From positions 1 to 36,832 of IMG/VR virus record IMGVR_UViG_3300045988_089998: a DNA stretch of 36,832 nucleotides, one strand, 5' to 3'. The position numbers and the translations under genes were made by a program. This DNA comes from a virus. Within the stretch, counting starts at the first letter, position 1. Every line of letters begins with the position of its first letter. Below are positions 1 through 36,832 of the stretch, piece by piece. Below the pieces are notes generated by a model that was given only the letters and a program-made list of their open reading frames with translations, was not told where the DNA came from and did no database searches.

Positions 1-55
1 CTCTCCGCCTCCGCTCAATTTCACCGCCTCGTCATGCGCTTCTCTCAGATCTTTC
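1..55. repeat. 55-nt terminal direct repeat, identical to 36778..36832 (circular-contig overlap)
   Basis: Read directly: nt 1-55 (ctctccgcctccgctcaatttcacc...cagatctttc) recur exactly as the last 55 nt. A minus-strand ORF reads through the junction in frame. Confidence 0.95.
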
Positions 56-1635
56 GGCTTATATACGGACTCCATCCGCGTGTCCATCTTCAGCCTGTTC
101 GCCATGCAGATATAGTCCTCCCAGGTCTGTATCAGTTCCTTCGGCTCGCGCCCGCATATCCTGCTCTGCCTTCTGAGGTAGTTGTATATCCTTCTTTCCG
201 ACATCCTTTCCCGCATTTCGGCAATATCCTTCGGAACGATCCCGCATTCCTCAAAATACCGGATCATCTCGTCTGGATATATGGTGTCCATCTCCTTCTC
301 ATGCTGCAGCCAGCGCAGGAACCTCATTCCCCCTCCGCTATCTCTAAGTCGCTTCATTCTTGCCCTATCGATTTTCAGCGCCTTGGCCATGTCCTTGATC
401 TCCCTGCATTTTTCAAGTTCGCTTTCATGGCTCTTAATGCTATCGATAACCAGCCTCCCTAGTCCGGCCTTTGCAAACTGCTCATATTGCGGATATCTTC
501 TCAGTTTCTCCATGTACCCTTCCGGATCCACCCTCCCAACGCTTCTGACTATTTCCGGAAGCCCGGTTCTTTTCAGTTCCCCTCTGGCCAGCGATGGCAG
601 CGTCCTTCTATATACCTCTCCTTCGTATGATTCGTAATATGTATAATCGTAATATCCTCTCCTCTGCAGCCTCGGCTCTTCTCGGGTTCCTATCCACCTG
701 TAATAGTCATTCCTATACAGCCCATAGTAATACACTTTCCGATGTAATCCCCTGCTATATATTACCCTTCGGATCTCGCTGTGCCTCAAATGCGGGCTTT
801 CATACTTTCCCTTCTCGTAATTCCTTCCGCATAAAAACTCTCTGACCGCAAAGCCCTCCTCGCACTTTTGGATAAGGTAAGCATGCTCGTCCTCCGTGCG
901 GAATCCCCCTGCCTTTCCGCGCGCCTTGTACTGCACCTTCCTTCCACAGCAGCGGCATGTCCCATACTGGTTATGCCTTGGCTTTGAGATCGGGACATCC
1001 TTCTCGCACCAGCTGCAGTACCCTTTCTCCGCTCCTTTTCTCGAATACGAATAGAAGATGTAGTTCTGCGTCACCGCATGCTTGTCTACCCAACGCTCCC
1101 AGTCCTTCGGAAGGGCCGGTATCTGATCCATGTCAAGATCCCATGGCTCCGTCTCCCTTTTGTGCTTCTGCCTCAGCTCTTCCTTTCTTACTGACTGCTG
1201 CCATTCCAGGATTCCTTTATACCCTCCATGCTCAGTATTAAGGTATCTCTTTATATTCCTGTTTCCCTCTGGATTTATGTATCTCCCCGAATTCCATGCA
1301 TATTCCGGCCAGTCGAGCATGTCCACCTTTGCGGTCCTCCACTTCTCAAGGCACACATCCCATGTTGCAAATTCCCCTGTCTCTCCATTGATATACAGTT
1401 CGTAAGCCGGCCTGTTGCTTCCCATCCGCATTGGCTCCGTCAGGAAAAACGCTACCTTAAGAATCCCCTGCAGCACCTGGCACCTCATATAGATTCCATA
1501 TCGATATTCGTACAGGTCTTTCCTCCTCCACTGATTCTTCCGAGCCTTGAGCACTGGCACGTCCATTCCCGCTCTCCTCATCATGGCCGGCGTCGCATAC
1601 AGCCTCCTAAGCCTTCTCAGTTCCTCTTTTCTCAT
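1..1635 (-). CDS. PcfJ-like protein, N-terminal ~545 codons. The ORF runs off the left edge and continues in frame at 36777..36223 (~729 aa on the circle).
   Basis: Hand translation of the minus strand from ATG 1635..1633 (MRKEELRRLRRLYATPAMM...) stays open to nt 1. It joins ...KDLREAHDEAVKLSGGGE of ORF 36223..36801. There is an ATGA overlap with the stop of the upstream ORF (1632). It is absent from the ORF track only because it has no in-window stop. Confidence 0.85.
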   Translation of the reverse strand, partial: MRKEELRRLRRLYATPAMMRRAGMDVPVLKARKNQWRRKDLYEYRYGIYMRCQVLQGILKVAFFLTEPMRMGSNRPAYELYINGETGEFATWDVCLEKWRTAKVDMLDWPEYAWNSGRYINPEGNRNIKRYLNTEHGGYKGILEWQQSVRKEELRQKHKRETEPWDLDMDQIPALPKDWERWVDKHAVTQNYIFYSYSRKGAEKGYCSWCEKDVPISKPRHNQYGTCRCCGRKVQYKARGKAGGFRTEDEHAYLIQKCEEGFAVREFLCGRNYEKGKYESPHLRHSEIRRVIYSRGLHRKVYYYGLYRNDYYRWIGTREEPRLQRRGYYDYTYYESYEGEVYRRTLPSLARGELKRTGLPEIVRSVGRVDPEGYMEKLRRYPQYEQFAKAGLGRLVIDSIKSHESELEKCREIKDMAKALKIDRARMKRLRDSGGGMRFLRWLQHEKEMDTIYPDEMIRYFEECGIVPKDIAEMRERMSERRIYNYLRRQSRICGREPKELIQTWEDYICMANRLKMDTRMESVYKPKDLREAHDEAVKLSGGGE

Positions 1636-2195
1636 TCTTCTTCCTGCACCTTCCTTCCATGTATGTCATACCATCTCCCCGGCTCAATCCCCTGCTCTCC
1701 AACCTTGTAGATCGCTAGTTCCTCGATCTCGCATGAGTCCTCCGCTTCCTGCGCCATTCCCAGAACATCCCCCAAGGCTCCGCTTGCGATCGGCCTCTTT
1801 CCTCGCACGATCGCGAATCCATCCTCGGCTTTTCCACTTCCGTCCTTCACGCGCTCATTCATCCTCAGCCTCGGATGCTCGTATAGGTATTTCAATGCGT
1901 GCATGACGATTTCTTCCATGGCAAGCCTCTTCACAAGCCTTATCCTCGTGCATGATATCTTGGTATCGGTCCCGTCCTCATTGATATCCCCGTCAGCCAG
2001 CACGATATATACATCCGCATTCCGCACATCCCTGTAATAGTTCAGGCAGTCCAGCGGATTGCCCGCGCAGTGGAATCCATTCCTCCTGCAGTTTGCCTCG
2101 CCTTCCTCGAACCACTCCCCCTCCCGGTACTGGAAGGTTCCCTTCCCCATCGTGCAGGTCAGGTCCTTGTTGAACGCCTTGTATGCCATTATCAT
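1632..2195 (-). CDS. Conserved hypothetical protein (phage/ICE family with N-terminal AYKAFNKDLTC...GFHC..NPLDCLNYY motif)
   Basis: 187-aa ORF translationally coupled to both neighbours by overlapping start and stop. The N-terminal motif resembles a widespread family of unknown function. Confidence 0.6.
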   Translation of the reverse strand: MIMAYKAFNKDLTCTMGKGTFQYREGEWFEEGEANCRRNGFHCAGNPLDCLNYYRDVRNADVYIVLADGDINEDGTDTKISCTRIRLVKRLAMEEIVMHALKYLYEHPRLRMNERVKDGSGKAEDGFAIVRGKRPIASGALGDVLGMAQEAEDSCEIEELAIYKVGEQGIEPGRWYDIHGRKVQEEE

Positions 2196-2641
2196 TTCTT
2201 ATCGCCTTCTTCCAGATAATAATCCCTTGCCCAGTGAAATACCGTCAGATCAGGGCACTGCATGATTCCCTTCCTGACCAATTCCCCTGTACGCTTTTCT
2301 ATGTATCCTATGCATTCCGCAAGGCTTTTCGTGCGACGTCGCACACGCCGTGCGAACTGCTCCTCTATGCACAGGCTTTTCAGGTAGTCCGCAACCGCTT
2401 TTGCCGTCACGTACCTGTCCCTATGGCTTTTCGCCTCTACGTCCAGCTTCCCTATCGCCGCATTCATCCAGTCCACAAACTCTGGCGCCGTCCCTGATGC
2501 ATAGTTATCCACGAAGAATCCCGGCAGCCCGTTTTCTTCAGCCAGCCCCTTCAGGCGCTCCTTCTCTCCAGTCTCCAGAAGCGCTTTCGCGCATGCATTA
2601 ATCTCCTCGGCCGTATCAAAATTCCCATATATTTCGAACAT
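2192..2641 (-). CDS. PcfK-like protein (family also annotated as AcrIIA9-type Cas9 inhibitor)
   Basis: 149 aa. The C-terminal pattern ...KSLAECIGYIEKRTGELVRK...VFHWARDYYLEEG matches my recollection of PcfK-like proteins. It lies upstream of a PcfJ-like gene, as on pCF10-type elements. Confidence 0.5.
   Translation of the reverse strand: MFEIYGNFDTAEEINACAKALLETGEKERLKGLAEENGLPGFFVDNYASGTAPEFVDWMNAAIGKLDVEAKSHRDRYVTAKAVADYLKSLCIEEQFARRVRRRTKSLAECIGYIEKRTGELVRKGIMQCPDLTVFHWARDYYLEEGDKK
2331..2344. repeat. Perfect 14-bp palindrome GTGCGACGTCGCAC (copy 1, inside the PcfK-like ORF)
   Basis: Read directly. The 19-nt string tttcgtgcgacgtcgcaca (2327..2345) is identical to 13263..13281. Confidence 0.9.
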
Positions 2642-2659
2642 GTCTGCTCCTCCTTCTTT

Positions 2660-3385
2660 TTAAATCCTTCTATTTATCCGTATCATCGTATAATATCTAT
2701 ACCTATATCCCGTTACCGGGTTTTTCCCCTCATGGAACGTCTCCTTGTCTATGTAATACCCTTTCTTTTCCCTCGGCTCTTTCTTCCAGTACACGAGCCT
2801 GTCTTCTTTCGGCTCCGGCACCGGAAGATTTTGCGACGCATGATAGCGTGCCTCCTTGAGCCTCGGATCCGTGTCCGGGGTTTTGGTGATGTACGCCGCC
2901 AGTTCTGCAAACTCTCCCTTTTCATACAGCAGCTGGAAGTTCACTCCTCCATAATCCCATGCGTTCTTCAATATTAGGTCCGCATCCGGTATCCGGTTTA
3001 CGATAATATGGATATGCCATGCCCCTTTCGTTCCCACCTCTATATTCCTAAGATACCTGAGTTCAACTCCCTGTTTTCGGTATTCTCCCCTAATCTTCCG
3101 CAGGGTCTTTGCCAGTATCCTTATCGCTTCCTTCATATCTCCTGGCCTATCGTTCTTCCTCCATGTAAGGGTAGCCAGATAGTCATTCGGCTTAAACCAT
3201 TCCCTCAGTTTGTGCCTTGCCTTCCGCTCCTTATTCCATTGATTCCGCCTTTTGATCTGCTCCTTGGTCGGCTTTTTCTTTTCCTTCCTCGGCGATCCTC
3301 TCGCCCCATACCTTCCATCCAGATACTCATACACCTCTATGGCGTTTGGAAAGATATATGTCAGTCTCTTGTATCTCTTTTTCAT
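2660..3385 (-). CDS. rep: HUH-superfamily rolling-circle replication initiator (Rep)
   Basis: 241 aa carrying the three RCR motifs in order with plausible spacing: YLATLTW (motif I), AWHIHIIV (HUH, motif II) and ELAAYITKT (YxxK, motif III). There is a basic N-terminal region. Confidence 0.65.
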   Translation of the reverse strand: MKKRYKRLTYIFPNAIEVYEYLDGRYGARGSPRKEKKKPTKEQIKRRNQWNKERKARHKLREWFKPNDYLATLTWRKNDRPGDMKEAIRILAKTLRKIRGEYRKQGVELRYLRNIEVGTKGAWHIHIIVNRIPDADLILKNAWDYGGVNFQLLYEKGEFAELAAYITKTPDTDPRLKEARYHASQNLPVPEPKEDRLVYWKKEPREKKGYYIDKETFHEGKNPVTGYRYRYYTMIRINRRI

Positions 3386-3427
3386 CTGCTGCCATGTCCT
3401 TAAGTTAATATTCTTATCGAGTGATAA

Positions 3428-3450
3428 AAACGGGCGATAAGTCCCCGTTT
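3428..3450 (-). terminator. Terminator/attenuator-like hairpin in the rep leader (minus strand)
   Basis: The minus strand reads aaacggg-gacttatcg-cccgttt followed by ttat. This is a 7-bp stem with a short U tract, about 45 nt upstream of the rep ATG. Confidence 0.3.
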
Positions 3451-3453
3451 CTC

Positions 3454-3482
3454 TTGACTTCTCGCCCCACAGATGATATATT
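3454..3482 (+). promoter_or_regulatory. Sigma-70-type promoter firing rightward, antisense to the rep leader
   Basis: TTGACT (3454-3459), a 17-nt spacer, then TG-n-TATATT (extended -10, 3474-3482). Confidence 0.45.
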
Positions 3483-3488
3483 TGAATT

Positions 3489-3556
3489 GGTTATAAATAT
3501 CTGTGTGGCGACAAGTCACTTGGCACATCTATTTGCGGTAGGTGTGCTATTTTTTT
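3489..3556 (+). ncRNA. Candidate ~68-nt countertranscript (antisense RNA) to the rep leader
   Basis: It starts just downstream of the promoter above. It ends in an intrinsic terminator with stem gcacatc/ggtgtgc (3523-3529/3541-3547) followed by ta + T7 (3550-3556). No plus-strand ORF is present. Confidence 0.4.
3498..3549. repeat. ~50-nt hairpin-containing repeat, copy 1
   Basis: tatctgtgt, ~16 nt variable, then ggcacatctatttgcggta and RRtgtgcta. It is homologous to 4284..4333. Confidence 0.8.
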
Positions 3557-3779
3557 ATCCGCAATTCCTGATCCTGTATCTCAAAAGTTCCTCCCTGCTT
3601 ACTCCTACGTTCCCCCTCTCTGCATACTTCTTGCACCTGTTCCCTGGCCTGGTCCTGCACTGCCTTTCCCCGCAGTATCCCTGGTCAATTGCTTCCAGTT
3701 CTCCTCTGGCGCTTATGCAGTAATACTGCGTGTACCTGTTACATCCGATGCATCTGTTCCCGCTGATTTCGATTTTCAT
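3555..3779 (-). CDS. Small cysteine-rich protein (putative zinc-binding; resembles Cys-rich proteins of Firmicutes mobile elements)
   Basis: 74 aa with CxxC...C...C...C...C spacing (GNRCIGCNRYTQYYC...GYCGERQC). An RBS aaggagg lies upstream of the ATG at 3779. Confidence 0.55.
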   Translation of the reverse strand: MKIEISGNRCIGCNRYTQYYCISARGELEAIDQGYCGERQCRTRPGNRCKKYAERGNVGVSREELLRYRIRNCG

Positions 3780-3791
3780 ATGTGTTCCTCC

Positions 3792-3851
3792 TTATAGTGA
3801 GCATTTTGTTCACTCTTCTTTTGCTTTATTATAGTGTACAATATGTTCACT
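3792..3851. promoter_or_regulatory. Two copies of a 23-bp operator-like repeat in a divergent control region
   Basis: ttatagtgagcattttgttcact (3792-3814) and ttatagtgtacaatatgttcact (3829-3851). Each contains inverted half-sites AGTGnnC-N5-GTTCACT. They lie between divergent genes 3779(-) and 3880(+). Confidence 0.4.
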
Positions 3852-3879
3852 GTCAAGAATGAATATGGAGGGACTTATT

Positions 3880-4143
3880 ATGTTTGGTCAAAGATTAAAT
3901 TTTGTACGCAAGTCAAAGGGAATAACTGCCCAAAAAATGGCAGATGAATTACAGATTGCTCTTCGCTCGTATCGTATGTACGAAAGTGAAAATCGTTTCC
4001 CATCTCTTGAAATGCTAGTAAAAATTGCAGATATTTTAGACGTTTCTACGGATTATCTGCTCTGCCGTGATAAGTTTCTTCAATCTCACGGAGTTTTCTC
4101 TGATGGATCCCCAGACGATCTTCAAGCGAATCCCAAAGTGTAA
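3880..4143 (+). CDS. XRE-family helix-turn-helix transcriptional regulator
   Basis: MFGQRLNFVRKSKGITAQKMADEL...LVKIADILDVSTDYLL is a typical HTH_3 pattern. GGAGGG lies 7 nt upstream of ATG 3880; the track start at 3859 lacks an RBS. Confidence 0.8.
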   Translation: MFGQRLNFVRKSKGITAQKMADELQIALRSYRMYESENRFPSLEMLVKIADILDVSTDYLLCRDKFLQSHGVFSDGSPDDLQANPKV

Positions 4144-4270
4144 AGTCCCCCGTACGTTGTCCTGCTTCAATCTGTTTATAATACCTTTCGCTTATTTCTA
4201 AATAATCTGCCATCTGCTGTTGTGTCATGCCCGCTTCCTTGCGGGCCTTTTTTAATATCTCTCTTGCCAT
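4046..4270 (-). CDS. XRE-family helix-turn-helix regulator, convergent with and overlapping 3880..4143
   Basis: The HTH_3 pattern is ILKKARKEAGMTQQQMADYLEISERYYKQIEAGQR. RBS GAGGGA lies upstream. The 3' 98 nt overlap the plus-strand XRE gene. Confidence 0.75.
   Translation of the reverse strand: MAREILKKARKEAGMTQQQMADYLEISERYYKQIEAGQRTGDFTLWDSLEDRLGIHQRKLREIEETYHGRADNP
4229..4253 (+). terminator. Intrinsic terminator for the plus-strand XRE transcript
   Basis: gcccgc-ttcctt-gcgggc followed by c + T6. It is embedded antisense in the 5' coding part of the minus-strand XRE gene. Confidence 0.55.
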
Positions 4271-4283
4271 TTGCTTTCCCTCT

Positions 4284-4333
4284 TATCTGTGTTTTAACCG
4301 CCACCGGCACATCTATTTGCGGTAAATGTGCTA
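4284..4333. repeat. ~50-nt hairpin-containing repeat, copy 2
   Basis: The same blocks as copy 1, with 19 nt identical (ggcacatctatttgcggta). It lies in the leader of the minus-strand XRE gene. Confidence 0.8.
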
Positions 4334-4501
4334 CTCATTTTCATACCTGTACTGACCATACTGATCCATATAAAATATGGTTATGCTTCCATCTGCATTT
4401 TCCCTGCGGGAGATTTCCCTGAATGCCTCCCTCTTCCTCTCCGTATCGGAGATGCTTGTGGCATTCCGACTTAGCCAGTCCAGATCATATCCTCTATCCA
4501 T
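4331..4501 (-). CDS. Small hypothetical protein (56 aa, below the ORF-track cutoff)
   Basis: Hand translation gives MDRGYDLDWLSRNATSISDTERKREAFREISRRENADGSITIFYMDQYGQYRYENE*. A GA-rich RBS precedes it, and it fills an otherwise empty gap in the minus-strand operon. Confidence 0.5.
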   Translation of the reverse strand: MDRGYDLDWLSRNATSISDTERKREAFREISRRENADGSITIFYMDQYGQYRYENE

Positions 4502-4520
4502 TCCTATCCCTCTTCCCGCT

Positions 4521-4706
4521 TTACATTAATTTTCCAAGGAAATTCGTTGCGCATGCCAGAAGCGCCAGCATGGCTATTGCCTCCATGGCAATCCCTATCC
4601 TATACATCCAGGCATACATCCGGTCCGTCTCCCGCTCCAACTGTCTAATCTGGCGCCGGATCTGCCATGGAGTGTCCGCCTTAAGCCTTGCATGATAATC
4701 TTCCAT
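4521..4706 (-). CDS. Small protein with C-terminal hydrophobic (membrane-anchor-like) segment
   Basis: 61 aa, with a charged N-terminal helix followed by IGIAMEAIAMLALLACATNFLG. Confidence 0.5.
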   Translation of the reverse strand: MEDYHARLKADTPWQIRRQIRQLERETDRMYAWMYRIGIAMEAIAMLALLACATNFLGKLM

Positions 4707-4724
4707 ATTTACCTCCTTAACTTA

Positions 4725-4795
4725 TTGATAATCCTTCCAAATTCTTCTATACTTTATTTACAGGCTTCTATCCGAGCCAAATATACGAAAGGAGT
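4725..4795 (+). promoter_or_regulatory. Promoter plus leader, copy 1 of a duplicated element, driving 4802..5068
   Basis: TTGATA, 17 nt, then TATACT (4748-4753). The 18-nt block ttcttctatactttattt and the following hairpin-containing leader recur at 5690 onward. Confidence 0.5.
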
Positions 4796-4801
4796 GTTAT
4801 T

Positions 4802-5068
4802 ATGAATAGTGCAACAATACATTTCGCTGATCAGTCATCCATCGTTATAGAAGAAAATGATTTTCTAATTCCAGTTTCGCTTCATTCGGCAAGCGTCGAT
4901 GATCCATTTTCCTCTATTGGAAAACCGCTTGAAATTTACAATCATATTGAAGATGGCCTAATTCCTGCCATTACTACCGCATTATGTCAATGCAATTTCT
5001 TTTATGTGAATTCAAACGGTAATACAATCTACTCTTCATCTGCTGTTGTAAGGATTGTAAATAACTAA
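4802..5068 (+). CDS. Hypothetical protein (moron-like, opposite strand to the surrounding operon)
   Basis: 88-aa ORF with RBS aaaggag 7 nt upstream, its own promoter and a downstream hairpin (5077-5100). Confidence 0.6.
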   Translation: MNSATIHFADQSSIVIEENDFLIPVSLHSASVDDPFSSIGKPLEIYNHIEDGLIPAITTALCQCNFFYVNSNGNTIYSSSAVVRIVNN

Positions 5069-5087
5069 TTCGCCGGGGCAATTTGTT

Positions 5088-5273
5088 CTAGCGAATTGCC
5101 TCGCTTTCCCGCATTTTTCCTATCTTTTTCTTTATGTATTCTGCCAGGTCCGGCTCCGTCCATCTAATCTCCCGTACCAATTGTTCCACTTTCTTTTCGC
5201 TATACCCGCTTTCTTTTATACGGTTATATTCCGCTCGAATACATTTGTCTATTTCCATTGTCAATGCTACCAT
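5088..5273 (-). CDS. Small hypothetical protein
   Basis: 61-aa charged helical ORF sitting in register with the minus-strand operon. Confidence 0.45.
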   Translation of the reverse strand: MVALTMEIDKCIRAEYNRIKESGYSEKKVEQLVREIRWTEPDLAEYIKKKIGKMRESEAIR

Positions 5274-5289
5274 CCCATGTACCTCCTAC

Positions 5290-5607
5290 CTATACGACCT
5301 CTTCATTAAGTTCTACCACCTTCTGTTTAAAGCCGCAGAGTTCCATGATCTCGTCTGGCCCAAACTTCGGCACGTACTTTCTCGCATTACGATCAGCCAA
5401 TTGTTTCTCATACTTCCAGTAGTCTATGAATGCATATACGTTGATCGCTCCATCCAGAATCGTATATCGGTTATATCTTCCGGCCTCGATTTCTCTTTCG
5501 ATTCCACGAACCTTCTTATCCACGAAGGCCCTTGATACCTGGAACTCCTCCATTAGTTGCTTCTTGCGCATATATGGATATCCGTTTATCTGTTCCATAA
5601 TTAGCAT
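5290..5607 (-). CDS. Putative DNA-binding protein (excisionase-like HTH)
   Basis: GGAGGTGG RBS lies before ATG 5607. MRKKQLMEEFQVSRAFVDKKVRGIE resembles an Xis/MerR-type HTH. The functional assignment is weak. Confidence 0.45.
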   Translation of the reverse strand: MLIMEQINGYPYMRKKQLMEEFQVSRAFVDKKVRGIEREIEAGRYNRYTILDGAINVYAFIDYWKYEKQLADRNARKYVPKFGPDEIMELCGFKQKVVELNEEVV

Positions 5608-5672
5608 TTTCTCACCACCTCCTCCTCTTATCATTTACCTTTCTCATTAGCATTTCTTCCTTCTATTTTTGA

Positions 5673-5745
5673 TTGTTTTTTTCATCCATTTCTTCTATAC
5701 TTTATTTGTAGGCTCCTGCCAGAGCCAACTATAAAAGAAAGGGGA
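5673..5745 (+). promoter_or_regulatory. Promoter plus leader, copy 2 of the duplicated element, driving 5752..6153
   Basis: TTGTTT, 17 nt, then TATACT (5696-5701). The block ttcttctatactttattt is identical to 4742-4759, and the leader stem aggctcctgccagagcc parallels aggcttctatccgagcc. Confidence 0.5.
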
Positions 5746-5751
5746 TTCTAT

Positions 5752-6153
5752 ATGGTCCTAAATCATAATTGCATTAGAGATATACTGCTTGAAATTGAGC
5801 AATTTTCCTCCTTTAACGATACTTATGAATATAACCCTAACCACCTTCCCGTAGGCTCGCATTTATCTCATTATGATTCCGATACAGTTCTTTATCATAT
5901 TCGGCAATGCGACCTCGCTGGATATTTATTTAATACCAATTGGAAGGTGTATGATTACGTAGCAATTGAGGATTTAAATCCAATTGGCCACGAACTTGTA
6001 GCAAATATCAAGACAGAGGAAAAGTGGAATCTTACCAAAAAATTGCTTTCCAAACTCGGTGGAGCCGGTTTAAAAATGATGTCAGCCACTGCTGAAGGCG
6101 TTGCAACGGCGTTTTTGAATAAATATATGGCCTCCATAATTCAAAACCTTTGA
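5752..6153 (+). CDS. DUF2513-like winged-helix protein (moron-like)
   Basis: 133 aa. The N-terminus NCIRDILLEIEQ resembles the DUF2513 signature. It has its own promoter and lies on the opposite strand to its neighbours. Confidence 0.55.
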   Translation: MVLNHNCIRDILLEIEQFSSFNDTYEYNPNHLPVGSHLSHYDSDTVLYHIRQCDLAGYLFNTNWKVYDYVAIEDLNPIGHELVANIKTEEKWNLTKKLLSKLGGAGLKMMSATAEGVATAFLNKYMASIIQNL

Positions 6154-6403
6154 TATTTCTCCTTGCGAGTTCAATCATAATTGGTTTTATGTAGTCGTAC
6201 TTCACAACTGGGCAGACAGCGCGAAAAAGATTTTTTAACCGATAACTTATGTTGTCTGCCTTCTTATATCTCTCCATCTCATCAAACATAAACGGTTTTT
6301 CTCCCATCCGTTCATCCCACACAAAGTATTTTGCTCTTTTTTCAATATCCAAGAGTTCATCATCTGTAAATTTTGACAAATCAACTTTTTTCATTACCTT
6401 CAC
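6032..6403 (-). CDS. Hypothetical early protein
   Basis: 123-aa ORF with AGGAGG 4 nt upstream of GTG 6403. Its last ~40 codons overlap the convergent gene 5752..6153. Confidence 0.5.
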   Translation of the reverse strand: MKVMKKVDLSKFTDDELLDIEKRAKYFVWDERMGEKPFMFDEMERYKKADNISYRLKNLFRAVCPVVKYDYIKPIMIELARRNIKGFELWRPYIYSKTPLQRLQQWLTSFLNRLHRVWKAIFW

Positions 6404-6411
6404 GCCACCTC

Positions 6412-6642
6412 CTATCCTGCTTTTTCCTCTGGCATCTTTGGGGACAGAAATTTATCGACACCTACGTCCAAAGCCCAACATATCCTTTCGTATTCGTCGA
6501 ATGTTAATCTTCTCTTCCCATTCAATGACAAGTTTAGTTTCGGCAAGTCTATTTCTGCTTTCCCTGCTAAATATACTTGTGAAATTCCCTGTTCCTTCAA
6601 ATAATCCTTAATCTTTTCTTCAACCAATCTTTTCACCTCCAA
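6412..6642 (-). CDS. Cro-like XRE-family HTH regulator
   Basis: The HTH_3 pattern is IKDYLKEQGISQVYLAGKAEIDLPKLNLSLNGKRRLT. It is divergent from the CI-like repressor. The true start may be TTG 6627, which is preceded by GGAGGTGA. Confidence 0.75.
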   Translation of the reverse strand: MEVKRLVEEKIKDYLKEQGISQVYLAGKAEIDLPKLNLSLNGKRRLTFDEYERICWALDVGVDKFLSPKMPEEKAG

Positions 6643-6783
6643 ATTTCGATTATATCGAATTTATTATTATACTACTACGATTATTTCGGAGTGTCAATAT
6701 TCTTTTTCGACTTTTTCGAAATAATTTATTTACATTTTCGAAATTCAATGGTATACTTTCATCAAGAAATGAGGTGAGCAAAA
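6643..6783. promoter_or_regulatory. Divergent lysis/lysogeny switch region with TTTCGA-type operators
   Basis: The rightward promoter is TTTACA (6729-6734), 17 nt, then TATACT (6752-6757). A leftward TTGACA lies at 6697..6692. The hexamer TTTCGA or the palindrome TTTCGAAA recurs at about 6644, 6705, 6714 and 6736; the copy at 6736 sits inside the rightward spacer. Confidence 0.55.
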
Positions 6784-7563
6784 TTGACTTTTGGAGAGAA
6801 ACTAAGAGAGGCAAGAAAAGTTAACGGTTTTACTCAAAAACAACTTGCAGATAAAATATCTGCAAAACACAATTCTGTTAGTGACTGGGAAAATGATAAA
6901 AACAAACCAGACCCTAATACTATTGAATTAATATGTGGTGTTTTGAAGATAACTCCTAACTATCTTCTTGGAGGATCAGAAGACGCATTTTCTCCTTCTG
7001 ATAAAGAAATGTTGAAAAAATACCATGCCCTTGACAAACATGGTAAATATATTGTAGACCAATTATTAAATGCAGAATATGATCGTTGCTCTGCTGTTGA
7101 TTTCAGCGAGCCGTCACAGTCTTCTACCCGGGTTATTCAATTCTACCAGAGATTAGCCAGTGCTGGATCCGGTCAGTTTGTGTTTGATGATATCCCAGTC
7201 GATTTGATTGAAATACCGGATGTCCCGGAATATCAGCATGTAAAATATGCAATAGGTGTAAATGGCGCAAGCATGGAACCCCTCTATCACGATGGCGATA
7301 TTCTTCTTGTCGAGCCGGCCGGAAATCTTTCAATTGGCGAGATCGGTATTTTCATCGTAGACGGATATTCCTATGTTAAGAAATTAGGAGATAACTCCCT
7401 AATATCTCTTAACAAAGAGTATCCGGATGTTGCAATCAGCGAAAATACCGAATGTCTCGGGCGCGTAGTGGATAAAGTCTCATCTGTTCCAAAGCTTCCT
7501 CTTGAGGATCTGCTTGCTTTGCAATCTGCTGCTAAGAAACAATTCAAAGAAAAGGATGCCTAA
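6784..7563 (+). CDS. CI/LexA-like repressor (XRE HTH plus S24 peptidase domain)
   Basis: The N-terminus FGEKLREARKVNGFTQKQLADKI is an HTH. The C-terminus GVNGASMEPLYHDGDILLVEP...YVKKL carries the S24 Ser and Lys motifs. It uses a TTG start with GAGGTGAG upstream. Confidence 0.85.
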   Translation: MTFGEKLREARKVNGFTQKQLADKISAKHNSVSDWENDKNKPDPNTIELICGVLKITPNYLLGGSEDAFSPSDKEMLKKYHALDKHGKYIVDQLLNAEYDRCSAVDFSEPSQSSTRVIQFYQRLASAGSGQFVFDDIPVDLIEIPDVPEYQHVKYAIGVNGASMEPLYHDGDILLVEPAGNLSIGEIGIFIVDGYSYVKKLGDNSLISLNKEYPDVAISENTECLGRVVDKVSSVPKLPLEDLLALQSAAKKQFKEKDA

Positions 7564-7641
7564 ATTTCCATAAATTGGAATCTCCTGATCAATAACTCAA
7601 TGGTAAAATATTAATAGATCTTTACCCTTGGAGTTTTAATT

Positions 7642-8238
7642 ATGCGCTTTTTGAAAAAGACCGAGATATCAGGAGAGTTCCGAAAATTTATAAAGTTTAC
7701 TGCTTATGATACCTTAATAGACTTCGGCGCCAATAGGCTGCCTGTTTTAAACAACCTTGCCGCTATCATTAGTGATTCGATTTTCATTATGCCAATTCAA
7801 GCGGCCTTCAGCGATACTGAAAGAAGTTTTTATAACGGATACCGCGAAGGTTCTGTGATGTATGTTAATGCAACTGGCCATTACATCATTCTGTATGATG
7901 AGAATCTGCCGGCAGATCGCATCCGATGGATCATATCGAAACTCATTTATTTAATCCGTAATGGATCTATTGATGACTTTCCAAATAGATTCCATACCGT
8001 TAATGATAATGATCAAGAAAGCAATATCTTCGCTTACTATTTTACTTGCCCCGATATCATCCTCTCGAAATGTAATATTATTAATGCAGATGATATCATT
8101 ACATATTGCCAAATTCCTTTCAATCATGCGGCCGCAAAGAGTAAGATGATTGAATTAACCTCATCGTCCACTTTCAGGCGCATAGAGGATGTTTTACTTA
8201 AAAATTTTCGATCATTTATAAATAGGTTTATACGATGA
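7642..8238 (+). CDS. ImmA/IrrE-like protein lacking the HEXXH zinc motif
   Basis: It sits directly after the repressor. The pattern IILYDENLPADRIRWIISKLIYL...QESNIFAYYFTCPDIIL parallels the ImmA core (rFtlaHElgH...E.eAN.FA..lLmP), but SKLIY replaces HEXXH. Confidence 0.45.
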   Translation: MRFLKKTEISGEFRKFIKFTAYDTLIDFGANRLPVLNNLAAIISDSIFIMPIQAAFSDTERSFYNGYREGSVMYVNATGHYIILYDENLPADRIRWIISKLIYLIRNGSIDDFPNRFHTVNDNDQESNIFAYYFTCPDIILSKCNIINADDIITYCQIPFNHAAAKSKMIELTSSSTFRRIEDVLLKNFRSFINRFIR

Positions 8239-8347
8239 TATTATAAAAATAAAAAAGCCGCCCTATTTCTAAGACGGCTTATAGATTAGATGCAACCCGC
8301 AATCATGGGATTACGTTATACATCCACCTTCGCAAGTAGATTATACC

Positions 8348-8381
8348 ATAATCCTCATGATTAAACGAGGATTATTTTTTA
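8348..8381 (+). terminator. Rho-independent terminator
   Basis: ataatcctc-atgattaaac-gaggattat forms a 9-bp stem followed by T6. Confidence 0.75.
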
Positions 8382-8420
8382 TACCATTTTTTAACTATAA
8401 ATACTTAAGGAGGAAATCTT

Positions 8421-9545
8421 ATGTGGCCAGAATACCAAGAAAATGGAAAAGTCAAATTCGTAGAGCGCTATGTGAATCCCCTGACCGGAAAATGCGGAAA
8501 GACATCAGTAACGCTTGATAAGGATACGCGCGCTACCAGAAAGGAGGCTGAAAAGATCCTCGAGCAGAAAATCGAGCGGAAGTTAAAAGAACTTACGTCC
8601 AGCACCGCTCCCGAATCAGTCACCTTGCAGGATCTTGTCGATGCCTACCGCGCCGAGCAGAAAAAGACGGTCAAGGCATCAACATACCGGCGCAACTTTT
8701 TCTATGCGAATTCAATGCTACAAACCCTTGGCCCGGACACGCTAGTAGACAGGCTCACGGCCAAGTATATACGGGATAGGATGTACGCCCTGGACGCAAA
8801 AAACAGCACCATCAACGAACTTTTGAAGCGCACGAAGGGGATACTCAGATGGGGGTATAAGAATGACTATATCGCGGATATAGCGTTTCTAAATAAGGTG
8901 TCTCCACTTCCGGACATATCGTACAGGGAAAAGATCGAGGACAAGTATCTTGAGACAGAAGAATTCAAGAGCCTGGTAAGCGCAATGGATGTGACCAAAT
9001 GGAAACTTCTCACCGAATTTCTCGGGCTGTCAGGCATCCGAATCGGCGAGGCCCTATCGCTGGATAAGCGAGATGTAGATTTTAATGACAGATGCATCCA
9101 CGTTACTACAACCTACGATACCAACAACCTGATAGATACAGATCCCAAGTCTCCCTCATCATATCGCGACGTGTACATGCAGGATGATCTATACGACGTG
9201 TGCAAGCAGATATCAACCTACATGCTACGGCAGTCCTTGGTCAACGGATATGGCAAGAGCCCCGTATTCTTCCAGGGAGAGGACGGCGGACGAGCAAATT
9301 ATGCGGCTTATAATAAGTACATCAAAGAGAACGGCCGCCGCATTCTCGGCAGGGAAAAGATTACCGCCCACATACTCCGCCACACCCATACATGCATGCT
9401 GGCCGAAAACGGGGTGCAGTTGGAAACAATCACACGCCGACTCGGGCACGAGGATAGCAAGATTACCAAGCAGATATATTTGCACATAACAAAAAAGATG
9501 CGCCAAAACGATAATGATCAGATTGCTTCCGTGAAAATTATGTAA
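8421..9545 (+). CDS. int: Phage integrase (tyrosine recombinase)
   Basis: 374 aa. The catalytic signature includes GIRIGEAL (Arg), HILRHTH (HxxR), LGHEDSKIT and the nucleophile context QIYLH. There is an arm-binding-type N-terminus, and AAGGAGG lies upstream. Confidence 0.9.
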   Translation: MWPEYQENGKVKFVERYVNPLTGKCGKTSVTLDKDTRATRKEAEKILEQKIERKLKELTSSTAPESVTLQDLVDAYRAEQKKTVKASTYRRNFFYANSMLQTLGPDTLVDRLTAKYIRDRMYALDAKNSTINELLKRTKGILRWGYKNDYIADIAFLNKVSPLPDISYREKIEDKYLETEEFKSLVSAMDVTKWKLLTEFLGLSGIRIGEALSLDKRDVDFNDRCIHVTTTYDTNNLIDTDPKSPSSYRDVYMQDDLYDVCKQISTYMLRQSLVNGYGKSPVFFQGEDGGRANYAAYNKYIKENGRRILGREKITAHILRHTHTCMLAENGVQLETITRRLGHEDSKITKQIYLHITKKMRQNDNDQIASVKIM

Positions 9546-9870
9546 TTGCCCTCTTTTCTGCCCCTTTTTTATTTTGCAAAACAAAAAAATCCGCTAAACA
9601 CCTATGTTTCAAGGCATTTAACGGATTAGTTCAGTGACTCCCAGGGACATACTTTTCGCAATTACATATTAATACATATTCGTTTTTGCTTTGTTATATT
9701 AGTTTCTACCTATTATAGTATAATATAAAATCATACTTTTTTTATTAATAATGCCCTCTTATTTTCCCTCTCAATAGCAAGGCTTATTTGGTTTATTTTA
9801 GTCCAATATTTACCATTTGTCAGCAGCCAAAAATGTACTTACAATATATTTATAAGGATGGTGATTCAAA

Positions 9871-10116
9871 ATGAACGAATTTGCTAGGCGAATAAGGCAA
9901 TTACGTGAAAATGCCGGCCTGTCACAAAAAGAATTGTCTTACATACTAAACATAGAGCGAACTACGTTAGCAAGTTATGAAATTGGAAGAGGACTAATCA
10001 TTTACCGGCGGCGGTATAGCCGTAGCATCAAAGCAACCGCCGGGATCGCCCGTATGGGCATAATCTCGCAGGGCATCCACCCATGCATAAGTCCCTGCGC
10101 AATTACTTACATATAA
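9871..10116 (+). pseudogene. Truncated XRE-family HTH gene (only the first ~40 codons look genuine)
   Basis: MNEFARRIRQLRENAGLSQKELSYILNIERTTLASYEIGR is a normal HTH_3 N-terminus. From about nt 9990 the frame runs into G+C-rich, non-protein-like sequence (GLIIYRRRYSRSIKATAG...). Confidence 0.55.
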
Positions 10117-10345
10117 AGTACTTAATGCGGATCTGTACCCGTCTACAGCACGTATTAAGCCGGCCACCCATTAACCCTTGTAACACCCCGGTGGCGTTAT
10201 CCGGCGCTTAACGGTTGTGCGATAACATCCTGCATACAGATTACAAGTATCCTATAAGCCGTGGGACGGGACATGGACGGAGGCTTGCTTGACGTATGTA
10301 AAATATCAGGCCTGACATCTGCCCCGGTAATAATCCGGGGCAATT
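10000..10345 (+). other. G+C-rich, helix-dense non-coding region (unassigned; candidate structured RNA or recombination-site remnant)
   Basis: No convincing ORF in any frame. Many local stems are visible: ccggcgg/ccgccgg, gcaggg..ccctgc, cttaatgc..gtattaag enclosing ctgta..tacag, gccacc..ggtggc, gttatc..gataac and gccccgg-taataat-ccggggc. Confidence 0.3.
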
Positions 10346-10362
10346 TGAAAGGAAGTCCATAT

Positions 10363-11208
10363 ATGAGCGAGAAAATACTAGCGGCTATATATACTCGTGT
10401 AAGCACGCGAGAACAAGCAGAAGCAGGATATTCTTTGGACGCACAGCAGAGACTCCTTCTAGATTTCTGCAACTCAAAGAAATATATTGTCTACAGAATC
10501 TACTCTGATGAAGGAATAAGCGCAAAGGATATTAAGCATCGACCCGGAATGCTCCAATTGCTTTCAGATGCGGAACAGCGTAAATTCGACTGCATACTTG
10601 TCTGGAAGTTAACTCGGTTCTCTCGTAATATGGCGGATCTAATGACCGCATGCGAGAAGTTGGATAACTTGGGAATCGCACTTGTCAGTTATTCAGAGGC
10701 ATTCGACAGCGGAACTCCCGCCGGGCGAATGGTTAGATCAATGCTTGGGACTGTCGCCCAGTTTGAGCGGGAAGTAATCTCCGAGAATGTATATATGGGG
10801 CTGTTAGAGAGAGCCAGGCAGGGGAAGCGCACCTGTCATGATATCCTTGGATATGATCTACTTGGGCCCGATAGTTTCTCTATCAATCCAACAGAGGCCG
10901 AATACGTTAATTTTGTGCACGACCAATACCTTATCCGCAAAAACATCACCGAAGTGGCGTTGTTGGCAAAAGAAAAGGGGTTCCGCGGTAAGCGTGGACG
11001 CATCCCACACATTAACAGCGTAAGCGTCATACTTACGCGCCCCGAATACGCAGGATATAATGTATTCCACGGTGAGTTATACAAGGGGGACTACGAGTCA
11101 ATTCGAACCCCAGCTAGTTTCAATCGGGTGCAGAGACTCATCCTACGCCAAGGAAAAATAATGGGCAGATGTCGCAAGCATCCTCTCTACATTGTCCCTG
11201 AAAATTAG
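10363..11208 (+). CDS. Serine recombinase with resolvase and recombinase domains only; a large serine recombinase truncated before the zinc-ribbon and coiled-coil region (possibly a pseudogene)
   Basis: AAIYTRVSTREQ carries the catalytic Ser context. VWKLTRFSRN and the following recombinase-domain-like region are present. It ends at 281 aa, whereas characterised large serine integrases are much longer. RBS gaaaggaag precedes ATG 10363. Confidence 0.65.
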   Translation: MSEKILAAIYTRVSTREQAEAGYSLDAQQRLLLDFCNSKKYIVYRIYSDEGISAKDIKHRPGMLQLLSDAEQRKFDCILVWKLTRFSRNMADLMTACEKLDNLGIALVSYSEAFDSGTPAGRMVRSMLGTVAQFEREVISENVYMGLLERARQGKRTCHDILGYDLLGPDSFSINPTEAEYVNFVHDQYLIRKNITEVALLAKEKGFRGKRGRIPHINSVSVILTRPEYAGYNVFHGELYKGDYESIRTPASFNRVQRLILRQGKIMGRCRKHPLYIVPEN

Positions 11209-11223
11209 CATAGATAATAATAG

Positions 11224-11249
11224 GCCTCGAAGTTTTTATGCTCCGAGGC
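11224..11249. terminator. Hairpin between the convergent serine recombinase and endolysin genes
   Basis: gcctcg..cgaggc plus 2 further bp, with short T/A runs on both sides. Confidence 0.35.
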
Positions 11250-11273
11250 TTTAATGATATTATATTGATATTA

Positions 11274-12050
11274 TTAAGATAGTCCCAGCAACTTGCTCCA
11301 AGTCTTTGGTCCAACGATGCCATCCGCAACAAGCCCCATTGCCCGCTGAAATGCCATAATTGCCGCTTTTGTCTTTGCGCCAAATACCCCATCTACAGAT
11401 CCACAATCGAAACCAAGTGCATTTAGTTTTCTCTGTACCCATCTGGTAATACTTCCCTGAGCCCCCTTCTTAAGCATGGGACATCCAGCCAAGGTGATCA
11501 GTCCCGGTATATTATCTACCTCCTGTGAAGAAAACCCCTGAACATTACACTCATTCTGTAACTCTGCAATCTCCCCTGATACCTGTACCGGCTGTGAGGT
11601 TGTAACTGATACACTGCCGCTTGCTCCAGCAATCTCCGCAAATGGGAACTTTGCGCCGGGGCAGGCAGTTGCGCATACATCTCTGTGAGCTTGCACTTTA
11701 CTGACGCCGTACTTGCCTTTTAACCAGGCTACTAGTTCTTTTCCGGCCTGTTTCTGCACATCCGGCATAATTTCTACATCATAATCTCCTTCAAAGCAGA
11801 TACCGATACTATCAGAGTTGCCTCCGGAAGCGTGGGCACCTACTGCCCCTTCAGGCCGCAACCTGTAAATCGACCCATCTTTTCTAACTTCAAAATGATA
11901 TCCTGCTCCAGACCAGCCCTTCTGTAAATGCAGTTGGTGGATCTGTTCCGGCGAGTATACACTAGCATCTGCATGATGCAGAATAAGACGGTTAGTCCTG
12001 CTTCTGTAACTCATGGATCTGAACTGTAAATTTGTTTCGATTATATTCAT
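11274..12050 (-). CDS. Endolysin: N-acetylmuramoyl-L-alanine amidase (Amidase_2/PGRP type) with C-terminal PG_binding_1 domain
   Basis: The N-terminus LILHHADA...GWSGAGYHF...HRDVCATACPG is amidase_2-like. The C-terminus GSITRWVQRKLNALGFDCGSVDGVFGAKTKAAIMAFQRAMGLVADGIVGPKTW is a peptidoglycan-binding repeat. Confidence 0.9.
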   Translation of the reverse strand: MNIIETNLQFRSMSYRSRTNRLILHHADASVYSPEQIHQLHLQKGWSGAGYHFEVRKDGSIYRLRPEGAVGAHASGGNSDSIGICFEGDYDVEIMPDVQKQAGKELVAWLKGKYGVSKVQAHRDVCATACPGAKFPFAEIAGASGSVSVTTSQPVQVSGEIAELQNECNVQGFSSQEVDNIPGLITLAGCPMLKKGAQGSITRWVQRKLNALGFDCGSVDGVFGAKTKAAIMAFQRAMGLVADGIVGPKTWSKLLGLS

Positions 12051-12069
12051 ATTCTTAATCTCCTTCTTC

Positions 12070-12083
12070 TTGCGACGTCACAC
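12070..12083. repeat. Imperfect copy (12/14) of the GTGCGACGTCGCAC palindrome, just upstream of the endolysin RBS
   Basis: ttgcgacgtcacac, with the same flanks (yTTC ... A) as the two perfect copies. Confidence 0.7.
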
Positions 12084-12096
12084 AAAAAGAGGACGA

Positions 12097-12519
12097 TTAC
12101 TCGCCCTCCGCCTTATCCGTCAATATATCAATTGCTTTTTGCACAATCGCCGGTAGCGGAATTCCCATCAGCCCCGCGTTTTCCACGATGCTGATAAGTT
12201 CATTGGCGATGAAGCCTATACATATAGCGTCACGAATATAATTAGTCCCAATTATAACGTCCAGCCTGGCACCGATCAGCACGAACAGAAGTGTCACGCC
12301 TTTTCGGCATAGCCCCTTCCATCCGGCCCGGCTTTCCAAGGCCCCGCTCTCGCTCTTTCCTGACTTCCGGAATACTCCGGCCAAGATAATCCCCATGGCA
12401 AAATCAATCCCCATAAATATGAGCAGTGTCTGCAATGCCGCATCCCATCCGCCAAAAAGGGCAGCCACTACGCTACCCAATGCTCCGATACTCGTACATA
12501 TTCCTGTCTTCAATTTCAT
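12097..12519 (-). CDS. Holin (TcdE/phage_holin_4_1-like)
   Basis: 140 aa with multiple TM segments. The ...FIANELISIVENAGLMGIPLP... motif is typical of this holin family. It lies immediately upstream of the endolysin. Confidence 0.8.
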   Translation of the reverse strand: MKLKTGICTSIGALGSVVAALFGGWDAALQTLLIFMGIDFAMGIILAGVFRKSGKSESGALESRAGWKGLCRKGVTLLFVLIGARLDVIIGTNYIRDAICIGFIANELISIVENAGLMGIPLPAIVQKAIDILTDKAEGE

Positions 12520-12536
12520 ATACCTCACTTTCCTTC

Positions 12537-13250
12537 CTATTCAATAATTGTAAAATACTGCCCTACCAATTGACTTGGAGGGAAGTACAGGATAACCGTG
12601 TCTCCGGCAGACATCCCTTGCCTGTCCATCAAGTATGTAACCCCTGACTCGCTGTAGTATTTGCCACACTCGTACTCCATTCCGGATGTTGACACCTCTT
12701 CCGGAACCTGGATCGGGCTGTCCATCATCCCCGCCTGCTCTCCGGCGATTGCTGCCCATAGGCTTGGCGCAACGCCCGGCTCCCATCCTGCCTGGCTCTT
12801 ATGGGCCTGTAGGCACTTGTACAGCGTCCCATTATGTCGCACCTTATATCCCTCTGCATAGTCCACGCTGGCTCCGTTCCATGACGGGTATATTGCCTGC
12901 ACGGCCAGTGCCTGCTCGTCCACCAGAGCCTGAGCCTGGATCTGTGCTACCATAACAGCGGCGGCCTGCACTTCTGCTTGTACCTCGGGAGTCTTCTCAT
13001 CCTGGTACATGACCACGCCAAGGATTCCTCCTGTATACTCTTCTATCCGATATAGCGTTGTATAATCGATATGTGTTGCTATTGTCTGTCCCCGTTCCTC
13101 GATTACTATTTTCTTACACGCAAACTCATCCGAAAACTTGACTCGAAGTTCTTCGCGCGTAGCGTAAATTGTTTTGATGCTTAATTTACCGCCTGACGCT
13201 TCAAATTTTAGGATTTGCATAGCGGTAGCATCATTAAATATTGCTTTCAA
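12537..13250 (-). CDS. Protein with CBM5/12-like (chitin-binding type 3) carbohydrate-binding motif, first gene of the lysis cluster
   Basis: YPSWNGASVDYAEGYKVRHNGTLYKCLQAHKSQAGWEPGVAPSLWAAI matches the W..Y..G..V.YNG..Y.C.Q.H....W.P....LW pattern. The likely start is TTG 13250, after GAAAGGAAG. The track start at 13361 would overlap the terminator and site D. Confidence 0.6.
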   Translation of the reverse strand: MKAIFNDATAMQILKFEASGGKLSIKTIYATREELRVKFSDEFACKKIVIEERGQTIATHIDYTTLYRIEEYTGGILGVVMYQDEKTPEVQAEVQAAAVMVAQIQAQALVDEQALAVQAIYPSWNGASVDYAEGYKVRHNGTLYKCLQAHKSQAGWEPGVAPSLWAAIAGEQAGMMDSPIQVPEEVSTSGMEYECGKYYSESGVTYLMDRQGMSAGDTVILYFPPSQLVGQYFTIIE

Positions 13251-13266
13251 AATTTCACTTCCTTTC

Positions 13267-13280
13267 GTGCGACGTCGCAC
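13267..13280. repeat. Perfect 14-bp palindrome GTGCGACGTCGCAC (copy 2), abutting the RBS of the CBM-protein gene
   Basis: Read directly. The flanks are identical to copy 1 (19 nt). Confidence 0.9.
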
Positions 13281-13282
13281 AT

Positions 13283-13304
13283 TAAAAAAGAGCCATTCGG
13301 CTCT
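13283..13304 (-). terminator. Rho-independent terminator (minus strand) at the downstream edge of the shufflon
   Basis: The minus strand reads agagcc-gaat-ggctct followed by T6. Confidence 0.6.
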
Positions 13305-13325
13305 GGTTGATAGAGTTTCATAGTT

Positions 13326-13343
13326 AACTAAATAGAAAATTGG
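13326..13343 (+). repeat. Crossover-site candidate D (18/18 inverted match to the active-gene site)
   Basis: aactaaatagaaaattgg is the exact reverse complement of 15756..15773. Confidence 0.9.
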
Positions 13344-13672
13344 ATCAAGAATCATCGACAAAGGTCATGGGATTTTCATTTTTGCGCCGTGGAAACGAAG
13401 TATTAATGACACATAACAGTATTCTTGAAGTCGTTGAGGCTGGCCATGTCTACACTAATCAGGGGTCCATCCCAATGGGATACCGTCCAGTTCTTGATCT
13501 TTCCGCTATCCCGGGACTAATTACAGACGGAAATAACAAGATTAGAGGTACTTGGTGGCTCGTCGCAAATTCCACAGGCAGCATTAATGTGATAAGTTCC
13601 ATCACACATAGTGATCCTCTCAGCTACGTTACTTCTGCCAGTTGGCCTACATCAGATGTAATCAACCTATAG
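13343..13672 (+). other. Silent C-terminal cassette D (109 codons, promoterless; TAA immediately 5' of the core)
   Basis: The frame after the core reads DQESSTKVMGFSFLRRGNEV...SDVINL*, in the same codon register as the active gene. No SD or ATG is present; the track 'M' is the TTG of the core. Confidence 0.7.
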
Positions 13673-13673
13673 T

Positions 13674-13998
13674 TTATTTGATTCCTATCAACATCCAACT
13701 GCTAAACGTCCAGCCATTTACAGTCCAGTTACCCATAACAAACGATGTAGTAGATGCAAACCGTACGCTTCCACCAATACTATAACCTGTATTTGTTCCT
13801 ACTCTCCCAAATTCAAGGTTTTTACCGATAAAAGAATCATTAAACAGCATGATATGTGGGTTGAGTTCAGTCAAAAAGTATGTACCGGAATAAAAAAATG
13901 CTAGATACATTGTTTTAAACTGTGTGATATCTTTGATTGGAAATGTACCGCTTGTTACAGCGTGTGCCAATATCTCAATGCTTTTAAAACTACTTTCT
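13674..13998 (-). other. Silent C-terminal cassette C (107 codons)
   Basis: The minus-strand frame after the core reads ESSFKSIEILAHAVTSG...SSWMLIGIK*. It lies tail-to-tail with cassette D, with a 1-nt gap. Confidence 0.7.
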
Positions 13999-14016
13999 AA
14001 TTTTCTATTTAGTTCA
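13999..14016 (-). repeat. Crossover-site candidate C (18/18 direct match to the active-gene site)
   Basis: aattttctatttagttca is identical to 15758..15775, in the same orientation. Confidence 0.9.
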
Positions 14017-14064
14017 GGAATAGCCAGCAATATTTGCTACAATGGAAAGCAAAAAGGAGTTGGA

Positions 14065-15060
14065 ATGATGGAACAGAAGATTATGGAGGTGTTGCGGAGG
14101 ATGCAGGCCATTCTGGACGAGGCATGCCTGAGGGACCTTAAGACGGTCCTTCAGGTGGTGTTCGAGGGGTGCGAGATCTCGCAGGAGAAGCGGGAACTGC
14201 GGATTTCAGACAGGAGCTGGGCCATAGACCTGGAGGAATACCTGATGTCGAAGGCCCTGGAGGGAAAGTCCCCCGGGACGGTGGACCGATACCGCTACGA
14301 GTTGCAGAGGCTGCTGTCCTATGTGAACAAGGCAGTCCGGGACATTACGGAGGGGGACATCTCCGGGTACATGCGGGCCTACAAGGCGATCCGCCAGGTG
14401 TCCAACCAGACGCTCAAGAACGTCCGGGCGGTCTACAGCAGCTTCTTCGCATGGCTGCGGGACCGGGACCGGATCCGGAGGAATCCCATGGCCCTGGTAG
14501 AGGCGATCAAGGTGGAGCAGAAGATCCGCAAGCCCTACACGGACGAGGAGAGGGAGATGCTGCTACGGAACTGCAGCACGCTCCGGGATAAGGCGATGAT
14601 GGAGTTCTTCTACAGCACGGCGGTGAGGGTCTCGGAACTGGCAGCCCTGAACCGCGACGACATCCGCTTCACCAGCAAGGACCTGATCGTATTCGGGAAG
14701 GGAAGCAAGGAAAGGCGGGTCTACCTGAACGACAGGACGAACTTGTACATGAAGGAGTATCTGGACAGCCGGACGGATGGGAGCCCGGCGCTGTTCGTAT
14801 CCACTAGGAGGCCGCATAGCCGTCTGTCGAAGACGGGGATCGAGGACATCATCCGGCGAACGGGCCAGCGGGCGGGAGTCGATAAGGCCCACCCGCACCG
14901 GTTCCGCAGGACATCCCTGACCAACGCCCTGAACCGGGGGATGCCGCTGCAGGAGGCCATGGTCATGGCGGGCCATGCGAAGCCGGAGACGACGATGGGC
15001 TACTGCACGGTGGACCAGGAAGGCATCAAGTATCATCATCAGAAGTATTTAAGCGCATAG
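14065..15060 (+). CDS. Tyrosine site-specific recombinase (candidate shufflon recombinase)
   Basis: 331 aa from ATG 14065, with AAAGGAG 5 nt upstream. Catalytic-type motifs are AVRVSELAAL (Arg), GKGSKERRVYL (Lys), HPHRFRRT (HxxR), AGHAKPETT and MGYC (Tyr). A possible extended -10 TGCTACAAT lies at 14035-14043. The gene is strikingly G+C-rich compared with its flanks. Confidence 0.85.
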   Translation: MMEQKIMEVLRRMQAILDEACLRDLKTVLQVVFEGCEISQEKRELRISDRSWAIDLEEYLMSKALEGKSPGTVDRYRYELQRLLSYVNKAVRDITEGDISGYMRAYKAIRQVSNQTLKNVRAVYSSFFAWLRDRDRIRRNPMALVEAIKVEQKIRKPYTDEEREMLLRNCSTLRDKAMMEFFYSTAVRVSELAALNRDDIRFTSKDLIVFGKGSKERRVYLNDRTNLYMKEYLDSRTDGSPALFVSTRRPHSRLSKTGIEDIIRRTGQRAGVDKAHPHRFRRTSLTNALNRGMPLQEAMVMAGHAKPETTMGYCTVDQEGIKYHHQKYLSA

Positions 15061-15084
15061 CAAGAGGGGAATAAGGATATTTTT

Positions 15085-15112
15085 ACATCCGGCGAGGGTC
15101 GGGTGTTTTTGT
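15085..15112 (+). terminator. Intrinsic terminator after the recombinase gene
   Basis: acatccggc-gag(g)-gtcgggtgt forms a 9-bp stem including 2 G-U pairs, followed by ttttgtt. Confidence 0.5.
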
Positions 15113-15160
15113 TGTACGCTTTTATAGACGTAACTAATAACAAGTTTCAAAGAGGGATAC

Positions 15161-15178
15161 TGAATTAATTAGAAATAT
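15161..15178 (+). repeat. Crossover-site candidate B (degenerate, 14/18 match, inverted relative to the active site)
   Basis: tgaattaattagaaatat compared with tgaactaaatagaaaatt. It is in the same codon register and encodes ELIRNI. Confidence 0.55.
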
Positions 15179-15179
15179 A

Positions 15180-15476
15180 TCTGATGTAGCAACTACTTTA
15201 GATACTCAACCAAATGTTATTATTCACAAAAGAGGTACTATGGTTGCCGTACAAGGTGTAGTAGCCATGAATTCACAAAGAATTAGCATTACGTTGCCAT
15301 ACAAGGCAATAGAACAGACCTGGTTTCCTGTCATCGGTTTAAATAGTTCATCTGAACCAACAACTGGCTATACTGGACGCGGAGTTATAACAAAAAATAA
15401 TAACGCAATGGATATAGTATTAGCAGGAGCGAATACATTCGGATGCCTAAACTTTTCTTATAAAACAAAAGGCTAA
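15180..15476 (+). other. Silent C-terminal cassette B (98 codons), homologous to the currently expressed cassette A
   Basis: SDVATTLDTQPNVIIHKRGTMVAVQGVVAMNSQRISITLPYKAIEQTWFPVIGLNSS... aligns with cassette A ...RRVTVQGLVLINGTSMSFELPYTATDVTRFPTIGLSNS.... It lies tail-to-tail with A, with a 1-nt gap. Confidence 0.7.
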
Positions 15477-15477
15477 C

Positions 15478-16260
15478 CTATAGATTGGTATAATAAGCAA
15501 AATTTACTGCGGCATAAGTGATCGCATTTCCAAATGTGATTTCACACACTGCACCTTTCACCGTTCCGAAACTATATCCGGCAAGTGCCAGAGAATTAGA
15601 CAGTCCAATGGTTGGGAATCTTGTAACGTCTGTCGCTGTGTATGGCAATTCAAATGACATGCTAGTGCCATTGATCAGTACAAGTCCTTGGACAGTTACC
15701 CTGCGCCCCTCGCGATATACCTTAAGATTCTGCGAGATGTCTGTTTTGACATACGCCAATTTTCTATTTAGTTCATCAACACTTTGCATTATATTTATCA
15801 GTTTCCTTACTTCCGTTACATTGATCCCGTCAAAATGTAATTCGAAGATCGGGCAGTCATCTGCAAGATCTCCATCCTGCATATTTCCGTGTATATAGTC
15901 TGGCGCCACCGGATTGCTTTCTGCCGGCTGCCCCTGTATCACCACCCACTCGGCATTTTCTGTCTCCGTCGCTGTATCCTGCGTATACCTTGCCACCACA
16001 AGATCGATCCGCTTCATTGCTTGTGTTCCATTCTGGTATGTGACTTCATCATACGTCCCGCTCTTTACCACCATGACCCCTCCATGGTGTATTAATGTCC
16101 CGCTTCTTATCTTGATCGTATTGTTTACTGCCAGTTCGGGTTCCAGGTGCTCATCCATATCTGCAATATAACTTTCTGTGCCAGCCATTGCTGCAACTAT
16201 TCCTCTAAACTGCTGGCTGGTCACGTGATTTTTTCCCTTTTTTGCCGTCACAAAAATCAT
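15478..16260 (-). CDS. Receptor-binding/tail fibre-like protein: constant N-terminal 168 aa fused to variable cassette A (92 aa)
   Basis: It is the last gene of the tail module and has an ATGA overlap with the upstream tail gene. The C-terminal third is the part replaced by the alternative cassettes. Confidence 0.7.
   Translation of the reverse strand: MIFVTAKKGKNHVTSQQFRGIVAAMAGTESYIADMDEHLEPELAVNNTIKIRSGTLIHHGGVMVVKSGTYDEVTYQNGTQAMKRIDLVVARYTQDTATETENAEWVVIQGQPAESNPVAPDYIHGNMQDGDLADDCPIFELHFDGINVTEVRKLINIMQSVDELNRKLAYVKTDISQNLKVYREGRRVTVQGLVLINGTSMSFELPYTATDVTRFPTIGLSNSLALAGYSFGTVKGAVCEITFGNAITYAAVNFAYYTNL
15756..15775 (-). repeat. Crossover-site candidate A, inside the expressed receptor-binding protein gene (codons E163-L168)
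   Basis: ccaattttctatttagttca. The minus-strand codons are gaa cta aat aga aaa ttg. Confidence 0.9.
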
Positions 16261-17252
16261 TCTGTTCCCTCCAATTTATACTTTTTGACTATCCTTCCTT
16301 TTTCCTTCTTTATGACAATATCCTCTATTGGCTGTTTCATGTATATCCCCGTGATATAATCGCGTCCTCCAACGATATCCCCGATCTCCAGTTCCATACC
16401 CGACTGCTCCATATCCATTGACATAGAGTCCCTATTCATTAATTTTTCTAACTGCTCCTTTCCTTTCTGCTCCACATCAGCAGTATCTGTACTAGTATTC
16501 TCGTAGAAACTTTCTATTTCCTCTATCCCGGTATAGTATTTTTCCTTCCCGATGCTTCCGTCTTTTTGTACATAGAGATGTATGACATTCCTGTCCTGCA
16601 TGTCACCTTTTCCGCCAATTATAAGATGGTTTACTCCATTTCTCTTTTGAGACACTTTGAATTGTATTCTGCTGTCTTGCGAGAATTCGAACTTCTCAGA
16701 ATAGTCAATTATAGGGACTGCCGAAACCTCTACATATCCAGTTGCGTTCGGTTCGCCGGTAACATATTTGATATTCAGTCGGTATTGGACGGATCTGAGC
16801 ATTTTTGTAACCCCTTCCAGCACGGTAGTGAATCGGTCAAACGCGTAACTGCTTATCGTTATCCCCGTATCTATCCTGGGCACGACAAATATCCCATCAA
16901 ATCTCTTTTCTATGACTTCCCTTAGTATCTCGTTCAGTTCTCCTGATACTATGTAGTGGTCTTTCCCGGATGGCGGAACGATAATCTTTTTTTCTAACAG
17001 CCCCCTCCATAGGTATCCTCGGAATACGGCCTCTCCTGTCTTCGTGCTCGTCTCTACTTCTCCAATAATCCCCCCGATTTCACTTTCCGGGATAAAAAAA
17101 CTACACCCCATCCTAATTCTTTCGTCCCATTTTTTAACGGGTATCGTCAGTTCGAAGTCCCTATTGCCGCTATTCAACTGCGCATCCAGATCCGCATCCA
17201 GCAAAGCCATAATCTGTCTTCCGTCGATATCCGTTAGATGCATATCTAGCAT
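16257..17252 (-). CDS. Tail-tip/baseplate protein (Tal-like, siphovirus Gp37-like size class)
   Basis: 331 aa, positioned between the distal tail protein and the receptor-binding protein, with coupled starts and stops. Confidence 0.55.
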   Translation of the reverse strand: MLDMHLTDIDGRQIMALLDADLDAQLNSGNRDFELTIPVKKWDERIRMGCSFFIPESEIGGIIGEVETSTKTGEAVFRGYLWRGLLEKKIIVPPSGKDHYIVSGELNEILREVIEKRFDGIFVVPRIDTGITISSYAFDRFTTVLEGVTKMLRSVQYRLNIKYVTGEPNATGYVEVSAVPIIDYSEKFEFSQDSRIQFKVSQKRNGVNHLIIGGKGDMQDRNVIHLYVQKDGSIGKEKYYTGIEEIESFYENTSTDTADVEQKGKEQLEKLMNRDSMSMDMEQSGMELEIGDIVGGRDYITGIYMKQPIEDIVIKKEKGRIVKKYKLEGTE

Positions 17253-18118
17253 TCCGGTTCGCTCCTTTCCAAGAATAGTATCAGGTCAATGCCAAATGTC
17301 CCGGGCCATCCTATAACCAGTTCTCCCGATGGTATCTTTTCAAATACGCTCCGTTCCATCTGCCTGCTATTGTATAGATTCGATGTCGTTCCGTTTGCGA
17401 GATACTTTACAACGGAATGCCTCCGGCTGTCTATAATCAGATAATCGCTTGATTCCAGGGTTGTAAATATCTGATATGGATATCCGTTAATCGTAGCCTT
17501 CGGATCTTGGCATGGCCCATAGAATATCATCTGAAAATTACTTTCCCCATAATGATCCACGGTCCATGTTTTCGCCCCTATCATGTCTGCCGAAAAATCG
17601 AACTCGAAGTCAAACGGGAAGTCAATCCCGCCTTCATCTTCGTTATTTTTCTGAGCCAATAATTGTTTTTTAATTTCTTTTTGCCAGAACGGATATGGTG
17701 CATATACCTTCACCTCTTTTTGGACTGCCCGGTACCTGTCATCTGCAACATTGAATTCTGATCCTACTATATAGCACTCAATATAGTAATCCTTGAAATA
17801 CAGCCTGCCAATCGTCCCCTCCAGCACATCTCTTTCAACCAGCTCAAAAAATCTATTCGCATTGCTCCTTCTCTCCTCCTTCCCTCCAAGAAAGTCGATT
17901 ATAAGGTTATATTTTTTTGACTTTTTTTCAAACCCGTTGATAATGCTTCCTAATATCTCGCTGCTTTCATCAACCTCCCACTCGTATTCGTATAATCCAG
18001 CCTTTCGGATCCTTGCCCTGATGTTTTTCCCGGACAGTACCATCTCCTGTCCGGTGCTTCCGCTTACATATCTAAGCACTGAATACCACCCCCAGATCAG
18101 ATAACTCTCTTGTAACAT
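17246..18118 (-). CDS. Distal tail protein (Dit-like phage tail family protein)
   Basis: About 290 aa, immediately after the tape measure gene, the conserved Dit position. The start is uncertain (18118 or 18043). Confidence 0.6.
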   Translation of the reverse strand: MLQESYLIWGWYSVLRYVSGSTGQEMVLSGKNIRARIRKAGLYEYEWEVDESSEILGSIINGFEKKSKKYNLIIDFLGGKEERRSNANRFFELVERDVLEGTIGRLYFKDYYIECYIVGSEFNVADDRYRAVQKEVKVYAPYPFWQKEIKKQLLAQKNNEDEGGIDFPFDFEFDFSADMIGAKTWTVDHYGESNFQMIFYGPCQDPKATINGYPYQIFTTLESSDYLIIDSRRHSVVKYLANGTTSNLYNSRQMERSVFEKIPSGELVIGWPGTFGIDLILFLERSEPEC

Positions 18119-21100
18119 CGCGCCCGTTCAGATATACTGCAAATTTCGCCTGCTTTACGGCATTATTTACAATCTTGTTCAGCATAGCATACTCCGCCTC
18201 TCCCATTCTCCCACTTTTTTGGTCTATCCTTCCTTCTATTCCGCGAAAGTCGACGGCTCCTGATACGGCTTTTCGTGCTGTATTTGATGTTCTTTCTACT
18301 CCGAGTACGAATCCTTCCATCGTGGACTCTCCTATACGACGGAATGCTTTGGACGGCGAATTGATTTCAAGTTTCTCCTGCGCTGCAGTGATCGCCGCTC
18401 CGGCAACATCAATGGCGGCCTGTATCACCTGCGACTTTCCGGCGCTTATTCCTTGGGCCAGTCCTGTTGATACATTCCTTCCGTATTGCATGAATCTTTC
18501 TGCCTTAAGCATATTGGATACGATATTTGTCACTGATTCTGATGTGCTTCTGGCTACCGCCTGCGCTACGCTTATGCTAGTGCTCATTCCCATTGCCAGT
18601 CCTACATTCACATTCCGTCCGGACTCCATCGTTTTCGTGGACGGCGAATGGCAGCCCAGCCCATTATCCACAGCCTCAATAGTCTTGACTCCGAGATCGC
18701 GCCCTGCGGTCGCTGCCTGATCCTGCGCGTTTTGCAGTCCCTGCACGAGTCCCATCACCGTATTTGCTCCGCTCTGCTGCATCACTGATGTCAGGTTTTG
18801 CATTCCTCCTGCTATATTTGCGGCACCAGACGTCAGCAGCTGCTGTCCCCAGTCGTTTGTCATTCCTTGTATATCCACGCTCTGGCTCCATAGGTCATTT
18901 GCCTTTGACAGTTCTTCGTCTGTCATGGAGTTGAATGCGGCAACGTATCCAGATCCTTGCGGTCCCATCTCTGCGAGTTTCTGGAGTATTCCTTGATTTA
19001 TTCCGCGGTCCGCCAGCGATGATAGGTTTTGCTCCCATGCCGTAACTCCATCCACCTGGCTCTGCATATTCGAAAGCAACTGCTCTGTAGATATCTGTAC
19101 TCCTCCGTCAAACTGTTCGAACATGTCCATCTGGGACGCAAGAGCATTCTGCACATTTTCTTGCATAGAAATGACGCTATTGGTTACATTTACTGCAAGT
19201 TCCTGCTGGGACGCAGACAGATTATTATACGCCTCCAGTTCCTGCCCTGACATTTCAATATTTGCCTGTGCCTTTTCGGCATTTTCTTCCTTTGCACGAC
19301 TGTTTGCCTGCGTCTTCTCTGTATTATTCTCTGTAGCCTCGGTCATTCCTGTCAGGTATTCCGTATAAGGCTCCATCTTGTCGTTCGCCTCATCTATCGC
19401 ATCATTGACATTTCCCAATGCCTCCTTCGACTCTTGCTTTTTCTCATTTAAGGCCTCTTCGTCTTCCGTCATCTGTCTGAGCGCTTCCGATACTGATAGT
19501 ATCTTTCCATTGTACTCTATTGTCGCTTCTGACTGATCCTGCGTGGCAGCATATAATTCATCTGCATTTTCCGCGCCTTCCCGAAGAGCCTTGTTGTAAT
19601 CTTTCTGAGCCTGCTTTAGGCTCTCATTTTTCTCCGTGATCGCATCATTTACCTCCGAGCGCTTTGCCTGTATATTCCCCAGTTCATTTTCTATGTCTGA
19701 CAGGCTCTTCGCTGCCTCCGCCTGCGCGATCTCGGCGTCTACAAGTTTCTCAACGCTCTCTTTCATCGCCTCTTGCGCCGCCTGTACCTTTTGCATCTGT
19801 ATCGCCGAATTGATATAGTTATCCATTTCCGACGCGCTCATGTTTAGCTTCCCAGTCACATCGTCAACGGCAAGCCCCATTTCTGGAAAAATCGAATTCA
19901 GTTCCATTACGATCGTCTCCATCCTGGACTGTTCCGATGCCGTGCGGGACGACTGGCCGGCAAGGCCTTCCAGTTCCTGCTTCAGGCTTCTTGCCACTTC
20001 CGCGCTTGCCTCTACCTTTCCCATTGATGTGGACATTTTCCCGGTTGCCTGTTCAAGCCCATTCGCCGCGCTTTCCGCCTTTTCATTTAGTTTGTCGGCC
20101 TTCTCCCCGAGCTCGTCCGTCTTTGTTTTTGCTATATCTACATTTGACGCGAATACCGCTGTTACTGCAACGAGCGCTGCCACTCCCGCAACGACAAGCC
20201 CTACCGGATTTGCGGCCATAATGGCATTCAGTCCTCCCTGGGCAGCCGTGGCCGTTGTCGTTGCTGCCGTCTGGGCCGCTGTTGCCGTAGTCTGGGCAAC
20301 AGTCGCTGCCGTCTGCGCGGTTGTAGCCGCTGTAGATGCTGATTCGACAGCCGTATCCGCCGCCTTGGCCGCGGAATGCTCTAATACCTTTGTGACCAGG
20401 CCGCTAATACTCTTTCCAGTTTCCTTTAGTTCTGAAATGAACTTTCTGCTCTTGTTCACGACGAACAGCGTCCCGATTGCTGTCCCTGCTGCTGTTGCGA
20501 CCGGCACGATTACATCAATGTTTTCCGCCAGAGCCTTCATCCCTTTTTGCGCCGCTGGGAGGAATTTTACCAGTATCGGCTGCATCACATCCGTCTGGAA
20601 CGTCCGCCCAAGAACCTTCCATTCATTCGATACGCTGTCGTACTTGATACGCTTGATATCTTCCATCGTTCCTTGCACGTTCTTATATGTGCTATTTACA
20701 TTGTACAGGGATGTGATAACCTTCATTGCGTTATCTTCGCCCAGCGCGCTCCACGTATTGCTTGCGATCGTCAGGGCCTGCTGCTGGTTCTCCATGTTTG
20801 CAAGATCTGAGATTACGGATTTGAATACTTCGCTTGTCGTTGCGTTTCCGTTTTTCCACTCCTGGAACAAGTCCTGCGTGCTTGCCGAAAACGCCGACAG
20901 GTTGCTTTCAATACGTCCGTCAGCCATCGAGTTTCCAAATTCTTTTACATAGTCATTTACCTTGTCCAGATTATATGCCCCTGAATCAAGCCCGTTCTGC
21001 AGTATTGTAAACATTTCTTCCGCTGAAAACCCGGCCTGCGCCCACAATGATACGTATTCCGCCAGATTGTCTCCCAGTTCCGAAGACTTGTTCAATCCAT

Positions 21101-22145
21101 TCTGAGCGCCTTTTGCGACATAGTCAAAGGCTTCTTCCGCGCCAAGCCCCATATCGTCCATTAATGCGTCAATTCCGCGTATCGATTCGCTTAGATCCAT
21201 GTTGAAAATGTCTTCCAGGGCTATTCCGCTCTCTGCCAGTTTCTGTATCTTCGTCGGATCCGTCTCGTTTGTATACTGCTTTACCAGCGCCATGGCATTG
21301 GCTATGCCGTTGATATCATCGCCATAGCCGGAAGCATAAAGTTCCTGCATCTGCCTGCTATAATCTTTTGTCGCCTGCGTGGTTGCTCCGGTGCTGGCCT
21401 GAAGCTGGTTCTGCGCATCCTGAAGTTTCAGCGTTCCGTCTATCGCTGACTTGAACACGGTTCCTGCCAACTGTTTTCCCGCATCCACTACGGTATTGAT
21501 AAGATTAGCCTTTATGATTCTTCCCGTGCTTGTAATCTCATCAGCCAATTGGCTCGCATGGTTCCCAAATTCGTCAATGCTTTTCGCGCATCCATCCGAT
21601 GCGGCTTCCGCCTCTTTCATGTATGCGGTATTCTCATTTACCGCACGCGTTGCCCGTATCGTCTGCGCCTCCGCATTGTTCAGCTGCTTCTTCCAGTCCT
21701 GCACCTTGTTCCCGGCGCGCTGGTATGTTGCCTCTCCCTTTTCTACGACTCCGGACAGATCGCTCACTGCCTGTCTCTGCTCGTTCAGCGCTTCCTCGGT
21801 CGTGTCCGAAGAGTTTTCCATATCCTGCAATGTGCTCCGTGCTTCTAGCAGTTTTTCCTTGTATTGCTCCAGTTCGTTGCCGATTCTGGAGTACTCCTGT
21901 TCTGCATGCCTGAGTCCTGTCCTTACTGCCTCTTCCTTGTTCTTCTGCTCATCCAGAGTCTTCACTAGGATTTCATGCTTCTTCTCTAGCGTCTCCAGCG
22001 TATTCGCCTGTCCTGTTGTCTGCGCTTCTACGAGTTTCATTTCTGAGTGCATTGTTGACAGGCTCTTGTTGCACGATGTCACCGCCGATCGGAATTCCCG
22101 TTCCCCGTCAAGCGTAATATATGCACCTATTTTTTTATTTGCCAT
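18072..22145 (-). CDS. Tape measure protein
   Basis: About 1357 aa, coiled-coil rich, with a central hydrophobic Ala/Thr-rich segment. It follows the G/G-T chaperone. The start is placed at ATG 22145 (MANKKIG), with AGGAG 7 nt upstream. Confidence 0.9.
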   Translation of the reverse strand: MANKKIGAYITLDGEREFRSAVTSCNKSLSTMHSEMKLVEAQTTGQANTLETLEKKHEILVKTLDEQKNKEEAVRTGLRHAEQEYSRIGNELEQYKEKLLEARSTLQDMENSSDTTEEALNEQRQAVSDLSGVVEKGEATYQRAGNKVQDWKKQLNNAEAQTIRATRAVNENTAYMKEAEAASDGCAKSIDEFGNHASQLADEITSTGRIIKANLINTVVDAGKQLAGTVFKSAIDGTLKLQDAQNQLQASTGATTQATKDYSRQMQELYASGYGDDINGIANAMALVKQYTNETDPTKIQKLAESGIALEDIFNMDLSESIRGIDALMDDMGLGAEEAFDYVAKGAQNGLNKSSELGDNLAEYVSLWAQAGFSAEEMFTILQNGLDSGAYNLDKVNDYVKEFGNSMADGRIESNLSAFSASTQDLFQEWKNGNATTSEVFKSVISDLANMENQQQALTIASNTWSALGEDNAMKVITSLYNVNSTYKNVQGTMEDIKRIKYDSVSNEWKVLGRTFQTDVMQPILVKFLPAAQKGMKALAENIDVIVPVATAAGTAIGTLFVVNKSRKFISELKETGKSISGLVTKVLEHSAAKAADTAVESASTAATTAQTAATVAQTTATAAQTAATTTATAAQGGLNAIMAANPVGLVVAGVAALVAVTAVFASNVDIAKTKTDELGEKADKLNEKAESAANGLEQATGKMSTSMGKVEASAEVARSLKQELEGLAGQSSRTASEQSRMETIVMELNSIFPEMGLAVDDVTGKLNMSASEMDNYINSAIQMQKVQAAQEAMKESVEKLVDAEIAQAEAAKSLSDIENELGNIQAKRSEVNDAITEKNESLKQAQKDYNKALREGAENADELYAATQDQSEATIEYNGKILSVSEALRQMTEDEEALNEKKQESKEALGNVNDAIDEANDKMEPYTEYLTGMTEATENNTEKTQANSRAKEENAEKAQANIEMSGQELEAYNNLSASQQELAVNVTNSVISMQENVQNALASQMDMFEQFDGGVQISTEQLLSNMQSQVDGVTAWEQNLSSLADRGINQGILQKLAEMGPQGSGYVAAFNSMTDEELSKANDLWSQSVDIQGMTNDWGQQLLTSGAANIAGGMQNLTSVMQQSGANTVMGLVQGLQNAQDQAATAGRDLGVKTIEAVDNGLGCHSPSTKTMESGRNVNVGLAMGMSTSISVAQAVARSTSESVTNIVSNMLKAERFMQYGRNVSTGLAQGISAGKSQVIQAAIDVAGAAITAAQEKLEINSPSKAFRRIGESTMEGFVLGVERTSNTARKAVSGAVDFRGIEGRIDQKSGRMGEAEYAMLNKIVNNAVKQAKFAVYLNGRDVTRELSDLGVVFSA

Positions 22146-22166
22146 ATAGTCACTCCTAAACATAGC

Positions 22167-22194
22167 AAAGGCCATCTGTTTCCAGATGGCCTTT
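22167..22194 (-). terminator. 12-bp perfect hairpin between the membrane-protein gene and the tape measure gene
   Basis: aaaggccatctg-(4-nt loop)-cagatggccttt. On the minus strand it is followed by gctatgttt, a modest U tract. Confidence 0.4.
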
Positions 22195-22206
22195 CGGTAT
22201 ATGCTT

Positions 22207-22500
22207 CTATTCTTTTAAATAATTCAATAACTGCTTCCTTCTTATTTCCTTCCTCAGCCTCCGTTTTTCCTTCATGGTTCTGCTCCCAAGGTCTTCCAGG
22301 AATACGCGCAGTGCATGTATGGCCGCCAGCAGGATGACTGCTGCCATAATTAGGGCCAATCCTAATAATGACATAGTCTTAATAGAGATTGCAATGCATC
22401 CAATAGCCCATACTCCTAATCCTACGGATACATATGGGTGCCGATTTGCGTAGAAGGCCAGGATTCTTCCAAGCACGCTTGGATATTGTGTTTTTTTCAT
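22207..22500 (-). CDS. Small two-TM membrane protein with basic C-terminal tail (moron-like insert in the tail module)
   Basis: AAGGAGGG lies 6 nt before ATG 22500 (MKKTQYPSVLG...). The hydrophobic spans are YVSVGLGVWAIGCIAISI and LLGLALIMAAVILLAAIHAL, followed by KEKRRLRKEIRRKQ. Confidence 0.65.
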   Translation of the reverse strand: MKKTQYPSVLGRILAFYANRHPYVSVGLGVWAIGCIAISIKTMSLLGLALIMAAVILLAAIHALRVFLEDLGSRTMKEKRRLRKEIRRKQLLNYLKE

Positions 22501-22546
22501 GCTTATCCCTCCTTCTTTTATTATCTCTATCATATCATATCGCAAG

Positions 22547-23166
22547 TTATAAATCCAGCATTGACATGACTTTCTTCTCTTCAAAGACCATTCTTCTCAT
22601 GCGAATATTATGCATTCGCTTGAATTCCTCGAACATATCTGCCCACTTCCCAAAATACATATGCGCGACTTCCCTTTCTCGATATCCCATCTGCATGCCT
22701 ACATATACGACCCACGCAAAGTTTATTCCGCCTTCTTCGTCTCCTTCTTCCTGCTCTGCGTGGTCTTTTCGTTTTTTCTTTTAAAGCATCTTCCGAACTC
22801 TTCCTGCAGGATCTTCCCCAGTTCCATAGGGGACATGTCCACCCTCCGCATCAGTTCGCGTTCCGTGATCTGCGGCTCGTCTTCCCCGTTCTCCTCTCTT
22901 TCGATCGCAAGCCCTTCTGCAACCATCCAGCACAATGCCTTCTTTAGGATCTTTAGGTTCGGAATTTTGTATGTCCCAATCAGATACCCCTCTTCATTTC
23001 TTTTATAGCTTCCATCCTCATTTTTTTCCGGCACAAATCCACTAAGCGCGTTTTCAAATGCCGATAGGTCCTGATATTCCTCCTGAATTTTCTCCAAAAC
23101 CAGCATATCGCATTTATATGGATAACTGTCCCCCGAAAGTTCAATATAATTTAGTCCTTCAAACAT
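22547..23166 (-). CDS. Tail assembly chaperone G-T fusion produced by -1 programmed frameshift at A_AAA_AAC (22777..22771)
   Basis: In the zero frame (agA AAA AAC = R-K-N) the heptamer is canonical. The -1 frame stays open for ~74 more codons with protein-like sequence (KKRKDHAEQEEGDEEGGINFAWVVYVGMQMGYREREVAHMYFGKWADMFEEFKRMHNIRMRRMVFEEKKVMSMLDL*). Confidence 0.7.
22723..23166 (-). CDS. Tail assembly chaperone (gpG-like)
   Basis: 147-aa acidic protein between the major tail and tape measure genes. It contains a slippery heptamer near its 3' end. Confidence 0.75.
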   Translation of the reverse strand: MFEGLNYIELSGDSYPYKCDMLVLEKIQEEYQDLSAFENALSGFVPEKNEDGSYKRNEEGYLIGTYKIPNLKILKKALCWMVAEGLAIEREENGEDEPQITERELMRRVDMSPMELGKILQEEFGRCFKRKNEKTTQSRKKETKKAE

Positions 23167-23179
23167 TGTTCTCTCCTCC

Positions 23180-23746
23180 TTATCCGTTCTGGGCTGGCTG
23201 AGCCGCCTTAAACTTTCCAGTTACCCATTCATTTGCTTCTGCCTCTGTAGCGCAAATCTTCGTATCCTTCCATTTTCCGTCCTCTAGCGCCATTGCCCGT
23301 CCGGTTATAGACGGCGTCTTATACTCGATCGAGTCTCCCTTGGTCGTATAATCCTCGGATGGTTCGGAAAACTTTACTTTATGAAGGAAGTTTCCGATGA
23401 ATGAACGTACCCCGTCAACTTTTTCTACGGATACCCATCCCATACCGACATAACTAGCCTGGTCGTTCGTATTGAATGTTACTGTTTTTTCGTCCTCTCC
23501 AACCTCATGCCCAAACATATCATTATGCGCCTGGATTGGGATTGTGCTTGTATTAAGCGTCACTTCGGCGTAATTGAACTCCTTGTCATATTCCGCCTGG
23601 ATATCATCTGCATTAAGGCTCCCTTCCGCATAGCTCGGAGTGATCTGCAGCCCGATTGCCTTTCCTAGTGCATATGGCGCCGAATATTCCGGCGTATCCT
23701 TTGTCATTTTTCCGATTATCGGTTTCCTAAAACCTACATATGCCAT
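23180..23746 (-). CDS. Major tail protein (phi13-family-like), paralogue 2
   Basis: 188 aa. The MAYVGF... N-terminus and the motifs SYVGMGW, KVKFSEP and SITGRAMAL..GKW are shared with the upstream paralogue. Confidence 0.75.
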   Translation of the reverse strand: MAYVGFRKPIIGKMTKDTPEYSAPYALGKAIGLQITPSYAEGSLNADDIQAEYDKEFNYAEVTLNTSTIPIQAHNDMFGHEVGEDEKTVTFNTNDQASYVGMGWVSVEKVDGVRSFIGNFLHKVKFSEPSEDYTTKGDSIEYKTPSITGRAMALEDGKWKDTKICATEAEANEWVTGKFKAAQPAQNG

Positions 23747-24300
23747 TGTCTTTCCTCTCTTTCTTCTGTGATTCCGGCCATTTTATCAAGCCATGAATCC
23801 GCTTCATATTTTGTGTCAAATAGTTTCTTGATTCTCCATTTTCCATTATCCAGAGGGATCGCCCGTCCGGTTATGGACTGTGTTTCATAATCGATCGAAT
23901 CTTTTTTCGTGCTATGCTCCTGTCCATCCTCGCTAAATTTCACCTTGTAGAGCCATATTGCCACATATCTTGTTTGCCCGTCCTCTACTTCCCTGCTTCT
24001 CATTCCCATTCCAACATAGCCGGATGTGTCCGTGTCCCTAGAAACCACCTCGTCTCTGGTGCTCTCATGTCCAAATACCGCGCTTTCTAATTCTGCTGGT
24101 ATCTCGCTTATTTCAAGTTTTACGTCAGCATACGAGAACATTTCTTCCTGTTCCAGATCGTTAACATCCAGATAGTCGCTTATATCCTCATAATTAGGCG
24201 ATATTTCTATTTTTATCGCCCTTCCAAGCCTCACTCCTCCTATATATCCCTTCCCGGATGGCTGTGCTATGATTAGCCTCGCAAGCCCTATGTATGCCAT
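23734..24300 (-). CDS. Major tail protein (phi13-family-like), paralogue 1
   Basis: 188 aa: MAYIGL..., GYVGMGM, KVKFSEDG, SITGRAIPLDNGKW. It lies in the canonical position after the tail terminator gene. Confidence 0.75.
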   Translation of the reverse strand: MAYIGLARLIIAQPSGKGYIGGVRLGRAIKIEISPNYEDISDYLDVNDLEQEEMFSYADVKLEISEIPAELESAVFGHESTRDEVVSRDTDTSGYVGMGMRSREVEDGQTRYVAIWLYKVKFSEDGQEHSTKKDSIDYETQSITGRAIPLDNGKWRIKKLFDTKYEADSWLDKMAGITEEREERQWHM

Positions 24301-24302
24301 TG

Positions 24303-24635
24303 TTACTCCTCCTCAATGTAGCAGCTAAAGCACAGGTGGTTATATCCCGTGTCTTTCTCGCGCATGGTTTCAATGTCTGTAACCGTAAATTCCGCTTCTC
24401 TCAGGCTTTTCCTTATCCTCTTTCTGAGCACTATATAATTCCCCTTTACGAACAGGTGGATTTGCATGTACTGAACCCACTCCATGTCCGTATCGTCTGC
24501 ATGATATCCTGGTATCTCTATTTCAGGATTGTATACGATATAGACATCCGGGGGATGTTCATCCGGACAGCAGAGCGGCCATATGTTCTCTGTTATCCCA
24601 TTTAATGCGGACTCTATTTTTTGATTTACGCTCAT
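24303..24635 (-). CDS. Tail terminator / tail completion protein (DUF3168-like)
   Basis: 110 aa, positioned between the gp10-like gene and the major tail protein genes. Confidence 0.55.
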   Translation of the reverse strand: MSVNQKIESALNGITENIWPLCCPDEHPPDVYIVYNPEIEIPGYHADDTDMEWVQYMQIHLFVKGNYIVLRKRIRKSLREAEFTVTDIETMREKDTGYNHLCFSCYIEEE

Positions 24636-25030
24636 TTCGTCACCTCGTTAAACTTTTTCTGCATTGCTTCCATGCACTCCCCCTCCGCTTCTCTTACCGC
24701 CTTCGATACCACGGGCCTGGCCTGCTGTTTTGATGTACCAAAATTCAGATACGCTAGTTTTTCATTGTTCCTCACTCCTTTTCCGTCCTTCCCTTTCGCT
24801 GTTACGGATACGTAATGCCCCTGCTGGTTTTTTCCTGGCTTATTCGACTTGATTGACGCTTCAAGGCTCCCTGTCGCAAATCCCCTGTCCGCCTCTTTTC
24901 GTACCTGTCCTTGCAAGGCATTTTCAAGGATTGGTGCCGCTTCTTTTAGCAGTTCGGGCGCTATTCGGTCCATATTTCCTAATCTCTCTAATTCCCTGGC
25001 GAACTCATCAAATCCCATTTCCTGAAACAT
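24632..25030 (-). CDS. HK97 gp10-family neck protein
   Basis: 132 aa. Size and position match the family, and the sequence (FDEFARELERLG...LEASI...YLNFGTSKQQARPVVSKA) resembles it. Confidence 0.65.
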   Translation of the reverse strand: MFQEMGFDEFARELERLGNMDRIAPELLKEAAPILENALQGQVRKEADRGFATGSLEASIKSNKPGKNQQGHYVSVTAKGKDGKGVRNNEKLAYLNFGTSKQQARPVVSKAVREAEGECMEAMQKKFNEVTK

Positions 25031-25039
25031 ATGCTCCTC

Positions 25040-25348
25040 CTATCCGCAGACCAGTTGAATCTTTGCCTTCCCGGCCTTATAGGTTCGGATAATGTTATAG
25101 GTCTGCCCTTCATACAGCGCCTTTCCCGCATAGGATTTCTGTCCGCCCTCTTCATGAGCGGACAGTTCAAAATCCTCCTGTCTGGCCTCCAGCACTGTTT
25201 TCACGTCTACCCCGCTACGCATGGATTCGTAGAACTCCATACGGGCGACCGACTTCTCTTCCACGTATATGTCTACGCTGTGCTCTTCCTCTGCCGGGAA
25301 CCCGTCCTTATCCTTGCCCTTACTGCTCCATATTAGCGTCGCTTCCAT
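25040..25348 (-). CDS. Head-tail adaptor / head closure protein
   Basis: 102 aa from ATG 25348, preceded by AAGGAAGGTGG. The end ...YEGQTYNIIRTYKAGKAKIQLVC is typical of the family. The longer track ORF from 25516 overlaps the upstream gene. Confidence 0.6.
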   Translation of the reverse strand: MEATLIWSSKGKDKDGFPAEEEHSVDIYVEEKSVARMEFYESMRSGVDVKTVLEARQEDFELSAHEEGGQKSYAGKALYEGQTYNIIRTYKAGKAKIQLVCG

Positions 25349-25628
25349 TTCCACCTTCCTTTCCATAATCGCCAGACAGGGCCATTGCGTCGCGCAAAGA
25401 GTCGAATGCTTCCTGGAACCTTTCTGCATCCGCATCATATCCATAATGTCCCTTGCAGTACAGACGTACAGCCTGCCGGTACAACGAATCCGCTTCATCT
25501 CCATATATCCCGGCAAGTTCCAATTCTTTTTTGCAGGACGCTACCAGTCCCTGCAGTTCAGGCTCTGCGTCTGCTGATTTTACCCTGACGATACGTTTCA
25601 GTTCTTCGATCAAAAGCATATCACTCAT
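25320..25628 (-). CDS. Head-tail connector protein (gp6-like)
   Basis: 102 aa. [11 protein letters not shown]...[18 protein letters not shown]...[15 protein letters not shown] has the typical connector_1 pattern. Confidence 0.7.
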
Positions 25629-25761
25629 TATTCAACACCTCCAGGAGTTGCTGCTTGTTCATGCTTCCATAGCCGGTGATCCCCCGCTCCTTCGCAGCAT
25701 CTTTTAACTGCGCTACGGTATAGGAATCATCGTACACGGTGCTATTATTCGCTGCCGGCAC
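25621..25761 (-). CDS. Small Rho-N/SAP-like (HeH) domain protein, 46 aa (below the ORF-track cutoff)
   Basis: Hand translation gives (V)[45 protein letters not shown]. The motif tvaqLKd.AkerGI.GyskMkK.qLi..L is characteristic. GTG start; the stop overlaps the next ATG. Confidence 0.6.
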
Positions 25762-25772
25762 CGTACGGCTTT

Positions 25773-27044
25773 TTATTCCCCCTCCTTATGTTTTAACAGG
25801 GCATGCGCCTTGGAGGTCACCATAGCACCATCTACGATCGCATACGCACAGTAATCTGTGATACGGTCTTTCACGTGCTCTTCCAGGGTGACGCTGATCT
25901 CCTTGTTGATGTTCGCTGTATATCCCCTGGAGGCATTGGACATCAAGATCTCTCCATCTAGCATGGAATCATCTTCCTTGACCGCCATGCCCAGCACTTT
26001 GAAGGCTCCTCCATTTGCTACGTCAGCGATCAGGATAGGGCGTCCGTTCTGATCTTTTACATTTGCAAGCTCTGTCCAGATTGTATTGGAGTTTGCGTAA
26101 ATGGAGAGGCCGCCTGCATATCCGCTCTTTACTTTTGCTCTCGCCGTGATGATATCGGTATACCCTAGAGCCCCTTTTGCATATTCTGCGATCTGAGGAG
26201 TATTTGTCTCCTTTTCCAGTGCAGTTACGACACCCATAGGCTCTGCCTTGAACGTTTCGCCTGCTCCCGGCTGTCCTTTTCCATGTGTAGAGCCATAGCC
26301 TAGGGCTGCTCCCATCTTTTCTGCCATGCGTTTCTGGATATAAGGCAGGAACTCTTCCATTGCCATCTCTTTCAGCTTCCAGGATACGGTGATTGCCCGT
26401 GAGAGTTCACACCCGTTCAAGGTCATGGTCTCAAAGGTCTCTTTACCATCGTCTGTTTTAGTTTCCTCATCGTACCATGCCGCATCCGTGGAGGTATCGG
26501 CCTTGATCATGGTCAGGATGCCGTTCACATACGTTTTGCTGATGTCATTCCAGTACGGATAGATCTCTCCGATCTCCTGCCAGATACCAGCAGTCACTAC
26601 TTTTGGGATCACGGTTCCCGTATTCCCTGTCGTATGGGTAAATGCCTCATTTACCATCTGAAAGGCATTATTTTCCTCTGCAGATAGCGGTTTTCCCATC
26701 ATGCTTTTGGCCCAGGCAGTTTTATAGGCCTCGGAAGAATAATCAAGTTTCTCCTCTGTGTGCTTCTGCCCATTCATTGCAACTCCTTCAGACACCTGTG
26801 CAGTTCCTGCGGCCGTTCTTCCCTCTGCTCCTGCATCTGTGAGATTCTGCAGGTTCATTCCCTGCGGCGCATGCTCCATAGCCTCCAGTGCTGCATTTGC
26901 CTTGGCCTCCGCCTCAAATCTTTCGTCCAGGGCTTTGATCTCCTCCATCTTTTTGTTCCCCTCATCAATCTTTCCACTGTTGATGAGCTGCTTTGCCTCA
27001 TCCAGCATAGCCTGTCTCTTTTTTAAATATTCTTTTCTTCCCAT
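25773..27044 (-). CDS. Major capsid protein (HK97 fold) with N-terminal coiled-coil delta/scaffold region
   Basis: 423 aa, following the ClpP-type prohead protease. It has a charged helical N-terminus followed by a capsid-like body. Confidence 0.85.
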
Positions 27045-27709
27045 TTTCTGGCTCCTTCCAATTCTAAAAGTTTTAAGTTCATCATGGCGCGCTCCCTCTC
27101 GGGTGCCATGGCAAGCGCCCTTGCCCGCTCCATTTGTTCTTTTGACGGCAGCGCGAACATGGATGCTGTCATCAGCCCAGGTTCCTGCTGCTCGAACATG
27201 ATTTTATCTACCAGTCTTTTATCTAACGCCTGCTGCGCATTCAGCCAGGTCTCATGCTCCATCATATCCATGACTTCCTGTTCTGTCATTCCCGTCTTGT
27301 TCATGTAGGCATTGCACAGTGCTCTGTCCGCTGTCCGCAGGACTTCCGCCATGTGCTCCATATCGCTATGATTCCCGCGCGCTCCGGATGATACGCAGTG
27401 CACCATCAGCAATGCCGTTGGGGCCATCTCGCAGTACCCTGCTGCCGCGATCACCGAAGCAGCACTACACGCCTGTCCGGTGATATAGATTTTGACTCCC
27501 GCCGTATGTCCCCTCAGCATCGTATAGATTTCTGATCCCACGTCAATGGCGCCTCCCGGGGAGTTGATGTAGACATCGTGGGGCTCATTCGGGTACGCGT
27601 CAATAATCTTCCGTACGTCCCTTGGACATGTGCTGTCCTCCTCGAACCAGTCGTAATACCATTTGTAATCATTTGGTATGATCACTCCCCTGATATCAAT
27701 TCTTGCCAT
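27023..27709 (-). CDS. Prohead protease (ClpP/S14 family)
   Basis: INSPGGAIDVGSEIYTML...ITGQACSAASVIAAAG...LMVHCV carries the ClpP-type Ser and His context. Confidence 0.85.
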   Translation of the reverse strand: MARIDIRGVIIPNDYKWYYDWFEEDSTCPRDVRKIIDAYPNEPHDVYINSPGGAIDVGSEIYTMLRGHTAGVKIYITGQACSAASVIAAAGYCEMAPTALLMVHCVSSGARGNHSDMEHMAEVLRTADRALCNAYMNKTGMTEQEVMDMMEHETWLNAQQALDKRLVDKIMFEQQEPGLMTASMFALPSKEQMERARALAMAPERERAMMNLKLLELEGARKWEEKNI

Positions 27710-28958
27710 CCGTTACCTCCTTCCCGGCCATTAAAAGCCCTTTTATAATATCTGCAGTTATGTGGCAGTTCTCTGAATTCATGTTTTTGAGCGCGGTCTC
27801 TATCAGGTTCACTACCTGGGTATCTAATCTCCTGATCGGTTCATCTCCGCCCACAAGCGGGGCCATGTTCATAGTCTCCCTCCACTCATTCGGCGTCATA
27901 GCGCCTCTGTCGACCATTGCCTGGAAAGCAAGTTTCGTCGTCAGGCTTGCGCACTGCAGGTTATTGGCCTCGAATACGATCTTATTCCCAAAACCGCGCT
28001 CCTTACGCGTGAACAGCCCCACCGTATAGGTTCCGTGCATCTGCACTACTACCGGCTCTATCTCCGCCTCATAATAAGCCGTCCATTCATCCTCTGTATA
28101 ATTTGACTGTACGATCTTTTTATTCGTGTTGAAGAAAGAGTATATGCGGTCAATCGTCCTATCCGTCTGTGCTGCATTTGGCACATAGTCTTTTGGCTCT
28201 ATTCGAATAGCCTCCGCCTTGGAATCTATTCCCGCCGCTCCAAATGTCTCGCTCTCGACTGCAAGGTAGTCATCCACGAATGCCTTAACATTCTTCTTGA
28301 TATCTTCTGGGCGCAATGAGTTATGGTATTTCAGCAGCCACCGAATAACCCCGCTGTTCTTAATTGCTTTGATAATCCCCTGGTCAATTGTTCCAATAAC
28401 ATCCATCATCTGTGAGATGGCTTTTGCCGGACTGTCGCCGAATATGTCATTTTCGTTGAAATCTTGCCTCAGATGAATGATGTCCTGATACGAAAAAGTA
28501 CCTGAATTCCCATTCTTATACTGGAATTTCAGGTACAATCCGCCTTCCTTGTCATAGACAGCCTCCGCAAACATGCACGGGATTGGATACAATTGTATAG
28601 GCAGCCCATTTTCGTCCCGGACAATCAGGATAAATGCATTGTTATTCAGGCAGAGCTGGTTCGCGACTTTCTCCTGCAGCATCTGCCCGGTCATATAGGG
28701 GTTTGGCTCTTCCAACAGGAAACGGATCCGCGCGTCAGGGTTTACCTTCAGGCCGCCTGCCGGATCATCCCGGATGTGTTTTCCCACCAGTTTTCCGATG
28801 GCCTTTACCTTTGGCCGGATGCAGGCCCGCACAATATCGCTTTCATATAATTTCCCATTCCAGGCATAATACCGTTCCTTCCATGTAGTGAGCATCTGAA
28901 TGCCCTCTTTTGCTGTTGGCTCCCGATTCCTGGTCTGTTTTTTTCCAAATAATTTCAT
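27696..28958 (-). CDS. Portal protein (HK97 family-like)
   Basis: 420 aa, between the large terminase and the protease. Confidence 0.85.
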   Translation of the reverse strand: MKLFGKKQTRNREPTAKEGIQMLTTWKERYYAWNGKLYESDIVRACIRPKVKAIGKLVGKHIRDDPAGGLKVNPDARIRFLLEEPNPYMTGQMLQEKVANQLCLNNNAFILIVRDENGLPIQLYPIPCMFAEAVYDKEGGLYLKFQYKNGNSGTFSYQDIIHLRQDFNENDIFGDSPAKAISQMMDVIGTIDQGIIKAIKNSGVIRWLLKYHNSLRPEDIKKNVKAFVDDYLAVESETFGAAGIDSKAEAIRIEPKDYVPNAAQTDRTIDRIYSFFNTNKKIVQSNYTEDEWTAYYEAEIEPVVVQMHGTYTVGLFTRKERGFGNKIVFEANNLQCASLTTKLAFQAMVDRGAMTPNEWRETMNMAPLVGGDEPIRRLDTQVVNLIETALKNMNSENCHITADIIKGLLMAGKEVTDGKN

Positions 28959-29014
28959 GCTTTTCTCCTTTCATTTGGTTAATTCCTGCCATAAAAATAA
29001 CGCCCGGAAAGGCG

Positions 29015-30706
29015 TCATATCAAACTCATATAATCATTGATGTTATTCTGCAGTACCACATACGCATCCAGAAGGGCCGCCGTCCCGTCTATCCTGCGCC
29101 GCGGCTTGCTTGTCTTGATTGGCTGGATATTGTCATTCTTGTCAACGTCTACCGCCGTATTACATAGGCACCATTTGTCCACGGGGTTGTTATTATAGAC
29201 AATCAGGTTATTCTCCAAATCTGCTCCCAGCATCTTCATTGGCTGCGAGAGCGTCTTTTTCCCTTGGATCACCGGCACCATGCTGTCCTTTCCGAAGTAG
29301 TCCTGCATGTCCTCTACAAAATAGACTGCTGACCATGAATCATATCCGATCATGGTCAGATAGATGTCATATTTCTCCTGCACCTCTACGAACCACGCCT
29401 TGACATCCTTGTATGATATCTTATTCCCAGGGCATGTCCGTACATAGCCTTTCTCAATCCATACGTCATATGGGATCTTATCTTCTGCTACTCGCTTTTC
29501 AACCAGGTCTTCCGGCATCCAATACATGGACATCACATAGATGCGCTCATCCCCCAGAACCTTGAATAATACCTTCGCCGCCGTCAGGTCTGTTGTAGCA
29601 GACAAATCCGTGCCTCCGATTCCATATCTTGGCTTCAGCGCCCGTATGTCAAAAGTCTCCGTGTTATTTGCCTGCTCGAATGTCAGCCAGGCTTCCGATG
29701 ATGTCTCGCGGATATTAAACTCCTTGCAGAGCAGGTTCTTTACCAGCAGCGGGTTCTTCTTTGCCTTCTCCACCTTATCTTTCAAGGTATTCCGGTTCTT
29801 GATGGTTCCAAGTCCTGGGTTGGCTTTCTCCCAGCACCCCTCATCTACCCATTCTTTCCGGTTATCCAGTTCGTAGACAAAAGCAATAAAGTGTTCATCT
29901 TTGTAGCCATCCGGATCCTCGTAACCATTGATGACCATCTCTGCTTCTTCATACTTCTGGTCATAGATATCTTCCCGGATGGTGCCCGCAGTCGAAGTAA
30001 TATATACCAGAGGCTGTTCCCTGGCGGACACACCATCAGCCATGATGTCGTAAAGGGCCTTCCCTTGTTTCCACTGATGAATTTCATCCATGAGAACACA
30101 ATGGATGTTAAGGCCGTCCAAAGTATCGCTGTCAGAAGCCAGGGGCTTGAATACCCCGTCATTAAAATCCGTATCCAGTTCAGCCACAAGCGATCGCACC
30201 CTCCTTGACAACGACGGGGATTTCCTGACCATCCTCTTTGATTCCATCCAGATGATCTTGCTCTGATCCTTTTTGGTTGCCACCGCGTATACTTCCGGCC
30301 CCATTTCTCCATCTGCGAGAAGCATGTAGAGACCGACGATCGAAGCAAGCAGGGATTTTCCATTTTTCTTCCCTACAATCAGGATTGATTCCCGGTATTT
30401 CCGATTTCCTTCAATATCTACGAATCCGAATACCGTAGCCAGGTGTGCCTTTTCCCATAGTTCCAGACGCACCGGCTTTCCCCCGAACTTTCCCTTCGAG
30501 TGTCTGCAGTAGTTCTCTGCAAACTCTAAAATATGGTTGGCTCTGCTTGCGCTGTAGTAATATTCTCCCGGATTCGCAATATCCCCGACAACCTTCTTGT
30601 ATGTCCTGTATACTTTATCTGATGCTCGAATATCTCCATTCTGTATCTTCTCCCAATATTCTAGGACCGGGTTATATGCAATCGGATACCTAATCATCCC
30701 TGCCAT
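29015..30706 (-). CDS. terL: Terminase large subunit
   Basis: 563 aa with Walker A VGKKNGKS and Walker B-like HCVLMDEIH, plus a C-terminal nuclease region. Confidence 0.9.
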   Translation of the reverse strand: MAGMIRYPIAYNPVLEYWEKIQNGDIRASDKVYRTYKKVVGDIANPGEYYYSASRANHILEFAENYCRHSKGKFGGKPVRLELWEKAHLATVFGFVDIEGNRKYRESILIVGKKNGKSLLASIVGLYMLLADGEMGPEVYAVATKKDQSKIIWMESKRMVRKSPSLSRRVRSLVAELDTDFNDGVFKPLASDSDTLDGLNIHCVLMDEIHQWKQGKALYDIMADGVSAREQPLVYITSTAGTIREDIYDQKYEEAEMVINGYEDPDGYKDEHFIAFVYELDNRKEWVDEGCWEKANPGLGTIKNRNTLKDKVEKAKKNPLLVKNLLCKEFNIRETSSEAWLTFEQANNTETFDIRALKPRYGIGGTDLSATTDLTAAKVLFKVLGDERIYVMSMYWMPEDLVEKRVAEDKIPYDVWIEKGYVRTCPGNKISYKDVKAWFVEVQEKYDIYLTMIGYDSWSAVYFVEDMQDYFGKDSMVPVIQGKKTLSQPMKMLGADLENNLIVYNNNPVDKWCLCNTAVDVDKNDNIQPIKTSKPRRRIDGTAALLDAYVVLQNNINDYMSLI

Positions 30707-31124
30707 TCACAAAGTCCTCAAATCCGTCATCTCTTGCTACTGGCTTCTCCGTTTTCGGGAGGCATTCTACGAGAATCTTCATGGCCTGCGTCTGTTTTTG
30801 CGACATTTGAAGGTATAATTGGGCATCCGGGCTCTGCTTCGTTCCATACTGGTTCTCTCCGTTCTTATACTCAACGGTCGTTCCCTCTCTTATAATCTGA
30901 TCCCTCAGATCCTGCATGGTAATCGTAAGAAATGCGACATCTTCTATTGTGGCAAATACTAGATTCTTCTTATTTTTGTCTATTTTTGAGAACAATCTCT
31001 TTAGTCTTCGTACCTCTTTCTCGATCCGCCGATTCTTCTCCAAATACTCGGAAATACTGTCAAATTCAGCCTCCCGCTTCTGTGCCTCCTGTTCAAAATC
31101 ATCATATTCTATCACTGATACCAC
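30690..31124 (-). CDS. terS: Terminase small subunit (P27-family-like)
   Basis: 144 aa, overlapping the terL start by 17 nt. It lies downstream of an HNH gene, as in HK97-like cos phages. Confidence 0.65.
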   Translation of the reverse strand: MVSVIEYDDFEQEAQKREAEFDSISEYLEKNRRIEKEVRRLKRLFSKIDKNKKNLVFATIEDVAFLTITMQDLRDQIIREGTTVEYKNGENQYGTKQSPDAQLYLQMSQKQTQAMKILVECLPKTEKPVARDDGFEDFVNGRDD

Positions 31125-31194
31125 ACCCCCTTTATGTTATCCTGTGCATTCCTTGCAGGTAGACGCCTGGTTTTCCGCAATCAAAAATATAACC

Positions 31195-31518
31195 TCAATC
31201 AGGGGGGAGTCTGGGCATCACCTCTCCTTCCGGGCTAAAATCATATTGAATCAGTCCTTCCGCCGGCCCATCCTTCATATCCTCTTTCTGGTGACAGATA
31301 TGGCAATCGTATTTTAGATTGATAAAACCCAGAGCAATGTCTGGGTCGTTGATGTTATCCGGATTCAATTCCGTCTTATGATGCACGATGTATCCTGGCC
31401 GGTCATGACATGTCTCACACAATCCTCCATCAATAGACTTTCGGTACGATATGTATGCAGCCCTGCACTTCTTCCAGCGCTTGCTATTGTAGAATGCTTT
31501 TGCAAATTCTTTTGCCAT
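31195..31518 (-). CDS. HNH endonuclease (terminase-associated)
   Basis: YNSKRWKKCRAAYI...CETCHDRPGYIVHHKTELNPDNINDP...CHICH shows HNH/zinc-finger spacing. It is adjacent to terS. Confidence 0.85.
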   Translation of the reverse strand: MAKEFAKAFYNSKRWKKCRAAYISYRKSIDGGLCETCHDRPGYIVHHKTELNPDNINDPDIALGFINLKYDCHICHQKEDMKDGPAEGLIQYDFSPEGEVMPRLPPD

Positions 31519-31631
31519 GCTCCCCCTCCACGCAAAGAGAGCAGCCTGTCTATAGACTGCTGCCCTCTTTTATCTTTCTTATATGACTCTATCATAATAA
31601 CATGTTTTATTGTCCCCTGAGTGCCCCTCTT

Positions 31632-32039
31632 TCATATTTTCTTTGACAGAAGATAGTAAAATTTCCTCCTCCTGTCATAATACATGTTCTTCCCGCATGG
31701 CATGTGCAGTGCGTCCCTTAAGTATCGGTATGTGGCGTACTCTGTGGTCACCCCCTGTATTATATACTGATAGATCTCTGCATCTGTCTCTATTGCCGTC
31801 TGTTCGATCAATTTACATTTATCTTCCAATTCCGCACGTCGGATAGCGAGTGCCTCCGTCGCGCTTCCCTGTGTAGCGCTTCCCTTCCCTTCCTTTCCGT
31901 ATTCAATTGATTTTACTGTATCGGTTATGTATGCCAATTCTCTTCTCCACTCAGGATATTGCAGACAATGATAATAGACTTCAAAAAACCTATTCTTGCT
32001 TATCTCATACCTTTTTCCTAGCGCCCTTACTCTTGTCAT
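31632..32039 (-). CDS. Putative late-gene transcriptional regulator (sigma region-4/ArpU/RinA-like)
   Basis: 135 aa, the last gene before the packaging module. The C-terminal ...YATYRYLRDALHMPCGKNMYYDRRRKFYYLLSK is HTH-like. The assignment rests on position and size only. Confidence 0.4.
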   Translation of the reverse strand: MTRVRALGKRYEISKNRFFEVYYHCLQYPEWRRELAYITDTVKSIEYGKEGKGSATQGSATEALAIRRAELEDKCKLIEQTAIETDAEIYQYIIQGVTTEYATYRYLRDALHMPCGKNMYYDRRRKFYYLLSKKI

Positions 32040-32081
32040 TTATCTTATACTCCCTCCAGATCCTCTTATCTTGTACTGCCA

Positions 32082-32309
32082 TTATTTTAGTTCCCTCCTT
32101 CTCACGTATTCATCCGCCTCTAAATGTTTCGTCTGCTTCCCCTGTTTTCGTATCATGAGTCTTGCTTGATAAGATAGTTTTTCTGACTGGTATGCTGGCC
32201 GATGCATCCACTCTCTCGCCCTCTTATGCGGGCTTTTCTTGGCAAGATCGTCGAAATACCCATTTTTATCGCTCTTTATCGTATGCATATCACGTTTCTT
32301 TTTCTTCAA
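32082..32309 (-). CDS. Small basic hypothetical protein
   Basis: 75-aa Lys/Arg-rich ORF in register with the operon. Confidence 0.45.
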   Translation of the reverse strand: MKKKKRDMHTIKSDKNGYFDDLAKKSPHKRAREWMHRPAYQSEKLSYQARLMIRKQGKQTKHLEADEYVRRRELK

Positions 32310-32340
32310 TTTCTTTCCTCCTTAAACGCCCATTTAAATG

Positions 32341-32685
32341 CTAATCCAATGTCTCAAAATAAAACGTCACCTCGTCCGTTATATGCCTTATCAGTCCAAA
32401 TCTGATAGCCACCTGGAACGGTATGCTATCTCTCATGAGCCTATGCGATATTCCAGACAAGTACTTTCTGTAGCCCTCCACATCTAGTGTTGCCTTATAA
32501 TGATTGCAACTTCGGCACGCTGGCAGCATATTATGTAATTCATCCGCTCCGCCAATCCTCAGTGGCGTAACATGGTCTACTTGCATGTCTTTGTAATCCA
32601 AATCACTACCACAATAAGCGCAGTGCCCTTGACATTTTGCGTAGACCCGTTGTCTCTCCTGTTTTGTTAATTTTTTTCTCTTCAT
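32341..32685 (-). CDS. HNH endonuclease
   Basis: CAYCGSDLDYKDMQVDHVTPLRIGGADELHNMLPACRSCNHYK is a classic HNH motif. Confidence 0.85.
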   Translation of the reverse strand: MKRKKLTKQERQRVYAKCQGHCAYCGSDLDYKDMQVDHVTPLRIGGADELHNMLPACRSCNHYKATLDVEGYRKYLSGISHRLMRDSIPFQVAIRFGLIRHITDEVTFYFETLD

Positions 32686-33029
32686 AATTCACCTTTAAAT
32701 TCCCCGTTTCTCGAATCAATATAATCACTTCTTACTTCATCAAACTGGCTACATTCATCTTCTGTTTCTTCATGGCAGTTATTATATCCGTAGCAGTTTA
32801 TACACTCTTTGCAAGTCTCGCCAACATTAAAACCAGAATTCAATATTCTGCTCATTGTAATCATGACGTTTCCTCCTAAATCCCAGTTTTCCCAACTAAT
32901 ATTTACGCCGCATGAAGGACAATTTGCTATTCCTTTTGTTATTCCGTGACGATTCTCTAAAGCTTCACACACCGGGCAGCCATATTTGATATATGGTTCT
33001 TCTCCTGGTTTCTCATAGTGGTGTTCCAC
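32682..33029 (-). CDS. Cysteine-rich (zinc-ribbon-like) protein; likely extends 5' to ATG 33169 via a frame change at an A5 run
   Basis: CPVC...CPSC and CKECINC...C clusters are present. The frame is open and protein-like upstream of the GTG at 33029, back to about 33139. Confidence 0.55.
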   Translation of the reverse strand: MEHHYEKPGEEPYIKYGCPVCEALENRHGITKGIANCPSCGVNISWENWDLGGNVMITMSRILNSGFNVGETCKECINCYGYNNCHEETEDECSQFDEVRSDYIDSRNGEFKGEL

Positions 33030-33165
33030 CGGACGTACATAAGATGTTCTCTGATATACGCATTCTGCTTCAGTTGTCTTTCCATCTATGGCAGTTGGTT
33101 GCTCGTCAATTAACTCTAATATTTCATAAACTTCTCTTTTTCATCTTCATTCTCAAAAATAATTT

Positions 33166-33507
33166 TCATACTAAACTCCTAAACCCTAAGTTTTCGAGAA
33201 ACAAATTCTTGTCATCGATGTAATAATTGGCGAATACCTTCCTGCTGTTATTCTTCCAGTATTCTATGTTCTCTCTGATATTGTCATTGATTGCATCAAA
33301 TTCCAGTCCATGTCTTCTGCAATACTTGATTGCCGATTTTAGATACTCTCCCTCCCTGCAGGTCCATAATATAACCTTATCTCCCTGCTGCCTGGCAGAT
33401 ATCAGAAACTCGAACAGTTTTATATTAGGCTCTCCTAGTTCCGGATATTTGTTTGCTAGATTTAATGTCTTGTCAAAATCCACTGCATATACTTTTTTAT
33501 ACTGCAT
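33166..33507 (-). CDS. HAD-superfamily phosphatase-like protein
   Basis: VYAVDFDKTL carries the DxDxT motif, and ...KVILWTCRE... is consistent with the family. AAAGGAG precedes ATG 33507. Confidence 0.55.
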   Translation of the reverse strand: MQYKKVYAVDFDKTLNLANKYPELGEPNIKLFEFLISARQQGDKVILWTCREGEYLKSAIKYCRRHGLEFDAINDNIRENIEYWKNNSRKVFANYYIDDKNLFLENLGFRSLV

Positions 33508-33509
33508 AT

Positions 33510-33728
33510 TTACTCCTTTACATATTTCCACCCTCGGACTCTTATTGCCCTCGGTGTTCCTACTTCTGCGTCCGTTTCCAGTATGCCTTCATTAATCATT
33601 TCTACAAGGTATCTGTGCACTGAACTTGGCGATTTCAGGCCCACCCCCTCTGCAATTTCCCTAACAGACGGGGCATATCCATGTTCCTGCAAATAATCAA
33701 TAATGTACCTCAATATTTCTTCTCTCAT
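33510..33728 (-). CDS. LexA N-terminal DNA-binding-domain-like winged-helix protein (no peptidase domain)
   Basis: ILRYIIDYLQEHGYAPSVREIAEGVGLKSPSSVHRYLVEMINEGIL closely follows the LexA_DNA_bind pattern, but the protein is only 72 aa. Confidence 0.7.
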   Translation of the reverse strand: MREEILRYIIDYLQEHGYAPSVREIAEGVGLKSPSSVHRYLVEMINEGILETDAEVGTPRAIRVRGWKYVKE

Positions 33729-33737
33729 ACTTCCTCC

Positions 33738-34781
33738 TTATGCAGCCACCCTCTGGCGCACGCTTCTTAATGTGTCTGGTGTGCTTTCCGCATAATACCT
33801 AGAAGTCACCGCAGGGCTGGCATGTCCAAGCACTTCCTGTATGCTTCCCAAATCTACTCCGCTATTCTTTAGACTCATCCCTAATGTTTTACGCATTTTA
33901 TGCGGATATACTCTATATTCGCATCCTATACGCTTCGCTATGAGTTTAAGCGATGCCCTGATCCCGCCAACGGTAAGTCTGCCATGCGGATTTCTGATGC
34001 CAACAAATAGCGCCTTATCATTATCTGTTCTGCTCGCAATGTATTTGTGAAGATGATACCTTGCTACCTCGTCAAGATATATGGTCCGGTATCTGCCTCC
34101 CTTCTCTCCTCTAATCAGGATATCCCCTGTTTTCCAGTCCACATCCTCGGCATTAATCTGTGCTACCTCTCCCACGCGCGCTCCCGTGCTCCGCAGCACC
34201 TCTACGATCGCACGATCCCTGAAAGTCCTGCATCCTTCCCGCAATTCCTCTAACTGTGCTGGCCGGAAATAATCGATCGGCTTGCGGGTCTCTTTCAGAG
34301 GCTCAACCGCTTCTACCGGATTTCCGGGGACGAACCGCTCTTTGCGCAGCCATGTAAAGAACGCGCTCAGGTATCTCCGCTCATTATTGCAGGTGGATGC
34401 CTGGTTCTGAAGGCCATTATTGCAGACATTGCGACGCTGGTACCATCGCAGATAGTAATCAATATCAATCTCATCCATTTCGGTTACTGGCTTATCAATT
34501 ACAGTTATCAGGCTATTTACAGCTCGCAAATACTGTTCCATTGTTTTCGGCGTGAGATTTCTCTTTTTAATTTTAAATAATCCGATCAGATACCGATTCT
34601 TTTCTTCTGTAGATGTATCTGCCTCTGCCGGCAATGTAGTAATCTGCTCGACATTAAGGAAGACGAATTGCTCTTCTAAAACTCGCTGCAATATATCCAG
34701 CATGGCCTTTTCCATATATTCCGACATTTGAAGCATTATATTGTTGATAACGCTTGTCTTTATATTTGCACTTGTATACAT
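33738..34781 (-). CDS. Tyrosine recombinase (XerC/D-like), second non-integrase copy
   Basis: Motifs are TGARVGEVAQI (Arg), GEKGGRYRTIYL, YPHKMRKT (HxxR), LGHASPAVT and SRYY (Tyr). AAGGAGG precedes ATG 34781; the alternative start is 34895. The N-terminal architecture parallels the shufflon recombinase. Confidence 0.85.
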   Translation of the reverse strand: MYTSANIKTSVINNIMLQMSEYMEKAMLDILQRVLEEQFVFLNVEQITTLPAEADTSTEEKNRYLIGLFKIKKRNLTPKTMEQYLRAVNSLITVIDKPVTEMDEIDIDYYLRWYQRRNVCNNGLQNQASTCNNERRYLSAFFTWLRKERFVPGNPVEAVEPLKETRKPIDYFRPAQLEELREGCRTFRDRAIVEVLRSTGARVGEVAQINAEDVDWKTGDILIRGEKGGRYRTIYLDEVARYHLHKYIASRTDNDKALFVGIRNPHGRLTVGGIRASLKLIAKRIGCEYRVYPHKMRKTLGMSLKNSGVDLGSIQEVLGHASPAVTSRYYAESTPDTLRSVRQRVAA

Positions 34782-34799
34782 GTTTTTTCCTCCTTCATA

Positions 34800-34828
34800 T
34801 TGCCCCAAAAGAGGATATATGCTATACT
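34800..34828 (+). promoter_or_regulatory. Rightward promoter antisense to the recombinase leader
   Basis: TTGCCC, 17 nt, then TG-c-TATACT (extended -10, 34820-34828). Confidence 0.35.
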
Positions 34829-34834
34829 CTTTAT

Positions 34835-34887
34835 AGGGAATTGCAGCAGATACTAGTCTTGCCGGACGGTCTGCTGCCTGTTTTTTT
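34835..34887 (+). ncRNA. Candidate ~50-nt antisense small RNA ending in a strong intrinsic terminator
   Basis: The stem is gcagcaga (34843-34850) paired with tctgctgc (34870-34877), followed by ctg + T7. It lies on the plus strand where all neighbouring genes are minus-strand. Confidence 0.35.
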
Positions 34888-34937
34888 GTTGTCATGTATA
34901 CTCACCCATTGCTATATGCCTGCAGCCTCTTCTCCTC

Positions 34938-36209
34938 CTATATGGTCTCTATCTCCTTTCCCGATTCATCCACCTCCGCATTCAGCCATTTTTTCCAGAA
35001 TTTTTCATTTACCAGTGACTTTGCCGATATCTTTTTATCTATAAACTCCTGCATCGCCTCTGCCATATACTTCGCTGCCTTATACTCTTCCGCCGCATCC
35101 AGGAAATCCTTGCGGCTTCCGTAATGGCTTTCTACTGCTGTCTCTTCCGGCCGATTCATTATGTCAATATTATCTGGGCAATATTCTGGCAGGTCCTTGG
35201 TAATCTCCATCTGCCCCGGTACTTGTTCCTCTTGAGTGCTTTCCAGATCTTTCAGCGTATTTGTCTCTACTGATTGTCCTGGTTTTTCCTCTGTCTTTCC
35301 TTCCTGTTTTTCTTCCGGCTTGGCTTCAGGATAGTTGCTCTTCTTTACTTTCTTTTCATCCCTTCCTTTCTTAGCCGGCTCGCTTTTTTGTTCCTCTCTC
35401 AGCGGAACTCCGTACATCTCTCTGTATGCCTGTTCAGCAGGCTTTTCTAAGTCTTCCGGATAGTTCGGAAAAAACTCCGCTTCAAAAGCCCTTGCAAGAT
35501 CTACGTATGTATAGACTTGCTGTTCTCCGTACCCTCTGTATGGCATCACCCGCAACTCATCCTCGCTCATCAATACATTCCCGCTCTTCAGCCGGACCAT
35601 CTTGAATTTTGTCGGGTTTACCATCTCCATGACATCTTCTTTTACGTTCCCGCTTTTTCCTGTTTTTAACCAGATGACAAAGTCCGCGAACCGGTCCTTT
35701 GCGTCGCTCTGAAATAGTTCTTTTGCCAGTTCCTGCATCCAATCCGTATCATCTTTTTCTTGTGCGATGTCGCACAATTCCATTTGATCCTCATAACGGC
35801 TTTCTGTCTCTTTTACGATTGCTTTCGCCGATCTGATATCCCGGACCGTCGCTTCTCCCGGGACTGCTTCCCTGACATCTTCCGGAAGCCCCAGCATCTC
35901 GGTCAGTTTGCTGCTGCCATATCCGCGGTATCTTGCCTGGATCTCCGGACTGTATCCGTCAATGCTATAGTTATCATTGATCTCCATGAACCGGATCGCC
36001 GTTGTCCGGGTGATGCCAAATACCTTTTTTGCATAGTCATAGATGTCCGCATATCCTTTTTGCGTATATAGCGCGTCATCCCTGGTCTTTTTCAAATAAT
36101 ATCCCACGGAAACAAATCCTTCCGTGATATTCTCAAGCTCGCTCTTGATAATCCCTGTCATATCATCCAGGCTGTCAATTGCCCTGGATACCTGCATATT
36201 ATTGTACAT
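34938..36209 (-). CDS. Putative DNA-binding protein (ParB/KorB-type HTH-like N-terminal region, acidic/Lys-rich C-terminal half)
   Basis: 423 aa. VGYYLKKTRDDALYTQKGYADIYDYAKKVFGITRTTAIRFMEIN resembles plasmid/ICE HTH proteins. It is adjacent to PcfJ-like. The functional call is weak. Confidence 0.4.
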   Translation of the reverse strand: MYNNMQVSRAIDSLDDMTGIIKSELENITEGFVSVGYYLKKTRDDALYTQKGYADIYDYAKKVFGITRTTAIRFMEINDNYSIDGYSPEIQARYRGYGSSKLTEMLGLPEDVREAVPGEATVRDIRSAKAIVKETESRYEDQMELCDIAQEKDDTDWMQELAKELFQSDAKDRFADFVIWLKTGKSGNVKEDVMEMVNPTKFKMVRLKSGNVLMSEDELRVMPYRGYGEQQVYTYVDLARAFEAEFFPNYPEDLEKPAEQAYREMYGVPLREEQKSEPAKKGRDEKKVKKSNYPEAKPEEKQEGKTEEKPGQSVETNTLKDLESTQEEQVPGQMEITKDLPEYCPDNIDIMNRPEETAVESHYGSRKDFLDAAEEYKAAKYMAEAMQEFIDKKISAKSLVNEKFWKKWLNAEVDESGKEIETI

Positions 36210-36222
36210 TGTACATATCCTC

Positions 36223-36832
36223 CTATCCTGCTGCTATCCTCTCTACCTCCATCAGATCCTCCTCCAGGACGTCGGCCAGCAGCCTCCCTGCCAGTTTCCC
36301 ATGCCATATCTTCTTTTTTTCCGCCCTGAGTTCTCGGAACTCCTCCACCCTCAGTTTCCTGCTTATTTCCGCCATCCTTTCATCGTCCTTCGTGAGTCGC
36401 TTCTGTACCTCCTGCTGCCAGTTCCGGATGAATGTCTTAGCCTCCTCGAAGTCCTTGTTCTGGTTGTCTCCATAGGTTCTTTTCTGTCGTGCCGCTCCTC
36501 CCGGCTCGATCTCAAGCGTATAGTATGGCTTGTCCGGTTCTTCCACCTTCCGCAGGAATACGATATACGACTCTCTCTTCTGTATCCTCTCGAAATAGAT
36601 ATCGCTCCTGTCAAGGCAATGCCCGAGCACCCTTCCTTCGTGTATGATGTCCTCTATCCTCTCTGGTACAACGATGCAGTACTTCCCTCCTTCATATTCA
36701 TATTTCTCCCTTATTTCCTCGTATATCCTCTCGATATCCGGAAATGCCTCCGCAATCTTTCCTGCCCTTTTGGCAATCTCTCCGCCTCCGCTCAATTTCA
36801 CCGCCTCGTCATGCGCTTCTCTCAGATCTTTC
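36223..36832 (-). CDS. PcfJ-like protein, C-terminal part (continuation of 1..1635 across the circular junction)
   Basis: ...IIHEGRVLGHCLDRSDIYFERIQKRESYIVFLRKVEEPDKPYYTLEI matches the PcfJ core (eG..l.HCv....Y..ri..g.s.I.flR). The frame is open to the right window edge. Confidence 0.8.
   Translation of the reverse strand, partial: KDLREAHDEAVKLSGGGEIAKRAGKIAEAFPDIERIYEEIREKYEYEGGKYCIVVPERIEDIIHEGRVLGHCLDRSDIYFERIQKRESYIVFLRKVEEPDKPYYTLEIEPGGAARQKRTYGDNQNKDFEEAKTFIRNWQQEVQKRLTKDDERMAEISRKLRVEEFRELRAEKKKIWHGKLAGRLLADVLEEDLMEVERIAAG
36778..36832. repeat. Second copy of the 55-nt terminal direct repeat
   Basis: Exact identity to nt 1-55 by direct comparison. Confidence 0.95.

Follow-up and report, generated by a model that had tools for sequence, protein, structure and literature searches.

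The window (the whole 36,832-nt stretch of DNA that was analysed, IMG/VR record IMGVR_UViG_3300045988_089998) belongs to a temperate, integrating siphovirus of Lachnospiraceae and not to a plasmid. The rep gene (2660..3385, minus strand) encodes a 241-aa protein with the features of a single-tyrosine HUH rolling-circle initiator. It is preceded by a 169-bp spacer and, directly upstream on the same strand, by an ORF for a 74-aa Cys-rich protein (3555..3779) that gave no family matches in profile searches. A perfect sigma-70-type promoter (TTGACA-17-TATAAT; 3828..3856, minus strand) would drive both the 74-aa ORF and rep. No rep-sense promoter was found between this site and rep, so the rep mRNA must cross the antisense target described below.

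The HUH motifs I to III that a preliminary description had read from the sequence (ATLTW, HIHIIV and YITK) are all found in the 3385..2660 ORF (minus strand), and profile searches and an alignment of homologues bore out the assignment. Rep matched Pfam PF23343 (REP_ORF2-G2P) at 3e-14 and 53.6 bits, above the cut-off of 27.8 bits, and phrog_3584 at 2e-46. PF23343 was matched by 54/54 Rep homologues, four of which also matched the domain of the MobA/VirD2 relaxases, a class that recognises a hairpin a few nt 5' of the nick site. Residues E116, H124, H126, Y165 and K168 are invariant among the 54 homologues; H124-I-H126 is the HUH metal-binding motif, and Y165 and K168 form the catalytic YxxK motif, which has one Tyr only. 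In motif I (uTuTu), T72 and T74 are present in 43 of the 54. The AF2 model of Rep had a pLDDT of 92, and its top PDB neighbours in a fold search were the nuclease domains of AAV Rep, parvovirus NS1, SIRV1 ORF119 and circovirus Rep, with probabilities up to 0.99 but weak E-values (from 7e-3); the viral fold library returned microvirus initiators. The fold search replaced a PDB sequence search that gave spurious TPR/peptidase matches only, and NCBIfam gave no matches.

As a statement of family membership, the term plasmid-style did not hold. None of the 54 homologues matched Rep_1 (PF01446, the pC194/pUB110 family), Rep_2 (PF01719, the pMV158/pE194 family) or, at E <= 0.05, Rep_trans (PF02486, the pT181 family), the Phage_GPA HMM gave no match for them either, and a PLSDB protein search with Rep returned no matches in 72,556 plasmid records. 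A catalytic Glu-Tyr pair of the pC194 type was first suspected, but the Glu is not conserved: residue 161, four before the Tyr, is K in 28 homologues, E in 8, D in 8 and R in 5. A conserved Glu at this position is a requirement of the pC194/pUB110 family (PMC5703833). By its sequence, Rep is a genuine HUH rolling-circle initiator of the phage-borne PF23343 family, with nicking as its predicted activity.

The plus strand of the spacer carries a promoter directed against rep (3454..3482), composed of TTGACT (3454-3459), a 17-nt spacer, TG (3474-3475) and TATATT (3477-3482), as had been noticed earlier. A single match of this kind does not rise above chance (five promoter-like sites were found in 2 kb against 3.4 +/- 1.7 expected), so its significance comes from conservation. 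The -35 element is TTGAC[T/A/C] in 31 of 33 distinct related modules and the spacing is 17 nt in 31; the -10 element fits TAnnnT in all 33, and the TG extension is kept in 26. Hexamers, spacing and extension are kept on one strand only, although the sequence of the spacer varies, and the hexamers are not kept in the mirror-image arm of the inverted repeat in which the promoter lies.

From this promoter we infer an RNA of about 66-68 nt (3489..3556, plus strand) with a free 5' tail of about 16 nt, a small stem-loop and an intrinsic terminator (3521..3556). The terminator had been given as a 7-bp stem plus T7; the hairpin (3521-3549) and the T7 (3550-3556) stand, but the stem consists of 13 pairs including wobbles. 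The 68-nt RNA folds at -21.6 kcal/mol (z = -3.8), and the predicted lengths in relatives are 53-76 nt with a median of 63. It holds no conserved ORF. A rep-sense ORF of 42 aa does cross the spacer, and the record of the closest cultured relative, phiCs5676-1 (OR574845), annotates it as a CDS of 36 aa; most relatives lack it, however, and a small-protein reading of the spacer was rejected.

A covariance model of the unit, R1, matched 34 related (pro)phage loci, in each case antisense to rep and a short way upstream of it, with Rep identities that range from roughly 32 to 82%. In the R1 alignment, which was fitted to the structure of the model and is to be read with that in mind, 87% of the cells were paired, compared to 58% in shuffles and about 40% in slid controls, and compensatory changes were present in 21/21 modelled pairs. 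In the terminator stem 10/10 modelled pairs covary (96.6% paired), and the wobble pairs are strand-specific (24 G-U versus 3 A-C mismatches), which indicates that selection acts on a plus-strand transcript. A T-run follows the terminator hairpin in every module. Because of the near-invariant promoter, the 21 covarying pairs and the strand-specific terminator wobble, the predicted 53-76-nt antisense RNA is very likely real. The proposed product of about 68 nt, devoid of an ORF and antisense to the rep leader, therefore gains support from a promoter-to-terminator unit that is conserved far beyond chance.

The RNA appears to have no described family. Rfam at gathering score over the window gave none for it, a search of 3300-3900 at E <= 10 returned only chance microRNA-type matches (E of about 1 or above), and the known antisense families (ctRNA_pT181, ctRNA_pND324, ctRNA_pGA1, CopA, RNAI, sar and others) had no Rfam match. 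The clade typified by L002 does not carry the antisense unit, which makes the unit dispensable for this Rep. Where it occurs, the cassette keeps its place beside rep while the upstream gene differs among relatives.

Two elements had been overlooked in the preliminary description. The first is inverted repeat B (3455..3518, arms 3455-3475 and 3498-3518), a covarying 20-bp repeat in which the antisense promoter is embedded and whose AT-rich loop holds the -10 element and the predicted start site, so that the free 5' tail faces a single-stranded loop. A MAFFT alignment of repeat B had register shifts, and the structure-fitted covariance-model alignment was used instead; in this alignment 11/11 modelled pairs had compensatory changes (78.7% paired). 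The wobble pairs showed no strand preference (26 G-U versus 26 A-C) and hence do not separate a function in RNA from one in DNA. The covariation of repeat B could stem from inverted DNA binding sites changing in concert.

The second is a near-invariant 27-nt box, CT[T/C]GATAA...TATTAA (ACTCGATAAGAATATTAACTTAAGGAC; 3396..3422, minus strand), which follows hairpin C on the rep-sense strand. Its core, CT[T/C]G[A/C]T[A/T]A, was found in 59/76 distinct loci, down to 32% Rep identity, and the composite CT[T/C]GAT[A/T]A+RRR+TATTAA occurs once in this genome. The putative nick-core pattern CT[T/C]GAT[A/T]A lies 21-54 nt before the ATG in most loci (CTCGATAA in the window), and the pC194 origin carries CTTGATAATAA (PMC7072734). 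The distance from the box to the rep ATG is variable (21-54 nt), and that from the box to the antisense -35 is about 31-32 nt in most short-type loci. Thus the antisense promoter is spaced rigidly from the box and not from the start codon, an arrangement that also fits an origin-linked role. The rep ribosome-binding site, read from the sequence as AAGGA (3397..3401, minus strand; 11 nt before the ATG), sits inside the box, and box and true ribosome-binding site are separate in distant relatives. The search for a nick site near rep that had been suggested therefore yielded a candidate: the conserved box at 3396-3422 is probably the nick region of a putative double-strand origin.

Hairpin C (3428..3450, minus strand), followed by U5 (3430..3426) on the rep-sense strand, had been described as a terminator-like hairpin through which rep might be attenuated. 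The hairpin itself is well founded. A hairpin occupies this position in 36/36 short-type loci (mean dG -11.6, mean z -3.7), with stems that differ, and it is more stable on the rep-sense strand, with twice the G-U pairs there. RNAalifold on a MAFFT alignment returned 0 pairs since the stems are out of register, and per-sequence folding with shuffles was used instead. The U-run is missing in L078, L081, L085, L086, L095, L097 and L113, and several loci that do not have it still keep the antisense promoter; as the U-run is not conserved, attenuation is unproven. Folding of the leader with the 5' arm of repeat B masked, as antisense RNA would mask it, did reveal an alternative pairing, between the 3' arm and a segment of hairpin C beside the U-run. 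This pairing, 11-15 bp long, is available in about 10-13 loci, among them the window and L064, L062, L067, L068, L070, L089, L104, L114 and L118. However, both conformers in the clade of the window place a hairpin before the same U-run, so that a true on/off attenuator is not demonstrated.

Our best explanation is that the 169-bp spacer forms a conserved cassette for control and origin functions, one that accompanies Reps of this family, and that its antisense RNA restrains rep. Taken as a whole, we hold this to be somewhat better than an even chance. The cassette would have five parts, namely the opposite-strand promoter, the short antisense RNA with its terminator, repeat B, hairpin C and the 27-nt box. 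The antisense promoter would be strong and constitutive. On the rep mRNA, repeat B would form a stem-loop, complementary in its apical loop and 5' arm to the free 5' tail of the RNA, and the RNA would pair with the leader of each early transcript that reaches rep, resulting in less Rep. The antisense RNA might thereby silence the origin in a lysogen, or wherever else early transcription is merely leaky, and set the amount of Rep in the lytic cycle. With a target that ends about 100 nt short of the rep start codon, the RNA cannot directly mask the ribosome-binding site; the likely routes are cleavage or decay of the duplex and head-on promoter interference. In the clade of the window the leader may also refold, with the freed 3' arm lengthening the hairpin before U5.

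Antisense RNA control is general among rolling-circle plasmids and has been reported for the pC194/pUB110 family (PMC5703833), and the phage arrangement shares features with several plasmid systems. RNAII of pMV158 (copG-repB; Rep_2) is, as predicted for the phage RNA, small and untranslated, has a constitutive promoter and opposes the leader of rep within an operon. In both, a free 5' tail (about 16-17 nt) goes with a hairpin and a U-run, which makes tail-first pairing plausible here (PMC4485353). RNAII spans the translation signals of repB, in contrast to the phage RNA, which lies about 100 nt upstream of the rep start codon. The phage Rep is of another Pfam family, the phage promoter lies within a covarying inverted repeat, and the carrier is a 37-kb integrating tailed phage. 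RNAI/RNAII of pT181 and RNAIII of pIP501 resemble the phage RNA in having a target in the leader well upstream of the start codon and, for the clade of the window, in that a masked 5' arm frees the 3' arm to pair beside the U-run. They differ in that the phage leader has no clear choice between pre-emptor and terminator, a hairpin preceding the U-run in both states, in that the phage U-run is not conserved across the family, and in that the phage has neither a Rep_trans protein nor an Rfam ctRNA match. In addition, pIP501 is a theta replicon (PMC4981023). With pC194 and pUB110 (Rep_1) the phage may share an origin before rep with the core CTTGATA (TTCTTATCTTGATAATAAGG in the pC194 origin; PMC7072734) and, as also with phiX174 gpA, would share HUH plus Tyr chemistry; the viral fold library, as noted, returned microvirus initiators. 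The phage homologues nevertheless match neither the Rep_1 nor the Phage_GPA HMM, the window has CTCGATA, the nick position is putative, and the Glu that is essential four residues before the Tyr in RepA of pC194 is Lys in 28/54 of them.

Among tailed phages, oop of lambda and sar of P22 are RNAs of about 70 nt with constitutive promoters that converge with early transcription, and oop lies directly before the replication gene O. The phage RNA is similar in size and in its place in the early region but has no sequence or Rfam relationship to either. The target of oop is cII and that of sar is ant, neither being the replication initiator, and to our knowledge neither RNA has been tied to a rolling-circle origin. 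The gpA protein of P2 and 186 is an HUH nickase that is made from an early operon and starts the replication of a tailed temperate phage, as Rep is predicted to do. It is a large two-tyrosine protein of a different family, its origin lies inside the gene, and we know of no antisense RNA for it. In phiCs5676-1 the Rep is 82% identical and the same cassette is present (77 bits with the covariance model), but the phage does not have a 784-bp insert that in the window holds two XRE genes and the 74-aa ORF, and its record annotates the 36-aa CDS over the cassette.

An alternative, which we consider unlikely while giving it real weight, is that the hairpin-embedded promoter and the short RNA serve replication and not regulation. 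In the manner of a single-strand origin, host RNA polymerase might synthesise a primer on the rep-sense strand after its displacement, at a point shortly upstream of the nick site; or, when the promoter fires, the resulting negative supercoiling might open hairpin C together with the nick box. Both the location and the polarity of the unit fit a single-strand origin: on the strand with the nick motif it directly adjoins the putative nick site on the 5' side, and this strand is the one to which the RNA is complementary. Among loci of the short architecture the -35 element keeps its distance of about 31-32 nt from the box even as the start codon shifts, and once the DNA is single-stranded, folding of repeat B would restore a duplex -35 and spacer. 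The scanned proteins of this phage included no recognisable primase, helicase or loader, and ssoA and ssoU primed by RNA polymerase are standard in rolling-circle plasmids (PMC5703833). However, it is only along the plus strand of a duplex that the conserved -35 and -10 can be read in the correct sense. The arm that would act as a pseudo non-template strand has no -35 or -10 (GTGACT, ATGACT, CTGGCT and AGGACC occur), the loop hexamers vary, and a -10 within the hairpin would have no non-template strand. Furthermore, a full intrinsic terminator is not needed by known single-strand origins, and host primosomes could be available to a 37-kb phage.

The two functions might also be combined. Cassette and rep would then form a complete minimal rolling-circle replicon, with a lagging-strand origin primed by RNA polymerase, a nick site and an initiator, and the small RNA would have two jobs. 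Made from duplex DNA it would restrain Rep; made from the displaced strand, on which the inverted repeat rebuilds the promoter, it would prime the complementary strand once per genome length. We regard this as speculative, but if true it would account for the formation of double-stranded concatemers by a 37-kb phage in which no primase, helicase or loader can be recognised.

It is improbable, in our judgement, that the small RNA is real and has its main target elsewhere, either in the upstream gene, as with oop and sar, or in trans in other early leaders. The antisense terminator does abut the stop codon of the upstream gene, but this gene varies in relatives whereas the cassette stays with rep. 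For a target in trans, the candidate in this phage is the XRE gene at 4270..4046, whose leader holds a partial second copy of the 3' two-thirds of the RNA (copy 2; 4284..4340, plus strand), with no promoter and no T-run. Copy 2 includes a 35-nt direct repeat, 86% identical and 784 nt away, and offers about 29 nt plus 9 nt of complementarity, with the 9-mer ACACAGAUA lying 2 nt before the XRE ribosome-binding site. When the starts of early genes were searched for trans targets of the 5' tail, this copy alone turned up; it is the only trans match to the antisense RNA above chance, and the other matches near start codons do not exceed chance. Copy 2 is thus a possible trans target beside the ribosome-binding site of the XRE gene. 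It lies, however, at the edge of the 784-bp insert that is missing from phiCs5676-1, and may simply be a recombination scar.

We also think it quite doubtful that the spacer acts at the DNA level only, with the inverted repeats as binding sites for Rep or a repressor and with promoter- and terminator-like strings that make no functional RNA. Three copies of GACTTnTCGCC (the two arms of repeat B and hairpin C) are present, and in the clade of the window three related motifs of 11-12 nt adjoin the box. Concerted changes of such sites mimic covariation, neither strand is favoured in repeat B, and RepU of pUB110 coats its own origin and the adjacent promoter (PMC5703833). Against binding sites alone stand the terminator wobble, which is strand-specific (24 to 3), the T-run in every module, and the retention of hexamers, 17-nt spacing and TG extension though the spacer sequence varies; moreover, the motif triplet occurs in only about a quarter of the loci.

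The episomal lifestyle option raised in the preliminary description, by which the cassette would equip the prophage for plasmid-like maintenance, draws on the resemblance to rolling-circle plasmid copy control (PMC5703833) and on a record assembled as a circle with a 55-nt terminal overlap, but is very improbable: a circular assembly is expected of any packaged or replicating phage genome, the protein scan of this phage found a CI-like S24 repressor as well as a tyrosine integrase but no genes for partition or plasmid maintenance, the plasmid records held no match, relatives lie within chromosome-sized contigs of 100-617 kb, and according to its description phiCs5676-1 has a lysogeny module and is a typical member of the temperate siphoviruses (PMC8005731).

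Control of a rolling-circle initiator by antisense RNA is textbook knowledge for small Gram-positive plasmids, and our literature search found no published description of it in tailed phages. Here a plasmid-like logic recurs, with a Rep of a different family at its centre, in dozens of prophages of Lachnospiraceae, which are abundant in the human and animal gut. Because phiCs5676-1 plaques on Clostridium scindens DSM 5676 (PMC8005731), the predictions can be tested in a cultured relative. The conserved box and hairpin offer a testable origin for a poorly known initiator family, and the cassette could serve as a compact replicon or control part in genetic tools for Clostridia. If the RNA restrains Rep, it would add a layer to the lysis-lysogeny circuit by which a chromosomally integrated origin is not nicked when repression leaks, with a bearing on spontaneous induction and prophage stability in gut commensals.

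The 169-bp spacer upstream of rep (3385..2660, minus strand, 241 aa) carries on the plus strand a -35 hexamer TTGACT (3454-3459), a 17-nt promoter spacer with a TG extension (3474-3475), a -10 hexamer TATATT (3477-3482) and a 13-pair terminator hairpin (3521-3549) with T7 directly after it. This unit is predicted to yield a 68-nt antisense RNA (-21.6 kcal/mol, z = -3.8) made up of an unpaired 5' tail of some 16 nt, a small stem-loop and the terminator; the RNA matched no Rfam family. Since a single promoter-like match in 2 kb is not above chance, relatives of the rep locus were compared. The same layout was present in the 300 nt upstream of rep in viral loci, in clades with 42-82% Rep identity and with different stem sequences. 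A covariance model of the unit, built from 15 relatives and run on 73 sources, gave 34 hits, all antisense and just upstream of rep except for one mirror-image hit on a palindrome of Clostridium phage phiCs5676-1 (OR574845). Compensatory changes occurred at 21/21 modelled pairs and 87% of the cells were paired (96.6% in the terminator helix), compared to 58% in column shuffles and 36-43% with slid partners; the alignment was fitted to the model, so that pairing is somewhat inflated, and the slid control and raw sequences agree in the picture. Over 33 distinct modules, the -35 was TTGAC[T/A/C] in 31, the spacer was 17 nt in 31, the -10 was TAnnnT in all 33 and the TG extension was found in 26; predicted RNA lengths were 53-76 nt. 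The non-Watson-Crick cells of the terminator helix were G-U in 24 cases and A-C in 3, which indicates that the helix is selected as plus-strand RNA. Conservation of a small rep-sense ORF across the spacer was looked for in the relatives and not found. Based on the conservation, the covariation, the strand test and the spacer ORF result, the antisense RNA gene is very probably real as a predicted transcript, and the unit proposed in the preliminary description, a plus-strand promoter and terminator without an ORF and antisense to the rep leader, was borne out.

The spacer is altered in the IMG/VR clade L002-L036 (Rep about 55% identical). Loci of the L003 type keep a weaker antisense promoter (TTGAGT-17-TACAAT) with a different hairpin, and those of the L002 type have lost the promoter.

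The antisense promoter is embedded in an inverted repeat (arms 3455-3475 and 3498-3518), missed in the preliminary description, with the -10 and the start site in its AT-rich loop. All 11 modelled pairs covary (11/11). In the rep mRNA the repeat would fold to a stem-loop, the loop and 5' arm of which complement the free tail of the antisense RNA, and these partners would suit the tail-first pairing of pMV158 RNAII (PMC4485353). The wobble pairs of the repeat, however, have no strand bias (26 vs 26); it may instead act at the DNA level, by forming a cruciform or by providing inverted protein sites that change together. In phiCs5676-1, the repeat and the hairpin that follows it are overlain in GenBank by a 36-aa hypothetical protein (CS5676_0051, 3859-3969 of that record), which is probably no gene, since most relatives lack the ORF. 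Antisense RNAs are in general use among rolling-circle plasmids (PMC5703833). By analogy, the best-supported reading of the cassette, to which we lean with moderate confidence, is that the predicted antisense RNA restrains Rep.

Between the inverted repeat and rep are a rep-sense hairpin (hairpin C, 3428..3450, minus strand) and, just after it, a 27-nt conserved box ACTCGATAAGAATATTAACTTAAGGAC (3422..3396, minus strand) that had been missed. Its core motif, CT[T/C]G[A/C]T[A/T]A, was found in 59/76 distinct loci, as far as Butyrivibrio phage Arawn, and the window has a single occurrence of the composite of core plus TATTAA; the box reads CTTGCTA in the L002-L036 clade. Distant members have their true ribosome-binding site apart from the box, so the box is no translation signal. 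Its distance to the antisense -35 is about 31-32 nt in most short-type loci (one layout of the rep leader) and that to the rep ATG is variable (21-54 nt). The core resembles the phiX174 origin. It is also similar to the pC194 origin (CTTGATAATAA; PMC7072734), and we infer that the box, together with hairpin C positioned 6-10 nt upstream, is the putative nick locus of a double-strand origin. The antisense promoter, by its position, its polarity and its fixed distance from the box, would agree as well with a role in replication, either as an RNA-polymerase-primed lagging-strand origin or in transcriptional activation of the origin, and no primase or helicase was recognised among the scanned proteins. 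However, promoter hexamers are not conserved in the arm and loop that would serve as non-template strand after folding of the single strand, and we regard this main rival as unlikely.

Restraint of Rep by the antisense RNA might involve hairpin C, which had been described as a terminator-like attenuator. A hairpin is found at its place in 36/36 short-architecture loci, although the stems differ widely (mean dG -11.6 kcal/mol, mean z -3.7). It is more stable on the rep-sense strand, with twice the G-U pairs, a preference that fits a hairpin either in the leader RNA or on the DNA strand that would be nicked. The U-run after it (U5 in the window) is absent in several relatives that retain the antisense promoter. 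When the 5' arm of the inverted repeat was masked, as by the antisense RNA, the freed 3' arm paired with 11-15 nt within the loop and 3' arm of hairpin C, directly adjoining the U-run. This alternative pairing was seen in the window, phiCs5676-1, L062, L067, L068, L070, L089, L104, L114 and L118, and the window and L062 differ in it by one double change (G-C to A-U); about three quarters of the loci lack it. Such refolding in the window's clade would resemble the pT181 design, but, unlike pT181 pre-emption, the U-run is the same in the two conformers and a hairpin precedes it in each. Attenuation may thus operate in the window's clade, but it cannot be the general mechanism of the cassette. 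In the sub-family L037-L057, L091 and L094, an additional rep-sense hairpin, with ATATTTTT after it, lies between the antisense promoter and hairpin C; in several members its U-rich tail complements the rep start-codon region (AAAUAUGGC).

The rep product is an HUH endonuclease, as had been proposed. It matches Pfam PF23343 (REP_ORF2-G2P) at 53.6 bits (cut-off 27.8) and phrog_3584, "replication initiation protein" (2e-46). In an alignment of 54 homologues (identity 30-82%), N48, E116, H124, H126, W143, G146, Y165 and K168 are invariant, so that the HUH motif and the single YxxK tyrosine are genuine; the motif I threonines are kept in 43/54. The AlphaFold model is confident (pLDDT 92), and its nearest solved folds are the HUH nuclease domains of AAV Rep, parvovirus NS1, SIRV1 ORF119 and circovirus Rep (probability up to 0.99, with weak E-values, from 7e-3). 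In a viral model library it matched siphovirus PF23343 proteins and microvirus initiators. The label "plasmid-style" was not supported: 54/54 homologues match PF23343 and 0/54 match Rep_1, Rep_2 or Rep_trans, and there was no homologue among 72,556 plasmid records. The Glu four residues before the Tyr is essential in pC194 RepA (PMC5703833), whereas this position is Lys in 28/54 homologues here. The MobA/VirD2 relaxase nuclease domain was also matched by 4/54 (alignment A4; best E 2.6e-6), a hint that the family is related to relaxases of conjugation and that the hairpin it may recognise lies 5' of the nick site. Homologues occur in eight phage records, including phiCs5676-1 (82% identity) and Butyrivibrio phages Arawn and Idris (36%), and in 63 viral contigs and 57 genome loci of other collections; named genome loci are nearly all Lachnospiraceae, the others including other Clostridia, and many loci sit within contigs of 100-617 kb. 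With relatives in phages and large contigs and none among the plasmid records, Rep is the initiator of an integrating phage and not a plasmid family member.

The window spans one full IMG/VR virus record. This record, a circular assembly as judged from its 55-nt terminal overlap and rated complete, has the gene content of a temperate siphovirus: a tyrosine integrase (8421-9545), a CI-like S24 repressor (6784-7563) and genes for terminase, portal, protease, major head protein, tape measure, Dit, holin and endolysin. The interval from the early genes to the terminase region holds another tyrosine recombinase gene (33738-34895), and there is a serine recombinase gene (10261-11208). A perfect promoter (TTGACA-17-TATAAT, 3856..3828, minus strand) heads the leftward early operon, in the order 74-aa Cys-rich ORF, 169-bp spacer, rep, PcfK-like and DUF7666 genes and PcfJ-like gene, the last divided by the ends of the record (1-1635 and 36223-36831).

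This promoter, the Cys-rich ORF and two convergent XRE genes lie in a 784-bp segment (3557-4340) bordered by two direct 35-nt copies of the antisense terminator hairpin (3522-3556 and 4306-4340, 86% identical). The 56-aa ORF 4501..4331 has a homologue in phiCs5676-1 that adjoins the cassette directly, so the segment appears to be a module that entered through recombination at the hairpin. A partial copy of the antisense RNA sequence (4284-4340), without promoter, sits in the leader of the XRE gene 4270..4046 and has about 29 nt plus 9 nt complementary to the antisense RNA, the 9-mer ending 2 nt before the ribosome-binding site; it may be a second target, or else a scar left by recombination. 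A search for 5'-tail matches at other early-gene starts gave only this copy. A palindromic operator-like site occurs twice, as TTATAGTGAGCATTTTGTTCACT (3792-3814) and TTATAGTGTACAATATGTTCACT (3829-3851); the latter fills the spacer of the perfect promoter and adjoins the divergent XRE gene 3859-4143. The region 3792-3856 looks like a second immunity-type switch with direct control of rep transcription.

Nothing supports the episomal option suggested earlier, given the integrase and repressor, the lack of plasmid relatives, the relatives on chromosome-sized contigs and the description of the cultured phiCs5676-1 as a typical temperate siphovirus (PMC8005731). A literature search found no published description of this cassette, nor of tailed phages in which the rolling-circle initiator is under antisense control. 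The rep mRNA has to cross the antisense target, and no rep-sense promoter was found between the target and rep. If the antisense RNA restrains Rep, constitutive RNA would form a 60-70-bp duplex with the leader and lower Rep by duplex cleavage and decay, by head-on promoter interference or, in the window's clade only, by leader refolding. Nicking of the chromosomal origin by the phage's own Rep would be harmful to an integrated prophage, so that a threshold on Rep would make biological sense, and after induction strong early transcription would overcome it.
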